Positions 1 through 64,000 of a stretch of 64,000 nucleotides of DNA are shown here, one piece after another (the stretch's first letter is position 1; every line of letters begins with the position of its first letter). Both the position numbers and the translations under genes were made by a program. The DNA comes from Octopus vulgaris (Eukaryota). The notes beneath the pieces were generated by a model. The model did no database searches. It had not been told where the DNA came from and saw only the letters and a program-made list of their open reading frames with translations. The stretch covers positions 76,322,001-76,386,000 of the forward strand of contig OX597820.1 of assembly GCA_951406725.2 (NCBI GenBank), read 5' to 3'.

Positions 1-338
1 GCTGTTTTTACCATTATTGCTTTTGTATTTCATTATTGTTTTTTGTTTTTTATATTCGTGTGGCACCGTCCGTTTTGCTGTCTTTGTGTTCGTATGCATT
101 CGACCCTTCTTCCAGGAAATCTACGCTCCTAGCTTAGTTTTTCTAATGCTCGTTGCTTAGTTTTTCCGGGAGGGCTGGCCGGTTCTAGTAATCTCAAGAT
201 TAATCAGCCGAAATTACTACGATGATCCGGTTCTTGACTGAAGACTGAGGGCTTCGAATGTCCTGTTTGTGTTTGTTGTATCGTCTTCTTAGTTTTTATG
301 CGTTCTTGTCTCAGTTTGTATTTTTCTACATATCATAA

Positions 339-392
<54 letters not shown>

Positions 393-434
393 TATGGATG
401 CATGTATGCATATATATATATATATATATAAAAT

Positions 435-592
435 AACATGACCCTAGATTTAATCAATAAAAATTTCTCCAAAACACCTTTCCATAATAATCCCCCATAA
501 AACTAATTACCACAGTACTCAAACCCATAAATCCAAGAAAGATTTTAACCAAATAGAGACTATATAAAGCCAAAATTAACCCTAATACATCA
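435..592 (-). pseudogene. Candidate NUMT, 5' part of mitochondrial nad4
   Basis: G+T-rich minus strand. In the invertebrate mitochondrial code (TGA=W, AGA=S) it reads VLGLILALYSLYLVKIFLGFMGLSTVVISFMGDYYGKVFWSNFYWLNLGS, straight through the TGA that ends ORF 454..639. Resembles a cephalopod ND4 N-terminus from memory; not searched. Confidence 0.4.
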
Positions 593-695
593 CAGTCCGA
601 CAATTGTTTAACTGGCCGAAACTTCGAAGTCACTGTCAAGAACCGTGTTTAAGAAAAACACTCTTATGCATATATATATATGTGTGTGTGTGTGT

Positions 696-732
<37 letters not shown>

Positions 733-789
733 TGTGTATACATATGTATGTGTGTAAATTATCTATTTAAGATGAAAGCAGTAACAGTA

Positions 790-952
790 GGCGCAGGAGA
801 GGCTGTGTGGTAAAGAACTTGCTTACCAACCACGTGGTTCCGGGTTCAGTCCCACTGCATTGCACCTTGGGCAAGTGTCTTCGACTATAGCTTGGGGCCA
901 ACCAAAGCTTTGTGAGTGTATTGGATAGACGGGAACTGAACGAATCCCGACG

Positions 953-1007
<55 letters not shown>

Positions 1008-1017
1008 ATATATATAC

Positions 1018-1068
<51 letters not shown>

Positions 1069-1298
1069 TTACTGTGTCTGTGATTGTGTTTCTTTGTCTA
1101 TGTTTGTAATCCCACAATCACGTGACAACCGATGCTGGTGTGTTTACGTGCCCGTAACTTAGTGGTTCAGCAAACGAGACCGATAGAATAAGTACTAGGT
1201 TTACAAAGAATAAGTCCTGGGGTCGACTTGTTCGACTAAAGGAGGTGCTCCAGCATGGCCGCAGTCACATGACTGAAAGAAATAAAAGAATAAAAAAA
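790..1298 (+). mobile_element. tRNA-derived CORE-type SINE (octopus OR-like), family A
   Basis: A box GGCTGTGTGG, B box GGTTCAGTCCC, CORE-like ACCTTGGGCAAGTGTCTT, internal (TA)n(TG)n, tail GGTGCTCCAGCATGGCCGCAGTC...GACTGAAA; many copies in this window. Confidence 0.85.
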
Positions 1299-1480
1299 TA
1301 GTACTGAGAAGTACCGTTTACCACTACTTAAATGCGGCTGTTCCTTAGTACCTATCGCTACTCCTATTTTTAAACCCAAGAGGACACCTTCTCAACTTGG
1401 TTATTTGATGCAATCTGCACCCAATATATATATTGCAAGCAGGGGAGTGAATCTCTATAATCTTCCAACCACGAGACCAC

Positions 1481-1525
1481 CAGACCCTACAGTTTCGACC
1501 TCTTTGTTGTCATCCTCGGTGGTGC
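1481..1525 (-). ncRNA. Decayed hammerhead-like motif
   Basis: Minus strand: CCGAGGA (U4>C), T, GAC..GTC stem II, GAAAC-T-GTA; stem I imperfect. Confidence 0.3.
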
Positions 1526-2134
1526 ATACTCGTCAGCTAGAGATAGAACTAGGAGTATAGTTATTGCTTTCATTTCTTACAGAAATTTTCTTAATCAGGT
1601 AATTTGCTTGTTGCAAGATCAGTGACTGTGTGCCCCTTTTTCTATATATCGCGAGCTGGAGTCGATAAAATATTTACCAGTTGAACACCGGAGTCAGTGT
1701 AATCGACTTAGCACCATCCCCGAAGCAGCTAATCTTGTACCAAAACTTGAATCCAATATCTTTGCTAAATATACTTACAATATGAACAAGAGAAGGAAGT
1801 TGGGTTTTTTTTCTGTTTTGTTTTGTTTCGTTTTTTTTTTTGCGTACAGTTCGAAGTCATCCATAAACGGCAGCTGATTTACTCCCGCATTTTCTCAGTA
1901 TTTTAGTCAACGGAATCAATGTATTCACTACAAGCTATGGTGAGAGCATCTCTTTCTGAATTATTCCCCTCCGGTTTGACGCATTTCCTAAATTCATTCC
2001 CGCATTTTAGTTCTACTTTCCACGACCTCCTTTCTAAAAACTTGTAAAGAAAAATAAAACTGTTAAATTCCTTCTTGAATCTGAGTACCCTCAAGCAATG
2101 CAAGAATCAGTAGAAAGTACAATAACATATGCTT

Positions 2135-2340
2135 GTCATCATCATCATCATCGTCGTCGTCGTCGTCGTCGTAGTGCCGTCGTCATCGTCATCCTCACCA
2201 TCATCATCATGATCGTCATCGAGGTCATTGTCATCGCCACTATCTTCATCATCGTTGTCCTCGTTCTCATTGTCATCATCATCATCATCATCATCAACGT
2301 CATCATTATCGACGATGCCGTCGTCATCGTCACCGCCGAC
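2135..2340. repeat. Degenerate (CAT)/(CGT) trinucleotide array
   Basis: Seen directly; source of the poly-D, poly-I and poly-M ORFs. Confidence 0.9.
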
Positions 2341-3429
2341 CTTACCATAGATTATTTCATATGAGTTTCGCACTTGTATACATCTGCACTCGTATACGTC
2401 TGCTTGTATACATCTGCAAATCTAACTACGAGCCAAGGATCTCTGCGAACAGTATCTCCGGTCATCGCTTGCTTATTACTATCGGAGGCATTTACTAGGA
2501 GAGCCATGTCTGTCCATTCGCCCATAATAAGATAGCCTTGCCTGTCCACTCGCACTGTTTGTTATAAAAAAAAAAAAAAACACGTACGCACTTCGACATA
2601 ACCGGCCAAATTTTTCTTTTATCACATATTTCGAGGGCACATTAAATATTTGCTTTTTATTAAAAAAACATAATTTTCTTCTTTGCCATTTCTTCGTACA
2701 GTGAGGCCTTCTCTTCTGTGTCATAATACTTCCGCATATCTCTTGTAGCTATCCATCACGTCTGTATGATGCGCAACGCTAGCAAAAGTGGAATTGTTCT
2801 TTGCTATTCTCGTTACTGCTAATACGCTTTTTTGTCTTTTAAGCTAACGCTTTGAACTTTTTCATTCACTGTATCACTATAAATATGTGAGCATGAATTG
2901 ATATCGCATTTGTAACTGTTTGCCTCGTATTCCTATTTGCCTGTTTAATATATTTTTTTTTCTGAAATCTATCTGTGTATTTGAAAAAAGCTGGGTGTGC
3001 ATCCATATCTATTTTTAGCATTAAAACTGGTATCCTCAATGAAAACTATCACTTTTTTTTTCAGCTAATGCAAAGGCTGCCACTTCGAAGCACAAATAAA
3101 TTAGTTAAATGGAAGTTACATTAGAATATATACACGGTTATAAAACAATCTCTGGTGGGAAATATATTAGACTTCAGAATATGCGAGTAAAATTTTCTTT
3201 TAATTACGGATGCTTTCGGTAGATATAATAAAATGAAACTCCCCATCCCCCCCATTATACTTTAACATTAAACAATTAGGAGGAATTGCCGGCCTTCTAA
3301 GAGCGATTTGAAACCGTGTGTTTGCACTACCATGAAATTATGAACACAAAAATTAATGGTAACAGGAAAAACAATAATAATTCTATCTATTATAAGCAAA
3401 AGACATGAAATTTTGGGGAAATCGATTAG

Positions 3430-4280
3430 GTTTACATATCGACACCAGTATTTCACTGGTACTTGTTCCATCGAAATGGAAAGGATGAAAAGCAAAGTTG
3501 ACCATGGCGAAATTTGAGATCAGAAGGTAAAGGCCGTTGTGCTAACGATTCGGCAAAGTTCGCTGCCTTAACAATAACAATAATAATAGCGTCAAAAGCG
3601 GCGAGCTGGCAGAAACGTTAGCACGCCGGGCAAAATGTTTAGTAGTATTTTGTTTGTATTTACGTTCTGAGTTCAGATTCCGCCGAGGTTGACTTTGCTT
3701 TTCATCATTTCGGCGTCGATAAATTAAGTAACAGTTGCGTACTGGGGTCGATCTAATCGACTGGCCCCCCTCCCCTCCCCTCCCCAAAATACGGGCCCGG
3801 TGCCTAGAGTAGAAAAGAATGGTAATGGCTTCAAATTTTTGCACCAGTCCAGTAATTAAGAAGGAGGGAATAAATCGATTATGTCGACTTCAGTGTTTTA
3901 CTGGTACTTATTTTATCGACCCCGATTTGATGAAAGGCAAAGTCGAAATCGGTGGAATTTTTGAACTCTGAACATAGCGCTAACCATTTTGATGTCATGC
4001 TAACGATCCTACCAGTTTGTCGCCTTAGCAATAACAACAACAACAATAATAATAATAATGATAATCCGTTCTACTACATGCACAAGGCCTGCAATTTTGA
4101 AGGAGGAGGCAAGTTGATTGTATCTATCCCATTGCTCGACTGCTATATATTTTCATTGACCACGAAAGGATGAAAGTTAAAGTCGACCTCGATTGAATTC
4201 GAACTTGGAACGTAAGGACGGACGAAATGCTGCTAGGTATTTTGCCCGGCGTGCTAACGACTCTGTCTGCTCGCCGCCTT
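3430..4280. mobile_element. Cluster of four Meta-domain SINE (family B) copies
   Basis: About 3430-3570(-), 3596-3820(+), 3825-4030(-), 4070-4280(-). They share GGCGAGCTGGCAGAA, GAGTTCAAATTCCGCCGAGG and CCTTTCATCCTTTCGGGGTCGATAAA-type motifs. Confidence 0.8.
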
Positions 4281-4296
4281 AACAATGATAGCAGTG

Positions 4297-4327
<31 letters not shown>

Positions 4328-4334
4328 CAGTAGT

Positions 4335-4372
<38 letters not shown>

Positions 4373-4799
4373 TAGTAGTAGTACTGGTGGTGGTGGTGGT
4401 GGTCATGGTAGTGGCAGTAATAAGAGTGGATGGAGTAAGAGAAGTCGCAACAAAATTAAAATATACTTCATACATATATAAACACTCAATCACACAATTA
4501 AATGCACACACACACACACACACATACACATACATGCATTATGTGAGTATATGCAAGAGAGCAAGAGTGGTGGAGTAAAAAGAGAAGAGTAGCGGTCGAT
4601 GCAAAAGCAGGGAGACAGTTTGAACAATGGCTTTCACTTCACAGCCACTCTTAGATAATTAGCGTCTTAGGGGATTTGGATTCCAAGTCAAGCATTTTGC
4701 GTTAATTGTTCCAAGATAAGAATGACAATTGTTATCTCACGGCTTTGCAAGAATATGATTATTTTTGCACGGTTCCATGCATGTATCATTAATGTATAC

Positions 4800-4870
<71 letters not shown>

Positions 4871-5009
4871 TTAATAAAAGAAAATGAAGAACAATATATG
4901 TATGTATATATATCTACCTCTCTGTCTGTCTAGCTATTTATTTTTCTATCTACCTATATATATATATATATATATATAACCGCACGCACACAGACAGATA
5001 CATACATAC

Positions 5010-5066
<57 letters not shown>

Positions 5067-5680
5067 TATATATAACGTATGTATGTATATATTATACACA
5101 CATGACCGCTACATAACGAAGAAATATCGTAGAGAATGAAATTTATGACTATCATTGTTTCCCCAGTATGTGAGAAATCTATCGCTACCATCACATCTAC
5201 TTCTGATGTCCATTCCAATGTTACTGCCCAGTGTAAACCCCGCCAAATCTCCCGCTCCGCAGCCGATGCCACCAATGATGACAACAATAACAACACAATT
5301 AACATAACTTCGTTTGCAAGAAAACAAACAAAGAAACAAAACTAAACAAATACTAAGTGTTCTGTCGTTCACATAAACGCCGTTAAAATTATGGTGTGAA
5401 AATTTACGATTTGTCAGAATAATTAATGTCTCATATATTTGTGAGAGCTTTAATTGTAAATTCTGAAGGTGTCAGAATTGGCTTATGATAGCAGTGATTG
5501 GGATGGTGGGGGCAGATGGTGGACATGGCGTGATTCGAGTATTAGAACACCTTTTAATGAAATATAACGAGGGTGACGAAGAGAACAGTACATATGATGG
5601 GTAGATATATACATAGATAGATAGAGAGATAGATAGATGAATGGATGGATAGATAGATAGATATATAGATAAATAGATAA

Positions 5681-5715
<35 letters not shown>

Positions 5716-5899
5716 TATAGATAGATAGATGGATGGATGGATGGATGGATGGATGGATGGATGGATATGGATGGATGGATGGATGGATGGATGGATGGAT
5801 GGACGGATAGATAGATAATTAAACATTTTCAAAGTAAGTGTAAATATCACATACAAAAACACGCGCATATACTCATATATACGTATATATATATACTTA

Positions 5900-6115
5900 C
5901 TTTTACATTACTTTACTTTTACTTGTTTCAGTCATTTGACTGCGGCCATGCTGGAGCACCGCCTTTAGTCGAGCAAATCGACCCCGGGACTTATTCTTTG
6001 TAAGCCCAGTACTTATTCTATCGGTCTCTTTTTGCCGAACCGCTAAGTGACGGGGACGTAAACACACCAGCATCGGTTGTCAAGCAATGCTAGGGGGACA
6101 AACACAGACACACAA

Positions 6116-6168
<53 letters not shown>

Positions 6169-6579
6169 CGACAGGCTTCTTTCAGTTTCCGTCTACCAAA
6201 TCCACTCACAAGGTATTGGTCGGCCCGAGGCTATAGTAGAAGACATTTGCCCAAGATGCCACGCAGTGGGACTGAACCCGGAACCATGTAGTTCATAAGC
6301 AAGCTACTTACCACACCTTGTGAAAGGTAGGAGAGTCCAGTTTGCTGGACATTGTTGTAGAGCTGAAAAAGAAGTAATTTCTACGCTTCTCCTCTGGAAG
6401 CCATCTACTCGCAATACCAGAGGGCGCACACTCTTCTACCCTGATGTAATCTCCAGGGATACAGGCATCCAGCAACAGGACCTCCGTAATGCTATGATGG
6501 ACCGTGAAGTCTGGCGTAACATAGTAAATTCCATTGTCTCGACCACGGTCGAACAATGATGATGACCACACAGCCACTC

Positions 6580-6582
<3 letters not shown>
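5900..6582 (-). mobile_element. Family A SINE interrupted by an RTE LINE fragment
   Basis: Reverse complement of family A; the head resumes at 6565 after the insert. Confidence 0.85.
6317..6564 (+). mobile_element. 5'-truncated RTE-clade LINE 3' end
   Basis: RRVQFAGHCCRA..LLW.P...RGR....DTG...AMMDREVWR C-terminus, (GAT)n tail, TSD ACCACAC at 6310-6316 and 6565-6571. Confidence 0.85.
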
Positions 6583-6652
<70 letters not shown>

Positions 6653-6653
<1 letters not shown>

Positions 6654-6903
6654 GGAGATGTACTTGCATAGCAAGTGATTTGATCTGAAATCGTGTGCTG
6701 AAACGAAAACAATTGCAGCGTGGAAGGTGTTTGTAAGCCATTTAAGAAACACACAAAAGCCGTTACGGATTTTTGTCAGTGAACAGGTCGCGGTCTTCAA
6801 GCGACGAAAATATTTTTACAAATTAATCTTAAATATTGAAGTGAATCGAACGGCTTTTGTGTGTTTCTTAAATGGCTTACGAACACCTTCCACGCTGCAA
6901 TTG

Positions 6904-6905
<2 letters not shown>
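6653..6905. mobile_element. Penelope-like non-coding element with 57-bp inverted arms
   Basis: Arms 6708-6764 and 6849-6905 are reverse complements with one mismatch; a hammerhead lies in the loop. Confidence 0.65.
6772..6822 (+). ncRNA. Minimal type-I hammerhead ribozyme, G3-C8 variant
   Basis: TTTGTCA-GTGAACA-G-GTCGC(ggtcttcaa)GCGAC-GAAA-ATATT-T-TTACAAA. Stem II is 5 bp, stem III is the palindrome AATATT, stem I pairs 6 of 7. Confidence 0.7.
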
Positions 6906-6996
<91 letters not shown>

Positions 6997-7000
<4 letters not shown>

Positions 7001-7242
7001 GTTGGTGCATAATTATTGCGGCTTCTCTGCAACAAATTTTATTCAACATAAACAATAACATCTAACAAAGACGTCTTTAAATGATTATTCCGGTTCATAT
7101 TCACCATCTACTTCAATTACTGCTTCCCATTTGCTTGGCAGACGATTAGACAACCATTTAAAGATATTTTGTTAAATAATGGTATTGTTTTTGTTGAATA
7201 CAATTTATTGAAAAGAAGCCGCAATACTTATGCACCAACCAA

Positions 7243-7243
<1 letters not shown>
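6997..7243 (-). mobile_element. Mariner-derived MITE (Hsmar1/MADE1-like TIRs)
   Basis: TIRs TTGGGTTGGTGCATAATTATTGCGGCTT / AAGCCGCAATACTTATGCACCAACCAAA; transposase C-terminal relic LPSKWEAVIEVDGEY on the minus strand. Confidence 0.8.
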
Positions 7244-7301
<58 letters not shown>

Positions 7302-7312
7302 CACACACACAA

Positions 7313-7343
<31 letters not shown>

Positions 7344-7349
7344 CGTCTC

Positions 7350-7409
<60 letters not shown>

Positions 7410-7431
7410 AAGAGGGAGAGAGAGAGAGAGA

Positions 7432-7975
7432 TCATATTCCGACCAAATTTGACGATTTCTTAATGACTTTTGTTTTTCATGAACAGCTTGATATATCGAT
7501 GAACAGTGAACTGTGTTGGAGAGGATGAAGTTTAAAATTGTAGTTGAAAAAAAGGTAACTAACAAGGAGGATAGGAAGCAATCTGAATATTGGACCAGAT
7601 TTACCCGTATTTAAATGCCAACATCATGACTGCTGCTCAATGCTCCGTGAACACAGTAAAAGCTGACTGTAAAGACTGTAAATGTGACATGGGCAGTCAC
7701 AACGGAGACTACGAAGCCGTGGTCAGCAGGAAGGAACCCAGTAGGTGTTCCGATTGCGTCCGCACGCCGACCTTCCCTTCGTAACTAAAGGTCAACGTGA
7801 CGAAAGATCCTAGAAGGGTATCCCAGGTTTTGGTGACAGAGATGGGTGTTGGAGTCGCTACTATGAAGCGGGCACTGAATAGGAACGTGGGCTAAAACTC
7901 GTAGAAAAGGTGCAAGGATATATTCGACTTCACCATCACCAATTTCTGACCTCATGATTGCTCCGATTGTCATAA
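7432..7975 (+). mobile_element. maT/DD37D-like transposase N-terminal relic
   Basis: SRKEPSRCSDCVRTPTF..NVTKDPRRVSQVLVTEMGVGVATMKRALN parallels the HTH region of the 49.8-kb element; contains stop codons. Confidence 0.6.
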
Positions 7976-8269
7976 CAACAAACAAGATGAGGACAAATAT
8001 CCGTCAAATGTAAATACTGTAAATAATGTACATAATGAAGATACAAATAGTTTCGTGTTTTTGTACAACGCATAAACAGAGACTGTAACATTGCGTTAAG
8101 GCACACGGCGTATTTTATAAATGTGCCTGTTCAAGTTTCATAAAAGCATGAAACTATTTCTAGTTCTTTCGGTTGTGTATTTAAATTGATATTTATCTCT
8201 CACTGGATGAAGTACTTTTTTGCTGATTGTACACCTCTGTTAGATCTGAAAACTATGTGTGTGTGTGTG

Positions 8270-8342
<73 letters not shown>

Positions 8343-8616
8343 TCAGATGAGTATGTTACTTGAGTTGAGGCACCAAAATTTAGTACAGTATTATCCATAC
8401 AATTTCAAAATAAGGTGATTAAAATCAAAATAAGCAGCAAGGATATCCAGAGGTAACGCAGTACAATCGTTTCATGCAACTCAATTTTATTGAACAATGC
8501 AATCATTGCATCAATTTAAAATGTAGAGCAATCTTTAGTAGCACAAAGAAATAGAATTTAATTAAATTAAAACAGATTGGCACAAGGCGATTTGTACTGA
8601 AATTTGTCTGATCATA

Positions 8617-8732
8617 CCATCTACAGCCGATTCACGGATAAATGCAAGACCCCGTACGTAATCCAGTAATGGCATATTAACAGGTCAAATACAAAATTAT
8701 TTACCTCCCTTTAGCATTTTTCTCCGACAGGT
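8617..8732 (-). ncRNA. Decayed hammerhead-like motif with long stem II
   Basis: Minus strand: CTGTCGG-AGAAAAATGCTA ... TTGCATTTATCCGT-GAATCGGCTGTA-GATGG; core positions mutated. Confidence 0.3.
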
Positions 8733-8948
8733 TAACGATCCCGCCAGCTCACCCCCTTACATATGTATGTATGTCTGTATGCGCGTAGGAACAACGTATG
8801 TATATGCATGTATATATGTATGTACGTACGTACGTATGTATGTATGTATGTATGTATGTATGTATGTATGTATGTATGTATGTATGTATGTATGTATGTA
8901 TGTATCTATCAATCTATCTATCTATCTGTCTATATATCTATCTATCTG

Positions 8949-8981
<33 letters not shown>

Positions 8982-9156
8982 ATCTATCTATCTATTTATC
9001 TAATTATTATCCAGTTATTTGTACGGTAAAAATTTATTATCGTTGAAGAAATATATTATGGACAGTGACTTCAAAGCTTCGGCTAGCTAAGCCATTGTAT
9101 GGATATATATATATATGTATGCTTGTATGCACGTATATATATATATATATATATAT

Positions 9157-9353
9157 TCTTTTACTCTTTTACTTGTTTCAATCATTTGATTGCGGCCATG
9201 CTGGAGCACCACCTTTAGTCGAGCAAATCGACCCCAGGACTTATTCTTTGGAAGCCTAGTACTTATTCCATAGGTCTTTTTGCCGAACCGCTAAGTTACG
9301 TTTGTGAAGCGATGTTGGGCGGACAACCACAGACACACAAGCATATACACACA

Positions 9354-9392
<39 letters not shown>

Positions 9393-9552
9393 GATGGGCT
9401 TCTTTCAGTTTCCGTCTACCAAATCCATTCACAAGGCTTTGGTCGGCCCTAGGCTATAGTAGAAGACACTTGCCCATGGTGCCACGCAGAGGGAATGAAC
9501 CCGGAACCATGTGGTTCGTAAGCCAGCTACTTATCACACAGCCACTCGTGCG

Positions 9553-9555
<3 letters not shown>
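9157..9555 (-). mobile_element. Family A SINE
   Basis: Near full-length reverse copy with a small internal deletion. Confidence 0.85.
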
Positions 9556-9595
<40 letters not shown>

Positions 9596-10006
9596 GCACA
9601 CAAAACAATGAGAGTGAGAGAGAAAGCCTGACAGAGAGAGAGAATGAGAAAGGATGAAGTCAGAGGGAGAAAGGCAGTCAGAAAGACAGACATGCAGACA
9701 GACGGAGATGGGGTGGGGCAATGATTAAGATGTCAAATTCTATTGTGTGACATTGAAAAAGAAAACGTGTGCCCGAAAGGACAAGCAAATAATTTATTGT
9801 GCTTTTCCACCTGGTTAAACTTTTGATATTACGTCATTCATTTGCTGTGTCATTCTGTCACACGTCAATTTCTCACTTTCTTCCTTTCCGTCTATGTTAT
9901 CTTTTTTTTCTTTATCAGTCTTTGTGTCTGAGGAGAATGGGTTCTGTTTAATTGTGCCTTGCTCTCGGTAACACGGAGAAACATACATGCATATAAATGC
10001 CTGCTG

Positions 10007-10154
<148 letters not shown>

Positions 10155-10230
10155 TAGATATATACATATGTATATATATATATATACATATACATATCTC
10201 TATATACATATACACGCACACACACATACG

Positions 10231-10262
<32 letters not shown>

Positions 10263-10332
10263 CACATATACATTGGTACCTTGTACCATTATTTTATAAT
10301 TATATGTACATACATATACGTATGTATATATA

Positions 10333-10697
10333 TTGAAAGTTTGTGACAGACCATGCCTTTCTTTTGCTGGGTTCAAATTTCATTTGCGAACCCATGGAAA
10401 ACAAGCTTCCACGAACTATTCTGGCCATATGTCTGTGCACGCCATTGAATGCTTTATATGCCAGAAGGTTTGCAAATCTAAGGGGGGCCTCACAAGAAAT
10501 TTTAAGATCCACAAAAATTAGAACTTATCTGCAGTTCTTGGTCGTCCAAATCGGATATGCAGTCTATGTGGGTGTCTCTTCAGAATATTGTCTGGTTTAA
10601 AAAGCCACATCAGATGCCATGATGGTTCTAAGGTGTAGGTACAAGAGGTAGTCAATCTCCGCATAAGGAGTAGACAACCACCACCACCACCACCATG
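10333..10697 (+). mobile_element. RTE-type LINE 3' end with three C2H2-like zinc fingers
   Basis: VCDRPCLSFAGFKFHLRTH / CFICQKVCKSKGGLTRNFKIH / CSLCGCLFRILSGLKSHIRCH in one frame with an internal stop, then a short UTR and (CCA)n tail. Confidence 0.65.
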
Positions 10698-10735
10698 TTG
10701 TTAGTTGTATATAAATAAATATATATATATATATA

Positions 10736-11138
10736 GGCGCAGAAGTGGCTGTGTGGTAAGTAGCTTGCTAACCAACCACACGGCTCTGGGTTCAGTCCCA
10801 CTGCGTGGCACCTTGGGCAAGTGTCTTCTGCTATAGCCCCGGGCCGACCAATGCCTTGTGAGTGGATTTGGTAGACGGAAACTGAAAGAAGCCTGTCGTA
10901 TATATGTATATATATGTATATATGTGTGTGTGTTTGTGTGTCTGTGTTTGTCCCCCTAGCATTGCTTGACAACCGATGCTAGTGTGTTTACGTCCCCGAC
11001 ACTTAGCGGTTCGGCAAAAAGAGACCGATAGAATAAGTACTGCGCTTACAAAGAATAAGTCCCGATTTGCTCGACTAAAGGCGGTGCTCCAGCATGGTCG
11101 CAGTCAAATGACTGAAACAAGTAAAAGAGTAAAAGAGT
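10736..11138 (+). mobile_element. Family A SINE
   Basis: Full-length copy with A/B boxes and tail. Confidence 0.85.
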
Positions 11139-11369
11139 ATATATGTGTGTGTTTATATGTGTGTGTGTGTGTGTGTCTACTTATACAACCGAATGTGAAC
11201 ATGATATTATTAGGCGCAGCCGTTTTGGCGCTGCTTATTTCGTGTCGCTGATTCTACGCTAATTCATTTAACATCAGTCATTTTAATGATTCACCCATTT
11301 TAATGTTACTCGCGTTACCTGCATCTCTGTCTGTCTGTCTCTCTCTTTCTCTCTCTGTCTCTCTCTCTG

Positions 11370-11420
<51 letters not shown>

Positions 11421-13382
11421 GTATATATATCAGACTATTTCTTTATGTGTCTGAGGAGAGGGAAAATGTTCGTGTCAACCGTGTTCAGTTAATAAATTGT
11501 AAATCTCTCTCTCTCTCTCTCTCTCTCTGCCCCTCTATTACTCTATCTCTGTCTCTATGTGTTCGTTTCTGTGCGCACGTGTGTATTTACCGCTAGTGCC
11601 AAAAAGCACTGTCGTTGAAGTTGTTTAAATATCTAGTTAGTCGTGGCAAATATACAGCTACTAAAGAGCCACGCCTAATCGTGTCATTTCAACCAGTGAT
11701 TAATTAGAATGAATGTAAATACATAAGTATTTTAGAGTGCTGCAGGTTTCGAATCCGTTAACCATAGAAATTCTCCTTGTTTATTCTGCAAGTGAATTTC
11801 ACATTCATCCGGTAAATAGTCTCCTTCAATTAGCATGACTTTTCTGTTCAGTCCCATGTTTATTTCAAGACTTCATGCTGATAGAGAAAGAACCGCTTTC
11901 TAACTTATATCCAAGGCTCCATCATTGGAATTTCAACATCAACAACAGGATAGTTGTATTTGTATGTATGTCATTATTCAGTTTCTTTCAAAATTCTTTC
12001 CAATGTCTTGTATCGCACGTCCGACGTACGATATAACGGGATAATAATAATGTCCCCGCAAATCGTTCGTTCTACTCAAGATACAGGTAACAACCCTCGA
12101 CAATACGCAACTCTCGGCTTTACACAGCGCAAGATGTCCTTACGTTCTCTGCGCATGTCCATTTGTATTGTAGCACATTCCAAAAGGAGCCAACCGATAT
12201 GGGTGTTCTACTTCTACAAACCAGTATATATGTATGTATGTATGTGTGTATGTATGTATGTATGTATGTATGTATGTATGTATGTATGTATGTATGCATT
12301 TATGTATGTATGTGCAGATTTATGTATGTATTCTCTTGCATATAGTTGCATATTTATACATGCTCATATATATTTAAATAATAAACTTCTGGAAAGTTTT
12401 ACATATTTTTACATTTCCCGTGATGGATTGGATCTGTAGTCTTGAAATTAGCTTTCTCCTTTCTGGTTTTGAGAAGCCTAATTTCTCAAGATTGGTATTT
12501 ATGCAGTGTGTCACATATCTCAGGGCTCTAATAATTACAGATATAAACGTGAACTAATTTCCACAACTGTGCACAATTGTGCATAATTTCTCTTCTCTAT
12601 TTGTATATGTATGCATGTATGTATGCATGTATGTATGTATATATGTATTTATATGGGTGTATATGTATGTATGCATGTAAGTATGTATGTATGTATGTAT
12701 GCATGTATGAATGGATGTATGTATAATTTCTTACTGTACTCTACGTTTCAGTCATTAAAGCGCGGACCTGCTGCGTCATAGCTATGCTAGATCCCATCCA
12801 TCCCTTTGAAGCAAATCTGGTATTGATCTATAAGTCTCGATTGATCCATGTTACAAGATGTCCACGTTACAAGATGCTTCAATTTAAAAGTAGATATGGA
12901 AACATACGCAGATACACACACACAAAATATTTCATGTGTGTGAGTGTGGTAGTGCTAAGGAATGAAATAGGAAATAATACGTAATGCAGAGTGTATATAT
13001 TTCTCAATTTGAGGCCAAGTGTTTCTTTCATTTTATTATCAATATCTGGTGCGCATTTTACACGTATCTCATTTTCCTTAAAAAAAAACTTTGTTTTTCT
13101 TGCCAATGTTTGGTGAATTACATTTCATTCAGTTTCAGGTCTGGTTCCACCATTAAGGTCACTTGTTCTTTATACGATACAGATTGTTCATGTGAAGAGT
13201 TTCTCCACAGGAAGTGCACTACACACGCAATCTTTAGGATTATTTGCTGCGAACACATTTCCATTCAACTGTGCGATAACACCTTGAATACATACATAGA
13301 TGTATTTGACGGATATTTGTCCTTAGCTTGTTTACTGATATACCTTCCAATTATTATTATTATTATCATTATTATTATTCCA

Positions 13383-13672
13383 CTCAAGCTTCTAAGGTCG
13401 CGAGTTCGATTCCCGGCCGCGCATTGTATTCTTCAGAAAGTCACTTTACTTCACATTTCTCCAGTTCAATCAGCTTACAAAAATGAGTAGTACCTGTAAT
13501 TCAACGGGCCAGCCTTGTCACATTCAGTGTCTTACTGAATCTTCCTGAGAACTATGTTAAAGGTACGCGTGTCTGTGGAGTTCACAGCCATTCGCTCGTT
13601 AATTTCATGAGCAGGCTATTCCGCTGATCGGACCAAATGGGACTCTTATCATTATATCTGACTGAGTGCCAC
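13383..13672 (+). mobile_element. tRNA-derived SINE with Nin/Deu-like domain (family C)
   Basis: B box GAGTTCGATTCC and GTCTGTGGAG..CAGCCA..CGTTAATTTCA.GAGCAGGC; reverse copies at 46953-47100 and 48907-49060. Confidence 0.65.
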
Positions 13673-14436
13673 TTAACGTATTAAGTATCACACAATTCTT
13701 CACAGATTGCCGATAATATCAAAATCTTTCAGTTACGATCATTTCTCATTTATATATTTTATGAATATATTTTGCTTTTAGTGGATCTGCATTTTTGAAC
13801 GAATCAACAACCGTATAGCAATGGAACATAACTTAATAGTGCAGAAAGGATAAACTGCAAGGTGGATCTCAGCAGAATATGGAAGCAACAAAGTGCTATA
13901 ACGCATTTAAAATGTTGGTAGTCAACGGTTTGTGCAAATTTCGTTGCATATCATTTTGCTAATAACATTAAACAACCTGTGAAAGGTTCTTCAACATTAA
14001 ACACCACAATTACAACAAAACAGTGTTTTATTTTTATTTATAACGTCTTGGAATATTTAAAATAATGGACGAAATATTAGACGCAGTGTCGTATTTTAGG
14101 CACTTTATTGCCTCGGAGAGTGAAAGCTGAAAGCCTCTAAAAATCATTTGAAGAGAACCCACAAGGAACCTTCGTAACGATACATGGCTTGTCATTATGA
14201 TTCGGTTAATGTTAAGAATCGTTTTTTTTTTTTTCATTGTTTAAATGAATCGTGAACGTTAGAGTTTAATCAATGCCAGAGCAACCCAAGTTATTGTATA
14301 TTTGATATTTTGTTTATAGCGTTCGCTCTTCTTTAGATATGTTTATAGTCAAACTGAATTTAGTTTTGTTACAGAAACGCCATTTCTGATGCAAGACCTG
14401 TAATGGGTGAAAGACTGGAAATAATAGGTACAGTGC

Positions 14437-14505
<69 letters not shown>

Positions 14506-14576
14506 TATAAATATATATATGTATATACATATATATATATAAATATATATATGTACATACATATATATACATATAA

Positions 14577-14678
<102 letters not shown>

Positions 14679-15146
14679 GTGTAGTTGTGTATACGTCATA
14701 TAAGTGTATATATACATAAGTACATGTACGTACACGGAAGCACACACACGCACACATGCACAGACATATATGTGTGTGTGTTTATGTCAAGTTATATATA
14801 AAACAATTTACGATTGAGCGAAGAGATTGCACAATATTGTTTAGTAGAGTATATATTCATAAAACTTAAACAAGAAGCAAAGTGATTGTGACTTCGAAGT
14901 TTCAATCTGCTAACTTTTATCCACTATTGTACTGTATATGTATGTAGGCATATATTACATTATATAATTAGGGCTTAGTAAAATAAATTACTTTGCCACA
15001 TACTGAACTTTCTAGAAATAGCAGCCAAAAAGATTTTAGCCATTTCCACTACTTTAAGAAAACTTCTCTCAGATAATGTTTACTCAAAAATAACCCACGA
15101 AGGTATGGAGGTAAACACAGTAAAATATCACAAGTACAAAGATTAT

Positions 15147-15209
15147 TTGAGAACGTCAACGTTTCTAGATTAGCCGAACTAAAACTCAGCATTTCTTTCG
15201 TCAGCTCAA
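15147..15209 (-). ncRNA. Type-I hammerhead ribozyme (C3-G8), copy 1
   Basis: TTGAG-CTGACGA-A-AGA.GCTGAG(ttttag)TTCGGC.TCT-A-GAAACGT-TG-ACGT-T-CTCAA. Stem I 5 bp, stem III 3-4 bp, GUU site; closing of stem II is atypical (A/A). Confidence 0.6.
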
Positions 15210-15709
15210 CATTTCTTAATTTTGGATTTGAAAGCACTAAAAAAATGAATATACCATCCGATAATGTATCACCTCAGACAGACATCTTCAAACTGGCAAT
15301 ACTAGCAAATTCAAAATGTACAAGCGAAGATTCTTGTTCCTTCCCCTTCCACCCACGTGAGTTATCTAGTAAACATATTTTAACGGTAAGCACCGTAGCA
15401 AAGAACAGAGAAGGGAATTATAATATTAACAATTGAGGGTAAAATTAATTAGTTATTAATCAATTTCACCAAGTAGTGTTCAGTATGTAAAAGGACCATT
15501 TAAGGCGAATTCAAAATATTACATTATATAATTAGGGCTTAGTAAAATAAATTACTTTGCCACATACTGAACTTTCTAGAAATAGCAGCTAAAAAGTTTT
15601 TAGCCATTTCCACTACTTAAGAAAACTTCTCTCAGATAATGTTTACTCAAAAATAACCCACGAAGGTATGGAGGTAAAAACAGTAAAATATCACAAGTAC
15701 AAAGATCAT

Positions 15710-15772
15710 TTGAGAACGTCAACGTTTCTAGATTAGCCGAACTAAAACTCAGCATTTCTTTCGTCAGCTCAA
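15710..15772 (-). ncRNA. Type-I hammerhead ribozyme (C3-G8), copy 2
   Basis: Identical to copy 1, 563 bp away. Confidence 0.6.
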
Positions 15773-16193
15773 CATTTCTTAATTTTGGATTTGAAAGCAC
15801 TAAAAAAATGAACATACCATCCGATAATGTATCACCTCAGACAGACATCTTCAAACTGGCAGTACTAAAACGTTGACGTTCTCAAATGATCTTTGTACTT
15901 GTGTGATATTTTACTGTTTTTACCTCCATACCTTCGTGGGTTATTTTTGAGTAAACATTATCTGAGAGAAGTTTTCTTAAAGTAATGGAAATGGCTAAAA
16001 TCCTTTTGGCTGCTATTTCTAGAAAGTTCAGTATGTGGCAAAGTAATTTATTTTACTAAGCCCTAATTATATAATGTAATATTTTGAATTCGCCTTAAAT
16101 GGTCCTTTTACATACTGAACACTACTTGGTGAAATTGATTAATAACTAATTAATTTTACCCTCAATTGTTAATATTATGTAGGCACATATATA

Positions 16194-16605
16194 GGCGGTG
16201 AGCTGGCAGAATCGTTAGCACGCCGGACGAAATGGCTTGCGGTGTTTCGTCTGCCGCTACGTTCTGAGTTCAAATTCCGCCGAGGTTGACTTTGCCTTTC
16301 ATCCTTTCGGGGTCGATAAATTAAGTACCAGTTACACACTGGGGTCGATACAATCGACTTAATCCGTTTGCCTGTCCTTGTTTGTCCCCTCTGTGTTTAG
16401 CTTCTTGTGGGTAGTAAAGAAATAGATATTTCGTCTGCTGTACGTTCTGAGTTCAAATTCCGCCGAGGTCTACTTGGCCTTTCATCCTTTAGGAGTCGGT
16501 TAAATAATACCAGTTACGCACTGGGGTTGATCTAATCGACTTCATGCTTTTGTCTGTCCTTGTTTGTCCTCTCTATGTTTAGCCCCTTGTGGACAATAAA
16601 AAATA
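16194..16605 (+). mobile_element. Family B SINE with tandem duplication of its 3' two-thirds
   Basis: Full copy to about 16424, then it restarts at TATTTCGTCTGC. Confidence 0.85.
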
Positions 16606-16663
16606 TATTTATATAGGTAGATGAAATAGTTTTTTTGTTGAATTTTCTATCACAGAACAGTAC

Positions 16664-16772
<109 letters not shown>

Positions 16773-16989
16773 GTATATATATATGTATATATATGGAACA
16801 AAAACGTATTAGAGGGCATTAAAACGTTCGGACAGATAGACGAGACAAAGGCAGACAAGTGAAACAACAATTAAAAGAACAGGCAAAAAAAGACGGGTCA
16901 TTCTTGACTTTCTTTCATCGGTCAAGTACCAGAAGTCACGACCATTTCAGACGGAATAATTACCATAAAGCATTGTGCAGAATATATTG

Positions 16990-17180
16990 TATAAAGGATT
17001 GTGGGTAAGGCCACACACTCACATGCACATCGGCAACATTCGTCTATTTTTTGAAAATGGGATCATAACCCCGAAATATTGAATAAAAGGTAAGTGTACA
17101 TTTATTCTCACATTTGTTTTCTTGTGATTTACCTTGCATTTACTTCTAATTGCTTTTGGCCTTACCCACAATCCTTTATA
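16990..17180. mobile_element. Short element with perfect 24-bp inverted arms enclosing a hammerhead-like motif
   Basis: TATAAAGGATTGTGGGTAAGGCCA (16990-17013) and its reverse complement (17157-17180). Confidence 0.6.
17045..17085 (+). ncRNA. Minimal hammerhead-like motif, U3-A8 variant
   Basis: TATTTT-TTGAAAA-T-GGGAT(cata)ACCCC-GAAATATT-GAATA; one stem II mismatch and one extra T in stem I. Confidence 0.5.
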
Positions 17181-17199
17181 TAACACACACACCCACATA

Positions 17200-17635
17200 G
17201 GCGCAGGAGTGGCTTAGTTGGTAAAAAGCTTGCTTCCCAACCACATGATTCCGAGTTCAGTCCCACTCTGTCTCTCCTTGGGCAAGTGTCTTCTACTATA
17301 GCCTCAGGTTAATCAAAGCTTTGTGACTGGATTTGGTTGAGGGAAACTAAAAGAAGCCCGTCCTATATATGTGTGTATGTGTGTGTGTGTGGGGGGGGGT
17401 GTGTGTGTGTGTGTGCGCGCGTGTTTGTTTGGGTGTCTGTGTATGTCCCCCACCATCGCTGAATAGCTGATGCTGGTGTGTTTACGTCCCCGTAACTTAG
17501 CGGTTCGGCAAAAGAGACCGACAGAATAAGTCCTAGGCTTATAAAGAATGTCCTGGTATCGATTTGTTCGACTAAAGGCGTTGCCCTAGCATGGCTGCAG
17601 TCAAGTGACTGAAGCAAGTAAAAAGAAAAGTAGAG
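17200..17635 (+). mobile_element. Family A SINE
   Basis: Full-length diverged copy. Confidence 0.85.
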
Positions 17636-18503
17636 TTAATGCTTTCCACTCGTTGAGTTAGCTTTTTACTCTAAGAGTACAATAGACTTCTTCTGTTTGT
17701 GTCTGCATACAGGGGACAAGCTTTCAATTTAGTTTAAGTTATTATAGATATAGACTTACTCTTGTGGAAATATTCGAATATGGAGAGCAATTTCAGTGTA
17801 ATGTCGATGTTGGTTTATTAGCTACATTTGAAACATATATATTTTCCATATAGGCAATATAGATTTTATACTTGACAATCATAAGTAATGTATCAAATAT
17901 CGAGAAAATATCCGATATCAAATATATTGGTCCTGTTATGTACGTGGTATGATTTATCGATATTGGCTATATTATCTAATGCTAAATATATTGGTCAATA
18001 TTAACTATATTCGTATTAACGGTATTGTCTACACTCAATATGATACCTTTATCTGTTCAGTTGGTTATATTCAGTGTATTTCAATTTTATTGTCTCCCTT
18101 AGTTATATCAGTTATGCTCCATAGCTTGGTTATACAAATGTAAGAGAAATTTCTATATTTTAGGTTCTCCATTGTTTTGTTGTCGAATTTTATGAAGCTC
18201 AGCTAGAAACATTTCCCATTTCACATGGATTAAACAAATCTGAATAAATAAAAATTATAAAACAAAATATCGATTGTCAGCACGCTTTCAACGCAATTTA
18301 TCCAAAGTATTGATGATTTTTTGGTTTATATTAATTTTAGGCGCTAATAAACCCGAGTAAGGCCGGAAAAGTTCAGATAGACCTGAAAGTTATTTACATT
18401 AAGTATATCAGTTATAATGCCTATGTTGAAATGTTTGGTTATTCCGCCGCTTATACATACTTGCTTTATTGACTATTCATTCATACATATTTATATATGT
18501 ATG

Positions 18504-18611
<108 letters not shown>

Positions 18612-18933
18612 TATAAATTTGACATGGGCGATTCTTTCTTGTCTTGGGATTCACGGACAAACGGTTGGCTGGTATTGCACGAAAAATTACATTTAAAATG
18701 ATCCAGTGTTGTTGCTGGCCTTTGTATTTTTCATAGCTCCCATGGTTACCGAGATAATCTACTATAACACTCTTGTGTTTATGAATGAGAAAGGATAGAT
18801 GAATAAGGAAGGAAGGGGTGATGTCATACTTGGTAGTGGGATGATGAAAATTGTACGCTGAAAAATAAATCAAACAGCGTTTCAACTCTGTGTGAATATA
18901 TGTGCTTGCATGTAAAAGGAGGTATGTGAATGC

Positions 18934-18964
<31 letters not shown>

Positions 18965-19461
18965 CGTGTGTGCATGTGCCCGCCCAATGGAATTGGGATG
19001 GTTCATCTTTGTTCGCTTAGTATTTAGATTTATTTTTTGATTTCGTTGAATCTTGGTGAGTTTTATTTTTTTGTTGTTCAGCTATTTTTAGCGTTTTGAC
19101 CGAAAGAAACTCATTCTAAAATTGTTTTTAAAACATAAGCGTGCCAAAGTCGAATGCTTACACAGAGCAGGTTTTACTGTCCAAATATATATATATATAT
19201 ATTCACTTGGCTGCCTTTTCGATATCATTTAAATAGTTTTCAAATTTTGACTCGAGATTAGCAATTTCGGACGGCAGGTAAGTGGATTAATATGTCAAGT
19301 GTCCAACTGGTACCTATATTACTGATCCCGAAAAAAGATGAAAAAGAAATTTGAACTCAGAACAAAAGAATCGGAAAATTGCCGTTCAGCAGCTTGCGTG
19401 GCGTGCTAACGATTCTGCCAGCACGCATAATAGTAACCAACGTTAATGATAATAATAATAA

Positions 19462-19496
<35 letters not shown>

Positions 19497-20224
19497 GTGT
19501 ACGTGTGTGTACAGATAGACAGGGAGAGAGACTGATGTTTATATACACACATACTCACACATACATCTATATATTGACTCCGTTGGCTGTTTTTCTATAT
19601 TAGTTATATTAACTATGAAAAAAAATTTATAAAAAAGCTAAACAGACACATTAAAAACGAAAAAGTGTTAAAGAAAAAATAAAGACAAAATTACTTTTCT
19701 TCTGACGATGGTGAAATAAAAGATTTATTTTGATTGCTTACATTGTGAAGCAGTATATAGTATTTCGTTTCTGAAACGTCACTCCGCATTCAAATTACGA
19801 CATTTTCATTTCTATATTTGATTCGTTTTATTTTCTTTTTCTTCATTTTATGTAAAATACAGCGGGAAAAATATTAATTTCCATATTTATGTCAAAACTA
19901 TATACGTTTTGATGTTTTTGTCGTTCTTTTTTTAAAAAAATCTTCACTGAAAAATGATAAATCGTTGAAACACTAGTGTTACAGCGATGTGGTCTTTCGG
20001 TTTTCTTTCAATTTTTTTTTCACTTTTACGAAAAAGAGAAGTATTCGTTTATTAACTGTGACAACGATTTTTTTCAATTTATATATATATACACATATAT
20101 ATTCGTATTCATATCTATATATAATTGTGTTTTTTTTTTTTGCATTGGGTCTATGTAATTTTATAGGTATTTGCATACGGACGCGTTGATACTATTTTAT
20201 ATTCTTATGTTCATATTTTCATAT

Positions 20225-20263
<39 letters not shown>

Positions 20264-20591
20264 TGTGTACAGGCATATATAAATACACTAAAACATACAA
20301 AAACCCACAACAATTTCACAGTCTTTACTTTGGTGTGAAAAACACACCGCCAAAAAATAAACGGTATTCCTTTATATATATATATACACATATGTGTGTG
20401 TGTGTCTATGTATTATAAAGAACACCGTTTTTTTTTTGGTGGGGGGGATAAAAGCTTCAAAATATAGTCTGACCCATTTATTTCAAAATAAAGTCTGGTT
20501 TATCTATCTATTGGGAACACTTGGGGACAGCATTTTAGTGGGATTGACAATAAAGTCATAATTTTATAGTTGTTGTTACTGTTGTTGTTGT

Positions 20592-20623
<32 letters not shown>

Positions 20624-20919
20624 TTGTTGTTTTTGTTGTTGTTGATGTATTTTAGCACCAAGATGTCAATAGCATTCCAGCTGTGACTATATACAGTCAT
20701 ATTTTTTTTCTTATTCCATTGTGATAATGAATTCTATGTCTGTCCATGAAATTAATGTATAGGTGGACGAATATTCCATAAACACATTACTCTTGGCACA
20801 ATTCACGGGTTGAATCAGCGCAAAGCAGTATGGGAAACCAGGAGCTTTGAACAGTTAGCATAATCTAGGGAGTTCAAGAGGTAGCTAGCTAACTAACTAG
20901 CAAGCTAGGCAAATAGCTA

Positions 20920-21360
<441 letters not shown>

Positions 21361-22499
21361 GTTAACACAGGGAGAGTGGAGAAAGAGAAGCGCGGGAAGG
21401 GCTAGTGAGAGAGTCAAAGAGAAAGAGAGAGAGAGGGTGAAAACGAGAAAGAGAATCGTCTCTAATACTAACAATTAATCAACACAGATCGAAATGCAAA
21501 ATCTATTTGAACTCATACTGAAGGGAAACCGGGATTATATACCACAAGGCACACTGGGCGCAGCTCCACTGGTTCTGCCAATATACTGTCATAGGCGGAG
21601 TACACACAGCTCTATTATCCAGCGTTGTCTTTCTTTCTTTCTTACGGCCGTAAGATGTCGCTTCACAGGATTTTGGTTGCTGCCTCTACTAAATTGACCA
21701 ACTGCGTACAAGATCTCTTGCTGCTACGCGGTTCTTTGTTCTTGAAATTGATATAGCTGCTGTTGTTGTTGTTGCTGCTGTTGTTTTTGTTGTTTAGTTA
21801 CTATGATTAAACAAAACATGATTTAACCGTGTCCAAAACCGTTTCTTGAGGTCCACAGATACTCAGCCATAGATACACATTTATTCATATATGTATGTTC
21901 ATATGTATATGTCCGTGCAAGTGTGCTTGTGTGAATCTGTGAGTATGTGTGCGTGTGTGTCTGTTGCATGTGTGTGTGTTCGTGCGCACAAGTGCAAATG
22001 TACAAAGCCAGAGAATCAATCCCACACTGCTAAACGATTCACAGAATTACATATACTCTATGACATGTATTGAGTACTCTTTACCATGTTTGTTACATAA
22101 ACTACCTGTAAAAATATCAGTAACAAAGAAGCACCATCTCTTACACCCACGCAAATAAACACAAAGACACAAATTTACGTATATTTAGGAAGCTGCTGTA
22201 CGGACTAAGCCTCGCTTAAGAGATTCAAGAAGACTGAAACATGCACAGTGTATTAACTGTAGCCACAACAGATCAACGTCACATTATAAAAACATCATTG
22301 AAGAACATTGCTATAAAATACACTTAGAGACAGAAAATGCTAGAATGACTATCATTTACTATATTGTTTTAGTATCTCATTACTTTCTCGTTCATCATTC
22401 GTCTTCACTCAGAGGTTTGTTCTGTGTTTTGCTTGTAACATGCGAATGTAATCGTGTAAACAAACCGAAATTAGTATCGGTATAATTGATAATAAATAT

Positions 22500-22665
22500 A
22501 TATAAAGAACATTATTACTCATTAGAAATAATAATATTAGTGGCCGCAAGTATAAAACCGTACAGGCAAAATTAATAGGTATATATAAAAATATATGTGA
22601 CATCAGAACACTAAGAAGCACCAGCTTAGCTAAAAATAGGAGTCAAAAACAAGCCGAAGCTACAA
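22500..22665 (-). repeat. Unclassified dispersed repeat
   Basis: Reverse complement matches 41970-42125 (TTTGACTCCTA.TTTTAGC ... TATTAATTTTGCCT ... ATGAGTA.TAATGTTCTTTATAT). Confidence 0.55.
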
Positions 22666-23019
22666 GAATTAAGACTAAATTTTTATAAGCATGGTTGAAA
22701 AACTTAAGTGAATAAAGATTGTGTCTTAACTCTACAAAATTGCAAGGACTGCCAGTTAATTTGATATCAGAGTTCGAGTTTAGTGTCCAAAGCACTCAAT
22801 TGCCTTAAGCCATATCTACTCGTAACAATACTGGTAATTCTCTTTCAGTAATGGATAATTCGGTTTCTACTGCAAATGAATTTAAGACGTAATTTTGAAA
22901 AGTCCGAATATAGAGATGTCTTTGAAATGCAATCTTCATGAGATCGAATTTCGATGAAACAAATGTAAATTGCTATAATAAAAAGACTTGCTCATTCCAC
23001 TCTTCTTGTTTATATACAA

Positions 23020-23094
<75 letters not shown>

Positions 23095-23231
23095 CATATA
23101 CAATAAATATACGCACACACACTCATAGATGTGTGTGTGTGTGTGCGTATATATATATAAATATATATATATATATAAACTACATATACATATATATATA
23201 AACTACATATATATACATACATGCATACATA

Positions 23232-23620
23232 CAGGCGTGGCTGAGTGGTAAGCATCTAGCTTCACAACCGCATGGTTCCGGATTCAGTCCCACTCTGTGG
23301 TACCTCGGGCAAGTGTCTTCTACTATAGACTCGGGTCGACCAAAGCCTTGTGAGTGGATTTGGTAGACGGAAACTGAAAGAGGGCTATCGTATATATGTG
23401 TGTGTGTGTGTGTGCGTCCCAACATCGCTTGACAACCGGTGCTGGTGTATTTACATCCCCGTTACTGTGCGGTTCGGCGAAAGAGGCTGATAGAATAAGT
23501 ACTAGGCTTACAAAGAATAAGTCCGGAGTTAATTTGTTTGACTAAAATCTTTAAAAGCAGTGCTCTAGCATCGCCGCAGTTAAATAACTGAAACAAATAA
23601 AAGAATTAAAGAAAAGAATA
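23232..23620 (+). mobile_element. Family A SINE
   Basis: A/B boxes, CORE-like segment, tail. Confidence 0.85.
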
Positions 23621-23633
23621 ACAGAATACTTAC

Positions 23634-23664
<31 letters not shown>

Positions 23665-23670
23665 CATACA

Positions 23671-23704
<34 letters not shown>

Positions 23705-23937
23705 CATACATACATACATACATATATACATACATACAAAAATACCCTGTTGTTGATGTTGAAATTCCAATGAAGGAGCCTCAGATCTCGGTTAGAAGCC
23801 GGTTCTTTATTGGCAAGAAATCTTGAAATAAACTGAATAATGACCTACATACATACATGCATGCATACATACATACAGATATACATACATGCATGCATGC
23901 ATGCATACATACATACATACATACATACATACATACA

Positions 23938-23969
<32 letters not shown>

Positions 23970-24367
23970 GCTATGTACCGAAACGTAATGTAAGTACACC
24001 GTGAAAGTCAAATTTACAGAGGTATTCGTCCTGAGATAATAACTCATGCACGTATCGTGTTTAATAACGCAAAATATATCGTTAGAGACAAAAATCGTAT
24101 TAACTTCGGTAGATCAGAAAGCTAGATGCATTTCTGCTTCATTGAGCGTTCTCAGTAAAAATGTACTCACAACATACTATATGCAAGCGCTTTCACCGTG
24201 ATTATTACATAGCAAATTATCCAATCCACTGTCATAAACATCCGAAGATTGTCAGAGCGTAACCCACACTAAGAAAGCTGAGAAGTTTTTAATTCCATTT
24301 AATTTGTTAGACCTACATTCAGTTTTGAATAACCTGTTTTTTCCCATCTTATTTACTCATAGGTTCC

Positions 24368-24455
<88 letters not shown>

Positions 24456-25026
24456 GTCTGTCTGTCTGTCTGTGTGTCTGTCTATCCATCTATCTATATA
24501 TCTATCAATCTATCTTTTTTTATCACGATCCCTTTCCATCGAAACTTTATTTTTCTCCCATTTTTTTTCTATTTTCGAGAAAATTGTATTTTGTCCCCTC
24601 AGTGTTCGGCCCTGTGAGGCTAATAAAGAAACTTATCAATCTATCTGTTCGTCTGTCTGTCTATCTATAAACATCTGCGTGTTTGTGTGTGTGTGTGAGT
24701 GTGTGTGTGTGTGTGTGTGTATGAATGCTTGTTATAAGGAATGTGTGTTACAGTGAAAGTATGTGCAGTAGTAAATGTGTACACGCTTGGGATTGTGTTC
24801 GTTTGTAATCTTATTCATGCATTTAGGTTGAGTAAAGCAGAGGACGATGTCGACCGACACTACGGATGAGAGATCCCACGTGCCCTGCGTGAGCGCACGA
24901 GTAAACTTGCTTACATCGACATGCATATATATTTACACACACGCACACACACACACACACACACATACACATACCTACACACGATCACACGCACGCACAT
25001 CTACACATATAGGTTTCTATACATAC

Positions 25027-25057
<31 letters not shown>

Positions 25058-25368
25058 TTTGTATATATATATATATATACTTATAAACATGCTTACCTGC
25101 AGATATAAGAATATTTATACACTTGAATATATACATATATGCATGCATAACCCACATTCATCCATGAATACATCCGTTCATACATACATACATACATACA
25201 TACATACATACATACATACATACATACAAGCCTACTAACTTACCTACTTAGCTACCTATATACATATACACATGCATACATGCACCCCCCCCACATATAT
25301 ATATATATATGCACGCACACACACATATATATGTATACATACATATACACATACAGACACACACACAA

Positions 25369-25399
<31 letters not shown>

Positions 25400-26107
25400 T
25401 GCATATATATATATGCATACCAGCGTGTGCCAATGAGTACGTGTTTGCGTATGTATCAACGCTGATATTATCGTTCTCGATTTTAACTTTCTGAAGATAT
25501 CAGCGGCATCAACACCTCTCCCATCTTCATCTGTTTCTCCATCAACCGTACCGCCATACCACCACCATCACCCCCAACAGCGCCACACCGAAACCCCCAA
25601 CACCGCAACTACCACTAGTAGTGTTTCCAGTAACAACAAGAAAACCAACTCAATACAATCAATAAATATATAAATATATATACAAAAAAAAAATGGCTTT
25701 AGCATTCATTGTGGCACAAATGACAATGTGAAATCCTGAAATCCCGCAGGAGACCAGGAGACAGTAAGATGTGTTAAAATACCACAGACGTTGTCATTCA
25801 TTCGGACAGCAACCTGCTTAGATATGCAAATTTATTCAACTTCATCAGACTTTTGAGTCTATAAGTGGAGGACGGTCCTAATATGAATTCTCGGTTAGAT
25901 TTATTATCTTTAAACGGGGATAACAAAATAAAAAAAAAAATGAAAAAGCTGTATATGAGGAAATAAAGAACGAACATGAAGAAAAAGAAATGGAAGATAA
26001 CGTAAAAATAACTACGAATGAAAACAAAAGAAGAAAAAGAGAAAATAATGCGAGAGAAATAAATTCTTTTGCCGCTGCTACTACTACTACTACCACTACT
26101 ATTGTTG

Positions 26108-26174
<67 letters not shown>

Positions 26175-26209
26175 CATCATTATTATTGTTTTTGTTGTTG
26201 TTGTTGTTT

Positions 26210-26245
<36 letters not shown>

Positions 26246-26765
26246 AGCTAGTGCATGGTAATTTAGTTAACAAGTATTTCATCTTGAGGTTTGATAACAA
26301 CAAGTCTCCTCAAATCTGAAGTCTCTTCCTGACGATTCTTGCAGTGTATAGGATATTACTTTTCCGTAGGTCGACTATGCAAGTTTCAATTTCAACCTGT
26401 TATATAGAACTTTGGGAGTTGTGCCCAGTGTAGCAATTACTACGACGGGGATAATTGTCAGCTTGGTCTTTCCCTGTCTCCTCAGCTCCCTGGTGAAATC
26501 CTGATATTTCTCAATTCTTTTCAATTTCTTTGGTATTGACTCTGCTATCATAGGAAATTGCTAAATCTATGATCTTACACTGTTTGTTATTTTGTCTTCT
26601 ATGATCAAATCTGATCTCCTTGCTTCAATAGTACGGTCAGTCTTTATGGAAAAATCACCCAATTCTTGTAAATCTCATTTTCTATTCATACCACTGTTTT
26701 GTTGTTTTGAAACCTCCTAGTCGGTTAACATCCCAATGCACACCTTTGCGTTTACAGTAATGTCT
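26246..26765 (-). mobile_element. R4/Dong-clade RLE retrotransposon 3' fragment
   Basis: Frameshifted VHWD..WYE..DFSIKTDRTIEARRSDLII..IIDLAISYD..KYQD..IIPVVV..TARIVRK; 3' end abuts (ATT)n. Confidence 0.8.
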
Positions 26766-27275
26766 GCGTTTATACTCTTGTTGTGCTACTATACTGCAAT
26801 CACTCGAAAGATGGTTTGCACTTTAGCCAGCTTTCTTGCAGATTCTACATTTTTGTTACTTGTGTTTTATCCTAACGTGGTCGGTAAAAAGCACATACCA
26901 GGGTCGATAATGTTTTAGGCTTTCTACCTATATTAGAAAGGGTCATCATCATCATCATCATCATCATCCTCATCATCATCATCATCATCATCCACCTCAT
27001 CCTCATCATCCTCATTATCATCATTGATTTGATCGAATTGCCAGAGCGCTGGAATAAATGCCTTGTGGTATCTGCTCTTCTCAGGTTCTGTACTCACTTA
27101 TAAAATCTCGCCGAAGTCAAATTATTTTCAACCCCTATCTCCTAGGTTTTGTAAAATAAAGAACAAGTCAAGTACTATGGCCGATATAATCGACTAAACA
27201 ACTTCCACTAAAATTGCTGGCCTTGTATCAGAATTCGAATCATTTGGTTGAGTAAAGTAATTATTATTATTATCA

Positions 27276-27690
<415 letters not shown>

Positions 27691-27700
27691 CATTATTATT

Positions 27701-28248
27701 ACTGAGCTAAAGAGCAGTGCATGCCATCAAAGGGACACTGGGGTAAAATGTATGAAGCCCAGTATACCCATCATGACTACCCGTCTGATAAGGGTACACC
27801 AGGCTTATGCATCACAACTTTATGTGCATGACATAGTGATCTCATATCAAGATAAACAGCGCATGACCTTGCAGGTGGGGCCCAGTTAGAATTTTCTTCT
27901 CGTCGAGTAGCCCATCCCACTCAAAAGGTCCCTGAATAAGGGTTGTTTAAGGATGTTGAACGAACCACCAATGTTTCCAAAGGTGAATTATTCAAACCTC
28001 TGTGAATTCCTTTCAACACACGGCTATGATGCTCCCCCACAACTTCTGCTTGTGATCAGAGATGCACATATCGTCAGCCACTAAGGAACATGCTCAACAG
28101 GTTAAGGTCAAGTAAATCCGTGGTACTGAGCAGAATATTTGCTGTAGCCCATCTTTTATACCAATACAAAACCATGTACATGATAACACTTCTAATCAGT
28201 TAAGATCAGAAGCTATGAGAGCCACTGCCTGGGATTGCATCAGGGCAA
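27701..28248. mobile_element. Non-coding structured repeat inserted in an ATT/ACT array
   Basis: Higher-GC 550-bp block between trinucleotide arrays, no convincing ORF; 13-bp hairpin (with G-U pairs) on the minus strand at 27757-27804. Confidence 0.45.
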
Positions 28249-28249
28249 T

Positions 28250-28339
<90 letters not shown>

Positions 28340-28738
28340 GGTGGCAGGAAATGTTAGTGCGTCGACAAACTGTTTAGCGGTATTTCTTTCACCTTTAAGT
28401 TCTGTATTTGCCTTCCATCCTTTCGAGGTTCATAAGATAAAGTACCACTCATGTCCTAGAGTCAATATAATCAGTTGACCACTATCTTTAAACTTGCTGG
28501 CTTTGCGCCAAAATTAGAAAGAATTATTTTTGTTCTTGTTCTTGAAGATACTGCTGCTCTTGTTGATCATAGTATTTCCCAACCCAGACTCATAATTTTG
28601 AATTGTTCAAATAATGTTTGTTAAATTGTTTCTGATGTTGGCCGTTTAAACAGTTAAGTGTTTCTTTTTCTACGCGGCTTTATTGTGGAACTGTCCAACA
28701 ATGACCGGTGTATGTCGTTCCGTTGTGACAGCCCAAAG

Positions 28739-29068
28739 CAGTGGCGGACTAGGTCTAAAAATATTGGTTGCCAGGAGACTAAGTGGGCTCACCAGCAACT
28801 ACATAGCGGCCCACCGGCAACCACAATCCTATAATTTATTTTTTGTTTATTTATTTATTTTTTTTGTTAAAAATATTCTTTTCTACTGTCTACAAACAGA
28901 GCCAGGCTGAAACAATTAATGCATTCTTCCAGGAGTGAATTAAAAAATTCTCAAACTTGTAGGGATAGGTTCCTTAGATACTAATATGGGTCCCCCTATA
29001 TGGATTCTAATGGCGCAAGGGCCTCACTTGCCATCGGACAAGTTGACAACCAGGCCAGTCCGCCACTG
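28739..29068. mobile_element. hAT-superfamily MITE
   Basis: TIRs CAGTGGCGGACT / AGTCCGCCACTG and perfect 8-bp TSD GCCCAAAG (28731-28738, 29069-29076). Confidence 0.9.
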
Positions 29069-29328
29069 GCCCAAAGAGAGTAACATTTTTCTTTTTCGAA
29101 ATAATACTTCCAGCAAGAATATGAATTTGTTTGTTGCAAAATTTCTTTCAAAAAACGATTTGCTTCTTCAAAAAACCAGGTTCAGGGAAGAAGATGACAG
29201 AAACGAGAATGAGCATCCAAAAGCGCAGCACCGAGAATGGTTTGGAAAGTATATTGTAAGGGCAGACTTAATAAGTTCTTTGCACAAGAGAATATGGGAA
29301 AGGTGACGTACATGAGTATGAACAAGAA

Positions 29329-30076
29329 ACTTCGAGCACTGCCATACGCATCGCTGGCGAAGTACAAAAGGTGCTTCAGAGACATATTCTACATTGTATT
29401 ACACGCTGTAAGAAAGGGACTCTGTAGACGTAAAAGAATTACTGTAGAACAATGAGGTTAAGGCGAAAGTAACCTCTGTTAACACACGCGCGTCAGAGGA
29501 GTTTTCCCGCTTCTTAATATACAGAGATAACAATAGCGTCTGTTTATCAGGATGTCAGAGATTGCATCAAACTCTCACTTAGCTCAACAATAGGTTAAAA
29601 ATAACAACGGAAATAACTACAGGTGTATTATTACTAACAGCTAAACGTTGAACTATCACTCCTCCTTAAATTACAAAAAGGACATTATAGTGAGTTAATG
29701 GAAGACAGAAATCTACTCCAACACAAAGGGAAAGAGGGTACCATTTGTGAAAATGTTTTTAAAGCCAACTAGCATAGTGTTAGTGCATGCATATACAGCT
29801 GCGTGCGTGCGCACATACACGCGAGTACTGTCCAAATCTCTGACCAATCACATACAGCTAGCTGGCATTCACTTGGCGTATCAAGTTTCGGGCATTTTCA
29901 TTGGGTTTTGGATAGAAAATTCACAAAAAGTCACTTCTATTGATTTTTTAATGGTTTTGCGGGGTGACTAGGGAAATGTAAAGATGTGCACGACCACCCT
30001 TGGACGGTTTTGAATGACCATAGAAAGTGTGAGCCCTCTAACTGAAAAATTGTGGATTTGTATAAAGGACAAGCAC

Positions 30077-30168
<92 letters not shown>

Positions 30169-30190
30169 TTTGCTGTTTATATATAGAGAG
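29329..30190 (-). mobile_element. Lep1-like non-autonomous Helitron (tentative)
   Basis: Minus strand starts TCTCTATATATAAA followed by (TG)n and ends with a GCCA..TGGC hairpin and a degenerate CTAG-like end; no TSD. Confidence 0.45.
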
Positions 30191-30717
30191 ATGTTCTCAA
30201 ATGACGGGAGAATTTTCAGAAAAAGAGCAGCAAACACGAACATTTGCAAGGTCTTTTCAAGAGCTACCTGCACAACGAGGACAGGAGATTATCAGCTCTT
30301 CGAGATCAAGGTAAGTAGCATGTCTTAGGTTCTCTTGGCTTTAGATGTAAAAGAATGTTGTACACATGCAGACAGACTGTGATCAGCCTAAAAGTAAGCC
30401 GCTTTCTTTGAGACACAAGAAATAGATGCGGTAGATGTCAGTGATGTTAGGGTCTTCGAGACACACGACAAGCTTTACTTTCATCAATCACTGAATTTGG
30501 AGAAATGAAAGTTCTGAATCTCTATTTATCGCTACTCAAAGTTGGCTGGAAATATTCACAAACGCATTAAACGAGGGTTGGTGTCACATAATTTCGTTGA
30601 ATACAGAGTTCATCTGAATGACAGTCACTAAGATGTTTCGCCACAGGTTCGTGTCATGAAGTTGTTAATTGTCACAGTCATTGGGACATTTTTACGAACG
30701 ATTTACGTAAAGACAAT

Positions 30718-30906
30718 TCTTTTTCTTCTTCTTCTTCTTCTTCTTCTTCTTCTTCTTCTTCTTCTTCTTCTTCTTCTTCTTCTTTCTTTCTTTCTTTCTT
30801 TCTTTCTTCTTCTTCTTCTTCTTCTTCTTCTTTCTTCCTTCTTCTTCTTCTTCTTCTTCTTCTTCTTCCTCTTCCATTTCTTCCTCTTCCATTTCTTCCT
30901 CTTCCA

Positions 30907-30937
<31 letters not shown>

Positions 30938-31240
30938 TTCTTCCTCTTCCCCTTCCATTTCTTCTTCTTCTTCTTCCTCTTCCCCTTCCATTTCTTCTTC
31001 TGCTTCTTCCTCCTCTTCCATTTCTTCTTCTTCTTCCTTTTCTTCTTCCTTTTCTTCTTCCTCCTCTTTTTCTTCTTCCTTTTCCTCCTCCTCCTCTTCT
31101 TCCTCCCCTTCTCCTCCTCCTCATCTGCTTCTTCTTTTTCCTCCTCTCCTTCCTCCTCCTCCTCATCTTCTTCTTCTTTCTCCACTTCTCCTCCTCTTCT
31201 GCATCCACTTCTTCTTCCTCCTCCTCTTCTACTTCTTCTT
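30718..31240. repeat. 520-bp polypyrimidine (TTC/TCC)n tract
   Basis: Seen directly; gives spurious poly-E, poly-K and poly-F ORFs. Confidence 0.95.
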
Positions 31241-31254
31241 CAACATACTAAAAA

Positions 31255-31640
31255 TAGTATCAAATTTTGGCACAAGGCCAGCAATTTTAGTGGTGGGATA
31301 AGTCGATTAAATCGACTCTTGCGCTCAAATGCTACTTATTTTATCGGCCCCGAAATGATAAAAGGAAAAGTTGAACTCAGAACGTAAAAACGGACAAAAT
31401 GCTGCAAGGCGTTTCGTCCGGCATACCAGCGATTCTGTTAATTTACTGCCATTCTAAGGCGGCGAACTGCTTAGTGCTATTTCGTCTGTCTTAGCGTTCT
31501 CAGATCAAAATCCGCCGAGGTCAACTTTGTCTTTCATCCTTTCGGGTCGATAAATTAAGTACAATTTGCGTACTGGGGTCGATCTACTCGATTGGCCCCA
31601 CCCCCAAAAGTTTCGGGCCTTGTGTCTAAAGGAGAAAAGA
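31255..31640. mobile_element. Two head-to-head family B SINEs
   Basis: About 31255-31450(-) and 31456-31640(+). Confidence 0.75.
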
Positions 31641-31709
31641 ATTTGCTGCCTTTCTTAAAACTACATTATTTACATTTGACGGATATTTGTCCTCATCTTG
31701 TTTGTTGAT

Positions 31710-31755
31710 AACACAACATTTCGGTTGATATACCCTCCAGCTTTCATCAGGTATC
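31710..31755 (-). ncRNA. Minimal type-I hammerhead (C3-G8), partly decayed
   Basis: GATAC-CTGATGA-A-AGCTG(gagggtatat)CAACC-GAAATGTT-GTGTT; stem II has two mismatches. Confidence 0.6.
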
Positions 31756-31815
31756 TCGGGGAAATTTCAAACCTGGGTTCTCATTCCTAAGGTATTTTTC
31801 GATCTTCTTCTTCTT

Positions 31816-31899
<84 letters not shown>

Positions 31900-31902
<3 letters not shown>

Positions 31903-32184
31903 TAGTTTTATTTTTATAGCGTGCTTTCACTTCACTACCGAGCGCAGCTCTGTGTGCCTTGGGTATGTGCTGTGATTTGTTGTGATTCACTGATGGTTAT
32001 TGTATGGAAAGTGTTCTGCGTAGGATGTGTGCAGTGCCTAGTAGTGCAATTTTCTGTATGTTATATGTGTTTGTAAGTCCTGGTGTTTTTGTTATGTATT
32101 TGTCTGAATATTTTTTATCATGCCTAATGCACCTACTATGATAGGAATTGTTTCTGTTTTCAGATTCCACATTCTAGTTACCTC

Positions 32185-32185
<1 letters not shown>
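31900..32185 (-). mobile_element. R4/Dong-clade 3' fragment
   Basis: IEVTRMWNLKTETIPIIVGALGMI..IQKIALLGTAHILRRTLSIQ*; (ATT)n on both sides. Confidence 0.85.
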
Positions 32186-32281
<96 letters not shown>

Positions 32282-32791
32282 CTCTTTATCACAGGTGTGT
32301 TGGAGCACCCGGAGCCTTGCATGCGTAGCGGGCTTACTACTTGCAGCCTACGGTACCATACTATTCGTTCTTTTCACTTATCTAATACTTTCCTGATTAT
32401 TCTGTCTGTACAGAGGAGGCAAACCTTTTGTAAAAGTTCTACTGGATGCTCTATTCCAATTTCCTTTATATTCCTCTTGATGCTTTCTGATACTGTTCCT
32501 ATGCACCCAACAATAATTGGCACTATCTTCACCTTCATTTTCCATAACCAGGCTATTTCGTTCTTAAGAGGGTTGTATCTATCTATCTTTCCGTTTTCCT
32601 TCTTGACTATTCGTGGGTCAAAGGGGCATTCAACACCTACTATATATCATACGTGGTGCACCGTATCCACTACAACTAGGTCTGGTCTGTTATGCTCTAG
32701 CACGTAATATATTTGGATTGAGAAATCCCTGAAGATTTTACTAATGTTCAACTCTTTATTTGCGGTTTGTGCTCATATCACGTCCTGCCTC
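32282..32791 (-). mobile_element. R4/Dong-clade 3' fragment
   Basis: DFSIQ..LEHNRPDLVVVD..ECPFD..KIDRYNPLKNEIAWLWKMKVKIVPIIVGCIG..LLQKVCLL..RIIRKVL; PD..D restriction-like endonuclease motif; (ATT)n on both sides. Confidence 0.85.
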
Positions 32792-33560
<769 letters not shown>

Positions 33561-33613
33561 TAACAGCCTGGAATCGAAGCCCACGTTCATAACCACTACG
33601 CCATATGCCGGTA

Positions 33614-33893
33614 GTGATGAAGACTGGAGGGTGTATCAGTCGAAGCGTTGCATTAACAGCAAACAAGATGAGGGTTGTTGCTGATCGGAAGAGGTGACCG
33701 TCTGGAAGGGATTTTCTCGTCGCTCCTTTCTGCCAACAGGTAGCCCCACGCCAACCGGTGCGTGATCGACTCTACACGGCCGGCGTGTCCGCCGACTTTC
33801 CGCTGCCGCCCCACTCTCCCCAAAATGAGGACAAATAGCCGTCAAATGTAAATAATGTATGTAATTCCTCATCTCTTGAATATAGAACTGTAC
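33614..33893 (+). mobile_element. Inverted truncated copy of the hammerhead element, with a GC-rich insert
   Basis: TGATGA-A-GACTG(gagggtgtat)CAGTC-GAAGCGTT, then ...AAACAAGATGAGG [insert] ATGAGGACAAATAGCCGTCAAATGTAAAT; reverse complement of 31661-31750. Confidence 0.7.
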
Positions 33894-34485
33894 CTTCTTC
33901 AAACTGTCAAAAATAATAAACGTATTATTATCAATAATAATAAACGTATCAGGATAAATAAAAGTTATAATATAAAGACAACTTTAAAACGAACAACAGC
34001 AACAGTAGGTAGAAATGTCTTTCAGCATTTCTCGCAAATTCTCTCGGTGTTTGTATTATTTATATTTATAGTTCTTCGCATGTGTGTGTGCTTGAGTGTG
34101 TGCGTGTGTGTGTGTGCGCGTGCGTGCGTGTTTGTGGGGGGCGTATGTATTTGGGTAAGCAAAGGTATGATGTGAAGAAAATGGAGATGGTGTGAAAAGA
34201 AAAGGGAAAAGAGAGAAAGAAGAGCATAAAGAAGTATAAGGGAGGAAAGGGGTGAAAACGTAAAGGAGAGTAAGAAAGTTAGGGTTAAAGAGGGGAGTAA
34301 ATAATAGGGAGTAAGGGATAAAGAGTGGGGAAAGGAGATAGAAAGTAAGCGAGCAGATACAGAGAGAGAGGGGGAGAGAGATGGGAGAAAGGGGGAGAGA
34401 GAGAGGGAGACAAAGAAAGAAAAGAAAGAAAAAGAGAGATTCAGAATTGAAAGTTTTAGGAGATCGTGAGAGAGCGCAAAGAATG

Positions 34486-34568
<83 letters not shown>

Positions 34569-35244
34569 CAGAGAGAGAGAGAGAGAGGGAAAGAAAGAGA
34601 GAGATTGAAGAAAGAAAAGGGCAGGAAAGAGACAGAGATTAAGAGAGATTGAGTTTTTGAACGAAATAGGAAAGAGGGAGAAAATATGTGCGTGTGTATG
34701 TATGTGTGAGAGATAGAGATAGATAGATAAATAAGTAGAGAGAGAGAGAAAGAATAGGATAACGAGGTGAAAATATACAAATAGTGAGGTATTAACGAGA
34801 AAGAAACTGCATCAGAATTGGGAGCCAAAAGCGAGGCTGAATTAAATAAATAAATAATTTTATTATCTTATATATTATTTATATTTTTATTATAATACTT
34901 TAAAATTTTATAATTTTATTAATTTATTTATTTAGCTGTTGTTACTTTTACATTTTTTTTTTTAAGCATTTTAATATGTCCCTTAAGGCGTACATTTGTC
35001 AGGAAGAGAAAGAGGGAGAAAAAGTGAAATCTGGAAAAAGGTGTGGGGAGATGGACGAAAGAATGTCTGAGCAATATTGCATGAATAAATAATTTTTAAT
35101 TTACATGTAAAGGAAACAAGCCGGCAACAACAACATCAACAATAATGGCGACGAAGGCGTAAACAACAACAACAACAACAACAACAACGGCAAATGCGCC
35201 AAGAAATACTACACAACAATAATAAATGTGACAATAATAGAACT

Positions 35245-35291
<47 letters not shown>

Positions 35292-35669
35292 AGAAAGAGG
35301 CGAGAAATGCAGGAACGACAAGTAGGACACGCACAGGTATACAAACTTGTATATGTATGTGTGTGTGTGTGTGTGTGTGAGTGTGTTTCTATACACACGC
35401 ACACAGACACACACTCACACACTCATACACATACGTATATATATATATATATATATATAAAACAATTATTACGTGGAAGATATGTATTAGCCATTCAAAT
35501 GTCTAAGTGATGCTAACAGTTCTTGGGTATTTCTGAATGGCGCTAATATGTGACTTCTACGCTGTAATTGCTACACATACACACTGTCTCACACACACAC
35601 ACACACATACATATATATATATATTTATATATACATATATATATATAAATATATATATATACATATATG

Positions 35670-35755
<86 letters not shown>

Positions 35756-36078
35756 GAGATTGATACAGATGGATAGATAGATAGATAGATATGCAGGAAA
35801 ACATTGACGATCCAGTAGACAACAACTACAAGAACACGGATTGCAAAAGAAGAGAAGAGAACCAACAAAAATAAATGCAGAGTTATGAATGAAGAATGCC
35901 ATCACCATTATGAGTGACAATGAAAAAAACGACTACTACTACTACTACTACTATAGCTGCTACTGCTGCTGCTACTTGTATTATTTCTACTACTTGTCGA
36001 CCATGATAACAATAAAAAGGTAGCAATAACAAATCATGATAGCAATTATAACAAACACAGCAAGTAGAAAATATCGGA

Positions 36079-36158
<80 letters not shown>

Positions 36159-36517
36159 GTACCGACAGCAGTAAGAAAATTAGTCATATAGAAAACCAAG
36201 TAAGCTAAAAAACCAAGGAGGTGGAGGAGAGGGAGAAGAGGAGAAAGAAGAAAAGCGAAGAAGAAGAAGACCATCACCACCACCAACAACAACAACAACA
36301 AACGATAGAGCAACATTGACAATGAAGTTGACAATTGAACCGCTTCCTGTTAAAAAACTGAACAGAATCGAAACAATATTGTTGTAAATCTTTTCCTGAA
36401 CGCATATTCTGAGTGTATATATATTCATATATTCAGTTATATACATATATACATACACACACACATACACACATACGCACACACACACTTATATATGTAT
36501 ATAAATAGATAAAGATA

Positions 36518-36604
<87 letters not shown>

Positions 36605-37029
36605 ACAATTTAATAAATAAACCATTTGCATGCATACATACATACATATATGTACATACCTACATCTATATGTATATATATATGCATATATGAGTACAGT
36701 ATATTACCACAAATAAACGTAGAACACAACGAGAAACGAAAACATAAAACCAAACAAGGAAACGGACTTTTTTTAACAACGAAAAAGCAGAGTACAAGAC
36801 AAACAATACAAGAAACATTCCCCTTCTTCAGCTGTCCCTGTTTCGACTCAATGCTTATTTCGAAGGTAAGGGCAGAACATGGTCACGCCGAAGCAGTCCT
36901 TCCCGCAAAATGAATTAAATAAAAAATTTTTGCGGAGGGGTAAAAAAAGTGACAAGAAAAGGACGTAAAAGCAATACAAATGAAGAAAAAAAACAGTAAA
37001 AATAAAGATAGAAACAGTAAAAGACAGGA

Positions 37030-37406
37030 CAAGGAAACCAACAATAAGGGCTTTTTTTAAGTCTAGACGGTGGAAAAATTCGTTAGAACGCATTCTGAAG
37101 ATCGGCTGCGGAAGAGAGAAAAAAACCGATGCTGACAAGTTGAAAGCTGTGGGCAGAAAGAAAGTTAGCAGCCGTCCGGGCAGAGACGAGAGAGAGGAGG
37201 AGGAGTGAGAGAGAGAGGAGAAGAAACCAGAAAGGGTGAAAAATAAGGAGAAAGACAGGTAGAGAGGAAGACAGACAGCTTTCTGCCCACAGCTTTCAAT
37301 TGTCAACATCGGCTTTTTTCTGTCTTCCGCAGCCGATCTTCAGAATCCGTTCTGAGAATTTTTCTACCGTCTAGGCTTGAAAAAGCCCTTATTGTTGGTT
37401 TCCTTG
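37030..37406. repeat. About 130-bp inverted repeat with purine-rich spacer
   Basis: Arms 37030-37160 and 37279-37406 are diverged reverse complements. Confidence 0.85.
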
Positions 37407-37409
37407 GTA

Positions 37410-38062
37410 ATTTTCAAAAACCTGGACCTGCCCCATGATAAAATCTGGTGGGAACACAAACCACCTCCAGTGCTTGAAAAGGATCACATCTCACTCCTCT
37501 GGAACTTCACCATTCAAACTGACTGAAGGATAGATGCAAATAGGCCAAACATTATATTGAAAGACTTCAGACAAAAACCATGCCACCTCATTCATATGAC
37601 TGTTCCAATCGACATAAATGTATCTGTCAAGACCTACCAAAAACTGAGCAAGTATAAAGATATTGAAAGAGAAATTAGCAAAATGTGGTATCAGAAGAAT
37701 AAAACAATACCTGTTATCATAGGCGTCCTAGGAATGATAGCAAAAGGGGATGATTGCTATCTAGCTCAGATACCAGGAAACCCCAAAATGGCAGAAATTC
37801 AAAAGGTAGTGCTCATGGGAACTACCCATATCCTACGTAAAATACTGTCTATGTAATCTCAAAATTTTAAAACAAACACATAATTTTCTTATGGTTTCTT
37901 AAACTTTCTCTAGTACAACACTATTTACAAAACCAAATATATGACACCCTAGGCATAGCATAAACATGAACTTCTAACTTGTCTCTTGAGGTCTCTGGGT
38001 GAAACTTGGAGCCAACTTGTACAAATACAAAGCAAAAGTCAAACATATACTACTAATAATAA
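37410..38062 (+). mobile_element. R4/Dong-clade 3' fragment, same family as 32955-33455
   Basis: WEHKPPPVLE..LLWNFTIQTD..ANRPNI..KDF..MTVP..KLSKYKD (ORF 37557..37856); shared 3' UTR; ends in TACTAATAAT. Confidence 0.9.
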
Positions 38063-38446
38063 ATACGATTTTTAAAAATCAATATTTAAAATCTTTCTAT
38101 TTCGACAAATGTTTAGCTATACACTGAACGGAACGTTTTTCAGAGATGAAACTTTTATTTATTGTCCTAAACCCGTTTTATAGATTTTGATCCTGTCTGA
38201 CCGATAAAATATTCTTTGCACAATGGGCATATGGTGCATTAAATGATGCTTTTGTTTTGAAATTCGTATCTGCTTAAAGTTCAATTGTTTTCTATTCTTG
38301 AGCTTTTGGGTTTCGTCCTGTTCAATTATGAATATACATGCATATATATATATATTATTGAAAACAAGTGGATGTATTCCACCGAAACTAGGTAAATAAA
38401 ACCATCGAACAGAGATTGTCGGAAGCGACACCTACTGGCTGGCTAC

Positions 38447-38488
38447 GCTGCATTGAAAAGGGGCAATACCCCGAAACGCGTCTGTAGC
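38447..38488 (+). ncRNA. Intact minimal type-I hammerhead ribozyme, U3-A8 variant
   Basis: GCTGCA-TTGAAAA-GGGG(caata)CCCC-GAAAC-GC-GTC-TGTAGC. Stem I 6 bp, stem II 4 G-C pairs, palindromic ACGCGT stem III, GUC site with cleavage after 38482. Confidence 0.8.
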
Positions 38489-38651
38489 TGCCGGTCAAGT
38501 AGTGTGGAGCGACTGACCTCCCTTGTTCGAAGGTTATATGGATACAGTTTGTGTATCAAATAGCTAACTTAAGGCGATGGCCTCATGGAGCTAATAAGCG
38601 GACAGCTTTTTTCTTATTTTTATAAGAATGCCATATTAGTATGGCGATAAC

Positions 38652-38788
<137 letters not shown>

Positions 38789-38847
38789 TGCGTATGTATA
38801 TATATATATATATATACATACGTACATATATATATATATATACATAC

Positions 38848-38912
<65 letters not shown>

Positions 38913-39254
38913 TTTGTATGTATATATTTACGTATGAAAGACACACATGATGGATTACATACATTTATTGAGGCTAACAATTATTTTCAGATAAGCGCTT
39001 GCGTGATTTAGTCCCATAGATCAATTTCATTCTTCGATCAATCGATCTATTGTCGATCGACTGACAGAATAGAGAAAAGATCGCCCTTTGTTATTCTTTC
39101 CAAAGTCGCAGTGAAATTACTGCCAGCCGAAAGGAATTTGGTTAAGATGTTATTCTTTGAAAACTAGGTCATCTACTTTAAGCAAGTGTTTAACCAACGC
39201 AAACACAGGCAGAAACTAATCCCTTATTAATCCATACTTGTTTTGTTATATGCA

Positions 39255-39306
<52 letters not shown>

Positions 39307-39323
39307 TGCATATAACAAAACAA

Positions 39324-39354
<31 letters not shown>

Positions 39355-39482
39355 TACACGCATGTAGATATATATCTATATATATATATATATAGAAATT
39401 TCCATATACGTATATAGATATAAGTAAATATACATACATATACATATATATGTATATATATATATGTATATATAGATATGCA

Positions 39483-39526
<44 letters not shown>

Positions 39527-39540
39527 CACACACATACACA

Positions 39541-39590
<50 letters not shown>

Positions 39591-39842
39591 AGCTTAAGCA
39601 CATACATGTGAAAATAGTAATAGAACTGTTTAAAATAAGGAAATAAGAGAAAATAGAGAGGCTAAAGCGGGCGAGTGAGTGTTGGTGAAGATAAGGGACA
39701 TAAAGAGAGGGAGAGAGAGAGAGTGAGGAGAGAGAAGCTGGGAAAAATTCAGTTAGGAGATCCAGTAAGATGTGTTGGGGTAGTTCAAAAGAAAATTAGC
39801 GGTCAAATGACTGAAACAAATAAATGACTGAATACTTTTGTA

Positions 39843-39894
<52 letters not shown>

Positions 39895-40093
39895 TATAAA
39901 GGCGTCGCTGTGTAGTAAGAAGCTTGCTTCCCAACGATATGGTAACGGGTTCAGTCCCATTGCGTGGTACCTTTGGCAAGTGATTTCTATTTTAGCCTTG
40001 GGCTGATGAAAACCTTGTGAGTGGATTTGGGAGTCGGAAACAGAAATAAACACACACGCTCACACACACACACATATGTATATATATATATAT

Positions 40094-40178
<85 letters not shown>

Positions 40179-41143
40179 TATATATATATATATTCCTGCA
40201 GACACGCAGCTAAATTTAAAATGTCGGCTAGCAATATACCATATGGATAGTGTATATTTTTGATTCTTGGACTAGTTTTCAAATCACAGTGTTGGATTTA
40301 TTTCTTGTTATACATGATTTATTTCGCATCGCAAAGTTATTGTATAAATTTCGACATATTTCTTAAGAAAAACCTTCGACTGTTATATGCAAATATTATT
40401 TTCTCTTTTAAGATTCTACTTTTATTTTATTTTATTGTATTTTATAAACCCATTTTAATCGTTTAATTTATATATAATTCGATATAGGCTGTTCTATTTT
40501 GCATGTCTTTTATCCGAATTTTATTGTGCATTCAGCAATTTTTTAAATGTTGTTTGTATATATACTTGAGGACCTAGACATGTTTTTGATTGGATGTTTG
40601 TATTGTTGGCATGTATATGTATTCGTATGTATGCGCATATGTGTAAGTAAGCGTGTATGTTTATACTTGTGCATATACATACATGGATGCATATGTATGC
40701 ATGTATTCATTTGGATTTGTGTGGATGTGTATTTACGTACTTATTTCCATATATTAATATATGTGTTCTTATATGTGTATTTATTGCTAATATACACTTT
40801 TATATACACATTTATACGTAATTTTATTTTGTGTACGTTCGTTACGCATATTCAGCCTCCTATCTTTCTTTCTTTTTAATGTATTAATGGAATTAATCGA
40901 ATTATATTTCGTATATAATTATTTACAATACGCATTTTGAATCCGCTCTTCGATTTAAGGTTTCTCCTCGATTTTTATAATAGGGTGAATTTACATTGAA
41001 TTCATTTATTTTGTTTATTTTGTTTATTGCATGCTTAAGACCGTTATTTGAAAGACCAATGAAAGAAATCCATTTTTAAAGGTGTATCCTTTAACTAGTT
41101 TCGTTATTTTTCTGCTGCTTTTACACACACACACGCACACACA

Positions 41144-41221
<78 letters not shown>

Positions 41222-41473
41222 CGCGTATGTGTGTGAGTGTGTATTTATATGTCTCTGTTTCTGTGTTTGTCTCCTACCTTAGCGTGATAACTGGTGTTGG
41301 TGTTTTCACGTCCCCCTAACGTAGCGATACGACAAAAGAAACCAACAGAATAAGTACTAGGCTTAAAAAATGTCCTGTGGCCGATTTTTGGGACTTGAAA
41401 TCCCTTCAAGGCGGTGTCAAAACGTGGCTACAATCCAATGACAGAAACAAGTAAAAGATAAAACACTGTGTGT

Positions 41474-41506
<33 letters not shown>

Positions 41507-41628
41507 ACTGAAGCGAACACAGGCATTGACCGAAGTGATGTATGAGTCTGTTATTATTTTGCTGCAGAGTATCAAATGTCTGTTGGCGCTAAACTTGAAA
41601 TTATGATACCAGATTAACTGACATACCT

Positions 41629-41860
41629 ATTCTTTACTACCCACAAGAGGCTAAACATAGAGGGGGACAAACACGGACAGACAAACGGATTAAGTCGATT
41701 ATATCGACCCCAGTGCATAACTAGTACTTAATTTATCGATCCAGAAAGGATGAAATGCAAAGTCGACCTCGGCGGAATTTGAACGCAGGACGTAACAGCA
41801 GACGAAGTACGGCTACGCATTTCGCCCGGCGTGCTAACGTTTCTGCCATCTCGCCGCCTT
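41629..41860 (-). mobile_element. Family B SINE with TSD
   Basis: AACTGACATACCT duplicated at 41616-41628 and 41861-41873. Confidence 0.9.
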
Positions 41861-42479
41861 AACTGACATACCTTTTTGCAATTTTGCGGAGGTAAGACGC
41901 AATCCTTATTCAATTAGGGTTTTTTTCCAACCATGCCTGTGAAAATCTAGTGAAAATTTTTGTGGTTTGGTAGCATTTGACTCCTAGTTTTAGCAAAACT
42001 GGCCCTTAAAAAGACGCCCTTGTTATATATAATTCTTTTATATGTTTCTATTAATTTTGCCTATATAGTTCTAGCTTGCGGTCACAAACATTAATATCTG
42101 TCATGAGTATTAATGTTCTTTATATATTTTCATAAGATATATATATGTGCGTATGTGTATATATATACACATATATATTTTAAACGCAAATGATTTAACT
42201 GTGAGCTAATATAAATTCCATATTTCGGATATTCGGATATCGCAGTAGTCAGACGAATTTGTCTAGAGTACCGTGTACTATCGAACAATCATTCAGGTGT
42301 GTTTGATCCTGGGTAACTGTAACCGATACACTATACAATCTCTCGTCCGACTATTGTTTTGTCAGGAGCACGAAACTTGTAGTCGCTCACATTTTAATCT
42401 TGTGTAACTTAATTAACATTCACTCAAGCTGGATGTCGTACACATTTATTATTCACCACAACAATGACAGAACAGTATA

Positions 42480-42565
<86 letters not shown>

Positions 42566-42716
42566 CTCTTTCTCTCTCTTTCTATATATATATATGTGTG
42601 TGTATATATGTATATACATATATATGTATGAATGTATGTATGTATGTATGTATGTATGATTGTGTGTATGTATGTATGTATGTATGTATGTATGTATGTA
42701 TGTATGTATGTATGTA

Positions 42717-44007
42717 CGAGGGACGTTCAATAAGTAATGCCTCTGACCCACTTGGAGTTGTTTGATCCAGCTGAAATTTTGCATGTGCAATCATTTATAT
42801 CTCTATAGAGTAAGTGGCAAATTACAGCTCTGAATTAATTGTGGTTTCTGATTTACAGGTGTTTGAACCGAGTCAAGTGTGAAATGGAGCCTGTTGAGTG
42901 TCGACCAGTGATCCGGTTTTTGTATTTGAAAGGACGCACACCACGGGAGACTTTTAATGAAATGAAAGTAACTTATGGTGATGATGCCCCATCATATGAC
43001 CTTGTAAAACGCTGGCATCGTGAATTCAAACATGGTCGGAACTCTGTGGAAACAGCTCCCAGATCTGGTCGCCCCTTCTGCCATTGATGAGGACGTCTGT
43101 CCGTCAAGTTGAGGCTGCCATTTTGGAAGATCGACGCATAATTATTCGCCAAATAGCCCATGAGGTCAAGATTAGTACCGGGTCTGAGGAAACTATCATT
43201 CATGACCATTTGCATATGCAAAAGGTGTCTGCCAGATGGATTCCCAGGTTGCTCACGTCTTTCCAGAAGCAAGAACGCGTCGAGTGCTCGAGGGTGAATT
43301 TGGAGATGTGCCAAGAAGATGAGTCAAAATTTTTCAAAAGACTGATTACACAGGATGAAACCTGGGTCCATCACGATGATCCAGAGACCAAAGTCCAGTC
43401 AATGCAGTGGAAGCACCGTGACTCACCCCCTCCAAAGAATGCAAGGGTGCAGCCCTCCGCTGGCAAGGTCATGCTCACAGTCTTCTGGGACCAGGACGGA
43501 GTAGTGATGACAGATTTCCTGGCAAAGGGTACCACAATTGCAGGAGCCTATTATGCTTCACTTTTGAGAAAATTAAGAGAAGTTATCAAAATGAAGAGGC
43601 GGGGCAAGTTCAGCAAAGGCATCCTCCTCCTGCAGGACAACACTCCGGTCCACAACTCGCTTGTCGCCAGATCAGAAGCACAGGCGTATGGCTATGAACT
43701 CCTCCCCCATCCCCCTACTTTCCTGACCTTGCACCCTCTGATTTTCACCTCTTCCCAGTCATGAAGTTGATTTTGAAAGGAAAGCGTTTCCCAGATGATG
43801 CAGCCTTGATTTCTGAAGTCACGTTCAGGTTGGAGGACCAAGCTGGGGTCTTCTAGAAAAACGGTCTCCAGAGCTGCATCAAACAATGGGAGAAATGCGT
43901 AACTCTGGGTGGTTGCTATGTAGAAAAGGACTAATAACTGTGCCAAGTTTCGTTGCTCTACTGCTATGGGAAGTGGGTCAGAGGCATTACTTATTGAACG
44001 CCCCTCG
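42717..44007 (+). mobile_element. Full-length mariner (DD34D, irritans/Hsmar2-like)
   Basis: TIRs CGAGGG(A/G)CGTTCAATAAGTAATGCCTCTGACCCACTT, TA TSD, inserted in (TATG)n. Confidence 0.95.
42884..43934 (+). pseudogene. Frameshifted mariner transposase
   Basis: RSGRP, WIPRLL, TQDETWVH, QDN, HPP..PDLAPSDF and YVEKD* motifs spread over three frames, plus an internal stop. Confidence 0.9.
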
Positions 44008-44033
44008 TATGTATGCATGTATGTATGTATGTA

Positions 44034-45392
44034 TTCCAGCCGATCACACTCACTCATATCATCGAGATATTTGAGAGGATGGTGAGATCACGGATAATCC
44101 ACTTTCTTGAAAGCGACAGATTACTGAACCCCAACCAACACGGGTTCCGTAGTGGAAGAAACTACCTAACGCAGCTCTTTGATGACATTTTGAGAGCTTT
44201 GGAGAGGACTCGAATACTGATGTCATCTACCTTGATTTCAGTCAGGCCTTTGACAAGGTGGATCATAAGATGCTCTTGAAAAAAAAAAACTATCCAACGT
44301 TGGTGTTCCTGGAAAGTTACAACGTGGATCAAGTGTTTCCTGACAGGCAGAACCCAAAACGTTGTAGTCGAAGGAGTAAAATCAAGCTCAGCCAAAGTCA
44401 GTAGTGGTGTTCCACAAGGCATTGTGTTGGACCCACTTCTTTTCATCATCTACATCAATGACAATACTGGCATCATCAAGCACAGCAACATAAGAATCTT
44501 TGCAGATGATTCCAAGATCCAGAAGCTCATCAATGAAGTGGGTGACAGGGCATGCCTTCAGTCAGATCTACTGGGTGTCATCCAATGGGCGGAAAAGAAT
44601 ATCATGCTGCTGAACGAGGATAAATTTGAGTTAATCCACTTCGGAAAAGAGGATACCCTGAAACGCCCATACTCCCTTCCTACAGGTGAAATTCTCATGG
44701 CATCCAACAACATCAGTGTCTTGGGAGTTATTGTGGACAACAACATAAGCTAGGCCGCTCATATAAACTGCAAAGTTAAAATGGCGCGCAGAATGTGTTT
44801 CTGGAATCTCAGAACTTTCCAGTCGAGAGTTATCCACACCATTATCCTTCCCATCTCTACTTTTGCCCGACCCCACCTTGAATACACGAAATAATCTATC
44901 ATGAAAATTGAAGCACCTCAAAGGTCAATTACAAAGGAGATAGATAGCATGACAGGCCTGACTATTGGGGTCGACTAGAAAAGCTCAAGCTTTATTCTTT
45001 CCAAAGCCCCCATGTGCAGTACATCATCTGCATGATGTGGAAAATGTTTCAACAGCACTGCGCAATTGATGTTGGCATCGCCTTTAAGATATACCCAAGA
45101 CTTGAACCCTGTGCTATCCGCCCACAGCATAAATCATACTCGCATCACATAACAATACGGCTGAATTATTTCACCTTAAGTGGCCCCGCTCTCTTTAACA
45201 ATACACCAAAAGCACATTAAAGGAGAAACAGAACTTAAATGAATCCCGGATAAACCTCCTACACCCAGATATGTCTCCGTAAACAACAATTCTCTCCTCG
45301 ACTGGGCCATGTTGTCCGATTCCTGATTTGAATGACTTTGCTATTAAGTTAGACATGGCCTAGGACAATAATGGCCGAAACCTATCAAAGTA
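44034..45392 (+). mobile_element. 5'-truncated CR1-group LINE (RT domain to 3' end), degraded
   Basis: QHGFRSGR, DFSQAFDKVDH, GVPQG.VL.PLLFIIYIND, FADD, RLEKLKLYS, GPALFN; many frameshifts. Confidence 0.9.
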
Positions 45393-45456
45393 TATATACA
45401 CACACACATACATACATACATACATACATACATACATACACACACACACACGCATA

Positions 45457-45489
<33 letters not shown>

Positions 45490-45490
45490 G

Positions 45491-45531
<41 letters not shown>

Positions 45532-45627
45532 ATCCAACCATGAAAACAAAAAGAGAGAACACAACAATGCGAGAACTTGGAACAAGTATAGTATAATTCG
45601 ACGGTCAGGAAAGAGGGAAAGTAGGAG

Positions 45628-45663
45628 GTTTTACCGATTCGAGCGGAGCTCTTCGTCAGAAAC
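45628..45663 (-). ncRNA. Minimal type-I hammerhead (C3-G8), A15.1 mutated
   Basis: GTTT-CTGACGA-A-GAGC(tcc)GCTC-GAAT-CGG-TA-AAAC; stems I and II are perfect. Confidence 0.6.
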
Positions 45664-47134
45664 ATAGGAAAATGAAAGGTCCAAAGAAGGGAAGACGGAG
45701 GAAAAAATCGCCAACGGGACACACGCGGTCACAAACATGAATATGCGCGCGCACACACACACACACACACACACGTGTACACATATATACATATATATAT
45801 ATATATATATATTTACATTCATGTGTGTGTACTAACTTAAGCAGGCAGACATACTCATCTATATATATATGAAATCAAATTTGTAAACAATACACCATTG
45901 TACTGATTTTTTTCTTACATTTGGGGAGGTGAACTATTTTTTTTCGAAAATAAGATTATTTTGAATTTTTTTCGTTTTCGTATTGCACTGACTTGAAAGG
46001 CATGTATTGAACCTGTAGAGATTTTTTTTTCATCTGTGACCCACATGCATGAATAACTGGATTAAAATATACATACTTCAATTGTTAGGTACAGGAGCAT
46101 AGACACTGACATATATATGCGGGAATTTCTATGTATTTTTGTTCATAAACTTTAAAAAAATACATAAAATAGAGAACTGTATATTTATTCTTATCACGGC
46201 ATTGTTCCTAAGCGTTTAGCGTCGAATGCCAGTCATGCAAATTGAGTTATTTGCGAAAAAGGAGAACGGAATTTATAAAGGAAAGCTTACGATCAAAACA
46301 AACTTGGGGGAAAATATTTCAAAATTTGATGTTAGTGCATTAGAAAAATATTTATATAATGTGGAATAAAGAGTATTTTTTAAGATATAGGGCGCATACG
46401 TGTCTGTGTGGTTGAAAAGCTTGCTTTCCAATCGTATGGTTTCGGATTCAGTTCCAATGTGCGGCATCTTGTAGTATTCTACTAAAGCAGCGTCAGGCCG
46501 ACCATAGCCTTTTGCGTGGGTTTGTTGGAGAAAAACTGAAAGAGACCCGTAGTGAATACCTGCATACACACACACGCACACACACGCACGCACCCACACA
46601 AACACACACACACACACACAAGCATACACATTTACTGAAACACGGACGCAGACACACGCATAGATGTATATACATACATATATATATACATATATAAATA
46701 CATATATAGATATATATATGTATGCATGTATATATATATATGCACACACACACGCACACACACACACACACACATACATACACATATATATAACAAAATT
46801 AATTGGGTGGCTTATTAGCTATTTAAACCTAAAGGCAGAATTAATAGAGGTTACAAAAGAGACGGAGGGTATTGACTTTGCCTTCCGGTTCAATTAAATA
46901 ACATATTTGCACACACACACACAGACGCACAAATGCATATGCATATATCGTGACACTCCGTCGGTTGCGACGACGAGGGTTTCACTTAATCGGATCAACG
47001 GAACAGAATGCTCGTGAAATTAACGTGCAAGTAGCTGAGCACTCCACAGACACGTGTACTGGTTGTACTTCTCAGGGAGATTCAGAGTGACACATAGAGA
47101 AACAGGCAGACTGTTTATTTATATATCTATCTAT

Positions 47135-47206
<72 letters not shown>

Positions 47207-47278
47207 CCGGCAGACTGACAGACATACATGTAGATAGATAGATAGATAGATTGATTGATAGACAGACAGACAGACAGG

Positions 47279-47357
<79 letters not shown>

Positions 47358-48396
47358 ACATACAGATAGCTGCCCTCATAAAATATATGTATAAAATCAT
47401 TCTTCGATATGTGTGTTAGAATGCAAAAATGAAGCGTTTAAATTTCCAACAAATTTAACTTTAATGAATGTTAGAAATTAGAATTGATAATTGTCTTTCG
47501 CATCGCCAGAAAACAAACAAAAAGTAAATCAACTTGAATAATGATTAAACAGCAATCGTCATAAACCCCTTTCATCGCTACCATCACCAACACCGCCAGC
47601 ACCAGCACCAGCACTGTAACTAATATTATCTTTATGATCATCACCATCACCGTCTCTACTTCGCGTATCTACATTGTCGTCTTCTTTAATCTGCACCACA
47701 ATGCATATGACTGCAAAAATGTAACAAAACAGAAAAATTTAAACAAATGCAGATGTGTAAAAAATGGAGGAAGGTATTGTAGAAAATGCAGGTTCATACA
47801 AGCATATAATATATGTCCTTAAGTATATGCAGTTGTGTTTATAACCTTGAGCGTATGTCTACTCTATTACATGCAAAATTATTCAGTCACATTTTTCTGA
47901 TAACGAAACAATGGCTCCTTTTCTGCTCGAAGGAAAAATGTTGAATGATAAATGAATAAATAAATAAATGATGTATTAAAATGAAGTGATTAATTAATTA
48001 AGTAACTAATTACCCATGCAATGATAGTAATAGTTATATTAATTTGAATTAGATTTCTTCGAATTGTGTTTGATCTCACGGAAGTAGAACATTCTAGCCA
48101 AGTTTAAAAGTTAATTAAAGAATGTTTTTTAAGAAAAAAACAAAGAAGAAATCATTCTTAATTTTAATAGAAGCTGAAGACGGTATGGACATAACCAAAT
48201 AAATTGCCAGAATGAATTTTTATGCTACTTTAATTGCCATTTGATATGTCCAGGACTCAAATTCGGAATTTCTGCTTCATCATTATGAGTGCGGTTGTCA
48301 ACAAATATATAGCAGTTTTGTATTGGGGTTAATAGATCGTAAATATAATCATTTATTTTCTGCTTTTGTTAGAAATCTTGTCACCGGGGTGCTATG

Positions 48397-48620
48397 AAGG
48401 CGGTGAGCTGGCAGGACCGTTAGCACGCCGGACCAAAAACTTAGAAGCATTTCGACAGTCTTTACGTTCTGGGTTCAAATTCCGCCGAGATCGACTTTAC
48501 CTTTCATCCCCTTCAGGCTCGAGGAACAGAGTACCACTTGAAAACTAGGGTCGATATAATTAACTAGAGAGACCCCTCTCCCACAAAACTTTCAGGCCTG
48601 GTGCCTAATCTAGAAAGGAT
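48397..48620 (+). mobile_element. Family B SINE, diverged
   Basis: GGCGGTGAGCTGGCAG..GGTTCAAATTCCGCCGAG..CCTTTCATCC. Confidence 0.75.
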
Positions 48621-49779
48621 TACTGAATTGACAGAATAGTTAGAGCCTTGTATTTGTTCCGACGCTTTACATTTTCAGAGGAAATATGTTTGATCGATCC
48701 GGAAAAGATAAAATAAAGTAAAAGTCGAGCATTGAGATTCGATGTCAGCGACTAACCTCCTCCTATTCTAATTTGTGGCTGTCTGGCTACGTTAAATATA
48801 GCAACAGATTAGTAAAACCGTCAGACCAAAGAAGGTATTTACACACACACACAAACACACACATAAGCACACATACATACATACATACACATATATATAT
48901 ATATTGGTGGCATTCCGTCGGTTGCGACGACAAAGGTTTCAGTTGAACCGACCAACGGAACAGCCTGCTCGTGAAATTAACATGCAAGTGGCTGAGCACT
49001 CCACAGACACGTGTACTCTTAACGTAGTTCTTGGGGGATATGCAGTGTGACAGAGAAACAGGAAGAAAGAGTGAGAGGAAGTTGTGGTGAAAGAGTACAG
49101 CGCAGTATACTCTGTGAGCGAGGTCGAGTTGCTATCATCTCTAGCCAGCGATCGTCCTGGACCGAGAAAGGGAAATTTCCCAGAAACCATTGGTCCGCAC
49201 GTATCGCTAAGGCTGGACGGAGAGCATTAGATCACTTGTTCACAGTATGTGTGTGTCTGTACAGAGATCTTCCTTTAAGTTATTATACTATATCGGAGAA
49301 TATCTACGAGCCATGCTACTTAAGCCATTATCATTATATACAGAGGTATTTTACACAGATACCTGAACACTGAAACCGTATGAAGCAAGAAGAATGGCAA
49401 GTGTTTTGTCCGATGCGCTATCGATTCTGCACTCTGATACTTGTATTTACCGGTACTGAAGAGTTAAAACGCAAAGTTGAGATTACTGAGAATTGAACCC
49501 TCCATGAAGACAACCTAAAATATACTACACACTAATGTCGTAACAATTGCGTCAAATCGCAATTTCTGAGTGGTTCTCTTTGTCAATCGGGAAAGGATGA
49601 AAATGAAATGTGAATTCGCTAAAATTTGATCTCAGAATGCTAAGAAGAAATAAACTCTATTCAATGCACACCTTTCGCCTTTTATCATTTATTTCTTTCA
49701 GACATTGGACTGCGTCCATACTGGGTTACTGTAGAACAATACGCCACCAGTATATATGTCTTTTTTTCCCTTAAGTCTG

Positions 49780-51010
49780 GTGTGTGGTAATTTTTGTTTC
49801 TCTATAATTTTTGTTTCAGAAAATAATAATGGCGAACACTAAGCTTACTCGAGAAGTGAATAGGCATGCTGTAAATGCGAGTAAAAAGGCTGAGCATAGC
49901 GATTTAGAAATATCTCGATTTTTAAAAATGGTCAGCTCGTTCGTCCACAAAGTTTGTAAGGAGCTAGAGAGTGAAGAGGGAAAGATATCACCAGCATCAA
50001 AGCATAAATAGCATTCTAAACGCGCTGAAATCATCAGAACGCCTGAATTTATCCAGCAAGTTCAACAGACAATTGATTACATTCGCAGAAATCCCATGAG
50101 GTCAGTTGCAAAAGATCTCCATGTCTCAGAAGGAACATTCAGAAATGATGTCCACGAAGGCATCAGATATAAGACGTATTTGATGAGGTAGAGGTCAATA
50201 TGTCAGAAAAAGCAAAAGAAAATGACTACATCAGATCTAAAAGGTTCTTAAACAAACTGAAACATCCAGCGGATGAATATTTGATATGTTTTTTTTTTTC
50301 AAGCGAGAAAAACTTCGACCAAGATCAAAAAGTTAACACAAGATATGACAGATGATTATGTGCAGACCATTTTGAAGTTCCAAGTTTTATGCATACAAAT
50401 TTTCCTGCAACTGTGATGGTTTTAGGGGTTGTCATCAATGAAGGATATATGATTCCTTAATTCTCTCCACAATGTCTAAATCTTAACTCTGCCTCCTACA
50501 TTGAGGTCCTGCAAGTAATTTTCAAACCCTGGATAGACAGAGTATGCAATGGAAGGCTATATGTGTTTCAGTAAGACTCTGCACTACCACACATGGCTCT
50601 TGTAACACAGAAATGGATGACTGAAACCCTTCATGATCACATAACCCCTATCATTTGGTCGCCTAATTCCCCGGATCTCAATCCACTGGACTATTACATG
50701 TGGAGCGTTGTTGAGAGAGACGTCAATGAACACGCTCACAACACCAAAGATTCTCTGAAAGCTGCCATGTCCAAAATTTATGTCCAAAAATGATGTCCAA
50801 AATTAATCAGGACCTCTTGAATCGAGCATGTAAATGATTTACATCTCATATAGGAGCAGTTGTAGAATTTGAAGGCGGCTTTATTGAATGACATTATAGA
50901 AAAGTTTTATTTTTAACATCATAACATTTTTTGATTAATAAAGTTATCTGTTATCATGTACCTATTTTTTTATAAACATAAATATGTATTCAAATATCTT
51001 ACACACCCTG
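49780..51010 (+). mobile_element. maT (DD37D) Tc1/mariner transposon, degraded
   Basis: ATG at 49829; SSEKNF, VMVLGVV, FQ*DSALPH...(37 aa)...WSPNSPDLNPLDY; right TIR TCTTACACACCCTG followed by TA; left TIR missing. Confidence 0.85.
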
Positions 51011-51031
51011 TATATATATACATACATATAT

Positions 51032-51073
<42 letters not shown>

Positions 51074-51109
51074 CATATTTGTATATATATCTATATCTAT
51101 ATCTATCTA

Positions 51110-51169
<60 letters not shown>

Positions 51170-51189
51170 CATATATATGCATGAATGTA

Positions 51190-51704
51190 TGTATATATTT
51201 GTGTGTCTGTGTTTGCTCCCCCACCATCGCTTGAGTAACGACGTTCGTATATTTACGTTTCTGTAAATTAGCGGTTCGGCAAAAGAGACCGAGAGAGTAA
51301 GTAGTAGGCTTACAAAGAATAAGTACTGGGGTCGATTTGTTTGACTAAAGGCGGTGCTCGAGCATGGCCACAATCAAATGACTGAAACCAATAAAAGAGT
51401 AAACTGCTAAGTTACGGGTCCCGTCAGAAAAAAAAAAAACTAGCGACAGTTGCGAGAAGACAAACACAAATATACATTCATAAATAGACATATACCACAG
51501 GAGGTGGTTGTGTGGTAGGTTGTCTGCTTTCCAACCATAGGGTTCTTGGTTCAGTTCAAGTGCCTGGCTCTTTGGACAAGTGTCTTTTACTATAACCTCG
51601 GGCCGACCAAAGCCTTGTGAGTGGATTTGGCAGTCGAAGACTGAAAGAAGCTAGTCGTAAATACATATATACATGTGTGTGTGTGTGTGTATGTGTGTGC
51701 GCGC

Positions 51705-51745
<41 letters not shown>

Positions 51746-51935
51746 TATGGCCCTCACTGTCGCTTGACAATCGATATCGGTGTGTTTATGTCTCCGTAAC
51801 CTAGCGGTTCGGCAAAAGTGCTCGATAGAATAAGTACTAGGCTTATAGATAATAATTGCAGGGAGTCGATTTGTTCGACTAAAGGCGGTGCTCCAGCAGG
51901 GCTACAGCCAAATTACTGAAACAAGTAAAAGAAAA
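51190..51935 (+). mobile_element. Family A SINEs (3' half 51190-51400; full copy 51497-51935)
   Basis: Family motifs; further partial copies at 39900-40050, 41250-41460, 46391-46552 and 52241-52400. Confidence 0.8.
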
Positions 51936-52866
51936 TGCATACAAATATATATTTAAACACATACACGCACACATACAGACAAACGTATATACACATCTAT
52001 ATGTATAGAGTGTTTGAAGTCTTGTACAAACATAGTATATTAAGGAAATGGAGGCAGTCACAAATTTGGATAATTCTTTATTAGCTCTTTCGTTCGTTTA
52101 ACCGAACTCTACGAGAGAAATTAAAAGTGTGGAGGAGTTGCGATAAACGAACGAAAGTGCTAATAAAAAAATTATCCAGAATTCTGATTGCCTCTTTTTT
52201 CTTAATACACACGCAGGTACACACAAATATACATATATACAACGAGCCTTCCACACAGTTTCCCCTTAACCAAATTCAATCACAAGGTGTTTGCCGAAGT
52301 AGGGGTATAGTAGAAGATACCAAAGATGCTGCGCCATGAGATCGAAACGGAAACAATGGGGGTTGCAAATCGAATTTCTTAAGCACACAATCGGGCATGC
52401 GAGGCGAGCTTAGTAAGTTTTACTCATTCCCAGATACGAGATGATATGAACTGAAAGTCCGTGTAGTCAAAATACCATGCAAAACGCTTAGCTACTCTTT
52501 CTGTGTTTGAGAATACAATAGAGAAAACGAAACATATGGCGCGGAAATTGTGCTTCCTTTATTTCTTATTCAGCTCTTCTTATGTGTAGAACAACTGTGG
52601 AGTTATGTAGAAGTCTGTCACCGGGAAAACGGATGGGAGGGCCATATTTTCATTGTCGGTATTTTAACAACAAACTCAGCTTTCAGTTACAAGACATTGA
52701 CAGGGAGAACCGCTCCGCGGGAGATTGTTGTTTTCAGTTCCTCTGTTCTTCTTTAGTGTCAGCTTACCAATGTTTTTAATATTATTTTTTTTTTTATCTC
52801 CTTATCTTTTTGATCGTTCAGAATAGCTGTTCTGTAAATTTACTTGAAGAAAGGACTATTGTATTT

Positions 52867-52978
<112 letters not shown>

Positions 52979-53062
52979 GTATATCTATCTATATATGTGC
53001 GTGTATGTATATATGTTTGTGTGTGTGTGTATGCATAGACGCGCGGTGCGCGCACACACACA

Positions 53063-53108
<46 letters not shown>

Positions 53109-53418
53109 TACAAACATTTATATACTCTTATCTGCCTGCCTCTATGTATATTTATGTATATGTAGCTTATTCTCTGGGTATGAATATAACTTCCTCTTGC
53201 ACTCTTTGCTTCTTTGTAGATACCACACTCGCACGTGCACCCGCACACACGCACACACACGCACACAACACACACATACACGTAAATATACTTCCGTACA
53301 CATTTAAGTATACATGTATATATGTTATTTTGTGTACGTGAGTATATGCAATCATGGATATATATACATACATGTGCATACAAACATATAGATATACATG
53401 TATATAATAATATAAATA

Positions 53419-53463
<45 letters not shown>

Positions 53464-53483
53464 CATGTATATATATATATATG

Positions 53484-53572
<89 letters not shown>

Positions 53573-53813
53573 ATATACATATGTATATATTGGTGCAGGA
53601 TGTCACCAGCAGTAAACAACATGAAATACGTAAATAAGAGAGTTTAAAACGCAAAGAATGAGAGAAACAAATGGAAAACAGGACAAGTAACATAAAGAAC
53701 AACCCTTTAGCAGTTGTCGGCTGTATATCTACTCCTCATTTCGAGCATTGAACGACTATATATATATATATATATATATACATAGCTATTTGCATATGTA
53801 TGTATGTATATTG

Positions 53814-53859
<46 letters not shown>

Positions 53860-54039
53860 ATGTGTTTGTGTGTTTGTAAGGCAAAAATGGTCTTAGTAAA
53901 ATAACTTAGAGTTGTCAATGGCATACATTTGAATGATGACATATAAAGTTATAGTAAATAACATATAAAATAAATTCTTGCTTGACTGAAATTCTCTCTG
54001 TTTCTAGAGATATTAGAGTGCTTACTAGACTGCTGCTCC

Positions 54040-54538
54040 ATATACTAAAGGAAGAGAATTAGGTTAAATCAAGTGATCCTGGGGGGGCCAAAATCCCTTC
54101 GAAATAATCCGTTCACCGAAAAAGTCTTGAATTTAGCGCCATGGTGATGCGCGAAGTATGCGCTCTGGCTCCATCTTGCTGAAAGTATGCATTATTAATT
54201 TCCCTTTAAGGCGGCGAGCTGGCAGAACCGTTAGCACGCCGGGCGAAATGCTTAGCGGTATTTCGTCTGCCGTTACGTTCTGAGTTCAAATTCCGCCGAG
54301 GTCGACTTTGCCTTTCATCCTTTCGGGGTCGATAAGTTAAGTACCAGTTATGCACTGGGGTCGATATAATCGATTTAATCCGTTTGTCTGTCCTTGTTTG
54401 TCCCCTCTGTGTTTAGCCCCTTGTGGGTAGTAAAGAAATAATTATTAATTTCCCTTTCAGCTGACACACGACCGCCCACGCATTGATAGCCAAGTTGCGC
54501 ATGCGCAGGGTGAGAAAATTTACTTGCGGAACACCCTG
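54040..54538 (-). mobile_element. rosa/Tc3-like deletion derivative carrying a SINE insertion
   Basis: Homologous to 55273-55803; ends in CACCCTG followed by TA. Confidence 0.7.
54208..54440 (+). mobile_element. Young full-length family B SINE
   Basis: 17-bp TSD ATTATTAATTTCCCTTT at 54191-54207 and 54441-54457; CpGs intact. Confidence 0.95.
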
Positions 54539-54966
54539 TACTTAAAAAGAGTTAAGAATTTTCAAAATATTGACATTCGGATGCAAGAAAACAAGAACCC
54601 AACTGGACACCCTACATACATACATACATACATACATACATACATACATACATACATACATACATACATACATACATGCATGCATATATAGGCAGGAAAC
54701 TCTAGTTGTCGCCCATCCTCTGCGTTCTCTGTTTTAACAAATTTTGCTAGGGTTTATACTGTTATTTAAAAGCGCAAAGAAATAAATTGGACAGTGAAGT
54801 GATTTCATGTTCAGACTGACATATCATGCACCACACACTTAAACGCTACACGTTACCATGTTCGGCGTGTTTCACAACTCGTTAGGAGACATGATATCGT
54901 AAATAGATCTATGAGTTAATGGTAAGTTTATCGGCCACTCGGCTGAGTGCGACAGAACTGCTAGAT

Positions 54967-55136
54967 CAGTGGTTCTCAACCAGGGTTCATATGGCCCCTG
55001 AATGTCCATGTAGGGTTTTGAGGCGTCCACGCAAGAAAATAGTAAATTGGAGACCTACAATAGTATATTAAGGGCCGGTGAATGAAATAGGAATCAACGG
55101 GGTCCAGAGATTAAAAGAAATGATTGAGAACGCCTG
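54967..55136. mobile_element. hAT-Charlie-like MITE
   Basis: Termini CAGTGGTTCTCAACC ... GATTGAGAACGCCTG; left flank CTAGAT fits the Charlie target preference. Confidence 0.65.
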
Positions 55137-55272
55137 ACAATGATAAGCACAGCAATTTTCTAAGACGTCGATCGACAGGCAAGAAGTAACAGCCACATAC
55201 GTTCCTTGTCATATTCTATTATTTACAAAATGCAAGAGTGTACTTGGATACTGTAATCCTACAAACATCATT

Positions 55273-55803
55273 CAGGATGCTCGAAACGTCTCTCCGCAGT
55301 AAGTATTTTATTGCACAATAAATATTTATAAGACGGTATAAGACAATAAAAGAATATATTAGACTTTACAAGACTTTAAAAAACTTTATAAGAGGTGTTG
55401 AAAGTATCGTCTTTCATTTTCAACATATTAGCTGAATCTTCTACATGTTTTGAAATACATATTGGAGAGTCTGAGGCAGTATGGACCGTGCGAAGATTAT
55501 CATTGCGTATTTTAGCTCATTAATGGTTTTCGGGTGACTCTTGTACCCCAGACAAATAAGTCTGGTGGTGTTAAATCAGGTGATCTTGGTGGCCAAAAAC
55601 CTCTCGAAATAATCCTTTCATCAAAAATCTCTTGAATTAGCGCCATGGTGATATGCGAAGTATGTGTGGTAGCTCCATCTTGCTGAAAGTATGCATTGTT
55701 AATTTCAATTTCAGCTGACACCCGGCCGCCAACTCGGAGATAGCCAAGTTGCGCATGCGCAAGAAGAAAAGATTCACTGTAGAGAGACTTTTTGAACACC
55801 CTG
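55273..55803 (-). mobile_element. Internally deleted rosa/Tc3-like Tc1/mariner element
   Basis: Imperfect TIRs CAGG(A/G)TG(C/T)TC(G/A)AA(C/A)GTCTCTC; FQQDGATTH...WPPRSPDLTPPDLFVWG with 38 aa between the Ds. Confidence 0.8.
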
Positions 55804-56930
55804 TACTTATAAAGAAAGAAATCTTTATAGTCACTATAAAATTACTTTCGATTACATGTCTACTAAATCAAGGCTTAATTCTTCTAAACAAGAACATCAT
55901 CATCATCAACAGCAAGAACAACAACAATGAATGTTACATTTTTCGGATTTCCTATAAAAAAGGGGGTGGGGAATGACTAGCAGAATTAAGAATTTACCAT
56001 TTGGTATTCTAGATCGAAATCGGCAACTGTTTTCTGTAACTTTGGTTATAAGTTCAAGTTTTAACAAGAAGATTTGCAGCCAAGCAGACTGAGCTGTGAT
56101 TTTATTTTGAATTTAGATTTTATATCGTTTTGTTATTCTTGTTCGACCCAATATCACCTCTGGTTGAATAGACTCTGATAAAAGGAATCTGAGACCAAAC
56201 AAATTTCAGTTTTGATCATCCAATTTTGTCTTATACACTGGGATCTCAAAATCACATCTACCAGCATGATATCATTTTAAGTGATAGCACATGACATGAG
56301 AGCGATTTGACTTCTATTTCTAGGTTACTGAATGATCACGTTGAGGCTTCCCTCATTGACTCGAAATTTAAAGTTGAAAAATCGGAGAGAAATATAGCGT
56401 GAGTACATCTGAATTCTTTACACTAGTTCATATTTTCATTGCGAGGAATATAAAAAAAATAACCGTAAGCGTATTCATATTACAGAGTCAGATTAACTAA
56501 TAATGCTGTCTTGTGGGCCGATAATTAGTGATTAATTAATAACGTTGCGGACGAATGCTAGACAGGAAAATTTGTCTGGTTATTTTGAGTGTGTGCTAGT
56601 TAATGATTAATTAAATATCTATTAAGCTATAGCGATTGCAGCTTGGATGACAAATTACCATTCAAAAACACACAAAGACCGTTAACAACACTTTGCTATG
56701 CAACTGCGTATCCGTATTTCTGAATAGAAACTGAGGGTAGGTACCCTTTAAAATATGAACAACAAGTCGTGAAACAGGTGTATAGTTTTTCCGTTTATTT
56801 TTCTGAATATCAACAACACTAATTCGAGGTAATTGTATTACTTAAAAACTATAGTTATATGTCAAGATTAATTTTGTCTCTCTAAATTACTCTCTTACAC
56901 ACGTATATTTACACACACAGACACACACAA

Positions 56931-56985
<55 letters not shown>

Positions 56986-57591
56986 AAAGAAAAGTCACTA
57001 TATGCGACGGTAATCTCACCAGGATAGCCCCTTTCCTGAACAGGAAATCTGAATACACATACAACACGAACTCCGCACACAGAAGAAATACGCCCCAATG
57101 ACGAACTACTTCAGCATACACGTATAAGAACACCATTCCCAAAACAAAAACAAAATAATGCGAACAAATTGGCCACACAGAAATTTACCCGAAACACAGA
57201 TCCAAGGGAGACAAATATTCAAAAGATGCCACGCAAGTATAACGAGCATTCATTCATTGATTCATTGTTTTATTCACGTGAATTCACGAGAATATCCGCG
57301 AACTAAACGAGGTTTTTACCAAAATGGAGACGAACACCTTTCCCGATGTGATTGACTTGCAAAATAGTTAAGACACCAGGATATTTTCCTCCTTTTTTTT
57401 AAACATGAAACCAATGGTAGCCTTAATTCACAAGTAAAGAAATTATATCCACCAATGCGATGTTGTGCACTCATTTTCATCGTTCGACATATATTTCGTT
57501 TTTGTATAGGCTGTTATGTAGACGTATATATATGTATGTGTATATATATATATACATATATATACATATATATATATATATATTTATATAT

Positions 57592-57637
<46 letters not shown>

Positions 57638-57671
57638 GTATATATACATGTATGTATATGTATATATATAT

Positions 57672-58160
57672 GTAAACTTAGATAAACTTAGATATGTTTC
57701 GACCAAAGATTGGTCCATGCCATGTCTAACTTAATAGCACCACCTGATAGGATTATTTGAATCCTGTTTAAGTCAAGTTTTGTTCAAGTAGTGAGTTCTT
57801 GTTGGGTGAGTTGTATCCAATTATGGGTGGCTTATCTGGTATTCTTTGAAGGAATCTATCCAGACTCTGTTTAAAGTTGATGGGATCCTTTTCCTCTTTG
57901 ATCTCCTCGGAACAATGTTAAATAGGGCAGGGCCTGTTGAGGAAAAGAAATTATGTTGCAGTGTACATGTATGTTGTGATCTTGAATTGGGCAGGGGACG
58001 TATAGCCCGTGGTCCAAGTCTTGGATGGGCCTTGAAGCTAATGTTTAGGTCGTTTGGGCAAAGTTGGCGGTATATTTTCCGCATCGTACAAATGATGTAC
58101 CGCTCACGGCGACGCTGGGGGGAGTAAAGTTTCAAGCCTTTAAGGCGATCCCAATAATCT
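57672..58160 (-). mobile_element. CR1-group LINE 3' fragment
   Basis: YWDRLKGLKLYSPQRRRERYIIC..HPRLG..GPALFNIVP; tail (TATCTAAGTT)2. Confidence 0.85.
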
Positions 58161-58183
58161 ATGTATATATATGCATATATATG

Positions 58184-58240
<57 letters not shown>

Positions 58241-58455
58241 ATGTATATATATAAATATGTTTGTGTGTATATATATGTGTGTATGTGTCTGTGTGTGTAG
58301 GTAAATGGATATGTAAGTAAATAGATAAACAGATAGAGACATAGGTAATACGGACAGACAAGCACATACACACACATACAAACAAACACACAAACATGAA
58401 CACACAAACACATGAATGTGCAGTATACATACATACACACAAACGTACACACAGG

Positions 58456-58505
<50 letters not shown>

Positions 58506-58538
58506 TACACACACAGAACATACATGCATACACACATA

Positions 58539-59738
58539 CGAGGGGCGTTCAATAAGTAATGCCCCTGACCCACTTCCCATAGCAGTAGAGCAACGAAACT
58601 TGGCACAGTTATTAGTCTTTTTCTACATAGGAAGCATACAGAGTTACGCATTTCTCCCATCCTTTGATGCAGCTCTGAAGACTGATTTTGTAGAAGACCC
58701 AGCTTGGTCCTCCAACCACGACGTGACTTCAGAAATCAAGGCTGCATCATCTGGGAAACGCTTTCCTTTCAAAAACAACTTCATGGCTGGGAAGAGGTGA
58801 AAATCAGAGGTGCAAGGTGAGGAGAGTAGGGGGATGGGGGAGGAGTTCATAGCCGCACGCCTGTGCTTCTGATCTGGTGACACGCGAGTTGTGGACCGGG
58901 GCGTTGTCCTGCAGGAGGAGGATGCCTTTGCTGATCTTGCTCCGCCTCTTGATTTTGATAGCTTGTCTTAATTTCCTCAAAAGTGAAGCATAATAGGCTC
59001 CTGCAATTGTGGTACCCTTTGCCAGGAAATCTGTCATCACTACTCCGTCCTGTTCCCCAAAAACTGTGAGCATGACCTTGCCAGCGGAGGGTTGCACCCT
59101 TGCCTTCTTTGGAGGGGGTGAGTCACGGTGCTTCCACTGCATTGACTGGGCTTTGGTCTCTGGATCATAGTAATGGACCCAGGTTTCATCCTGTGTAATC
59201 AATTTTTTTGAAAAATTTTGACTCATCTTCTTGGCACATCTCCAAATTCACCCTCGAGCACACAACGCGTTCTTGCTTCTGGAAAGGCGTGAGCAACCTG
59301 GGAATCCATCTGGCAGACACCTTTTGCATATGCAAATGGTCATGAATGATAGTTTCCACAGACCCGGTACTAATCTTGACCTCATGGGCTATTTGGCGAA
59401 TAGTTATGCGTCGATCTTCCAAAATGGCAGCCTCAACTTGACGGACAGATGCCTCCTCAATGACAGAAGGAGGGCGACCAGATCTGGAAGCTGTTTCCAC
59501 AGAGTTCCGACCATGTTTGAATTCACGATGCCAGCGCTTTACAAGGTCATATGATGGGGCATCATCACCATAAGTTACTTTCATTTCATCAAAAGTCTCC
59601 CGTGGTGTGCGTCCTTTCAAATACAAAAACCGGATTGCCACTTAATCTATAGAGATATAAATAATTGCACATGAAAAATTTCAGCTAGATCAAACATCTG
59701 CAAGTGGGTCAGGGGCATTACTTATTGAACGTCCCTCG
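58539..59738 (-). mobile_element. Mariner, second copy of the 42.7-kb family, with 5' deletion
   Basis: Same TIRs and TA TSD; lacks the segment equivalent to 42821-42911, including the ATG; frameshifted transposase. Confidence 0.95.
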
Positions 59739-59952
59739 TATGAATGCATACATACTTATGTGTGTACACATGTACACTGAAGCACACACATGCGCACAAA
59801 CAACGGACATAGTCAACAGCTATAGAAAATTTTGCCAGACGCAAATATAATTTTAGAGAAAAAATAAATAAGTAAATGAGCGGAAATCGAACCGAAGAGT
59901 GTGTTAAATAATGTCACTAAAATGGAATGACTCTCCCAGGCACAGTATATAT

Positions 59953-60020
<68 letters not shown>

Positions 60021-60314
60021 ACATATATATATATTTATACGTATATACATATGTGTATATATATATGTATGTATATATATATATGTATATATATATGTAT
60101 ATATACACATGTATATCGCTCTCTCTATATATAAAGACAGAGAGAGAGAGAGAGCGAGAGAGATACATACAAATGCACACTCACGCTCGCACAATCACCT
60201 ACACATTTACACATGCGTACTCCTCATATGAACCACACCTGTCATTCATAATCGAATACAGCTTAGTAGCATGTATAACTCCTCCGCTATTTGGATTAGG
60301 CGTCTGTGTACTTG

Positions 60315-61971
60315 TTTATCTCTTTCGGGACTCCTCTTTGATCTCTTTCGGTACCCCCCACCTTTGATCTCTGTCGGCACCCCCTTTGATCTCTTTCGGC
60401 ATCCCTTTGATCTCTTTCGGCACCCCCTTTGATCTATGTCGGCACCCTCTTCGATCTCTGTCGGCCCCCCTTTGATCTCTGTCGGCACCCTTTTTGATCT
60501 TTGTCGGCACCCCCTTTGATCTATGTCGGCACCCTCTTTGATCTCTGTCGGCCCCCCTTTGATCTCTGTCGGCACCCTTTTTATCTCTGTCGGCACCACC
60601 TTTGATCACTGTCGGCCCCCTTTGATCTCTGTCGGCACCCTCTTTATCTCTGTCGGCACCACCTTTGATCTCTGTCGGCCCCCCTTTGATCTCTGTCGGC
60701 ACCCTTTTTATCTCTGTCGGCACCACCTTTGATCTCTGTCGGCCCCCCTTTGATCTCTGTCGGCACCCCCTTTGATCTATGTCGGCACCCTCTTTGATCT
60801 ATGTCGGCACCCTTTTTTATCTCTGTCGGCACCCCCTTTGATCTCTGTCGGCCCCCCTTTGATCTCTGTCGGCACCCCCTTTGATCTATGTCGGCACCCT
60901 CTTTGATCTATGTCGGCACCCCCTTTGATCTCTTTCGGCCCACTTTTTTGATCTCTGTCGGCCCCCCTTTGATCTCTTTCGGCACCCCCTTTGATGTCTG
61001 TCGGCACCCTCTTTGATCTCTGCCCCCCTTGATGTCTGTCGGCACCCTCTTTGATCTCTGTCGGCACCCCATTTGATCTCTGTCGGCACCCTCTTTGATC
61101 TCTGTCGGCACCCCATTTGATCTCTGTCGGCACCCTCTTTGATCTATGTCGGCACCCTCTTTGATCTCTGTCGGCACCCCATTTGATCTCTGTCGGCACC
61201 CTCTTTGATCTCTGTCGGTCCCCTTTGATCTCTGTCGGCACCCTCTTTGATCTTTGTCGGCACCCTCTTTGATCTCTGTCGGCACCCCCTTTGATCTCTT
61301 TCGGCCCACTTTTTTGATCTCTGCCGGCACCCCTTTGATCTCTGTCGGCACCTTCTTTCATCTATGTCGGCACCCTCTTTGATCTATGTCGGCACCCTCT
61401 TTGATCTCTGTCGGCACCCTCTTTGATCTCTGTCGGTACCCACTTTGATCTCTGTCGGCCCCCCTTTGATCTCTGTCGGCACCCTCTTTGATCTCTGTCG
61501 GCCCCCTTTGATCTCTGTCGGCACCCTCTTTGATGTATGTCGGCCCCTTTGATCTCTGTCGGCACCCTCTTTGATCTATGTTGGCACCCTCTTTGATCTC
61601 TGCCCCCCTTTGATGTCTGTCGGCACCCTCTTTGATCTATGTCGGTACCCTCTTTGATCTCTGCCCCCCTTTGATGTCTTTCGGCACCCTCTTTGATCTC
61701 TGTCGGCACCCCATTTGATCTCTGTCGGCACACTCTTTGATCTCTTTCGGCATCCCCTTTGATCTCTTTCGGCACCCCTTTGATCTCTGTCGGCACCCTC
61801 TTTGATCTCTTTCGGCACTCCCTTTGATCTATTTCGGCACCCTCTTTTATCGCTTTCGGCACCCTTTTTGATCTCTTTCGGCACCCTCTTTGATTTCTTT
61901 CGGGACTCCTCTTTGATTTCTTTCGGCACCCACTTTGATCTCTGTCAAGATCCTCTTTGATCTCTTTCGGC
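60315..61971. repeat. About 22-bp GC-rich tandem satellite, roughly 75 units
   Basis: Consensus GATCTCTGTCGGCACCCTCTTT, units mostly 20-23 bp, no unique spacers. Confidence 0.95.
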
Positions 61972-62214
61972 AGGGTTAGGGTTAGTGTTAGGGTTAAGGT
62001 ACGCGTTAGGGTTAGGGTTAGATTTAGGGTTAGGTTTAGGCATAAGGTTAGGGTTAGGCTTAGTGTTATGATTAGGGTTTGGGTTAGGGTTAAGTGTTTG
62101 GGTTAGGGGTAGGGTTGGGTTAGGGGTAGGGGTAGGGTTAGGGGTTAGGGGTTGGGGTTAGAGGCTAGGGTTAAGTTTAGGGTTAGGGTTGGGGGTTAGT
62201 GTTAGCGTCAGGTT
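61972..62214 (+). repeat. Degenerate interstitial (TTAGGG)n array
   Basis: About 40 hexamers (TTAGGG, TTAGTG, TTTAGG, TAGGGG variants), directly abutting the satellite. Confidence 0.9.
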
Positions 62215-62535
62215 CACACACACACACACACACATACACACACACAAATCCTCTCTCTCTCGGCTTTCCAACCTTTCTTTCAGCGAAACATCGGGGATGT
62301 GAAACCTGGAAGCAAAGATTGGTACACCAGCATTTAGCTGGTAATCATTATCAGCTCAGTCTACTGAAGCAACTCGAAATTTAGTACTCTGCTAAAGAAC
62401 ACAACATACCTCCCATTCCTGTTAGCAAACCTATAAAGCTAGGATCATAGTCTCAATATCATAAACACTAAACCTATACGCAAAATCAAGCACAAATGCA
62501 CGCAAACCCTCAACACAGAACCGCACACATTATTT

Positions 62536-62935
62536 TATTATCTTATGCGTTTCAGCCCCAAGGCTGTGGCCATGCTAGAGCACCACCAATGCAATCACCT
62601 TTTCAATGGCTAACCTTATGCGATTGGCTTTTGGTGAAAGGGGGAGTTAGACACTGCTTCCCTCTTTTAAGTTTCCTGCCGTCACATAGGTTGATCTGGA
62701 AACCTGGAGAGCAGGAGTTCAAGTCGTTTCTAGAAATCATCTACCACTGCCGCATGGAGATTCCTCAGATGTTTTGGCATGACGTTAAATAACTGTGGGC
62801 GCTTGAACTCCAAGTCATTGCAGTACATGGGCTTCACACTAAATGGGGACAGCTGGAACCTTTGCAACAGCGCAGTGATGTCCAGTTCGGCGCCTGGTAT
62901 TTCTTTAAAACTGGAGTTTCATATCAAAATGTTTT
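62536..62935 (-). mobile_element. CR1-group LINE 3' fragment sharing its tail with family A SINE
   Basis: FKRPQLFNVMPKHLRNL..VDDF*KRLELLLSRFPDQP..EAVSNS, then GGTGGTGCTCTAGCATGGCCACAGCCTTGGGGCTGAAAC. Confidence 0.8.
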
Positions 62936-63216
62936 TTGCTTCTACAACTTACTCTCTCACACGTGTATTTTGAATTTTTCGTTTTAGTTTCAGGTTTCCA
63001 TGTGCGAGTAGTATATAAGCTTTAGTTTCTATACAGAAGATTGTATCTATTAGTGCTTATACGCAGATGCATACGCACGCACACACACACACACACGCAC
63101 ACGCACACACACACACGCACGCACGCACACATACACACATATACGCCTGCTCTCACACATGTGTTTATGTGTATGTATGTATATATATGTATATATATGC
63201 ACATATGCACGGGCGT

Positions 63217-63253
<37 letters not shown>

Positions 63254-63867
63254 TTGCATTTGCGTATATATATATATATATACACGTGCATGTGCATGTC
63301 TGGGTATATATGTTCGTGCATGTCTATATATATATGTGTGTGTGTGTGCATGTGTATGTGCGTGTGGGTGTGCATAGTATACACACACACACATATAGAC
63401 ACATACGTAAATTTACACATACAAACACATAACCTTCACACATAAACATACTTATACTACGCACACAGACTCGCACACACACACATAAACTCACATACAC
63501 TCACATACACACACACCAGCATCCATGTCATCTATCTTCAAAGAACTACCGCTGAGCTTTCAGCGTGAGCTTAACTAAATGTTTATTTCTTGAAATATTC
63601 CGTGTTTGTTTATGCCTCCTCTTCTGTATATTGTATCTCTGGGTTGGACTACTTCCACTTTGAGGCCGTGTATTTTGTTTAGTGTCGTAGTTTATGTATC
63701 GTTGAAGGTTTGAAATCCTAAGTGTTTATTTATCTACATGACTTCGCACCATGTTTGACATGAATCTATTGCGAATCAGTTCTGGCTTTCGTTTTTTATA
63801 TCATGCAGTTTTATTAAGAAAAATGGAATGAATACATTTCAAATAAGATGTTGATAATATTATGAAG

Positions 63868-63920
<53 letters not shown>

Positions 63921-64000
63921 AATAAGAAAACAGAGAGGATATAAAATCGACAGACATCAGCCGCTAAACATTCTAGTATGTCTATTTATTCAAATGTGTT

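What the first reader, a model, noticed from the sequence alone, without database searches (positions are those of the whole stretch)
6708..6905. Rare G3-C8 hammerhead displayed in the loop of a 57-bp hairpin
Core GUGAACA with a perfect GUCGC/GCGAC stem II, enclosed by near-perfect inverted arms. The same arm-ribozyme-arm layout recurs with unrelated sequence at 16990-17180. It may be the inverted 5' pLTR typical of Penelope insertions, but a transcript would also be a long dsRNA (ADAR or Dicer substrate) with a cleavable loop, which matters in an editing-rich lineage.
Basis: partly seen in the sequence, partly recalled or inferred. Interest (0 to 1): 0.7.

Follow-up and report, generated by a model that had tools for sequence, protein, structure and literature searches.

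The report
Octopus Penelope stump, swapped hammerhead core
This hairpin is a short leftover of a Penelope-like jumping gene, likely of an octopus, whose front end lies once forwards and once backwards; the small RNA motif in its loop has two paired core letters swapped across the whole repeat family, which would be an unusual natural form of a self-cutting RNA, but this copy is predicted to misfold and cutting is untested.

Summary
The 57-bp arms (6708-6764/6849-6905, 56 of 57 Watson-Crick) and the G3-C8 minimal type I hammerhead (6772-6822) are real. The left arm runs 55 nt further and encodes 30 codons, 28 of 30 identical to the start of an Octopus protein. That protein links, through overlapping Octopus proteins, to full-length RT + Zn-linker + GIY-YIG Penelope-like ORFs. 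The locus is therefore a stump insertion in (TA)n: direct pLTR, inverted 5'-truncated copy and 'tail', the published Penelope layout. Contigs of 4 runs (3 species labels) show no variant at 5% or more at positions 3 or 8, so G3-C8 is family-wide. The arm breakpoint varies among copies, so the hairpin is a by-product. This copy has a private stem I mismatch (6817; G in 96-99% of family depth), predicted stem I pairing near 0.01, and no dimer partner, so a cleavable loop is unlikely. No editing or locus transcription was shown. The second site has 27-bp arms and a U3-A8 core. What remains new is a natural G3-C8 core fixed in an abundant animal element. I did not find it in the papers I could search, but the main survey (Lünse 2017) was not held.

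The parts
6583..6652 (.). (TA)n run at the left end; likely the insertion target
   Evidence: (TA)n bias of Zn-linker PLEs from PMC8557442 passages
6653..6764 (-). Inverted, 5'-truncated copy of the element end (arm plus tail)
   Evidence: arm breakpoints of other copies
6653..6707 (-). 55-nt 'tail', present only at this end; covers codons 12-30 of the ORF
   Evidence: tail as described in PMC3846280 and PMC11167929
6652..6741 (-). First 30 codons of the Penelope-like ORF (ATG at 6741-6739)
   Evidence: 28 of 30 identical to residues 1-30 of P0004, Octopus sinensis
6708..6764 (-). Left arm of the 57-bp inverted repeat
6765..6905 (+). Direct pLTR piece: hammerhead, 5' leader and ORF start
6772..6822 (+). 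Minimal type I hammerhead motif: stem I 6772-6778/6816-6822 (C.U mismatch 6777/6817), core 6779-6785 with G3-C8, extra G 6786, stem II 6787-6791/6801-6805, GAA 6806-6808, palindrome 6809-6814, N17 = U6815; predicted cut after 6815
   Evidence: consensus layout in PMC4209133 Fig. S3
6849..6905 (+). Right arm of the inverted repeat
6872..6904 (+). Codons 1-11 of the same ORF in the direct copy; the copy ends here
   Evidence: tblastn of P0004 residues 1-11, 10 of 11 identical
6905..6997 (.). (TA)n run at the right end
16987..17183 (+). Second, unrelated unit: 27-bp arms around a degenerate hammerhead-like motif with a U3-A8 core (17051-17057); likely a stump of another PLE family, not tested against family data

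Best explanation
The stretch 6653-6905 is a stump of an endonuclease-bearing Penelope-like retrotransposon (its ORF start lies once in each direction), likely inserted into a (TA)n run in one event, and the hairpin is likely a by-product of that event rather than a selected RNA structure. Likely mechanism: the element's protein nicked both strands of the (TA)n run and began reverse transcription inside its own RNA at two sites, near codon 11 and near codon 30. One cDNA ran back through the uncut hammerhead to about the start of the RNA, the other stopped after about 112 nt, and the two 5' ends were joined head to head. The G3-C8 core is inherited from the parent family. There it likely works as a slow hammerhead that needs a dimer or the element's protein. 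In this copy it is likely dead because of a private mismatch in stem I and the lack of a partner. Shown: layout, ORF link, family-wide G3-C8, variable arm breakpoints, private mismatch. Inferred: priming sites, uncut template, any cleavage activity.
For: ORF link: the 30 codons hit 1 protein of 1.84 billion, at its N-terminus (P0003, O. bimaculoides, E 1.6e-4). P0004 (O. sinensis) begins with 28 of 30 identical residues. P0004 74-223 is 79% identical to P0109 (O. vulgaris), which reaches RT motif A, and P0004 25-223 matches full-length P0007 directly (E 8e-26). Of the 29 long relatives of P0005, 29 have RT motifs A, B and YxDD, 25 the CX2-5CxxC linker, and 17 the order RT, linker, YIG-type motif (patterns partly recalled). 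Layout: inverted 5'-truncated copy with a one-sided tail (PMC8557442); pLTR holding the first ORF codons with the tail adding more (PMC3846280); the tail equals the gap between two RT start sites, and unprocessed RNA is the main template (PMC11167929). Family data: 10 distinct left breakpoints (6669-6728) among the joints shown, all joined within about 15 nt upstream of stem I; loose ends share only about 9 letters upstream of 6765; no pile-up of ends at the cut site (table 6 empty); no row at 6779 or 6784; G at 6817 in 96-99%. Both arms carry the same state at the family-variable mirror pairs 6733/6880 and 6759/6854, as expected from one source. Fold: stem II P about 0.99, stem I about 0.01.
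Against: No full-length Octopus element with this pLTR was recovered: no genome is held, and the chain to the full ORF runs through partial and chimeric gene models (P0004 ends in a methyltransferase domain). Pfam support for the long relatives is weak and below the curated cut-offs (RVT_1 in 5 of 29, GIY-YIG in 6 of 29). No target-site duplication can be read inside (TA)n. One search shows only 15 joints in table 5 and 12 rows in table 5c (47 more not shown in each) and 24 loose ends (689 not shown), and contigs cannot show RNA ends. Constraint on the ribozyme is only suggestive: variable sites are 1 of 42 structured positions against 7 of 47 in loop II and the adjacent leader (Fisher p=0.06), or against 13 of 150 elsewhere (p=0.31).
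Confidence: 0.88

Rival explanations
1. Functional self-cleaving dsRNA hairpin: the locus is transcribed, ADAR or Dicer act on the 57-bp stem, and the ribozyme opens the loop as a regulatory switch.
For: The stem is near-perfect, with 21 A in the left arm and 12 in the right. Octopus has much long dsRNA and hyper-editing, and lizard Penelope is heavily edited (PMC5625713 passages). Family contigs occur in a run guessed to be RNA, some bridging an inverted junction (records 13 and 14).
Against: Private stem I mismatch and P about 0.01 for stem I. Monomeric minimal hammerheads gave no detectable cleavage. Arm length is not conserved. The A>G and T>C rows in the RNA-guess run also stand in the DNA runs. 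No host-gene domain was found in 135 reading frames; the 5 frames above Pfam cut-offs are transposase, its HTH domains and RT. No contig spans the locus. Editing of the stem is plausible if it is transcribed, but that would be ordinary for any inverted repeat.
Confidence: 0.06
2. The G3-C8 motif is vestigial in the whole family: an inactivated or non-catalytic hammerhead fold kept only as a protein-binding or promoter element. The locus is still a PLE stump.
For: Copies keep the whole motif rather than starting at the cut site. In the anole element, hammerhead catalysis is not needed for insertion in vitro. The double swap restores activity only partly. Constraint tests are not significant except for CpG sites. 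Rfam gives no hammerhead match.
Against: Two changes that keep the 3-8 pair are hard to explain without selection for that tertiary pair. All other core positions match the published consensus. The only family variant in the stems (A6818G, 4-7%) keeps pairing as G.U. 0 of 8 CpG positions in stem II reach 5% against 5 of 8 outside (p=0.026, post hoc, threshold-dependent).
Confidence: 0.3
3. A non-autonomous DNA transposon (MITE) with terminal inverted repeats and a TA target, the hammerhead being incidental.
For: Short unit with inverted ends between TA runs; Mariner-type elements are present in the window.
Against: The ends are asymmetric by 55 nt, the arm length differs among copies, and the arms encode the start of an RT-bearing ORF.
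Confidence: 0.02
4. A retrozyme or hammerhead satellite monomer that spreads through circular RNA.
For: Animal retrozymes are proposed to derive from PLE pLTRs (bioRxiv 2026.07.22.740005).
Against: Single copy in the window, no tandem array. Ends lie at ORF codons 11 and 30, not at the cut site. An inverted copy with a tail is a PLE trait.
Confidence: 0.04

Closest known systems
Insertion units of EN+ Penelope-like elements with inverted pLTR and tail (Arkhipova et al. 2013, PMC3846280; Craig et al. 2021, PMC8557442)
   Same: Direct pLTR holding the first ORF codons, adjacent shorter inverted copy joined head to head, tail at one end only, (TA)n target.
   Different: Only the pLTR part is present (253 nt, no internal ORF); the tail is 55 nt against the 30-40 reported; no readable target-site duplication.
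Minimal type I hammerheads of metazoan PLEs (Cervera and De la Pena 2014, PMC4209133)
   Same: U-rich 5' flank, 7-nt first box, one extra base before stem II, G10.1-C11.1, GAAA, palindromic helix III region, U at N17 as in many listed motifs, AU-rich 3' flank.
   Different: Core pair is G3-C8: 0 of 56 motifs in their Fig. S3 (53 begin with C, 3 with U) and 0 of 34 rows in File S2 of PMC8557442. Stem I is 7 bp in the family, longer than most listed.
Poseidon element of Anolis carolinensis, PAc (Frangieh et al. 2024, PMC11167929)
   Same: Hammerhead near the ORF start, two element ends inside the ORF start; the laboratory C3G/G8C double mutant, the same pair as here, partly restores protein-assisted cleavage.
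   Different: There G3-C8 is an engineered rescue, here it is the natural state. There the ORF starts inside the ribozyme, here 93 nt after position 3. The relatives found here carry a Zn-linker (Neptune/Nematis type) that Poseidon lacks.
Natural U3-A8 core covariants (Perreault et al. 2011, PMC3088659; Schistosoma Cercyon PLEs, PMC4209133)
   Same: Compensated change of the 3-8 pair in nature.
   Different: A different pair. The second site (17051) and the motif at 38453 are of this known kind.

Membership tests
EN+ Penelope-like element (pLTR stump) | Sequence belongs to an ORF with telomerase-like RT followed by a GIY-YIG endonuclease | tested here: met
   Chain of overlaps from window codons 1-30 to P0004, P0109 and P0007; RT motifs in 29 of 29 relatives and RT-linker-YIG order in 17 of 29. 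Pfam hits are weak.
EN+ Penelope-like element (pLTR stump) | pLTR contains the ORF start; one-sided tail extends it | tested here: met
   Direct copy ends after codon 11, inverted copy at codon 30
EN+ Penelope-like element (pLTR stump) | Adjacent inverted 5'-truncated copy of variable length | tested here: met
   This locus and 10 other breakpoints among the joints shown
EN+ Penelope-like element (pLTR stump) | Full-length element flanked by two direct pLTRs with this hammerhead | not testable with these tools
   No genome held
EN+ Penelope-like element (pLTR stump) | Target-site duplication | tested here: inconclusive
   Both flanks are (TA)n
Neptune or Nematis clade | CX2-5CxxC linker between RT and EN | tested here: met
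   25 of 29 relatives; seen in relatives about 37-41% identical, not in an Octopus full-length ORF
Neptune or Nematis clade | Phylogenetic placement of the RT | not tested
   No named reference set was available as tool sequences
Minimal type I hammerhead of PLEs | Conserved core with a Watson-Crick 3-8 pair, G5, A6, A9, G12, A13, A14, A15.1-U16.1, H17 | tested here: met
   All present, with 3-8 as G-C; no variant at 5% or more in 4 runs
Minimal type I hammerhead of PLEs | Stem II closed by G10.1-C11.1 with one extra base after A9; palindromic helix III region | tested here: met
   against the consensus
Minimal type I hammerhead of PLEs | Stem I paired next to the cut site | tested here: inconclusive
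   Not met in this copy (C.U at 6777/6817, P about 0.01); met in the family (G6817 in 96-99%)
Minimal type I hammerhead of PLEs | Self-cleavage as a dimer or with protein | not testable with these tools
   Needs an assay
Rfam hammerhead families | Covariance-model match | tested here: not met
   0 of 18 matches at E<=10 in 6720-6900 is a hammerhead
Non-LTR retrozyme | Tandem repeats, each with a hammerhead | tested here: not met
   One copy in the window

The most novel reading that the evidence does not exclude
One of the abundant repeats of Octopus genomes is a Penelope-like family that has fixed the swapped G3-C8 catalytic pair, known to me in print only as an engineered partial rescue. The ribozyme still cleaves, slowly and only as a dimer or with the element's protein. 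This lets most RNAs reach reverse transcription uncut, which is why copies begin just upstream of the intact ribozyme. It would be a natural test of what hammerheads do for Penelope elements and would show that CUGANGA-based surveys miss whole high-copy animal families.
Probability: 0.35. Interest if true: 0.5.

Novelty: new variant of a known kind. Interest (0 to 1): 0.3.

Why it matters
The hairpin-with-ribozyme layout is an ordinary Penelope insertion product, so it is not a new RNA device. The part worth keeping is the family-wide G3-C8 core. The role of hammerheads in Penelope elements is open (dispensable for insertion in vitro in PMC11167929). A very abundant family with a compensated core swap argues that the catalytic fold is under selection and gives a natural construct for testing it. 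It also shows that pattern searches fixed on C3-G8 or U3-A8 undercount animal hammerheads. Such stumps may also be one common source of the long near-perfect dsRNA reported in octopus (PMC5625713); that link is untested.

Tried and rejected
No whole genome was available. Rfam gave only microsatellite and hairpin miRNA look-alikes in the 150 of 445 rows shown for the window and no hammerhead in 18 rows for the locus. A 17-base pattern scan gave 120 metagenome and 4 viral loci; the best alignment to the element among all 124 was 26 nt, so they were rejected as chance. The ratio of depth in the RNA-guess run X11 to run X1 rises near the predicted cut site, but run X2 (kind not on record, contig yield like the DNA runs) shows the same rise, and contigs cannot show RNA ends, so it was rejected as evidence of cleavage. 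Editing: no A>G or T>C row is specific to X11; family pooling and contig collapse make this weak. A co-fold of two native motif copies did not give a dimeric hammerhead fold; nearest-neighbour folding handles such junctions poorly, so this is not weighed. The family-majority RNA was not folded, so stem I in the family rests on inspection of base pairs only. tblastn of 34 PLE-related proteins found no coding remnant in the window other than the two ORF-start pieces, so the second site has no ORF link. The Atlas search of P0003 gave nothing useful; that of P0005 gave eukaryotic DUF8422 clusters. NCBIfam gave one weak RT hit in 5 proteins; PDB sequences gave 0 hits. A downstream-promoter-element reading of 6786-6790 was considered and dropped because the spacing is 3 nt off (recalled rule). 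Lünse et al. 2017, the largest survey of PLE hammerhead variants, is not held. File 1 of the PMC4209133 supplement could not be searched, and bioRxiv supplements are closed; any of these could already list G3-C8. No earlier scan note matched by sequence.

Full report
1. Observation. The arms 6708-6764 and 6849-6905 pair over 57 bp with one U.G position, and the fold is far beyond chance (z -16, 0 of 200 shuffles). The 84-nt loop holds a minimal type I hammerhead layout: stem I 6772-6778/6816-6822, first box 6779-6785 with G3 and C8, one extra G, a 5-bp stem II closed by G-C, GAA, a self-complementary hexamer at 6809-6814 and U17 at 6815. My descriptor found 2 motifs in the window (6779 and 38453); 30 shuffles gave 2 hits in all, 1 as strong as the 6779 hit, so a motif of this strength is uncommon by chance but not excluded by the descriptor alone. 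Rfam has no hammerhead match here (0 of 18 rows). In this copy stem I has a C.U mismatch at 6777/6817. Predicted pairing is about 0.99 for stem II and about 0.01 for stem I, because 6776-6781 pairs with 6834-6839 instead; without the arms stem I reaches only 0.13-0.17. The second site has 27-bp arms (26 of 27) and a U3-A8 core with a 3-bp stem II and stem I one base out of register; it shares no sequence with the first.

2. The element is larger than reported. The left arm continues for 55 nt to 6653, and both ends abut (TA)n runs (6583-6652, 6905-6997). Read on the minus strand, 6741-6652 is an open frame of 30 codons from ATG. Against 1.84 billion representative proteins it hit one, at its N-terminus (P0003, Octopus bimaculoides). 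P0003 found P0004 (O. sinensis), whose first 30 residues are 28 of 30 identical and which continues past the element end, and P0005 (O. vulgaris). P0004 74-223 is 79% identical to P0109 (O. vulgaris), which reaches RT motif A; P0109 is 41% identical over 473 residues to the 1045-aa P0007; P0004 25-223 also matches P0007 directly (E 8e-26). All 29 long relatives of P0005 carry RT motifs A, B and YxDD; 25 carry the CX2-5CxxC linker and 17 show the order RT, linker, YIG-type motif (patterns partly recalled). Pfam sees RVT_1 in 5 and GIY-YIG in 6 of the 29, all below cut-off. This is the domain order of C-terminal-endonuclease Penelope-like elements with the linker of the Neptune and Nematis clades (PMC8557442 passages); the clade was not tested by a tree. 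The direct copy holds codons 1-11 (6872-6904) and stops there. The host is inferred to be an octopus from these protein names only.

3. Family data. One search listed 24 runs, 20 holding part of the stretch, under 5 organism labels and one metagenome. Four were laid at 80% likeness with a 5% listing threshold: 14152, 4728, 8637 and 1169 contigs, from 3 organism labels. No row appears at 6779 or 6784, in stem II, in GAA or in 6809-6816, although depth there is high in all 4 runs; G3-C8 is therefore the family state. Five positions are private to this copy (6689, 6798, 6817, 6827, 6835; other letter in 90-100% of depth). At 6817 the family has G in 95.8-99.3%, which gives 7 contiguous pairs in stem I by inspection. 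The one family variant in the stems (6818 A>G, 4-7%) keeps a G.U pair. Constraint is suggestive only: 1 of 42 structured positions vary against 7 of 47 in loop II and leader (p=0.06) or 13 of 150 elsewhere (p=0.31); 0 of 8 CpG positions in stem II against 5 of 8 outside (p=0.026, post hoc) (the junction 6757-6770 and the poorly covered 6861-6908 were left out). Among the joints shown (15 rows in table 5, 12 in table 5c; 47 more not shown in each), 10 distinct left breakpoints (6669, 6671, 6673, 6678, 6679, 6688, 6692, 6707, 6713, 6728) join the hammerhead side within about 15 nt upstream of stem I. Eight of the 10 lie inside the tail, so such copies would form no hairpin unless their right end also kept the tail; ascertainment may favour these. 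Loose ends share about 9 letters upstream of 6765 and then lose agreement (about 0.5). Table 6 lists no pile-up of ends, and none of the 24 loose ends shown lies at the cut site (689 not shown). Both arms of this copy agree at the family-variable mirror pairs 6733/6880 and 6759/6854.

4. How it likely works. Published Penelope insertions have an inverted 5'-truncated copy next to the upstream pLTR and a tail at one end (PMC8557442 passages). In rotifers the pLTR holds the first 12 codons and the tail extends this to 22 (PMC3846280 passages). In the anole element, both target strands are nicked and extended, reverse transcription starts at two sites inside the ORF start whose distance is the tail, unprocessed RNA is the main template, the ribozyme cleaves only with protein, and the C3G/G8C double mutant partly restores cleavage (PMC11167929, parts 1-2 of 4). 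Applied here (inference): priming near codon 30 gave the 112-nt inverted copy; priming near codon 11 gave the direct copy, which ran through the uncut hammerhead to near the RNA start; the two 5' ends were joined. The clustering of 5' ends just upstream of stem I likely marks the transcript start; an initiator-like YYA motif lies there in two runs' loose-end lines (motif rule recalled). The ribozyme of the family likely acts slowly, through pairing of two palindromic hexamers or with protein help: single minimal motifs gave no cleavage and multimers little (PMC4209133; review PMC6765202). U at position 17 may suit G3, since a G3-C8 variant did worse with C17 (PMC3884650 passage, data not shown there), but U17 is common in PLE motifs anyway. 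This copy, with a broken pair next to the cut site and no partner in the window, is likely inactive.

5. The dsRNA idea. If transcribed, a 57-bp stem would be an ADAR substrate like any inverted repeat; octopus has much such dsRNA and lizard Penelope is heavily edited (PMC5625713 passages). Nothing here shows transcription of this locus. No contig spans it, the RNA label of X11 is a guess, its A>G and T>C rows also stand in the other runs, and 135 reading frames of 65 aa or more gave only transposase, HTH and RT domains above Pfam cut-offs (5 frames). Short exons would be missed.

6. Comparison and novelty. The layout is already known. The ribozyme matches the metazoan PLE consensus except at the 3-8 pair. 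Natural covariation in the papers read is U3-A8 (PMC3088659, passages and part of section 3; PMC4209133). G3-C8 occurs in 0 of 56 motifs of Fig. S3 of PMC4209133 and 0 of 34 rows of File S2 of PMC8557442. Searches for it in print returned it only as an engineered mutant (PMC11167929; PMC8495972 passage; PMC3884650); searches with octopus or mollusc terms returned no report of this motif, judged from listings and the passages read. An O. vulgaris repeat annotation lists Penelope families without mention of hammerheads (PMC13282606 passages). Lünse et al. 2017 is not held (title only), so prior description cannot be excluded. Also seen: bioRxiv 2026.07.22.740005, part 1 of 5, and one irrelevant passage of PMC6155905. 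Unchecked notes of this scan report natural G3-C8 in phages and protist PLEs, and similar stumps in a shark; they are leads, and they suggest the swap is not unique to this family.

7. Verdict. Observation mostly right; Penelope reading confirmed and extended; cleavable-hairpin reading unsupported. New variant of a known kind, interest 0.3.

Noticed in passing
window 14941-16185: Larger PLE-like unit: 14952-15304 repeats 15516-15868 (98%), 15868-16178 is an inverted copy of 15420-15727 (98%), and a 10-bp duplication flanks it (14941, 16176). Two minus-strand hammerhead-like C3-G8 boxes (ending 15204 and 15767) have a long interrupted stem II; the predicted fold does not form the hammerhead. 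No ORF link found.
   Followed up: partly
window 38444-38490: Clean minimal hammerhead with a U3-A8 core, 4-bp G-C stem II, palindromic hexamer and C17 on the + strand; no inverted arms nearby.
   Followed up: partly
window 45610-45670, minus strand: Degenerate hammerhead-like motif with a canonical C3-G8 box and a changed A15.1, next to a (TA)n run; likely a stump of another PLE family.
   Followed up: no
window 17089-17095: A GTAAGT splice-donor-like hexamer follows the second hammerhead-like motif, with a pyrimidine-rich stretch behind it; PLE pLTRs can hold introns.
   Followed up: no
window 6997-7243: About 247-bp element with 30-bp terminal inverted repeats (28 of 30) directly after the right (TA)n run; MITE-like.
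   Followed up: partly
window 42839-43735 and 58807-59641: Two inverted copies of a Mariner-type transposase fragment (HTH_48, Transposase_1).
   Followed up: no
window 44186-44750: RT fragment (RVT_1, E 6e-9) not matched by the PLE proteins in tblastn; likely another retroelement class.
   Followed up: no
window 60287-61600: Minisatellite of about 22-nt units.
   Followed up: no
proteins P0003, P0004, P0006: Octopus gene models that are in part this element's ORF; P0004 is a chimera with a methyltransferase domain, so the family contaminates the annotation.
   Followed up: partly
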